NCBI GenBank assembly: GCA_964461185.1
Contig: CAYWTD010000007.1
Coordinates: 1 to 20,262, forward strand
Length of the DNA: 20,262 nt
Direction of reading: 5' to 3'
From: an uncultured Candidatus Saccharibacteria bacterium
GTDB lineage: Bacteria; Patescibacteriota; Minisyncoccia; Phycocordibacterales; JAACPR01
Positions 1-20,262 of this stretch are shown in pieces. The notes under the pieces are model-generated. The model was given only the letters and a program-made list of their open reading frames with translations, did not search any database and was not told the DNA's origin. Both the position numbers and the translations under genes were made by a program. Each line of letters begins with the position of its first letter. The first letter of the stretch is position 1.

Positions 1-657
1 CTTCAATTTCTTACCTTCTTCAATTTTTTCAACTTGTTTTTTTAGAAATTTAATATGCGGTGCGATTTCTTTTCTTAATGATTGAACCTGATTTATATTT
101 TCTTCTGTTTTAATTAATTTTCTTTCACTCTCTATTTTTTTATATTGGAAAATTTTAAGTCCAAGAGCGTCTTCAAGCATCGCTTTTCTTTCCTTTGGAC
201 TGGAATTCAAAATTCTATCCGCTTCGCCTTGGGAAATAATATGGTGACCGCTTGAACCAATGTTTGCCGAAGCCAAAAGTTCAATAATGTCTTTTAATCT
301 GACTTCTGAACCATTAATCAAATATTGATTTACTCCATCACGATGAACAATTCTTTCAAAAATAACATCGTCAAAATCAACTGGCAGAATTTTTTTTGAA
401 TTATTAAAAGTTAATTTAACTGCGGCTTTTGCCTGTTTTGGAATCGTGGGCGTACCGTTGAAAATTAAATCTTCACCTCTTTTGCCACGCATTGACTTGA
501 ATGATTGTTCGCCAAGAACAAAACGAAAGGCCTCGGCAATATTTGATTTTCCCGAACCATTTGGACCAACGATCGCCGAAATTGGAGAATTGAATTTTAA
601 GCTTGCCTTTTTGGCAAAAGATTTAAAACCTGAAATTTCTAATTCCTTTAAATACAT
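1..657 (-). CDS. smc: Chromosome segregation protein SMC, N-terminal part (gene runs off the window start)
   Basis: Reverse complement of 655..657 is ATG. Translation reads MYLKELEISGFKSFAKKASLKFNSPISAIVGPNGSGKSNIAEAFRFVLGEQS... (SMC head with Walker A GPNGSGKSN) and stays open to position 1. It lies downstream of rnc, as in the Bacillus rnc-smc arrangement. The plus-strand ORF 446..673 is its antisense shadow. Confidence 0.85.
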   Translation of the reverse strand, partial: MYLKELEISGFKSFAKKASLKFNSPISAIVGPNGSGKSNIAEAFRFVLGEQSFKSMRGKRGEDLIFNGTPTIPKQAKAAVKLTFNNSKKILPVDFDDVIFERIVHRDGVNQYLINGSEVRLKDIIELLASANIGSSGHHIISQGEADRILNSSPKERKAMLEDALGLKIFQYKKIESERKLIKTEENINQVQSLRKEIAPHIKFLKKQVEKIEEGKKLK

Positions 658-684
658 TAGTAGAATATTATAACAAAATTACGG

Positions 685-1389
685 CTATTTTGAAGAAACT
701 TCTTTTATTAAAACTTTTTGAGCGACATCCTGTTCAGCTTCTTGTTTTGACTTTCCTTCACCAAAATCAATTTCTTTATCACCATAATATAGCACCACAG
801 TGAATTTTTTATCGTGATCCGGCCCCTCTTCTTTTATTGTTTTATAAGTCGGAGTAATACTGTGTTTTTCCTGAACAACTTCTTGTAATTTACTTTTTGC
901 ATCAATCCAAGAACCTTTTTGAATGATATCTTCTAGACGACTCATCAAATTTTGATAAATAAATAATTTAGCAGCCTCATAACCTTGATCTAAATAAATA
1001 GCACCAATAACTGATTCAAAAGTATTCGCCAAAATATATTGTCTAGCTCGGCCCTTATCTTTTGCTTCACCTTTTGAAAGCAACAGATAATCATTAAACC
1101 CCAAATCATACGCGACATCAGAAATAGTTTGCGTGTTAACAAGAGAGGCGCGCAATGAAGTCAGGTCACCTTCTGTTTTATTTGGAAAACTGCGATAAAG
1201 ATAATCGGTTGTTGCAAGTTCCATGACCGCATCACCCAAAAATTCTAGTCTCTCGTTATGCTGTAAATTGCTGCCGCGATTTTCATTTAAAAATGAACGA
1301 TGAGTAAAAGCTTGTTTTAAAAGACCTTCATCATTAAAAGTAACGCCGATTTTCTCTGCTATTTTTTTGTAGTCTATTTTTGAATTCAA
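685..1389 (-). CDS. rnc: Ribonuclease III
   Basis: 234 aa. It carries the RNase III signature ERLEFLGDAVMEL, and the C-terminal dsRBD-like region ends in ...GEGKSKQEAEQDVAQKVL. It starts 10 bp downstream of the nusB-fusion stop, consistent with an operon. Confidence 0.95.
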   Translation of the reverse strand: MNSKIDYKKIAEKIGVTFNDEGLLKQAFTHRSFLNENRGSNLQHNERLEFLGDAVMELATTDYLYRSFPNKTEGDLTSLRASLVNTQTISDVAYDLGFNDYLLLSKGEAKDKGRARQYILANTFESVIGAIYLDQGYEAAKLFIYQNLMSRLEDIIQKGSWIDAKSKLQEVVQEKHSITPTYKTIKEEGPDHDKKFTVVLYYGDKEIDFGEGKSKQEAEQDVAQKVLIKEVSSK

Positions 1390-1399
1390 AGTCTAAATC

Positions 1400-2314
1400 T
1401 TATGATGTGGCAACTGATACATCGACCTCGGCAAGCTTTTTCACCGCTTTGGTTACTAAGGGCAGAATATCATCATAAAAATTAAGGTCAAGAATTTCAG
1501 AAAGTTTAAACCAACGCGCGTCATCAAGTCCCCCTGATTCACCAAGCTTTAATTCAGTATATTTTGAATTGGCCAAGAAATAAACAACCTGTTTTCTGTG
1601 CTGACCTTTTTCTGGATGATTTGCAACATATTCATTTTCTCCGATTTTTTCTACAATTTCGATATCAATTCCAAGTTCTTGTTTAATAGCTCTAATGGCG
1701 CCGTCCTCGTCAGATTCGTCTTTTTCTATTCCGCCTTTTGATAGAGTCCAGTGTCCAAAAACATCATGAACGAGCGCAATATAAATTTCATTATCAAGAA
1801 CTGAATAAATCACGGCGCCTGCCTTTTTCTCTATTGGCATTTCTTCAAAAGGAATATCACGACGTTTTTTTGGTTTGCCGTCATCTTTTCCTGGTTCACC
1901 AATTTCTTTATAAACAGCACCCAAAACTCCATTAACAAATTTACTGGATGATTCACCACCAAAAGTTTTTGCTAATTCAATGGCTTCATTAATCGCGACT
2001 TTTGAAGGAACCTCATCTCGATCAGAAAATAATAGTTCAGCTAAACCAATTCTTAAAATATTTCGATCAACAACAGAAATCTTATCAAGTGGCCAATCTG
2101 GCGCAGCCTTTGTAATAATTTTATCTAGATCAGATTTTTTACTTAAAACAGTCTCTACTAACTTCTTCATAAAAGGAGCGTCACTAATTCCAGGAGCGAA
2201 TTCCGTAGCGTTGCGTAAAATAGTATCATCAACCTCAAAGCCTAAACTATCTCTGAAATCCCATTCAAAGAGAGTTTGCAACACTATTGATCGTGAAAGG
2301 TGCCTATTCGCCAT
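1400..2314 (-). CDS. nusB: NusB transcription antitermination factor fused to a C-terminal NUDIX-fold domain
   Basis: The first ~140 aa are NusB-like: MANRHLSRSIVLQTLFEWDF..., VDRNILRIGLAELLF, KVAINEAIELAKTFGGESSSKFVNGVLGAVYKE. A Lys/Asp-rich linker follows. The C-terminal ~160 aa has a NUDIX-fold pattern with a Nudix-box-like stretch GGIEKDESDEDGAIRAIKQELGI, which reads GX5EX7R-A-U-x-Q-E-x-GU, i.e. it deviates from REUxEE at two acidic positions. It is a single uninterrupted ORF. Confidence 0.8.
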   Translation of the reverse strand: MANRHLSRSIVLQTLFEWDFRDSLGFEVDDTILRNATEFAPGISDAPFMKKLVETVLSKKSDLDKIITKAAPDWPLDKISVVDRNILRIGLAELLFSDRDEVPSKVAINEAIELAKTFGGESSSKFVNGVLGAVYKEIGEPGKDDGKPKKRRDIPFEEMPIEKKAGAVIYSVLDNEIYIALVHDVFGHWTLSKGGIEKDESDEDGAIRAIKQELGIDIEIVEKIGENEYVANHPEKGQHRKQVVYFLANSKYTELKLGESGGLDDARWFKLSEILDLNFYDDILPLVTKAVKKLAEVDVSVATS

Positions 2315-2374
2315 GTTTTTAAAATACTGAATAATTTTAACTTTTATTTATATAAAAGTAAAGATTAACAAAGA

Positions 2375-2398
2375 AAAAACCCGATCTTTTGAATCGAG
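2375..2398 (-). terminator. Possible weak intrinsic terminator after rpmF
   Basis: The minus strand reads aaCTCGATtcaaaagATCGGGttttt: a 6-bp stem with one G-U pair and a 7-nt loop, followed by a T-run. It sits between the rpmF stop and the nusB start. Confidence 0.35.
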
Positions 2399-2409
2399 TT
2401 TATCTTTAA

Positions 2410-2631
2410 TTATTTTTTGTCTTCCTTCTTTTCAACTTTTTTTGCTTTTTTAGCGAGCTTTTTGTTGACGTCAATTACTTGTCGACCTTTGTATGTTCCA
2501 GAGATTGGTGAAACTCTGTGGCGTAGTGATAAAGAACCGCCTTGATCACGAGTCATGGCTGGCTTACTTAATTTTATGTGTGCTCTTCTGTTTCCAGTGT
2601 GAGAGCTATTGCTGCGCATTCGTACTACCAT
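2410..2631 (-). CDS. rpmF: 50S ribosomal protein L32 (bL32)
   Basis: 73 aa. MVVRMRSNSSHTGNRRAH...GGSLSLRHRVSPISGTYKGRQVI matches the bL32 pattern (MAVQQNK.SRS.RGMRRSH...SGE.HLRHH.T.DG.YRGRKVI). It has a lysine-rich C-terminal tail. Confidence 0.85.
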   Translation of the reverse strand: MVVRMRSNSSHTGNRRAHIKLSKPAMTRDQGGSLSLRHRVSPISGTYKGRQVIDVNKKLAKKAKKVEKKEDKK

Positions 2632-2671
2632 AGTGAAAAGGAGTTTAGCAAAACTCTATTACAAAGGCAAG

Positions 2672-2698
2672 TAAAAAGCCGCAAACATTGTTTGCGGC
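2672..2698 (-). terminator. Rho-independent terminator for the 67-aa gene
   Basis: GCCGCAAAC-att-GTTTGCGGC is a perfect 9-bp GC-rich stem with a 3-nt loop. On the minus strand it is followed by UUUUU (A-run 2673..2677 on plus), 20 nt downstream of the stop at 2719. Confidence 0.75.
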
Positions 2699-2718
2699 GT
2701 GTTTCTGATTTTTAATAA

Positions 2719-2922
2719 TCAGAAAGTGAGAACGAAATCAGGATGCTCCGGAATCGGAACCAAGAGAACTTCGGGAGAAAGTTTCTTGTACAGCTCTGAT
2801 GATATTTTCACAATAATCATTTCGGAGTTCTCAAGAATGACAGAATCTTTGTCGCCGATGGTTTCCATCGCCTGCTTGACCTCGTCAAGAAGTTCCGGCG
2901 CCATAGTGGTATACATATTCAT
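2719..2922 (-). CDS. Small hypothetical protein, compositionally foreign; possible ribbon-helix-helix N-terminus
   Basis: 67 aa, MNMYTTMAPELLDEVKQAMETIGDKDSVILEN... The first ~30 residues fit a beta-strand/helix/helix pattern reminiscent of CopG/Arc/MetJ-type domains, which is a weak call. A strong SD (AGAGGA, 7 nt before the ATG) is present, whereas core genes lack SD. It has a dedicated GC-rich terminator, and hand-counted GC is roughly 48% in 60-nt samples against an AT-rich background. Confidence 0.55.
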   Translation of the reverse strand: MNMYTTMAPELLDEVKQAMETIGDKDSVILENSEMIIVKISSELYKKLSPEVLLVPIPEHPDFVLTF

Positions 2923-2991
2923 TAAATTTCCTCTTTAAAGATTATTTTAAGTTGCGATTCTTTTTTATATTAAAACATTTATTAATCTTTA

Positions 2992-3594
2992 TCAAACGGA
3001 TTTAATATTTTTACAAAAACTTTTTCGATGAACATCGCTTAAGCCGTATTTTTTTATCGCCTGTCGATGCGACAAAGTCCCATAACCTTTATGAATTTCC
3101 AAACCAAAATTTGGAAATTTCTCAGCCAGCGTTTTCATGTAATTGTCTCTCGTAACTTTCGCCACAATGGACGCCAAGGAAATTATTGGTTCTTTTTCGT
3201 CGCCCCGAATAATTGTTGTTTGGTTTTTAAATTTTGGCGGAGCAATCAATGAACCATCAAGTAAAATTTTGGCGCACGAATCCGTCTCTAACTCTCCCAA
3301 ACCATTTTCAACACATTTTTTAATAGCGACACTAATTCCTAATTTATCTATTTCGGCTGCGTTCATTGTTTGATATGAATAATTTAAAAATCCTTTTTTG
3401 CGCCAATTTTCTATTTTTTCAAACCACTCGTTTCTTTTTTTCTCTGAAAGTTTTTTAGAATCTCTTAACTTTTCCCTTCCTTCCATTTTTTTAAACTTTT
3501 CATAATTATGAAATGACATAGATAAAACGCACACAGAAACCGGCCCCGCGAGTGGGCCTCGTCCAACCTCATCTATACCGATTACAAATTCCAT
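2992..3594 (-). CDS. rnhB: Ribonuclease HII
   Basis: 200 aa. The N-terminal signature IGIDEVGRGPLAGPVSVCVL is diagnostic of RNase HII. The gene is divergent from dnaE across a 36-bp gap. Confidence 0.95.
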   Translation of the reverse strand: MEFVIGIDEVGRGPLAGPVSVCVLSMSFHNYEKFKKMEGREKLRDSKKLSEKKRNEWFEKIENWRKKGFLNYSYQTMNAAEIDKLGISVAIKKCVENGLGELETDSCAKILLDGSLIAPPKFKNQTTIIRGDEKEPIISLASIVAKVTRDNYMKTLAEKFPNFGLEIHKGYGTLSHRQAIKKYGLSDVHRKSFCKNIKSV

Positions 3595-3630
3595 AGTCTA
3601 ATATTAAAAATATTTTTGTGATTTAAACTT

Positions 3631-6600
3631 GTGCTTTATAATAACAGCATGAAGCCAGATTTCACACATCTCCATGTACATAGTCATTACAGTTTGTTAA
3701 ATGCCTTGCCGAAAATTCCCGAATTAGTTGGTCGAGCCAAAGAATATGGAATGAGCGCTTTGGCTATAACTGATAATGGAAATTTATACGGCGCGATTCC
3801 TTTTTACCAAGAATGTTTGGAAAATGAAATTAAACCAATAATTGGCGTTGATTTTTATGTAGCAAATAGAACTCGTCTTGATAAGGAAACGCGTGTTGAT
3901 ACTGCACGAACTCGACTAGTGTTACTCGCAAAAAATAAAGATGGATATAAAAATTTAATCAAGCTTGTCACCGATTCACATCTGGAAGGTTTTTATTATA
4001 AACCTCGTATCGACAAAGAATTAATTCAAAAATATCGAGAAGGTTTAATTTGTATTTCTCCGGCTTTTGGTGGAGAAGTTTCAAACGCTCTGCGAGTTAA
4101 TGATTTTTCCAAAGCCAAACAAACTATAAATTTTTATGAAGAACAGTATGGAAAAGAAAATGTTTTTATAGAAATTTGTCATCACCCAGAAATTGAAGGG
4201 TTCGACGAATTAACACAAAAAATAAAAACTTTTACCAAAGAAAATAATTTTCAATTAGTTGCCACTCAGGACATCTATTACATGAATAAAGATGATAAAG
4301 AAGCAAGAAGAACTTTATTATCTGTTCAATCAAGTTTTGGCGGCAATGACTCTTCCTTTATACGGGACAATGCTGATTTTTCTTTTATTGGACCTGAAGA
4401 AATTGCCGAGCTATTCAAAGATGAACCTGAGGCAATTTCCAATACAAAAAAAATTGTTGATGCGTGCAATCTGGAAATTGAAATTGGCAAATGGAAATTT
4501 CCAAATTTTAAAATTGAAAGCGGTTTAAATCCTGATGAAGAATTGCGACGTCTGGCTTATTTAGGAATTCCGTTTAGAGAAATGAAAGAAACGAAAATAT
4601 TAACGGATAGAATAGAATATGAACTTGAAATTATTAAAACCAAAGGATATTCAAAATATTTTTTGGCCGTTGCTGATTTTTTGCGCGCAGCGCGTGAAAA
4701 AGGAATTTTAAGTAATACCAGAGGTTCCGCAGCCGGATCTCTTGTTTCTTACCTAGTTGGTATTACAACAGTTGATCCAATAAAATTAAATTTACCCTTT
4801 GAACGTTTTCTAAATCCAGAACGTCCGTCTGCTCCCGATATTGATATGGACATCGCCGATGATCGTCGTGATGAATTATTGGATTATGTTCGAGAAAAAT
4901 ACGGCAAAGATCATGTTGCTCAGATTGGAACTTTTGGGACTATGATGGCGCGAGGTTCTGTTCGTGATACCGCACGTGCGATGGAATATGAAGTCAGTGT
5001 TGCTGATCGAATTGCAAAATTAATTCCGATGGGAAAACAAGGTTTTCCTATGACTATTGATCGCGCATTAGAAGAAGTTCCAGAATTAGCAGCGATGTAT
5101 AAATCTGAAGTAGACACAAAAAAAATTCTGGACATGGCAAGAAAAATTGAGGGTTGTGCTCGTCACATCGGCGTTCATGCTGCAGGTGTTGTTATTTCTC
5201 CTGACCCACTAACAGATGATGTTCCACTGCAATTTGATCCAAAAGGTGAAGATAAATTAATCACTCAATACGACATGTATTCTGTTGGCGAAGACGGAAT
5301 TGGTCTTCTTAAATTTGATTTTCTTGGATTAAAAAATCTGACTATTATGGCTGATACTCTGCGAAGAGTTGAAATTATTCACAACATTAAAATAAATGTT
5401 GATAAAATTCCAATCGATGACATAAAAACTTTTGAAATGTTGGCCAAGGGTGAAACAGCTGCAACATTTCAATTGAATGGCCAAGGAATGACTAGATTTT
5501 TGAAAGAACTTAAACCATCAAACATAAACGACATCAACGCTATGGTGGCACTGTACCGTCCAGGTCCTATGGCTTTTATTCCAGATTATATTGAAAGAAA
5601 ACATAATCCACAGAAAGTAAAATATTTGGATGAAAGATTTAAAGAAATTTTGGAACCTACTTTTGGAATTTTAATTTACCAGGATGACATCATGATGATC
5701 GCCGTAAAATTTGCTGGTTATTCATGGGGCGAAGCTGACAAATTCAGAAAAGCCATGGGAAAGAAAATTCCAGAGATAATGGCCGCTCAAAAAGAAAAAT
5801 TTTCTGATGGTTGTAAAAAACACAGCGGTTTGACTGATACACAAGTTAAAAAACTTTGGGAATCAATCGAAACTTTTGCTGCCTACGGATTCAACAAAGC
5901 CCATGCGGCAAGTTATGGTCGAATTGCCTATTTAACTTCTTATCTAAAAGCCAATTATCCAGCAATTTACATGGCATCGGTCCTGACGGCTGATTCAGGC
6001 GATGTTGAAAAAATTGCGGAAATGATTGAAGAAACAAAACGCATGAACATCGAAGTTCTTCCACCAGATATCAACGAAAGTTTTGCAGACTTTACAGCGA
6101 TCATCGATAAAACTGAAACAAAAAAAAATAAAATTCGTTTTGGATTAACGACAATAAAGAATTTTGGTGACGGAATTGCTCACACAATTATTCACGAAAG
6201 AAAGAAAAACGGTCCATTTGCGACATTAGAAGATTTCCTACATCGAATTAATGACAGAAATTTAAATAAAAAATCACTAGAGGCACTAATTAAAGCCGGT
6301 GCAATGGATAAATTCCATGACCGCGGTGAATTACTGGGAAATCTAGAAGAACTTTTACATTATGCAAAAGAAATTAATGGCGGGTCAACCAGTCAAAATT
6401 CCCTTTTCTTTGGATCAACAATTTCTCTACCAAAATTAAAACTTAAAAAAACAGAACCGATTAGCGAATCAGAAACTCTTTCTTGGGAAAAGGAATTGCT
6501 TGGTTTATATATTTCAGGACATCCACTAAATAAATTTAAAGAAAAGTTAGCAAAAGGTTCTCCAATAAAAAATATCAAAGCAAAATTAAAACCCGGAATG

Positions 6601-6840
6601 ACAACTATTACCGCTGGACACGTTGATGATGTTCGAATAATTAGAACAAAAAATAACAGCGAAATGGCTTTTGTAAAAATCAGTGATTTAACTGACAAAA
6701 TAGAGGTCGTAGTCTTTCCAAAAACTTTTGAAAAATATAAAGAATTCCTTATTTCAGAAAAATGTATCGCTATCAAAGGAAAACTTTCTGATAGAAATGG
6801 AGAATTCAGCATTCTCGCTGACGCAATCAAAGAACTTTAA
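3631..6840 (+). CDS. dnaE: DNA polymerase III alpha subunit
   Basis: 1069 aa. It has the PHP domain start FTHLHVHSHYSLLNA, the conserved polymerase core (GVHAAGVVIS, FDFLGLKNLT) and a C-terminal OB-fold. The true start may be the internal Met at 3649 (MKPDFTHLHVHS), which aligns better with DnaE N-termini. Confidence 0.95.
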   Translation: MLYNNSMKPDFTHLHVHSHYSLLNALPKIPELVGRAKEYGMSALAITDNGNLYGAIPFYQECLENEIKPIIGVDFYVANRTRLDKETRVDTARTRLVLLAKNKDGYKNLIKLVTDSHLEGFYYKPRIDKELIQKYREGLICISPAFGGEVSNALRVNDFSKAKQTINFYEEQYGKENVFIEICHHPEIEGFDELTQKIKTFTKENNFQLVATQDIYYMNKDDKEARRTLLSVQSSFGGNDSSFIRDNADFSFIGPEEIAELFKDEPEAISNTKKIVDACNLEIEIGKWKFPNFKIESGLNPDEELRRLAYLGIPFREMKETKILTDRIEYELEIIKTKGYSKYFLAVADFLRAAREKGILSNTRGSAAGSLVSYLVGITTVDPIKLNLPFERFLNPERPSAPDIDMDIADDRRDELLDYVREKYGKDHVAQIGTFGTMMARGSVRDTARAMEYEVSVADRIAKLIPMGKQGFPMTIDRALEEVPELAAMYKSEVDTKKILDMARKIEGCARHIGVHAAGVVISPDPLTDDVPLQFDPKGEDKLITQYDMYSVGEDGIGLLKFDFLGLKNLTIMADTLRRVEIIHNIKINVDKIPIDDIKTFEMLAKGETAATFQLNGQGMTRFLKELKPSNINDINAMVALYRPGPMAFIPDYIERKHNPQKVKYLDERFKEILEPTFGILIYQDDIMMIAVKFAGYSWGEADKFRKAMGKKIPEIMAAQKEKFSDGCKKHSGLTDTQVKKLWESIETFAAYGFNKAHAASYGRIAYLTSYLKANYPAIYMASVLTADSGDVEKIAEMIEETKRMNIEVLPPDINESFADFTAIIDKTETKKNKIRFGLTTIKNFGDGIAHTIIHERKKNGPFATLEDFLHRINDRNLNKKSLEALIKAGAMDKFHDRGELLGNLEELLHYAKEINGGSTSQNSLFFGSTISLPKLKLKKTEPISESETLSWEKELLGLYISGHPLNKFKEKLAKGSPIKNIKAKLKPGMTTITAGHVDDVRIIRTKNNSEMAFVKISDLTDKIEVVVFPKTFEKYKEFLISEKCIAIKGKLSDRNGEFSILADAIKEL

Positions 6841-6882
6841 AAAATTTACAGATTCCTTATTTTCAGGCATAATTCTCTCTGT

Positions 6883-8613
6883 ATGAACACAGAAGACAAA
6901 ATGTTTAATGTCCGTCATTCTTTGGCCCATTTATTAGCAATGGAGGTTTTGAAATTTGATCCAAAAGCCAAATTAGCGATCGGCCCAGTAATTGAAAATG
7001 GTTTTTATTACGATTTTGATTTTAGCGAAGGAAAAACTCCGACTGAAAAAGATTTAAAAGATTTTCAAAAAGGAATAAAAAAACTAACTAATAAAAAGTT
7101 AGAATTTATTAAAGAAGAAATTTCTGAAAAAGACGCTCGTGAACTTTTCAAAGATAACGAATATAAAATTGAATTAATTGATGAACTTGTAAAAGATGGC
7201 AAACAATTATCGATTTATAAAACTGGCGATTTTGTTGATTTGTGTTCAGGTCCTCATATAAATACTACTGACGAAGTTAACGCTGACGCTTTTGAAATTA
7301 CAAAATTGGCTGGCGCTTATTGGCGTGGAGATGAAAAAAATAAAATGTTAACCAGAATTTATGGTTTAGCATTTGAAACAGAAGGAGAATTAGAGGATTA
7401 TAAAAAGAAGATGGCCGAAGCTGCAGAACGAGACCATCGAAAAATTGGAAAAGAAATGAATTTGTTTACTTTTTCTGATTTAGTTGGAGCAGGTCTACCA
7501 CTCTTTACTCCAAAAGGAACTGCTTTGCGAAATGCTTTGAAAAATAGACTTTTTGAAATTTCTTCTCGTTACGATATGCAAGAAGTTACAATTCCTCATT
7601 TAGCAAAAAGAAAATTATATGAAATTTCTGGACACGCTGATAAATTTGCTGATGAACTTATAAGAGTTGTTAGTCATTATGACGAGTTTGTTTTGAAACC
7701 AGTAAACTGTCCTCATCACACTCAGATTTATGCTTCTATTCCACGCAGTTACAAAGATTTGCCAGTTCGATTAATGGAGTCAACGATGCAATATCGTGAT
7801 GAAATGCCGGGAGAAATTGGTGGTTTAACCAGAGTTCGATCAATTACTTGTGATGATGGCCATATTTTCTGTACACCAGAACAAATAAAAGATGAAGTAA
7901 AAAATATTGCAAAAATTATCGAAGAATTTTATACAGACATCGGTTTATTTGGTACACACTGGGTTTCTCTATCTGTTCGTGATTATAAACATCCAGAAAA
8001 ATATATTGGCACGAGCGAAGTTTGGGACAAAGCAGAAAAAACTTTGGCGGAAATTTCTGATGAACTTGAATTAAACGCTAAAACAATTGAAGGTGAAGCG
8101 GCTTTGTATGGTCCAAAATTGGATTATATGTTCAAGGATTCACTAGGCAGAGAAAGACAGTTAGCAACGATCCAATTGGATTTCAATATGCCAGGACGAT
8201 TTGGTTTGGAATATACAGATAAAGACGGTCAGAAAAAAGCTCCTGTTATGATTCATCGAGCTATTTTGGGTTCATACGAAAGATTCTTGGCGATATTAAT
8301 CGAACATTTCGCTGGAAACTTTCCATATTGGATGGCGCCAGTTCAAGTTAAAGTTTTACCTGTTGGTGAATCTCATAATGAGAAATCAACTGAACTTTAT
8401 GAAGAATTAAAACATAGAAAAATTCGTGTTGAGTTAGAAAATTCTGATGAAGGTTTTGGTAAAAAAGTAAGAAAAGCTAAAGTTGAAAAAGTTCCTTACT
8501 TTATTGTCATCGGAGATAAAGAGATTGCCGAAAATAAATTTACGCTAGAAAGTCGTGATAAAGGAAATCTTGGGGTCTTTGATTTAGAAAATCTACTGAA
8601 AGAATTGAAATAA
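6883..8613 (+). CDS. thrS: Threonyl-tRNA synthetase (short form lacking the N-terminal TGS domain)
   Basis: 576 aa. It begins in the editing/second additional domain (HSLAHLLAMEV...GPVIENGFYYDFDF). The class II core shows the HRAILGS motif region and the zinc-site CPHH, and an anticodon-binding C-terminus is present. Confidence 0.95.
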   Translation: MNTEDKMFNVRHSLAHLLAMEVLKFDPKAKLAIGPVIENGFYYDFDFSEGKTPTEKDLKDFQKGIKKLTNKKLEFIKEEISEKDARELFKDNEYKIELIDELVKDGKQLSIYKTGDFVDLCSGPHINTTDEVNADAFEITKLAGAYWRGDEKNKMLTRIYGLAFETEGELEDYKKKMAEAAERDHRKIGKEMNLFTFSDLVGAGLPLFTPKGTALRNALKNRLFEISSRYDMQEVTIPHLAKRKLYEISGHADKFADELIRVVSHYDEFVLKPVNCPHHTQIYASIPRSYKDLPVRLMESTMQYRDEMPGEIGGLTRVRSITCDDGHIFCTPEQIKDEVKNIAKIIEEFYTDIGLFGTHWVSLSVRDYKHPEKYIGTSEVWDKAEKTLAEISDELELNAKTIEGEAALYGPKLDYMFKDSLGRERQLATIQLDFNMPGRFGLEYTDKDGQKKAPVMIHRAILGSYERFLAILIEHFAGNFPYWMAPVQVKVLPVGESHNEKSTELYEELKHRKIRVELENSDEGFGKKVRKAKVEKVPYFIVIGDKEIAENKFTLESRDKGNLGVFDLENLLKELK

Positions 8614-8618
8614 TAAAA

Positions 8619-8647
8619 ATGACTCGCGAAAGCGAGTCATTTTGTTT
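8619..8647. terminator. Bidirectional intrinsic terminator shared by convergent thrS (+) and the 168-aa gene (-)
   Basis: ATGACTCGC-gaaa-GCGAGTCAT is a perfect 9-bp stem with a GNRA tetraloop. It is flanked by AAAAA upstream and TTTGTTT downstream, so both strands read hairpin plus U-run. The thrS stop is at 8611..8613 and the minus-strand gene stop at 8654. Confidence 0.8.
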
Positions 8648-8653
8648 CCCAGA

Positions 8654-9160
8654 TCAGGGCAGAATGAGTGCCGGCTCTTCTTCGCCGAAGTGACAGAGTT
8701 TGATGTTCTCCCACACAATCACAACAGCATCGCGATATTCGATTTCCGCCAAAACCGGCACACACACGCGGTTGTTAGGACCGACAATCACGGATTTCCA
8801 TCCCGGAATTCTCATGCCGAAATAGTATCTCCGAAAGAAATCCAGCCCACGCTCAAGCATCGCATTCAGGTGCTCGATACCTAGACATTTGTCCAACATA
8901 CCGTGCGACTTGAGATGCTCATAGATGTGAATGCCCTCTACACCTTGATTTTGGTGACAATGAATATATGTCTTCAACTCTTCGGTGTTGAAAAGGGTTG
9001 CATAACGTTGCTCCAATTCTGGGTTCAGCGGAACAACAGTCCACCCCTCCGGATACAAAAGTTTAACCGGTGGCTCAATACCAACAATAACAACTGGATC
9101 AACGTAACCACCAAACTTTGGTGCCAGTTTTTTTCTCTTCATCCAGCGCCTTGTGCTCAT
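8654..9160 (-). CDS. Hypothetical protein of unknown family on a compositionally foreign insert
   Basis: 168 aa, MSTRRWMKRKKLAPKFGGYVDPVVIVGIEPP...IHCHQNQGVEGIHIYEHLKSHG... I recognise no family. The SD is perfect (AGGAGG, then 6 nt, then ATG). Hand-counted GC is roughly 50-57% in a 60-nt sample, against roughly 23-38% in neighbouring core genes. It has its own promoter and shares the terminator with thrS. Confidence 0.7.
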   Translation of the reverse strand: MSTRRWMKRKKLAPKFGGYVDPVVIVGIEPPVKLLYPEGWTVVPLNPELEQRYATLFNTEELKTYIHCHQNQGVEGIHIYEHLKSHGMLDKCLGIEHLNAMLERGLDFFRRYYFGMRIPGWKSVIVGPNNRVCVPVLAEIEYRDAVVIVWENIKLCHFGEEEPALILP

Positions 9161-9217
9161 TCTATTCCTCCTGTGTTTCTTTTATTTTTAAAACAAGAAC
9201 TATAATGTCTATAGAGA

Positions 9218-9246
9218 TTTATACATTGAAATAATATAAAAGTCAA
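9218..9246 (-). promoter_or_regulatory. Candidate sigma-70 promoter for the 168-aa gene
   Basis: The minus strand reads TTGACT (9246..9241), a 17-nt spacer, then TATAAA (9223..9218). That places the start site about 50 nt upstream of the ATG at 9160. Confidence 0.45.
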
Positions 9247-9255
9247 ATGAACAAT

Positions 9256-9885
9256 TTAATTAATTCTTTCTGCCTCGATAACCCACCTATCTTCCCTTCT
9301 ACCAAATGTATTACAAGTTGAAATTGTTAATTTTCTAACTTCACTATTAAACCTAATTAATGCCTCATTTTCGTTTACCAATTCGATCTTTGTAACTTTA
9401 TAAAAATAACTTTTATTATTAGCAACAATTTCTATAACATCGCCAAAATTTAACTTTGAAATATTATTAAAAACTTTGTAGGCGGGATTTTGAACTCCTG
9501 TAAATAAATCAGCGCTGTGACCAAAAATAAAAATATTTCCCACTTCAATTGAGCCCGATCCCGGATAATGAACAGCCCCTTTGTTCAGATAAGAATCAAG
9601 CTCGGCGACGTTAACTGTATTTGGTTGTTGAATATCAGCAGAAATTTCTAGCTTGTTAATTATAATTTGATCTGGTCGTGTATATCTCACTTCGCCATTA
9701 CTATCCAGATTATAATTAATCGGTTGTCCAATTATTACAGGTGGTTTGTTGAATAAATAGTCATACAAACTTATACTTTCTGGAGCCAAGCCTGATAAGG
9801 AAAAAACAAAAAAGAAAATTAGAAAAATAACTGAAAAAATACCGAAAAAATAAAACTTACCTGATTTGTTAATTTCTTGATTCAT
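9256..9885 (-). CDS. Sortase-family transpeptidase (membrane-anchored)
   Basis: 209 aa with an N-terminal TM helix (FYFFGIFSVIFLIFFFVF). The sortase catalytic motifs are in order: IFIFGHSADLF (His), LTISTCNTFG (TLxTC Cys) and RWVIEAERI (Arg). Confidence 0.8.
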   Translation of the reverse strand: MNQEINKSGKFYFFGIFSVIFLIFFFVFSLSGLAPESISLYDYLFNKPPVIIGQPINYNLDSNGEVRYTRPDQIIINKLEISADIQQPNTVNVAELDSYLNKGAVHYPGSGSIEVGNIFIFGHSADLFTGVQNPAYKVFNNISKLNFGDVIEIVANNKSYFYKVTKIELVNENEALIRFNSEVRKLTISTCNTFGRREDRWVIEAERIN

Positions 9886-9977
9886 AACAGTGTTTTTTCA
9901 TTATACACAATAAACTGGCTATAATGTAGTTTTTCGCTCGACAGACATCATTTTTGACGATAATATAGGCAATACTT

Positions 9978-10061
9978 GCGCAGATGGCAGAGCGGTCAAT
10001 TGCACCAGACTGTAAATCTGGCGCCCTCAGGGCTACGGGGGTTCAAATCCCTCTCTGCGCA
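9978..10061 (+). tRNA. tRNA-Tyr (anticodon GTA)
   Basis: The acceptor halves GCGCAGA/TCTGCGC pair perfectly. The anticodon stem CCAGA/TCTGG carries loop CTGTAAA, giving anticodon GUA. A long variable arm (type II) is present as expected for bacterial tRNA-Tyr, and the T-loop is GGGGG-TTCAAAT-CCCTC. The discriminator is A and there is no encoded CCA. Confidence 0.85.
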
Positions 10062-10065
10062 CAAA

Positions 10066-10098
10066 TAAAAAAACTGCACTCAAATGCAATTTTTTATT
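10066..10098. terminator. Weak A-tract/hairpin/T-tract element between tRNA-Tyr and the convergent clpB
   Basis: AAAAAAA, then TGCA-ctcaaa-TGCA (only a 4-bp stem), then ATTTTTTATT. It is weak but sits where both convergent transcripts should end. Confidence 0.3.
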
Positions 10099-10127
10099 AT
10101 TTCTGTCACTTCGTCTCTAACATGTTT

Positions 10128-12782
10128 TTAATTAAAACTTGATACTTTCTTTCCCCTCTTAACATCAAAAGAAAATTCCTTGTTTTTAATCAAAACTGTA
10201 ACACAGTCGCCTTCTCTTAAATCACTTTTTATAATTAATTGCGCAAGCGGATTCAAAATCTTATCTTGAATTAATCTGCGAAGTGGTCGTGCACCATAAT
10301 GCGGATCATAACCGTCTTTTGCTAATATTTCCAAAACTTCTGGAGTAATTTTGAAACCAATTCCCTTGTTGTACAAACGATCTTTAACTTCATCAATTTG
10401 AATTGCGGCAATTTTCTTTATCGCCTCTTCATTCAAAATATCAAAAATAACTATGTCATCTAGGCGATTCAGAAATTCTGGCCTAAAATGTTCCTTCAAA
10501 GCTTTCTGAACATTTTGCTTTGCATCAGTATATTGAGCAGAATTACTTTCACCAAATGAAAAACCGATTTTTTCCATTTTATCAATATGTTCCGAACCAA
10601 TATTTGAAGTTAAAATAATTATGCTGTTTTTGAAATTAACAACGCGTCCTTTTGTGTCAGTTAATCGTCCGTTATCCAATACTTGAAGCAAAATATTAAA
10701 AACTTCTGGATGTGCCTTTTCAATTTCATCAAATAAAATCACTGAATAAGGCCTGTGGCGAAGAGTTTCCGTCAACGTCCCAGATTCCTCATAACCAACA
10801 TAACCTGGGGGTGCACCAATCAGTTTAGAAACAGAATGTTTTTCCATATATTCGGACATGTCAACCCTGACCAAAGCCTTGTCATCATTAAACATAAATT
10901 CTGCCAACGCTTTTGTTAATTCAGTTTTACCAACCCCAGTTGGACCAAGAAAAATAAAAGAACCAATCGGTCGATTTGGGTCAGAAACGCCAGCGCGTGA
11001 ACGACGAATCGTATCTGCAATTTTTCTGACAGCTTCATTTTGCCCAATAATTCTCTTTTGTAATTCATCTTCCATTCGTGACAATTTTTCCATTTCTTGC
11101 TCAAGCATTTTTGAAACGGGAATTCCTGTCCAACGAGAAACAACCGCAGCGATGTCTTCTTCTGTAATTTCTTCTTTTAAAATTTGACGCGAGCTTTGTA
11201 ATTGACGCAGTCGTTTTTCCTGAGTTTTCAAATCTTTTTCCAATTGTGGGATTGTTCCATATCGAATTTCTGCGGCCTTTGTTAAATCAACTGCCGCCTC
11301 TGCAGACTCCGCATTCAGGCGGGCTAATTCTAATTTGGATTTAAAATCTTTAATCGCCGTAATGGCTTCTTTTTCATTTTTCCATTTCAGCTCAAGTTCT
11401 TTTATTCCCTCTTTCAAATTTGCAACATCGCGATTAATTTCTTTTAATCGATCGTTAGTTTTTTTTGATTTCTTTGATTCGCTCTTCAATGCCTCTCGTT
11501 CAATTTCCAAACGAGTAATTTTACGACGAGTAGATTCAAGTTCGGGTGGCATATTTTCAAGAGAAATTTTCAAAGTGGAAGATGCCTCATCAATCAAGTC
11601 AACCGCTTTGTCTGGTAAAAATCTGTCACTTATGTAGCGACTAGATAATTCAACCGATGCGACAATTGCCTCATCAGAAATTCGAACTCCATGATAAAGT
11701 TCGTATTTTTCTTTTAAACCACGCATAATAGAAACAGCGTCTTCGATAGAAGGCTCTGACACCAGAACCGGTTGAAATCGTCTGGTGAGCGCCGCATCTT
11801 TTTCAATATATTTTTGATACTCTTTTAAAGTTGTCGCTCCAATTGCCTTTAGTTCACCGCGTGCCAAAGCCGGCTTTAACATATTTGAAGCATCAAGAGA
11901 ACCTTCTGATGCACCAGCGCCAGCCAATGTGTGAATTTCATCAATAAACAAAATTATCTTTCCTTCTGATTGAATAACTTCTTTTATAATTTTCTTTAGA
12001 CGGTCTTCAAATTCGCCCCTATATTTTGTGCCAGCAACCAATGCTCCCAAATCAAGAGTAACTAACTCTTTGTCTTTCAGAGATTCTGGAACATCTCCTT
12101 GGGCAATGCGAATTGCCAAACCCTCAATAATTGCTGTTTTACCGACACCCGCCTCACCAATCAAAATTGGATTATTTTTTGTTCTTCTGGAAAGAATTTG
12201 GACAACACGATTTATTTCTTGATCACGTCCTATAACCGGATCAAGTTTATTTTGCGCCGCTCTTTCTGTTAAACTTTGAGTAAATTTCCTAATAGATTTT
12301 AAAGTTTTTGTTGATTGAGTGATGTCCTCTTTGCTATTTCTTAATTCGTTGAGAATTTTGCCAACTTCATTTTTATCAATTTTAAAAGTTTCTAAAACTT
12401 CTTTCGCTTCACTTTTTATATCAAAATTTGCCAAAAACAAATGTTCTGTTGAGACAAAACCGTCACCAAGGGCCTCCGCAATTCGCACGGAATGTTCAAT
12501 AATTTGCGCCAGTTCAGGTGACAAAAACATTTGAAACGAGGCGGAAAGAGTTTCTTTATTTTCTGTTGGTTCTATGGATTCTAAAATAGTTTCAGTCATT
12601 AACAGAGAATCAACTCCCATTTTGTCCAAAATAGAAACCACCATACTTTCATCTTGCATAATCAAAGCAGCCAATAAATGAATTGGCGCAACATTATTTT
12701 GACCACGCTCGATTGCTAATTCGTGAGCGTGTTTTATTGCTTCTTTAGCTTTTAATGTGAATTTGTTAAATGAAGGCATCAT
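10128..12782 (-). CDS. clpB: ATP-dependent chaperone ClpB
   Basis: 884 aa. It has a Clp N-domain and NBD1 Walker [17 protein letters not shown] long coiled-coil middle domain ([22 protein letters not shown]...) follows, then NBD2 Walker [16 protein letters not shown] and the sensor-2 region GARPLRR. Confidence 0.95.
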
Positions 12783-12840
12783 ATGACACTATTTTTATAA
12801 TAATTTTATTTTCTTGTAAACAGAATAATTTATCTATTTT

Positions 12841-13689
12841 TTATTCAATTGTTGCAACCGTCGCTGAATTAGAGTTTAAAAATGATCTCACGCTAGAAGA
12901 AGGAACAAAAGCATCAGAATTGACAATTGTCGTACCAATCTTGATTCCAATTATTTCTCCTTTTAGATTTAGCAAAACACTGCCATCAAGCGTGTTGTTT
13001 GATGAAATAGAAGTATTTATAGACTTTATAGTTACAATCGGCTGTGAAGACGGATTATTTGGATCTACTGGTGATTCGTCTCTATCAACAGAAGTAATAA
13101 TTCCGGTTGAAACAAAATTATTTTTTTGACCCGCCAATGAAATAACAGACTGTCCCAACTTTACGCCCTGTGAATCGCCGAAAGTTGCTGGTACAAAAGT
13201 CTCTGTATTTTCACCTTCGATTTCCAAAACCGCAAATGGATTGTTGGATTCTCTAAAAGATAATTTCAAATCTTTTTCGCCGGTCGAATATACTCCAACA
13301 TAAGTGCCGCCATTAAAAAGATTCTTTGCATCAGACAAAACTTTTCCGTTTTTTGAAACAATAACGCCCATTGTAACAAAAGCTCTGTTGTTACCAGATT
13401 TACTATAAATTCTAACAATGCTATCAGAATTTTTTTGTATAGCGTCTATGGTTAAATCTTCTGCATTAACAACAACGGTTTCAACAATTCGTTCAACCGG
13501 TTTTTGTTCATCATCTTTTACCTCAATAACTCGTTCAACAGTTTTTTCAACAACACGATTTATCGTCTGTGTTATTGGTTCTGGTGCTTGTTCCAAAAGA
13601 GACACGGTTGTAATACCGGTCGCAATTGAAGTAACAAAGCTTACTAATAAAGTTAATAAAACTATTTGTTGTGCGTTTAGATCATCCAT
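12841..13689 (-). CDS. Membrane-anchored HtrA/trypsin-fold domain protein, predicted catalytically dead (pseudo-protease), no PDZ domain
   Basis: 282 aa with an N-terminal TM helix (IVLLTLLVSFVTSIATGI). The segments TMGVIVSKNGKVLSDAKNL, FAVLEIEG, VISLAGQKNNFVSTGIITSVDRD and NTLDGSVLLNLKGEIIGIK align to the HtrA blocks GSGFII..GYILTNNHVV, DLALLKI, V.AIGNP.G...TVTSGIVSAL.R and GNSGGPLVNLNGEVIGIN. All three triad positions are substituted (His to Lys, Asp to Phe, Ser to Asp). The protein contains no histidine at all. Confidence 0.7.
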   Translation of the reverse strand: MDDLNAQQIVLLTLLVSFVTSIATGITTVSLLEQAPEPITQTINRVVEKTVERVIEVKDDEQKPVERIVETVVVNAEDLTIDAIQKNSDSIVRIYSKSGNNRAFVTMGVIVSKNGKVLSDAKNLFNGGTYVGVYSTGEKDLKLSFRESNNPFAVLEIEGENTETFVPATFGDSQGVKLGQSVISLAGQKNNFVSTGIITSVDRDESPVDPNNPSSQPIVTIKSINTSISSNNTLDGSVLLNLKGEIIGIKIGTTIVNSDAFVPSSSVRSFLNSNSATVATIE

Positions 13690-13729
13690 ACGTTCAGTGA
13701 TTATAACTTATTTTATATAAAAAATAAAA

Positions 13730-14914
13730 TTAGATTTTCTTTAGACAAGCGACGACTTTTTTGATTTCATTTCTAGTTGTATTACGGCCAAAAGTGAATC
13801 TGAGTGAACTTTTCTCACAATTCTGTCGAAGCGCCTGAATAACATAAGAGCTACCGCCGCTCGACAAATTTTTACAGGCAGTTGTAGCGGCACAAGCAAT
13901 TCCCGTTTCGTCCAATTGTATAACCGCAAATTCTGAATTAATATTTGGTATGCAAATGTTAATATTGTTTGGCAAACGATTTTCTAAATCTCCATTAAGT
14001 GTGGCCTCGGGAATTGCTAAATTCAAAATCTCCAAAAAATATTTCTGCATTTTTTCTAAACGAATAAATTCTTTTTCTTTCATCTTTTGCGTAATTTCCA
14101 ATGCCTTGGCAAAACCAACGATAAGCGGCACGTTTTCTGTTCCGGGGCGCATTCCAAATTCATGTCCACCTCCGTATAAAATCGGTTGGATTGGAACATA
14201 ACTTTTTATTATCAAACAACCAATCCCCTTTGGTCCGTAAATTTTTGAACCATCTAAAGTCATTAGATCAGCATTTAATCTATCAATATTGATATCCAGA
14301 TAATTTGCAGCCTGACTGGCATCAGTGTGTAAATAAGGATAATCAGTTTTTATTCTATTTTCACTTTTTTTATACTTATCCAAAACAACTCCAATTTGTC
14401 TGATTGGTAAAATCGTTCCGATTTCATTGTTCGCAAACATAATAGAAACCAAAATTGTTTCAGGTCTCAAAACATTCTCAACGTCGGAATCTTTTACAAG
14501 TCCTTTTTCATCAACCGATAAATAGGTGACCTCAAAGCCTTCTTTTTCTAATTGTCTAAAAGATTCCAAAACTGCCACATGTTCAATATTTGTTGTAATA
14601 ATATGTGGTTTGAAATTTATGTTTTCTTTTTTAATATTTTTAAAAATTTCTCGTGCTACGCCGACAATTCCCAAATTATCACTTTCTGTACCACTGCCAG
14701 TGAAAATAATTTCTGTTGGTTTCGATTGAACTATTTTAGAAATCTTTTTTCTAGCCTCGTCAATAACATTTCTGGCAGAAATTCCCTCTTTATAAAGTGC
14801 AGACGCATTATGAAAATTCTTGCTAAAAAAAGGTAGCATTTCTTTTACCACACGCTTGTCGGTCGGTGTGGTCGAAGCGTAATCTATAAATATTCTTTGG
14901 TTTTTTTGGAACAT
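13730..14914 (-). CDS. Cysteine desulfurase (NifS/IscS-family class V aminotransferase)
   Basis: 394 aa. It has the N-terminal IFIDYASTTP and a PLP-lysine region LDGSKIYGPKGIGCLIIK (compare SGHKIYGPKG). The C-terminal region GIACAATTACKN carries a candidate catalytic Cys. Confidence 0.9.
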   Translation of the reverse strand: MFQKNQRIFIDYASTTPTDKRVVKEMLPFFSKNFHNASALYKEGISARNVIDEARKKISKIVQSKPTEIIFTGSGTESDNLGIVGVAREIFKNIKKENINFKPHIITTNIEHVAVLESFRQLEKEGFEVTYLSVDEKGLVKDSDVENVLRPETILVSIMFANNEIGTILPIRQIGVVLDKYKKSENRIKTDYPYLHTDASQAANYLDINIDRLNADLMTLDGSKIYGPKGIGCLIIKSYVPIQPILYGGGHEFGMRPGTENVPLIVGFAKALEITQKMKEKEFIRLEKMQKYFLEILNLAIPEATLNGDLENRLPNNINICIPNINSEFAVIQLDETGIACAATTACKNLSSGGSSYVIQALRQNCEKSSLRFTFGRNTTRNEIKKVVACLKKI

Positions 14915-14936
14915 AGTTATATAATGTTAAATTACA

Positions 14937-15419
14937 ATGATGGCGTTTTTCAACTTGGAAATAATTATATACATAATTTTAGGATTATCTCTAATCTGTT
15001 TAGCTTTAATAATCTGGAATATTAGACTGGAAATAAAAAATCGACGCCTGCTTCGTGGAAAAAATGCGCGCTCATTAGAAGACACTTTCGTTAATATCCA
15101 GCGTGATTTAGATAAATTTGAAGTCTTCAAAAAGGAAATTGAGGCTTATTTAATCAATATTGAGGGACGATTAAGTACAAGCGTCAGGGGCGTTCATAAT
15201 ATTTCTTTTAATGCTTTCCAGGGACTTGAATCTGGTGGCAAAAGTTTCGCAACAGCTTTTTTAAATGAGAAAGGAAACGGGATTATTATTTCAAGTTTAC
15301 AGGCGCGTGAGAGAATTAGTCTTTTTGCAAAACATATAAAAAACTTTAAATCAGAAGTGGAATTGTCAGATGAAGAAAAAGAAGCTTTGACAAAAGCCAA
15401 AGAATCATGCAGTGTGTAG
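14937..15419 (+). CDS. DUF4446-family membrane protein
   Basis: 160 aa with an N-terminal TM helix. The motifs RGKNARSLED...VHNISFNAFQGLESGGKSFATAFLNEKGNGIIISSLQARERISLFAKHI...LSDEEKEAL match the conserved DUF4446 blocks as I recall them. The gene is divergent from the cysteine desulfurase with only a 22-bp gap. Confidence 0.65.
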   Translation: MMAFFNLEIIIYIILGLSLICLALIIWNIRLEIKNRRLLRGKNARSLEDTFVNIQRDLDKFEVFKKEIEAYLINIEGRLSTSVRGVHNISFNAFQGLESGGKSFATAFLNEKGNGIIISSLQARERISLFAKHIKNFKSEVELSDEEKEALTKAKESCSV

Positions 15420-15449
15420 TAGATTATAAATCTAAATATAAAATAAGCC

Positions 15450-16964
15450 ATGGAAACCAAATCAGAAAAAAACTTGATAGAAAGACCGCCGGTTGTAGTT
15501 ATCATGGGACATATCGACCATGGAAAATCTTCCCTTTTGGATTTCATTAGAGAATCAAATATCGTCGGAAAAGAAGCTGGTGGAATTACTCAGCATCTTG
15601 GCGCTTATGAAATTGAACATAAAAATTCTGATGGGGTAACAAAAAAAATTACTTTTTTAGACACTCCTGGACACGCGGCTTTCATTGGAGTTCGTAGTCG
15701 TGGCGCGAAAGTTGCCGATATTGCTGTTTTAATTATTTCAGCCGAAGATGGTGTGATGCCTCAAACCTTGGAGGCTTTAAATTGTATAAAAACTGATAAT
15801 GTTCCATTCATAGTTGCAATTAATAAAATTGATTCTCCAAAAGCAAATGTTGATAAAGTAAAAAGCGACCTGATCGAAAACGGAATTTATATCGAAGGTT
15901 ATGGAGGAGATATTCCTGTTGTAGAAATTTCTGCAAAAACTGGTGAAAATGTAAATTATCTTTTAGATTTAATTTTAGTTGCATCTGAAGTGGCTGGATT
16001 AAAAGCAGATCCAACAGCAAACGCTGAGGGTTTTGTGATTGAGGCTCATAAAGATAAAAACCGAGGCATATCTGCGACTTTGATCATAAAAGATGGAACC
16101 TTAAATCAGGGGCAATTTGTGGCTTGCGTCAACAATCTTTCTCCAATTAGAATTTTTGAAGATCACAACAATAAACCAATAAAGACTGCTACATTTTCAA
16201 AACCTGTAAAAGTCAGTGGGTGGAGCAACTTCCCTGTTGTTGGTGAAATGTTTAAAACTTTTGATAGTAAAAAAGAGGCAGAAGCCTATTGCGAAGAAAT
16301 CACACAAAATTCAGCTGGAAATAAAAATTGCTATTCATCGAATAAAACAGATCAAAGTATTTTTACAATTCCGATTGTTATCAAAGCTGACACACACGGT
16401 TCAATCGAGGCGATTGAATTTGAATTGAAAAAAATGTTAACAAACAATTCTCAGATTGAAATTGTTTCTACTGGAACAGGAAATATCACTGAAAAAGATG
16501 TGAAAATGGCGAGCGGTAATGAAAATTCAATAGTCCTTGGCTTTGGTATTGATATGGACATTCAGGCCGAAACGATGAGTCGCCGTTTGAATATTTCAGT
16601 AAAGACTTTCAAAATAATTTACGATCTTGTTGACTGGCTTGAAAAAGAAATTGAAAACAAAAGACCAAGAATAGAAGTAGACGAAACAATTGGAAAAGCA
16701 AAGGTTCTCAAAAAATTTAACGAGGAAAAACATAACCAAGTTTTGGGCGGAAAAGTTCTAGAGGGTCGTATTAAAATTAGTGGCGATGTAAAAATTCTAC
16801 GTCGTGGAGAAGAAATAGGACGAGCAAAAATAAAGGAACTTCAGTGCCAAAAAGCCAAAGTTTTGGAAGTTGCAGAGGGTTCTGAATTCGGTTTTTGTGT
16901 TGAATCAAGAGTTGAAATTGTGCCAGGTGATGAAATAGAAATTTTTGAAAAAATAAATAAATAA
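15450..16964 (+). CDS. infB: Translation initiation factor IF-2, compact form (G-domain begins at residue ~12)
   Basis: 504 aa. RPPVVVIMGHIDHGKSSLLDFIRESNIVGKEAGGITQHLGAYEI is the IF-2 G-domain (G1 motif GHIDHGKS, G3 DTPGH, G4 NKID). Domain II and the C1/C2 domains follow, and the gene sits immediately before rbfA as in canonical infB-rbfA operons. There are no N-terminal domains. Confidence 0.9.
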   Translation: METKSEKNLIERPPVVVIMGHIDHGKSSLLDFIRESNIVGKEAGGITQHLGAYEIEHKNSDGVTKKITFLDTPGHAAFIGVRSRGAKVADIAVLIISAEDGVMPQTLEALNCIKTDNVPFIVAINKIDSPKANVDKVKSDLIENGIYIEGYGGDIPVVEISAKTGENVNYLLDLILVASEVAGLKADPTANAEGFVIEAHKDKNRGISATLIIKDGTLNQGQFVACVNNLSPIRIFEDHNNKPIKTATFSKPVKVSGWSNFPVVGEMFKTFDSKKEAEAYCEEITQNSAGNKNCYSSNKTDQSIFTIPIVIKADTHGSIEAIEFELKKMLTNNSQIEIVSTGTGNITEKDVKMASGNENSIVLGFGIDMDIQAETMSRRLNISVKTFKIIYDLVDWLEKEIENKRPRIEVDETIGKAKVLKKFNEEKHNQVLGGKVLEGRIKISGDVKILRRGEEIGRAKIKELQCQKAKVLEVAEGSEFGFCVESRVEIVPGDEIEIFEKINK

Positions 16965-16968
16965 AATA

Positions 16969-17301
16969 ATGACAGAACATCCTCACAGAAAAGAAAAAAT
17001 TTTGGGTGTTGTTAGCAGAGCCGCATCTGAATTTATTGAAAGAGAATCTAACGGAAAATCCCTGATTACAGTTACCAATGTTGATCTCTCAACAGACTTT
17101 CAAAAAGCCGTAATTTTTGTTACAGTTTTCCCAGACCAAGAAGAAAAAAAGGCCGTTGATTTCTTGAAAAGAAACTTAAATGAATTCCGTGAATTCATAA
17201 AAAGTCACACTCGCCTTCAACATATTCCTTGGTTTGATTTTGAAATAGATCGAGGCGAAAAAAAACGTCAAAGAATTGACGAGATTTCTCGAGAAATTTA
17301 A
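16969..17301 (+). CDS. rbfA: Ribosome-binding factor A
   Basis: 110 aa. RKEKILGVVSRAASEFIERESNGKSLITVTNVDLSTDFQKAVIFVT...HIPWFDFEIDRGEK matches the RbfA KH-like domain pattern (..DPR....iTVt.V.vS.DL..A.Vy... P.L.F..D). It starts 5 bp after infB. Confidence 0.85.
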   Translation: MTEHPHRKEKILGVVSRAASEFIERESNGKSLITVTNVDLSTDFQKAVIFVTVFPDQEEKKAVDFLKRNLNEFREFIKSHTRLQHIPWFDFEIDRGEKKRQRIDEISREI

Positions 17302-17324
17302 AATGGCGTGGTGGCGAAGTGGAA

Positions 17325-17396
17325 ACGCTGCGGTCTGCAAAACCGCCATGCGCGGGTTCGATTCCCGCCCACGCCTCAATAATGTTTGAGCTCTCA
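17325..17396 (+). tRNA. tRNA-Cys (anticodon GCA)
   Basis: 72 nt. The acceptor GGCGTGG/CCACGCC pairs perfectly. The anticodon arm GCGGT-CTGCAAA-ACCGC gives GCA. The T-arm is GCGGG-TTCGATT-CCCGC, and the discriminator is U, as is typical for Cys. There is no encoded CCA. Confidence 0.85.
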
Positions 17397-17448
17397 TGCG
17401 GGGGTTCGAATGTTAGAAAATAGAATAAGCCCGGGTGGCGGAATTGGT

Positions 17449-17530
17449 ATACGCGCACGACTTAAAATCGTGTCTCAAACGGGATGCGGGTTCGACTCCC
17501 GCCCCGGGCACAATAGAAATATTCGCGATA
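17449..17530 (+). tRNA. tRNA-Leu (anticodon TAA)
   Basis: 82 nt. The acceptor GCCCGGG/CCCGGGC pairs perfectly. The anticodon arm CACGA-CTTAAAA-TCGTG gives UAA. A long variable arm (type II) and the T-arm GCGGG-TTCGACT-CCCGC are present, and the discriminator is A. Confidence 0.85.
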
Positions 17531-17542
17531 CGCGATTTATTT

Positions 17543-17567
17543 TTATTAAATCCGCCCATAGCTCAGC
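17543..17567 (+). other. Inter-tRNA hairpin plus T-run (processing or terminator-like element) between tRNA-Leu(TAA) and tRNA-Lys
   Basis: TCGCG-ata-CGCGA (5-bp stem, 3-nt loop) is followed by TTTATTTTTATT. Confidence 0.3.
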
Positions 17568-17571
17568 TGGT

Positions 17572-17644
17572 AGAGCAGTCGCCTCTTAAGCGATTGGTCG
17601 TAGGTTCAAGTCCTACTGGGCGGACACGAAAATAGTATTTTTAT
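17572..17644 (+). tRNA. tRNA-Lys (anticodon CTT)
   Basis: 73 nt. The acceptor CCGCCCA/TGGGCGG pairs perfectly, which gives an unusual C1:G72. The D-arm is GCTCAGCTGGTAGAGC. The anticodon arm GTCGC-CTCTTAA-GCGAT gives CUU. The T-arm is GTAGG-TTCAAGT-CCTAC, and the discriminator is A. Confidence 0.8.
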
Positions 17645-17646
17645 TT

Positions 17647-17669
17647 TCGAGGGTTGTATTTGAGATTTT
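17647..17669 (+). other. Inter-tRNA AT-rich hairpin between tRNA-Lys and tRNA-Leu(TAG)
   Basis: CGAAAATA-gtatttt-TATTTTCG is a perfect 8-bp inverted repeat with a 7-nt loop, starting 3 nt after the tRNA-Lys discriminator. Confidence 0.3.
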
Positions 17670-17697
17670 ATCTGTGTAAGATATATATTCAGTTTAT

Positions 17698-17780
17698 GCG
17701 CGAGTGGCGGAATTGGCAGACGCACTTGCCTTAGGAGCAAGCGAGGTTTCCTCGTGGAGGTTCAAGTCCTCTCTCGCGCA
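17698..17780 (+). tRNA. tRNA-Leu (anticodon TAG)
   Basis: 83 nt. The acceptor GCGCGAG/CTCGCGC pairs perfectly. The anticodon arm CTTGC-CTTAGGA-GCAAG gives UAG. The variable-arm hairpin is CGAGG-ttt-CCTCG, the T-arm is GGAGG-TTCAAGT-CCTCT, and the discriminator is A. Confidence 0.85.
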
Positions 17781-17828
17781 CACAAGACAAAAAAACACGG
17801 CCATGCATCGTTTTTTTTGTTTTTTCTA

Positions 17829-17858
17829 TTGACATTTAGCCATAAAACGTGCTATAAT
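17829..17858 (+). promoter_or_regulatory. Consensus sigma-70 promoter with extended -10 driving the SPFH operon
   Basis: TTGACA (17829..17834), an 18-nt spacer, then TGcTATAAT (TG at 17850..17851, TATAAT at 17853..17858). Both hexamers match consensus perfectly. The predicted start site is near 17865, about 55 nt before the ATG at 17920. Confidence 0.6.
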
Positions 17859-17919
17859 ATGTTTCAGAAAAATAAACCCGTGGTTTAACGCCACACATGT
17901 ACATTGAAAAGGAGTTGTT

Positions 17920-18984
17920 ATGGAAAAGTTAATTGGTTTTTCGTCTTTTGTCGCCGTATTATCATTCATTGGAATGGCGGTTGGCTTTCTCGGTACGATT
18001 TTTGGAAATGAACAAAACAAGCCCGTGGAACAAGCTCCACGTTGGTTGTTCTTTGTGTCATTTCTCGTGCTGGTAACTAGTGTTACCTATTTGGTGACGC
18101 TTGCGTGCCTTCAGGTCTTTCTTGGAATTACTCATGGTTTCTTGTATACAGCAATTCCAATTCTCGTATCTGGATATTGTTTGTCGACAGTGTTTGTAAA
18201 AACACATGAGTCTTTCCTTGTGAATCTGAAAAGCAACGAGTTCGCCATGGCGAACGATAAACTGTTTGGCCGATTTTGTGTAAACGAATCTGGCATTCAA
18301 AATTACCGAGTGTTTTTTGGTGGTCTAACCGCCAAATTTCCCTGGGAAATTGTTGAACCAAACAGTGATCTAAATCGTGATCGCAGAGTTGAGGTGGACT
18401 ATAACACCGAATTCAAGGATGGAACTACTGGGCATGTAAGGTTTTCTTTCTTACTCAAGCCAAACCCAATGAAACTTCAGCAATATGTCACGACCAGCAC
18501 CAACACGGATGAAAGAACAAAAATCCTTGAAGGAGTCTTTGGCGACACAATCAAAATGATCCTGAGCGATAAGTTCAAGAAAAAGACGATTGATCAAGCC
18601 ACAGCAAAGAAGGCTGTGATTCGTGACGAGGTTCTCAAAAAGGGCCGTACTGAAATCGGGACGCAGGAAGAGACCTATGGTGTTACATTCGGTAGTTTCG
18701 TCATAAGCGACATCGACTACCCCGAAAACATCAGAGACGCTTATGAACAAGAAATTGTTTTCAAGCGTTTCATGGTGCCTGTAAAGCAGTTGCTCAAGCA
18801 GAGAGGTTATACTGATGAACAAATTAATGGAACCTGTGATGAAAATGACAGGGTTCCATTTGAAGTTCTGAAATGGGCATTTGAGCAAGCACAAATCAAT
18901 ACTGGATTGGCGACGCTGGAAATCAAAGACTGGCGTGGCCTTGAGGGTGTTATGAAGGCGCTTGGGAATATTGGTTCCAAATAA
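17920..18984 (+). CDS. Polytopic membrane protein with an SPFH/band-7 (stomatin/prohibitin-like) domain
   Basis: 354 aa. It has three N-terminal hydrophobic helices (LIGFSSFVAVLSFIGMAVGFLGTIF; WLFFVSFLVLVTSVTYLVTLACLQVFL; FLYTAIPILVSGYCLSTVFV). The segment GLTAKFPWEIVEP...GHVRFSFLLKPNPMKLQQYVTTSTN...ERTKILEGVFGDTIKMILSDKF...AVIRDEVLKKGRTEIGTQEETYGVTFGSFVISDIDYPENIRDAYEQE aligns block by block with the prohibitin/stomatin SPFH domain (GLHFRIPW...; [73 protein letters not shown]). It has a strong SD (AAGGAG, 5 nt before the ATG) and elevated GC. Confidence 0.65.
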   Translation: MEKLIGFSSFVAVLSFIGMAVGFLGTIFGNEQNKPVEQAPRWLFFVSFLVLVTSVTYLVTLACLQVFLGITHGFLYTAIPILVSGYCLSTVFVKTHESFLVNLKSNEFAMANDKLFGRFCVNESGIQNYRVFFGGLTAKFPWEIVEPNSDLNRDRRVEVDYNTEFKDGTTGHVRFSFLLKPNPMKLQQYVTTSTNTDERTKILEGVFGDTIKMILSDKFKKKTIDQATAKKAVIRDEVLKKGRTEIGTQEETYGVTFGSFVISDIDYPENIRDAYEQEIVFKRFMVPVKQLLKQRGYTDEQINGTCDENDRVPFEVLKWAFEQAQINTGLATLEIKDWRGLEGVMKALGNIGSK

Positions 18985-18990
18985 GGAGAG

Positions 18991-19566
18991 ATGATTATGA
19001 GCGAGACAGAGAACAACAGGTCCATTAGTCAAGGATTGGCTAAGAAGATATCGAAAAGCATTATGTGGCTTTCGATTATCATTGTGGTCATTATCGCACT
19101 GATGAACCTGTCAAAATCAAAGCAGTCATTTTCTTCTTGGGTGGACAAAAAAACACAAAAAACCAAGACGACTGAGATTGCAACGCCTAGCCCTTTTACA
19201 CCAAGTCGTGGGTCTTTTACCCTCATTCCTGGTGGAAAAGTCGTTAGGATCAGCATGAGAAAAGTGCGAAGTATAGATTGGTGCCCTGAAACCACCGACG
19301 AGTACTTTGTTCGATATATAAAGATGGATGGCTTGCCGTGGAGGCCCATTACATCTTCTGCTGATGGCTGGATATCATCGAGAAACAATTATAGTCCGGA
19401 ACAAGTGATGGCAGGTGCCGGAAACATTCTGGAGGTACAGTTCAAAGTACCAAAATCAAAAACTTCTCGATGGTTTTGTAAAGTAAGTGAAATACCTTAC
19501 GAGCCGGTGACAATTAGGATCAGCGATGATCCGACATTCGATAGGAATCCAAGACGATACTTGTAA
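18991..19566 (+). CDS. Single-pass membrane protein of unknown family, translationally coupled to the SPFH gene (probable true start 18997)
   Basis: 191 aa. After a basic N-terminus comes one TM helix (IMWLSIIIVVIIALMNL), then a ~140-aa domain with two Cys (DWCPETT, RWFCKVSE) and no motif I recognise. The SD AGGAG (18984..18988) overlaps the upstream TAA stop. The spacing favours the second ATG at 18997. It ends in the double stop TAATAG. Confidence 0.65.
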   Translation: MIMSETENNRSISQGLAKKISKSIMWLSIIIVVIIALMNLSKSKQSFSSWVDKKTQKTKTTEIATPSPFTPSRGSFTLIPGGKVVRISMRKVRSIDWCPETTDEYFVRYIKMDGLPWRPITSSADGWISSRNNYSPEQVMAGAGNILEVQFKVPKSKTSRWFCKVSEIPYEPVTIRISDDPTFDRNPRRYL

Positions 19567-19582
19567 TAGAATCATAGCAAAA

Positions 19583-19611
19583 GCCCCGACCTAATGGCCG
19601 GGGCTTTTTTT
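19583..19611. terminator. Strong bidirectional intrinsic terminator closing the SPFH operon (+) and the convergent pilin-like genes (-)
   Basis: GCCCCGACC-taat-GGCCGGGGC is a 9-bp GC-rich stem with one mismatch. On the plus strand it is followed by TTTTTTT, and it is preceded by AAAA, which gives a U-run on the minus strand. Confidence 0.85.
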
Positions 19612-19630
19612 ACAACAAATAAAATTAAAT

Positions 19631-19873
19631 TTAGCCGTATACGGTGCTTAAAGCAATTCTAACTATTGTAAAGACAGACATCATGATCAACATACCAATC
19701 AGCCCCCAAATAATGTGCTGTCTACCAGTTTGCCTCGCCTCAGCATTATCAGAGTCTTTTATGTAAACAAAGACACCCCAAATGAAAACAACTAATGCTG
19801 CTGCAAAAAGAAGTCGAATTAGTGGATTAACAACCACATTAACAACTTTGGATAAAAATTGATCAAGTTCCAT
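19631..19873 (-). CDS. Small two-helix membrane protein, T4SS-pilin-like (TrbC/VirB2-like family common in Patescibacteria)
   Basis: 80 aa. The pattern ...LLFAAALVVFIWGVFVYIKDSDNAEARQTGRQHIIWGLIGMLIMMSVFTIV is helix-1, then GG/WG-x-x-Y, a short polar loop with AR/AK, then helix-2. It is paralogous to the next gene. Confidence 0.6.
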   Translation of the reverse strand: MELDQFLSKVVNVVVNPLIRLLFAAALVVFIWGVFVYIKDSDNAEARQTGRQHIIWGLIGMLIMMSVFTIVRIALSTVYG

Positions 19874-19893
19874 GTTTTATAATATTGAATAAT

Positions 19894-20238
19894 TTATCTT
19901 CCTGGTATTGAAGGCAATGTAACTTGGCCAGAACCACCTGTGTTCACACCTATAGTCTGTCCCAATAATTCAACAATTCCCCAAACAGAAACCATAACGA
20001 ACAAAACAATGATTCCATAAATCATAACGCTTCGCGCTTCTGTTCTCTTGTCCTCATCAGTGGCAACAACGTATTGGAGTATTCCCCAAATAAATACAAC
20101 AACAGCAATACCAATAATAAGAGGAATCAATGAAGATACCAACCCTTGTATGTTTGCGATTACACCGGCTAGACCATCTGCAGCAAAAAGCGCAGTCGGA
20201 AGTAAAACAGCAGTTAATCCTGAAATATACCTAATCAT
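19894..20238 (-). CDS. T4SS-pilin-like small membrane protein with an N-terminal signal peptide (tandem paralog)
   Basis: 114 aa with a signal-peptide-like N-terminus (MIRYISGLTAVLLPTALFA/ADG). The core LIPLIIGIAVVVFIWGILQYVVATDEDKRTEARSVMIYGIIVLFVMVSVWGIV aligns with the 80-aa neighbour (shared VVFIWG...Y...D...EAR....G.I......SV..IV). It carries a Gly/Thr-rich C-terminal tail. Confidence 0.6.
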   Translation of the reverse strand: MIRYISGLTAVLLPTALFAADGLAGVIANIQGLVSSLIPLIIGIAVVVFIWGILQYVVATDEDKRTEARSVMIYGIIVLFVMVSVWGIVELLGQTIGVNTGGSGQVTLPSIPGR

Positions 20239-20262
20239 AATTTTATAATTAATTAATTTATA

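Follow-up and report, generated by a model that had tools for sequence, protein, structure and literature searches.

The window, by which we mean the whole stretch of 20,262 nt of DNA that was analyzed, carries the genes of RNase III, a NusB-NUDIX fusion, L32, RNase HII, DnaE, ThrS, a sortase, ClpB, IF-2, RbfA and T4SS-pilin-like proteins, and the nearest relatives of its ThrS are found in Patescibacteria/Paceibacterota MAGs. Between thrS and the sortase gene lies a gene for a protein of 168 aa, whose features are listed in Table 1. An earlier note on this DNA had described it as a unit of promoter, Shine-Dalgarno (SD) sequence, coding sequence (CDS) and terminator that is convergent with thrS, and sequence, composition and folding all bear out this monocistronic architecture. 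The AGGAGG motif at 6 nt from the ATG is present as described. So is the TTGACT-17-TATAAA site, a predicted promoter that was missing from the list of our consensus scanner because the scanner demands a T at position 6 of the -10 element, where an A is found here. Its -35 region, TTGACTTTT, is conserved in the thrS-sortase slot of two relatives (L034 and L036) and recurs in similar form, TTGATTTTT, in the slot of a third (L003). Strong SD sequences (AAGGAGG) are also located upstream of other members of the protein family described below.

The hairpin that serves thrS and the 168-aa gene in common lies 13 nt past the stop codon of the latter, is predicted to fold as RNA with -21.3 kcal/mol (z = -6.4) and is followed by a U-run. 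It had been noted as a bidirectional terminator with a GNRA loop; the shared 12-bp hairpin stands, and the loop reads GAAA on the plus strand, which is that of thrS, but TTTC on the sense strand of the 168-aa gene. The hairpin is kept in L034, and different hairpins follow thrS in other relatives. The 168-aa gene is real and intact, lies on the chromosome of a Paceibacteria-type Patescibacterium (CPR) and would be transcribed as a unit of its own.

Table 1. Features in and around the thrS-sortase interval; positions are counted from the first nucleotide of the window.
Feature	Position	Strand	Basis and remarks
CDS, 168-aa protein	8654..9160	-	ORF call; GC-rich, 47.3%, GC3 0.52
VR-equivalent part of the CDS, residues 122-168 (KSVIVGPNN...EEEPALILP)	8657..8797	-	Codon alignment to the VR/TR of the canonical members L075 and L076
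Shine-Dalgarno AGGAGG	9167..9172	-	6-nt spacer to the ATG at 9158-9160
Promoter-like TTGACT-17-TATAAA	9218..9246	-	TTGACT 9241-9246, TATAAA 9218-9223; prediction only
Bidirectional intrinsic-terminator hairpin, thrS / 168-aa gene	8616..8643	both	12-bp stem; predicted
Variable block (CDS + 5' UTR)	8646..9221		Unalignable with L034 at the nucleotide level
thrS, 576 aa, left flank of the slot	6883..8613	+	TIGR00418 7e-189; synteny in relatives
Sortase-domain protein, 209 aa, right flank	9256..9885	-	PF04203 4.6e-16; synteny in L034, L003 and L005

An assembly chimera, contamination or a non-protein gene such as a GC-rich RNA gene was weighed as an explanation, given that an island of high GC in an AT-rich genome often turns out to be an RNA gene or a misassembly. 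The arrangement of sortase gene, 168-aa gene and thrS, with the same protein, was recovered on two contigs (L001 and L002) from the sequencing runs SRR11702770 and SRR27197515. Over 10 kb, these two Logan assemblies match the window with 100% and 99.97% identity, and they have the same junctions, which removes the concern about chimerism or contamination raised in the earlier note. The 168-aa gene itself is 100% identical in all three sequences, and the 3 SNPs between the assemblies, at 2324, 4585 and 6364, all fall outside it. Rfam and ARAGORN found no RNA gene or tRNA in 8600-9260; their only matches were tRNAs elsewhere in the window, and the reading as an RNA gene was rejected. With the same gene architecture in relatives, hundreds of homologs with conserved core residues and a confident fold prediction, we regard an artifact or an RNA gene as having next to no probability.

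The ORF stands out by its base composition (GC1/2/3 of 0.56/0.34/0.52). The GC content of thrS is 33.2% (GC3 0.21) and that of the sortase gene 30.5% (GC3 0.22), neighboring housekeeping genes range from 31 to 36%, and GC3 lies at 0.20-0.30 in each of the remaining housekeeping ORFs of the window. The GC-rich stretch coincides with the CDS; the 5' UTR and the promoter are AT-rich. The gene had been called the sharpest compositional break of the window, and it is indeed the strongest outlier among the protein-coding genes, but the top 300-nt GC window is a tRNA cluster (17251-17550; GC 0.487 vs 0.467 at the 168-aa gene). The contrast of 57% to 23% GC given at the time was overstated, as 60% is reached only in single 30-nt windows and 23% approximates the GC3, not the GC, of the neighbors.

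A word-indexed search returned only the protein itself or, with a 60-sequence alignment as the query, 4 proteins; the family came to light only with an exhaustive HMMER search and a tighter alignment. Exhaustive phmmer against 1.84 billion representatives yielded 376 cluster representatives at E<=1e-3, 47 of them at <=1e-10. A profile (A3) of 12 canonical members, which leaves out the three proteins encoded in the thrS-sortase slot (those of the window, L034 and L036), retrieved 541 proteins, none with a Pfam domain, and matched the window protein with E=3.3e-26 (108.6 bits, scaled to the 1.84-billion database). The homology is significant and spans the whole family core of ~145 residues, which reads VDRS..P.YP.W...HPELE..GP.EFD...WLH..QK.G..G..IY.HLK...ML..CLGL.DL.AIQ.KG and continues with ..FFRK.F.GK.VFGWKSV....G.L.VP.L.E....V.L.W.WL...W....PALRF. 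Its motifs are YP..W, HPELE, Q.G..G..IY.HL, CLG, G..FFR, GWKSV, VP.L and W. The window protein retains Y36-P37, Q70, G76, L83, G105, F109, W121, S123, P135, L137 and W150 and deviates from the core at some positions, for example by R->P, G->Y and D->H.

Judged by this sequence homology, the window protein, which the earlier note could not assign to a family, is a divergent member of a large and widespread Paceibacteria family, the canonical members of which are variable proteins of diversity-generating retroelements (DGRs; see below). The family proteins are ~150-250 aa long and have neither a signal peptide nor a membrane segment. All named members are annotated as "hypothetical protein" and derive from Candidatus Nomurabacteria, Taylorbacteria, Giovannonibacteria, Paceibacterota and one "Patescibacteria group bacterium". 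Searches of Pfam, NCBIfam, PHROGs, PADLOC and PDB sequences with the protein and the family profile gave no match. Elsewhere, the family genes are solitary and monocistronic and occupy accessory positions, with DUF4258/DUF2283 and HicAB toxin-antitoxin pairs as neighbors, ParAB upstream and an ECF sigma factor downstream. On contig L037, the family domain is present singly or repeated in tandem up to three times, and several paralogs there have it fused to a common N-terminal domain, with an AAA+ ATPase as their neighbor.

The basic N-terminus and the His/Cys-rich stretch IHCHQNQGVEGIHIYEHLKSHG, in which a metal site had been suspected, are both present in the translation. The residues that would act as ligands are not conserved among 153 aligned family domains, and the metal site was thus abandoned. 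Within the stretch, conservation is limited to the first His (78%) and to a Gln, a Gly and a Leu (90% each). None of the remaining domains has the Cys or the second His of IHCHQ, and conservation of the later His residues is 0-39%, the His of EHL reaching 39%. The Cys of KCLG is conserved in 83% of the domains. Gly, Pro and aromatic residues account for most of the near-invariant positions of the family, among which no set looks catalytic.

AF2 with the family alignment predicted a structure with a pLDDT of 86.7 and a pTM of 0.81; the single-sequence prediction (pLDDT 35) was uninformative. Foldseek, a check proposed in the earlier note, retrieved no significant match for the predicted structure in the PDB and BFVD, and no fold family was assigned. 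The DGR targets of CPR (clade 2) are reported to be without TM or known domains and probably to contain new C-Lec variants (PMC8144416), and C-type-lectin-fold DGR variable proteins have been solved for Bordetella phage Mtd, Treponema TvpA, Thermus TaqVP and archaeal AvpA (PMC2408619, PMC6328139, PMC5006420). The fold of the present family is possibly a divergent C-type-lectin-like one. We posit that the family may provide a ligand-binding scaffold with its C-terminal beta-strands as the variable binding face, and that its biochemical role would be the binding of ligands or proteins via this face.

Two canonical members are DGR variable proteins. In L075, the variable repeat (VR; 10452-10583) is formed by the last 132 nt of the family gene, and the template repeat (TR; 10913-11044) lies 461 nt downstream. 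VR and TR are 90% identical, and 12 of the 13 mismatches fall on TR adenines. The TR is followed by an Avd-like gene (NF033474, 4e-8, which is under the cut-off of that model) and by a reverse transcriptase gene (RVT_1, 2.7e-24). In L076, which belongs to Candidatus Nomurabacteria, all VR-TR mismatches (17/17) are at TR adenines, and an Avd-like gene accompanies the family member and the TR. This pattern is what defines a DGR, and it makes the family one of DGR variable proteins. In its canonical members, the last ~41-44 codons (the VR) would be rewritten from the nearby TR by adenine-mutagenic reverse transcription. The canonical 3' block AATAACCCCGCGYTKCGYTTCGCA, encoding NNPALRFA, is conserved in L075, L076 and L068. 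The family genes of L068, L072 and L071 keep a VR-like 3' end and have no TR in their flanks, which suggests that TR-distant or relic targets exist.

The window copy lacks DGR features within 20 kb. No TR-like repeat of its last 200 nt was found in the 20-kb window or in L001, in a test that did find those of the controls L075 and L076. No RVT_1 or Avd is encoded in the window either, and all ORFs scanned there are housekeeping, pilin or function-unassigned genes. Its 3' end reads GAAGAGCCGGCACTCATTCTGCCC (EEPALILP) and not AATAACCCCGCGYTKCGYTTCGCA/NNPALRFA, and those of L034 and L036 differ again. Found otherwise only in L034 and L036, an insertion of 2 aa and an I[KR]LCH[FY] motif mark the VR-equivalent, which shows no sequence difference among the three assemblies. 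A GC-rich hairpin whose 4-nt loop reads GRNA on the sense strand must lie downstream of a functional DGR target (Guo et al., 2011, PMC3240598), a requirement known from phage-type, not CPR, DGRs, and a CTTT loop abolished homing in BPP-1 (PMC3240598); in the window, the loop on the sense strand is TTTC.

It could nevertheless be argued that the 168-aa gene is an active remote target, the last ~45 codons of which are rewritten by a TR, Avd and RT located elsewhere in the genome. The search for TR and RT covered 20 kb of this genome, two family members are demonstrable DGR targets, and the VR-like ends in L068, L072 and L071 likewise have no TR in their flanks. Against this speak the absence of TR and RT from the window, the missing 3' block, the TTTC loop and the identity of the gene in three assemblies that have SNPs elsewhere. 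In addition, a comparison of the three slot alleles shows the VR-equivalent to be just as divergent as the remainder of the protein. We consider active remote targeting to be improbable. The slot subfamily has more probably lost its coupling to a DGR, or never had any.

The diversity of this subfamily becomes apparent from the comparison of the slot between genomes. The closest relative, L034, has a ThrS that is 97% identical, and its flanks share 90% (thrS side) and 83% (sortase side) nucleotide identity with the window. Its slot is occupied by a family member of 161 aa (P0006), preceded by a promoter homologous to that of the window (TTGACTTTT) and followed by the same terminator, and this protein is only 35% identical to that of the window. 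A third version (P0007; 33-35% identity) is found in L036, the ThrS of which is 84% identical. In L003 (ThrS 95%), a similar promoter precedes a 110-aa ORF that is unrelated, no gene separates thrS from the sortase gene in L005, and L004 has other GC-rich ORFs after thrS. The slot ORFs of L003 (110 aa) and L004 (215 aa) were tested as remote homologs of the family and found to be unrelated. Among 153 family domains, the slot genes of the window, L034 and L036 form an exclusive clade (NJ bootstrap 94/100), in which long branches may have played a part and which represents three genomes only. A metagenome scan with ThrS yielded no further close relatives of the slot (best identity 82%), and none of the more distant thrS neighborhoods holds a family member.

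At third codon positions, the window shares 81.5% identity with L034 in thrS and 35% in the slot gene, a value that amounts to saturation. The slot alleles are thus hyperdivergent, with synonymous saturation. The divergence of the slot proteins is the same (33-35% identity) at a ThrS identity of 97% and of 84%, and therefore does not scale with time or genome distance. We posit that very old alleles or unrelated cassettes may be swapped between nearly identical chromosomes, with the resident promoter and terminator staying in place. Breakpoints would be expected in the terminator and in the promoter/5' UTR (variable block 8646-9221). Such a whole-allele swap under the resident promoter would explain both the foreign CDS and the native promoter beside it. 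The swap would probably proceed by recombination or by HGT within Patescibacteria, where HGT is common and mostly takes place between Patescibacteria (PMC12455944). This mode of exchange is inferred, as is the source of the GC-rich alleles. In this lineage, slot diversity thus probably arises by whole-allele turnover and not by a DGR.

The occupation of the same slot in relatives also bears on the idea of an insert, which had been put forward in the earlier note. As a single recent acquisition by horizontal transfer, confined to this genome, the gene would have come from a GC-rich donor and be a moron, the cargo of a phage or plasmid, or a defence or toxin gene. In favor of this, just one gene, with expression signals of its own, departs from the surrounding composition, and family members elsewhere adjoin toxin-antitoxin pairs and a transposase-like gene. 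Since L034 and L036 carry homologs in the same slot, with the TTGACTTTT promoter and as one clade, a one-off insertion is largely refuted. According to the note, homologs of native composition at this position in relatives would have argued for a native gene; positional homologs are present, yet they are GC-rich too, and so only half of this picture was found. The reading as a phage or defence moron fared no better, there being no match in PHROGs, PADLOC (where one model reached a chance-level E=0.035) or the phage and plasmid collections, in which tblastn found no family homolog. A single IMG/VR contig, a doubtful locus, has a homolog in a context of polysaccharide synthesis, sugar-nucleotide and methyltransferase genes, and another viral-contig query gave no match. 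Neither mobile-element genes nor direct repeats nor att-like sites flank the gene, and all neighbors are housekeeping genes. We therefore hold a one-off insertion to be very unlikely. Further candidates that were rejected are a homing endonuclease (no nuclease motif), an integron cassette (no attC-like or repeated ends) and a toxin-immunity system (no partner gene).

The GC excess is not peculiar to the slot. At 13 loci, a small and non-random sample, the family gene exceeds its neighbors by a mean GC3 of +0.16 (Wilcoxon p=0.006) and has the highest GC3 of all analyzed genes in 8 of the 13. At 4-fold sites of these loci, GC is raised by 0.195 (p=0.0024) and A/(A+T) lowered by 0.10 (p=0.013), and the AT skew of the sense strand at third positions is shifted by -0.14 (p=0.0007); in most loci, T is depleted at third positions alongside A. 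Among the alleles, GC3 ranges from 0.38 to 0.62. In L075, one of these 8 loci, the genome has 51% GC and the family gene 60% (GC3 0.81); in L076, the target gene has 50% and the adjacent Avd-like gene a host-like 30%. About 20% of DGRs differ by at least 5% GC from their hosts (PMC5758913). Much of the GC excess is accounted for by repeated transfer out of a gene pool that is richer in GC. The adenine-specific bias and the cases of L075 and L076 show that a simple GC-rich donor does not explain everything. It also counts against allele turnover that the GC3 of 0.38-0.62 should have decayed if the alleles have long been passed around among AT-rich relatives. The GC/adenine bias extends over unrelated genomes and was also observed in copies without a nearby DGR.

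These compositional data lend some weight to another explanation, namely that a resident gene diverged in place by locally raised and biased mutation, for example by RT-linked adenine mutagenesis acting gene-wide, now or in the past. It would accommodate the single clade of the three slot genes with their common promoter and terminator, the synonymous saturation between flanks of 83-90% identity, the GC enrichment and sense-strand adenine depletion at the 13 loci, and a GC-rich target gene next to a host-like Avd-like gene in L076. By the established DGR mechanism, mutagenesis is confined to the TR-templated region, and priming requires sequences 3' of the TR. This argues against gene-wide mutagenesis (for the target requirements, see PMC3240598), as do the absence of an RT from the window, the depletion of T as well as A, and a slot divergence that is equally large at 97% and at 84% ThrS identity. 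Moreover, the unrelated slot ORF of L003 can only be explained by replacement. Divergence in place is thus an improbable alternative.

A related reading, attractive but likewise improbable, is that adenine-mutagenic reverse transcription could have left its footprint in the family-wide synonymous GC/adenine bias. The slot genes, once DGR targets, would then owe their present diversity to the exchange of cassettes under a fixed promoter. Such a footprint could take two forms, with either the whole target gene being occasionally exposed or selection purging adenines from scaffolds that have to withstand this mutagenesis. If it were real, composition alone could flag present and past DGR targets.

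In place of a foreign moron with a metal site, we therefore favor, with a probability of roughly 0.6 for this explanation as a whole, a DGR-uncoupled, slot-bound and hyperdivergent member of a Paceibacteria DGR variable-protein family. What seemed to be an orphan "foreign insert" would thereby become a member of a family that is subject to hypermutation by retroelements in CPR bacteria. The window gene would show the same scaffold being diversified in a second way, by very old allele turnover at a fixed chromosomal slot. The kind of protein was already known; the allele turnover and the family-wide synonymous GC/adenine bias are new. The bias is a cheap and testable signature that, if general, would make it easier to spot DGR targets and their relics in metagenomic data and would add new information on the reach of adenine mutagenesis.

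Among known systems, phage morons resemble the 168-aa gene in that they likewise are promoter-SD-CDS-terminator units of atypical composition. Unlike them, it lies outside a prophage, with no phage genes nearby and no homolog in the phage collection.

Also comparable are the CPR DGR targets of DGR clade 2 (Roux et al., 2021, PMC8144416), as the window protein is homologous to members linked to TR, Avd and RT and, like these targets, is small and without TM, signal peptide or Pfam domain. The CPR DGRs of Paul et al. (2017), as far as they are covered in the paper that cites them (PMC10221324), are another comparison system for the window protein. In contrast to CPR DGR targets, the window copy is accompanied by neither TR nor Avd nor RT over 20 kb, lacks both the conserved VR 3' end and a GRNA hairpin on its sense strand, and has a VR-equivalent that is invariant between assemblies. 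It also differs from canonical DGR targets in forming a separate subfamily that is bound to the thrS-sortase slot.

Flexible genomic islets and hypervariable slots, in which recombination maintains allelic cassettes between conserved core genes, likewise resemble the locus, with its conserved flanks, promoter and terminator around variable content. Here, the slot takes up a single gene, without integrase, att sites or repeats, and exchange would have to proceed by the mechanism proposed above. Depending on the genome, its content is one family allele, another family allele, an unrelated ORF or nothing, and the divergence between its alleles is saturated and independent of genome distance.

The family genes, which include that of the 168-aa protein of the window, differ from their surroundings at synonymous sites. 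Across 13 loci (the window, L032-L034, L036, L037, L039, L068, L071, L072 and L074-L076), they displayed a higher GC content at 4-fold sites than neighbouring genes (+0.195, p=0.0024) and a lower A/(A+T) at these sites (-0.10, p=0.013). In L076 the family gene is GC-enriched and adenine-depleted though the adjacent Avd gene is host-like, and in L075 both trends are present even with the genome at 51% GC. These two loci carry diversity-generating retroelement (DGR) cassettes (see table). The mismatches to the template repeat (TR) fall on TR adenines in L076 and almost exclusively so in L075, and the Avd-like ORF lies on the opposite strand in each. A reverse transcriptase (RT) was not found within 10 kb of the L076 cassette, which may therefore represent a decaying or split DGR.

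Two relatives of the window carry other genes at the position behind thrS. The ORF in the thrS-sortase slot of L003 is preceded by the promoter-like sequence TTGATTTTT and has a GC3 of 0.34 versus approximately 0.22 in its neighbours. In L004, where synteny with the window stops at the position after thrS, the ORFs encode a 215-aa protein (49% GC) and a 311-aa membrane protein (51% GC), compared with 40% GC for thrS itself.

Features of the window and of the loci compared with it (VR, variable repeat)
Locus	Position	Strand	Feature	Remarks
Window	17305-17781		Genes for four tRNAs: tRNA-Cys, tRNA-Leu, tRNA-Lys, tRNA-Leu	
Window	17920-18984		SPFH/Band-7 ORF, 354 aa	GC 42%, GC3 0.44
Window	18991-19566		191-aa ORF without family	GC3 0.45
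Window	19631-19873, 19894-20238	-	Two tandem small T4SS_pilin (PF18895) proteins	
L003	7766-8098		110-aa ORF without family, unrelated to slot gene	Occupies thrS-sortase slot; ThrS identity 95%
L004	7733-9956		Unrelated GC-rich ORFs after thrS	MAG RA.bin143; ThrS identity 82%
L068	4350-6461		Family gene immediately following DUF4258/DUF2283 toxin-antitoxin pair	
L071	5890-6343		Family gene immediately following HicB-like/HicA toxin-antitoxin pair	
L075	10001-12466		Clear DGR cassette, Paceibacteria contig	Target with VR, TR, Avd-like ORF, RT
L076	10001-11367		Clear DGR cassette, Paceibacteria contig	Target with VR, TR, Avd-like ORF

A second stretch of raised GC (40-49%) spans 17100-19566 of the window, with the tRNA genes followed by the SPFH/Band-7 ORF and then the 191-aa ORF; it is possibly an acquired islet adjoining the tRNAs. 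The second T4SS_pilin protein shows a weak additional match to DUF5671. Elsewhere, NusB (PF01029) and NUDIX (PF00293) domains are fused in one 304-aa protein (1400-2314, minus strand), a fusion likewise called in the near-identical assemblies L001 and L002. ThrS (6883-8613, plus strand) is only 576 aa long; Pfam gave no match to an N-terminal TGS domain, the first domain being tRNA_SAD (residues 110-160).

Two family genes adjoin toxin-antitoxin pairs, and in L068 a Y1-transposase-like gene follows the family gene. At least five clustered paralogues in L037 (8001-18379; JGI Ga0118719_1000642) have a common N-terminal domain of approximately 130 aa (MRRIKND...KCLVFTPDN...YHLAKGQSEYTHEAYHADPVDAYLNLSFES), fused either to the family domain, as a single copy or as two or three in tandem, or to other C-termini. 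The cluster is adjoined by an AAA+ ATPase of 639 aa, and this layout of N-terminal-domain fusions beside an AAA+ ATPase resembles modular NTPase-linked conflict systems.

What the first reader, a model, noticed from the sequence alone, without database searches (positions are those of the whole stretch)
17829..19611. Self-contained, compositionally foreign two-gene membrane operon (polytopic SPFH-domain protein plus unknown single-pass partner) inserted directly after a four-tRNA cluster
This is the best candidate for an undescribed system. A perfect-consensus TTGACA-18-TGcTATAAT promoter, two genes with strong AGGAG SD sequences and an SD-over-stop junction (translational coupling), and a strong GC-stem terminator form a tight unit of about 1.8 kb. 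Hand-counted 60-nt samples give roughly 45-50% GC, against roughly 23-38% in flanking core genes. Native genes here essentially lack SD sequences. The location, immediately 3' of a tRNA cluster, is a classic landing site for acquired DNA. Gene 1 joins an atypical three-TM N-terminus to an SPFH/band-7 domain; classical HflK/C, QmcA and YqiK proteins have one TM. Gene 2 has no recognisable family and is not obviously an NfeD-type OB-fold partner, the usual SPFH companion. In E. coli, SPFH scaffolds such as HflK/HflC gate FtsH proteolysis of lambda cII and so bias the lysis-lysogeny decision. A horizontally delivered SPFH pair could therefore be a membrane-protease or membrane-integrity modulator, a phage moron or a defence/abortive-infection-type module. 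That function is inference only.
Basis: partly seen in the sequence, partly recalled or inferred. Interest (0 to 1): 0.8.

Follow-up and report, generated by a model that had tools for sequence, protein, structure and literature searches.

The report
Clade-specific SPFH membrane operon, not an insert
A two-gene membrane operon (a three-helix SPFH scaffold protein plus a new single-pass partner) that looks foreign in this AT-rich Saccharibacteria-like genome sits at the same spot in every related genome examined, so it is an old, fast-evolving lineage-specific operon with unusual expression signals rather than a recent insertion or phage-defence island.

Summary
The described features are real. 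There is a unique perfect TTGACA-18-TGcTATAAT promoter, two AAGGAG-led genes with a Shine-Dalgarno (SD) site over the stop codon, a strong terminator, and GC3 of 0.44-0.45 against 0.20-0.30 in the SD-less neighbours. Gene 1 is a three-TM SPFH protein by Pfam Band_7 and by Foldseek matches to prohibitin, HflK/C, stomatin and QmcA. Gene 2 is a single-pass protein with a jelly-roll-like beta domain. It matches no family and is not NfeD.

The "foreign insertion" reading fails. In 10 distinct homologous loci the same pair is present wherever the contig reaches, and tRNA-Leu(TAG) lies upstream wherever the sequence extends that far. Three more remote loci keep the same gene layout. Upstream IF2-RbfA synteny is seen in four loci. 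Flank proteins are 71-91% identical, while gene 1 is 24-44% and gene 2 21-41%, in broadly the same rank order. The GC3 excess, SDs, promoter and terminator recur in every locus with real flanking sequence.

There is no mobile-element, phage or defence signal. The best reading is an ancestral operon of a narrow Saccharibacteria-like Patescibacteria group that works like an SPFH-NfeD pair with a new partner. The conserved GC-rich, SD-led expression style and the fast divergence remain unexplained.

The parts
17698..17781 (+). tRNA-Leu (anticodon TAG), the conserved upstream neighbour of the operon
   Evidence: ARAGORN and Rfam. The same tRNA lies directly upstream of gene 1 in L003, L004, L006, L008, L009, L011, L014 and L015. 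In L017 it is adjacent but inverted.
17784..17823 (+). A-run/T-run hairpin after the tRNA cluster, a probable terminator that separates tRNA transcription from the operon
   Evidence: Inverted repeat I7. Fold -9.9 kcal/mol, z = -3.0. The function is inferred.
17829..17858 (+). Consensus sigma-70-type promoter: TTGACA, 18-nt spacer, TGcTATAAT (extended -10)
   Evidence: 12/12 match with TG. Unique in the window, and 0 of 100 shuffles gave a match. TTGAC(A/T)...TGnTATAAT-like boxes sit at the equivalent place in L003, L004, L006, L013, L014, L015, L016 and L017.
17865..17919 (+). 5' untranslated leader of about 55 nt, carrying SD AAGGAG at 17909-17914
   Evidence: Sequence. No Rfam family. Fold no better than shuffles, z = 0.21. 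The transcription start is inferred from the -10 box.
17920..18984 (+). Gene 1: 354-aa SPFH/Band-7 protein with three N-terminal transmembrane helices
   Evidence: Pfam Band_7 E = 1.9e-7, 31.8 bits against a 23.6 cut-off; 6 of 10 family members hit Band_7. AF2 pLDDT 78.7 with helices 2-28, 39-68 and 74-99. Foldseek PDB matches to prohibitin, HflK/C, stomatin, QmcA and flotillin at E = 1e-9 to 1e-5. The family has only 19 representatives among 1.84 billion.
18983..18988 (+). SD (AAGGAG) of gene 2, overlapping the gene 1 stop codon TAA (18982-18984): the translational-coupling junction
   Evidence: Sequence. In relatives the junction is a TAATG or ATGA overlap, or a short SD-bearing spacer.
18997..19566 (+). 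Gene 2: 189-aa single-pass membrane protein (TM about 22-38), a low-complexity S/T/P/K linker, and a C-terminal jelly-roll-like beta domain (about 72-175). An alternative ATG at 18991 sits too close to the SD.
19579..19612 (+). Intrinsic terminator: GC stem plus U-run
   Evidence: Fold -19.9 kcal/mol, z = -4.95, 0 of 200 shuffles as stable. Inverted repeat I6. Equivalent GC hairpins with T-runs follow gene 2 in L003, L004, L006, L009, L011, L012 and L014.

Best explanation
This is an ancestral, vertically inherited two-gene operon of a narrow Saccharibacteria-like group within Patescibacteria (CPR).

Gene 1 is a divergent SPFH (stomatin/prohibitin/flotillin/HflK-C) protein anchored by three transmembrane helices. 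By analogy with every structurally solved SPFH protein, it most likely oligomerises into a membrane-attached ring or cage that fences off a patch of membrane.

Gene 2 is made by coupled translation from the same mRNA. It is a single-pass membrane protein with a jelly-roll-like beta domain. It most likely acts as the obligate partner or client held in or beside that ring. That is the role NfeD proteins play for stomatin, QmcA and flotillin-type SPFH proteins, but the fold here is different and unrelated.

The unit has its own consensus promoter, a roughly 55-nt leader, two SDs and an intrinsic terminator.

Shown: the gene structure, the SPFH fold, the conserved pairing, the synteny, and the conserved signals and composition.

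Inferred: oligomerisation, physical interaction of the two proteins, the membrane side (the SPFH domain is probably cytoplasmic by the positive-inside rule), and the physiological role (membrane organisation or quality control).
For: - SPFH identity: Pfam Band_7 above the gathering score, matched by 6 of 10 family members. Foldseek top hits are all SPFH cage proteins at E down to 1.4e-9.
- Pairing: a TM-plus-beta-domain ORF of 136-196 aa lies directly downstream of gene 1 in all 12 distinct loci that extend far enough. It has an SD and a 1-4 nt overlap or a short spacer. Nine partners align with shared motifs L-x-P-G, VRYxK-x-DGMPW and GW.
- Ancestry, position: tRNA-Leu(tag) is upstream wherever the sequence reaches. 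ClpB/trypsin/IscS/DUF4446/IF2/RbfA/tRNA synteny extends to L003, L004, L006 and L009.
- Ancestry, divergence: IF2 is 74-86% and RbfA 71-91% identical, against 24-44% for gene 1 and 21-41% for gene 2. For the window, the rank order is the same for RbfA and gene 1 (L003 > L006 > L004 > L009).
- Ancestry, composition: the pair's GC3 tracks each host's GC3 with an offset of about +0.2 to +0.3.
- No mobility, phage or defence marks.
- Topology: loop 1 and the post-TM3 segment carry more K/R than the N-tail and loop 2 across the family.
Against: - No experiment or co-fold shows that the two proteins interact or that gene 1 oligomerises.
- The helix after the SPFH domain is short (269-294), and the C-terminus is modelled poorly. 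The assembly could therefore differ from known cages.
- Family profiles do not reach PDB SPFH chains by sequence. Profile comparison of the gene 1 family with QmcA is marginal, E = 0.05.
- Its membrane orientation is ambiguous. If its beta domain is outside and the SPFH domain inside, contact would be through TM helices only.
- This explanation does not account for three things: the 5-10-fold faster protein divergence than the flanks, the conserved GC3 excess, and SD use in an otherwise SD-less lineage.
Confidence: 0.6

Rival explanations
1. One reading: a recently acquired foreign island (a phage moron, or a defence or abortive-infection module) that landed next to a tRNA cluster.
For: GC3 of 0.44-0.45 against 0.20-0.30, with SDs and a consensus promoter that the neighbours lack. 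The location is next to tRNA genes. SPFH proteins are often patchily distributed, and lateral transfer has been proposed for some (PMC2636767).
Against: The locus and flanks are the same in related genomes whose core proteins have diverged to 71-91% identity. The same anomalies recur in all of them and scale with host GC. There are no att-like repeats and no integrase or transposase match in the window genes scanned. PADLOC gave no hit for either protein or any family member. There was no relative in IMG/VR, in 50,697 phage genomes or in BFVD. Three samples carry identical DNA with the same junctions.
Confidence: 0.04
2. Ancient resident locus that is repeatedly overwritten. Divergent alleles of the cassette are swapped between related lineages by homologous recombination through the conserved flanks (tRNA-Leu on one side). 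Frequent recombination raises GC3 through GC-biased gene conversion. This would explain both the low identity and the GC excess.
For: The identity gap between the pair (21-44%) and the flanks (61-91%) is very large. Both G- and C-ending codons are enriched about two-fold, a general GC shift rather than selection for particular codons. The segment between tRNA-Lys and tRNA-Leu(tag) is a visible insertion hotspot: a 429-aa pilin-like gene in L004, two genes in L011 and a 90-aa ORF in L006. Within the closest trio the gene 1 order (L003-L006 44% > window-L003 41%) differs slightly from the RbfA order (window-L003 91% > L003-L006 85%).
Against: The coarse rank order of gene 1 identity follows RbfA and IF2. 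The pair's GC3 tracks the host's GC3 rather than that of a common donor pool. The 5' leader and 3' UTR are only slightly GC-enriched, 0.36 against 0.29 for other intergenic DNA. No intermediate or mosaic alleles were seen, although only about 13 lineages exist in the databases.
Confidence: 0.15
3. Conflict-interface module. The pair sits at the cell envelope and is under diversifying selection from phages or from the host bacterium of the epibiont. Gene 2 would be a surface-exposed receptor, decoy or exclusion factor, and the SPFH ring its membrane platform. Its separate SD-led, strongly promoted expression would allow rapid induction.
For: The pair diverges faster than anything nearby, including the pilins at 61-70%. 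The gene 2 architecture (positively charged N-tail, TM, S/T/P-rich stalk, beta-sandwich) resembles a type II surface-anchored protein. The fold class is shared with GOLD, PirA and capsid-type jelly rolls. It lies convergent to a T4SS-pilin gene cluster in most loci.
Against: No similarity to any catalogued defence or superinfection-exclusion family; the weak PHROG hits have E > 0.09. dN/dS cannot be measured because synonymous sites are saturated and no close pairs are available. Lineage-restricted proteins generally evolve fast without any conflict. The positive-inside rule places the SPFH domain in the cytoplasm.
Confidence: 0.15
4. The compositional anomaly simply reflects very high expression: translational selection on codons in a strongly expressed native operon.
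For: Perfect consensus promoter, strong SDs and a strong terminator.
Against: Enolase, ClpB, IF2 and the pilin genes show background GC3 (0.17-0.30 in the AT-rich genomes) and no SD. The shift affects G-ending as much as C-ending codons, for example AAG, GAG and CTG. Highly expressed genes normally evolve slowly, whereas this pair is the fastest in the neighbourhood.
Confidence: 0.06

Closest known systems
SPFH-NfeD operons (E. coli QmcA-YbbJ and YqiK-YqiJ; Pyrococcus PH1511-PH1510; Bacillus FloT-YuaF)
   Same: An SPFH membrane protein is encoded next to, and co-translated with, a small membrane-anchored partner that carries a compact beta domain. QmcA in the QmcA-YbbJ complex (8z5g) is among the structural matches of gene 1. 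The gene order, SPFH first and partner downstream with overlapping or coupled junctions, matches qmcA-ybbJ.
   Different: The partner is not NfeD. There is no PF01957 hit in 9 of 9 members, hhalign against YbbJ gives 0.2%, and the predicted fold is a jelly-roll-like sandwich rather than an OB barrel. It has one TM rather than several. Gene 1 has three TM helices instead of one, and a much shorter post-SPFH helix.
HflK/HflC-FtsH complex
   Same: SPFH fold, with top-tier Foldseek matches to 7vhq, 7wi3 and 9cz2. A ring or cage mechanism is inferred.
   Different: There is a single SPFH gene, not a paralogous HflK/HflC pair. No FtsH is encoded nearby. Topology is probably cytoplasmic rather than periplasmic. 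Sequence profiles do not reach HflK/C.
Minor prokaryotic SPFH subfamilies (SPFH5-SPFH12 of Hinderhofer et al. 2009, PMC2636767)
   Same: A small, divergent subfamily that only weakly matches PF01145, has N-terminal hydrophobic segments, and has its own conserved operon partner.
   Different: It is restricted to a few Saccharibacteria-like lineages absent from that 2009 survey. Only 19 cluster representatives were found in 1.84 billion. No assignment to any of the 12 subfamilies was tested.

Membership tests
SPFH / Band 7 superfamily (PF01145) | Sequence match to the Band_7 profile above Pfam's gathering score | tested here: met
   31.8 bits against a 23.6 cut-off, E = 1.9e-7, residues 152-279. 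6 of 10 family members match, and 5 of 9 remote relatives match.
SPFH / Band 7 superfamily (PF01145) | SPFH alpha/beta fold followed by a helical (coiled-coil) segment | tested here: met
   AF2 model pLDDT 78.7. Foldseek against PDB gave 44 hits at E <= 1e-3; the top 24 are SPFH proteins (prohibitin, HflK/C, stomatin, flotillin, QmcA), and the vault hits below them match a related fold. The helix after the domain is short (269-294).
SPFH / Band 7 superfamily (PF01145) | Homo- or hetero-oligomeric ring or cage on a membrane | not testable with these tools
   No multimer prediction was available, so this is inferred from homologues only.
NfeD (PF01957), the classical SPFH operon partner: gene 2 | C-terminal NfeD-like OB-fold domain detectable by profile | tested here: not met
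   No Pfam hit at E <= 0.1 in any of 9 members. hhalign of the family profile against E. coli YbbJ gives probability 0.2%.
NfeD (PF01957), the classical SPFH operon partner: gene 2 | Five-stranded OB beta-barrel fold | tested here: not met
HflK/HflC pair | Two paralogous SPFH genes in tandem, associated with FtsH | tested here: not met
   Gene 2 is not an SPFH protein. No FtsH gene lies in the 20-kb window among the genes annotated.
Known anti-phage defence systems (PADLOC-DB v2) | Match of either protein to a defence-system HMM | tested here: not met
   0 hits for both proteins at E <= 1. 0 hits for 10 gene 1 and 9 gene 2 family members at E <= 0.01.
Genomic island / prophage remnant at a tRNA | Presence/absence polymorphism, att-like direct repeat of the tRNA 3' end, an integrase, or relatives on phages | tested here: not met
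   The pair is present at the same site in all related loci found. No tRNA-derived direct repeat is present. The window genes scanned gave no integrase match. No phage or viral relatives were found. Presence/absence in closer sister genomes could not be surveyed.

The most novel reading that the evidence does not exclude
A lineage whose genes are otherwise AT-rich, SD-less and often leaderless has kept one operon in "canonical bacterial" format throughout its diversification: a consensus sigma-70 promoter, a long leader, strong SDs and GC-rich codons. This would be because the operon runs on a separate expression channel. For example, it might be switched on when leaderless translation is shut down, or on host contact. 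It would encode a new kind of SPFH cage with a rapidly diversifying surface partner at the epibiont-host or epibiont-phage interface. If so, it would be both a new SPFH-partner system and a natural marker for dual translation-initiation regimes in CPR bacteria.
Probability: 0.1. Interest if true: 0.8.

Novelty: new variant of a known kind. Interest (0 to 1): 0.42.

Why it matters
SPFH cages are a current focus of membrane biology, with recent cryo-EM structures of HflK/C, prohibitin, stomatin, flotillin and QmcA-YbbJ. Nothing is known about them in CPR/Patescibacteria, whose minimal envelopes mediate an obligate epibiotic lifestyle.

This operon provides a minimal SPFH variant with three TM helices and a short coiled coil, together with a previously undescribed non-NfeD partner family.

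It is also a cautionary example for island prediction. Atypical GC3, SD usage and a tRNA-adjacent position can all be stable, ancestral properties of a locus. A single-genome compositional argument for horizontal transfer is therefore misleading here.

The contrast between this operon and its SD-less, probably leaderless neighbours could be used to study translation-initiation regimes in Saccharibacteria.

Tried and rejected
- K-mer-seeded homologue searches for both proteins found only themselves. A search with a 3-sequence gene 2 profile found only the three sequences already known.
The viral-contig scan found nothing.
- The 10-sequence alignment was too divergent for the search for related loci. 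A 5-sequence alignment worked.
- PDB sequence searches with both family profiles found nothing meaningful.
- NCBIfam and PHROGs gave only sub-threshold noise.
- Rfam found nothing in the 5' leader, and the leader fold is no better than shuffles. A riboswitch or other known cis-regulatory RNA is therefore not supported.
- The long antisense ORFs (18451-19032 and 19029-19388, minus strand) are a by-product of the scarcity of TTA, CTA and TCA codons. Synonymous shuffles give similar lengths, so an overlapping gene was rejected.
- Direct and inverted repeats showed no att-like or IS-like boundaries.
- The afdb50 fold library was unavailable.
- The weak Pfam hit of gene 2 to Mycobact_memb (MmpS, E = 0.16) covers only the TM and linker, and was not pursued.
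- dN/dS was not attempted. The only available pairs are either identical (L001/L002 against the window) or saturated (44% identity or less).
- One script call failed without output.
Full report
**1. What is in the sequence**

The window is a low-GC (0.36) stretch of core genes. These are RNase III, NusB-NUDIX, RNase HII, DnaE, ThrRS, sortase, ClpB, a trypsin-like peptidase, IscS, a DUF4446-like ORF, IF2 and RbfA. They are followed by four tRNAs (Cys, Leu-taa, Lys, Leu-tag at 17305-17781) and, at the right end, two T4SS_pilin genes on the minus strand.

- **Promoter.** TTGACA-18-TGcTATAAT at 17829-17858 is the only perfect match in the window, and none arose in 100 shuffles.
- **tRNA terminator.** An A/T hairpin at 17784-17823 plausibly ends tRNA transcription.
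- **Gene 1.** It spans 17920-18984, with AAGGAG five bases upstream of the start codon.
- **Gene 2.** It most likely starts at ATG 18997. The ATG at 18991 is only two bases from the SD. Its AAGGAG overlaps the gene 1 stop codon.
- **Operon terminator.** A hairpin of -19.9 kcal/mol with a U-run lies at 19579-19612, z = -4.95.

The synonymous signal is strong, with GC3 of 0.44/0.45 against 0.20-0.30 (0.33 for one pilin) in the neighbours. None of the intact neighbours has an SD, apart from one other ORF, orf168.

**2. What the proteins are**

*Gene 1.* It passes the Pfam Band_7 threshold with 31.8 bits against a cut-off of 23.6. An AF2 model built on a 10-member family alignment (pLDDT 78.7) shows three N-terminal helices at 2-28, 39-68 and 74-99. 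These are followed by an alpha/beta domain and a helix at 269-294. Foldseek against the PDB returns SPFH cage proteins at the top (prohibitin, HflK/C, stomatin, QmcA, flotillin) at E = 1e-9 to 1e-5, with vault lower down. SPFH membership is therefore met by both sequence and fold.

Counting K/R across the family puts loop 1 and the segment after TM3 on the positive side. The SPFH domain is therefore probably cytoplasmic, but this is an inference.

*Gene 2.* It has a charged N-tail, one TM helix, a low-complexity S/T/P/K linker and a beta domain of about 100 residues modelled at pLDDT 80-90.
- It has no Pfam, NCBIfam, PHROG or PADLOC family.
- A profile comparison with E. coli YbbJ (NfeD) gives a probability of 0.2%.
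- It is a new partner family, not NfeD.

**3. Relatives and their context: the decisive evidence**

K-mer-seeded searches found only the proteins themselves. Two other samples carry 100% identical DNA.

An exhaustive phmmer search of 1.84 billion cluster representatives found only 19 proteins at E <= 1e-3. Ten of these, including the query itself, had E <= 1e-10 and aligned full length at 28-42% identity, TM helices included. I recovered the genomic context for the nine relatives with E <= 1e-10 and for three more remote ones. The two assemblies that carry names are a Candidatus Saccharibacteria MAG (L003) and a Patescibacteria MAG (L004).

The arrangement repeats across these loci.
- tRNA-Leu(tag) lies directly upstream wherever the contig reaches (L003, L004, L006, L008, L009, L011, L014, L015). 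It is adjacent but inverted in L017.
- A single-pass TM-plus-beta-domain ORF of 136-196 aa follows gene 1 in all 12 loci long enough. It is coupled by an SD and a 1-4 nt overlap or a short spacer.
- Nine partners align with shared motifs. Of the three remote partners, only the one in L015 scores significantly against that family profile.
- IF2-RbfA-tRNA synteny holds upstream in L003, L004, L006 and L009.
- Downstream there is either the pilin cluster or an iPGM-enolase-MscL block.

Flank proteins are 61-91% identical to those of the window. Gene 1 is 24-44% and gene 2 21-41% identical across the family. For the window, the rank order is the same for RbfA and gene 1: L003 > L006 > L004 > L009.

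**4. The "foreign" signature is a conserved property of the operon**

In every locus with real flanking sequence the pair has the following features.
- GC3 about 0.2-0.3 above its neighbours. The offset rides on the host's own GC3, for example 0.19 rising to 0.42-0.51 in L009 and 0.43 rising to about 0.61 in L004.
- AAGGAG-type SDs on both genes.
- A TTGAC(A/T)...TGnTATAAT-type promoter with a 55-110 nt leader.
- A GC hairpin terminator.

Neighbours including enolase, ClpB, IF2 and the pilins have no SD. Of 46 neighbour genes, 25 carry a -10-like box ending 3-15 nt before the start codon. Shuffles gave a mean of 13.5 and a maximum of 22, which suggests leaderless or very short-leader mRNAs.

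The codon shift doubles both G- and C-ending codons in four genomes. It is therefore a general GC shift, not the C-ending preference expected from translational selection.

Synonymous sites between these genomes should be saturated (an inference from IF2 identities of only 74-86%). An un-ameliorated recent import therefore cannot explain a constant offset. Some locus-specific force maintains it, whether selection on the mRNA or GC-biased gene conversion. I could not determine which.

**5. Tests of mobility, phage and defence**

All were negative.
- There is no att-like repeat, and the window genes scanned gave no integrase or transposase match.
- There is no relative in IMG/VR, in 50,697 phage genomes by tblastn or in BFVD by fold.
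- There is no PADLOC hit for either protein or any family member.
- The long antisense ORFs are a codon-usage by-product.
- No known RNA family or notable structure lies in the leader.

**6. Interpretation**

The best-supported reading is an ancestral, clade-restricted operon. It encodes a divergent three-TM SPFH scaffold and a co-translated single-pass partner.

It would work like the SPFH-NfeD pairs: an SPFH ring or cage delimiting a membrane patch, with the partner as client or adaptor. The partner fold is unrelated to NfeD.

Oligomerisation, interaction, topology and physiological role are inferred, not shown.

Two features stay unexplained and keep the finding from being fully ordinary. 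One is the 5-10-fold faster divergence than the flanks. The other is the conserved GC-rich, SD-led, strongly promoted expression format in an SD-less lineage. Candidate explanations are recurrent allele exchange with biased gene conversion, diversifying selection at a host or phage interface, or a separate regulatory channel. None is excluded, and none is well supported.

**7. Novelty and score**

This is a new variant of a known kind: an SPFH protein with an operon partner. The new elements are a partner family that none of the libraries searched here recognises, an unusual three-TM anchor, and extreme rarity. No paper in the searched library mentions both SPFH and Saccharibacteria.

Interest is moderate at 0.42. 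It has structural and CPR-biology value and is a useful caution against single-genome island calls. There is no evidence for a categorically new mechanism.

Noticed in passing
window 8654-9160 (- strand): orf168 is a 168-aa soluble hypothetical protein with no Pfam hit. It shares the operon's anomalies: GC 0.47, GC3 0.52 and a strong SD (ACAGGAGGAATAGA-ATG). It lies between ThrRS and sortase, near tRNA-Tyr (9978-10062). It could be a second member of the SD-led, GC-rich gene class or a real insertion.
   Followed up: partly
window, L003, L004, L009: upstream regions of 46 neighbour genes: Neighbour genes lack SDs, and 25 of 46 have a TATAAT-like box ending only 3-15 nt before the start codon (shuffle mean 13.5, maximum 22). 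This suggests widespread leaderless or very short-leader mRNAs in this lineage.
   Followed up: partly
L004 4269-5558 (-); L011 822-1355 (-) and 1871-2794 (+); L006 1269-1541 (+): The short spacer between tRNA-Lys and tRNA-Leu(tag) is 72 nt in the window. In relatives it holds variable cargo: a 429-aa type IV pilin-like, Gly-rich protein in L004, two unknown ORFs in L011 and a 90-aa ORF in L006. The real insertion hotspot appears to be here, upstream of tRNA-Leu(tag), not at the SPFH operon.
   Followed up: no
window 19631-20238 (- strand); L001 2064-5945: A cluster of four or more small T4SS_pilin (PF18895) genes lies convergent to the operon. Behind it are two small unknown ORFs, a solute-binding protein and a methyltransferase. 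The pilins are 61-70% identical between genomes.
   Followed up: no
L009 11978-12397 (+); L011 822-1355 (-): Two further small ORFs in related genomes carry SDs (AAGGAG and GGAGG), with GC3 of 0.32-0.33, in the upper part of or slightly above their neighbours' range. Neither has a significant Pfam hit. They hint at a small class of SD-led genes in these genomes.
   Followed up: no
window 1400-2314 (- strand): There is a NusB-NUDIX fusion protein: NusB domain at residues 7-136 and NUDIX at 167-279.
   Followed up: no
L006 2882-3396 against L007 2417-2931: Gene callers give different gene 2 lengths (146 and 167 aa) for two contigs that carry the identical gene 1 (P0004). The longer form, with the SD GAGGAGG, looks correct. 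This is a start-site calling artefact or a small sequence difference.
   Followed up: no
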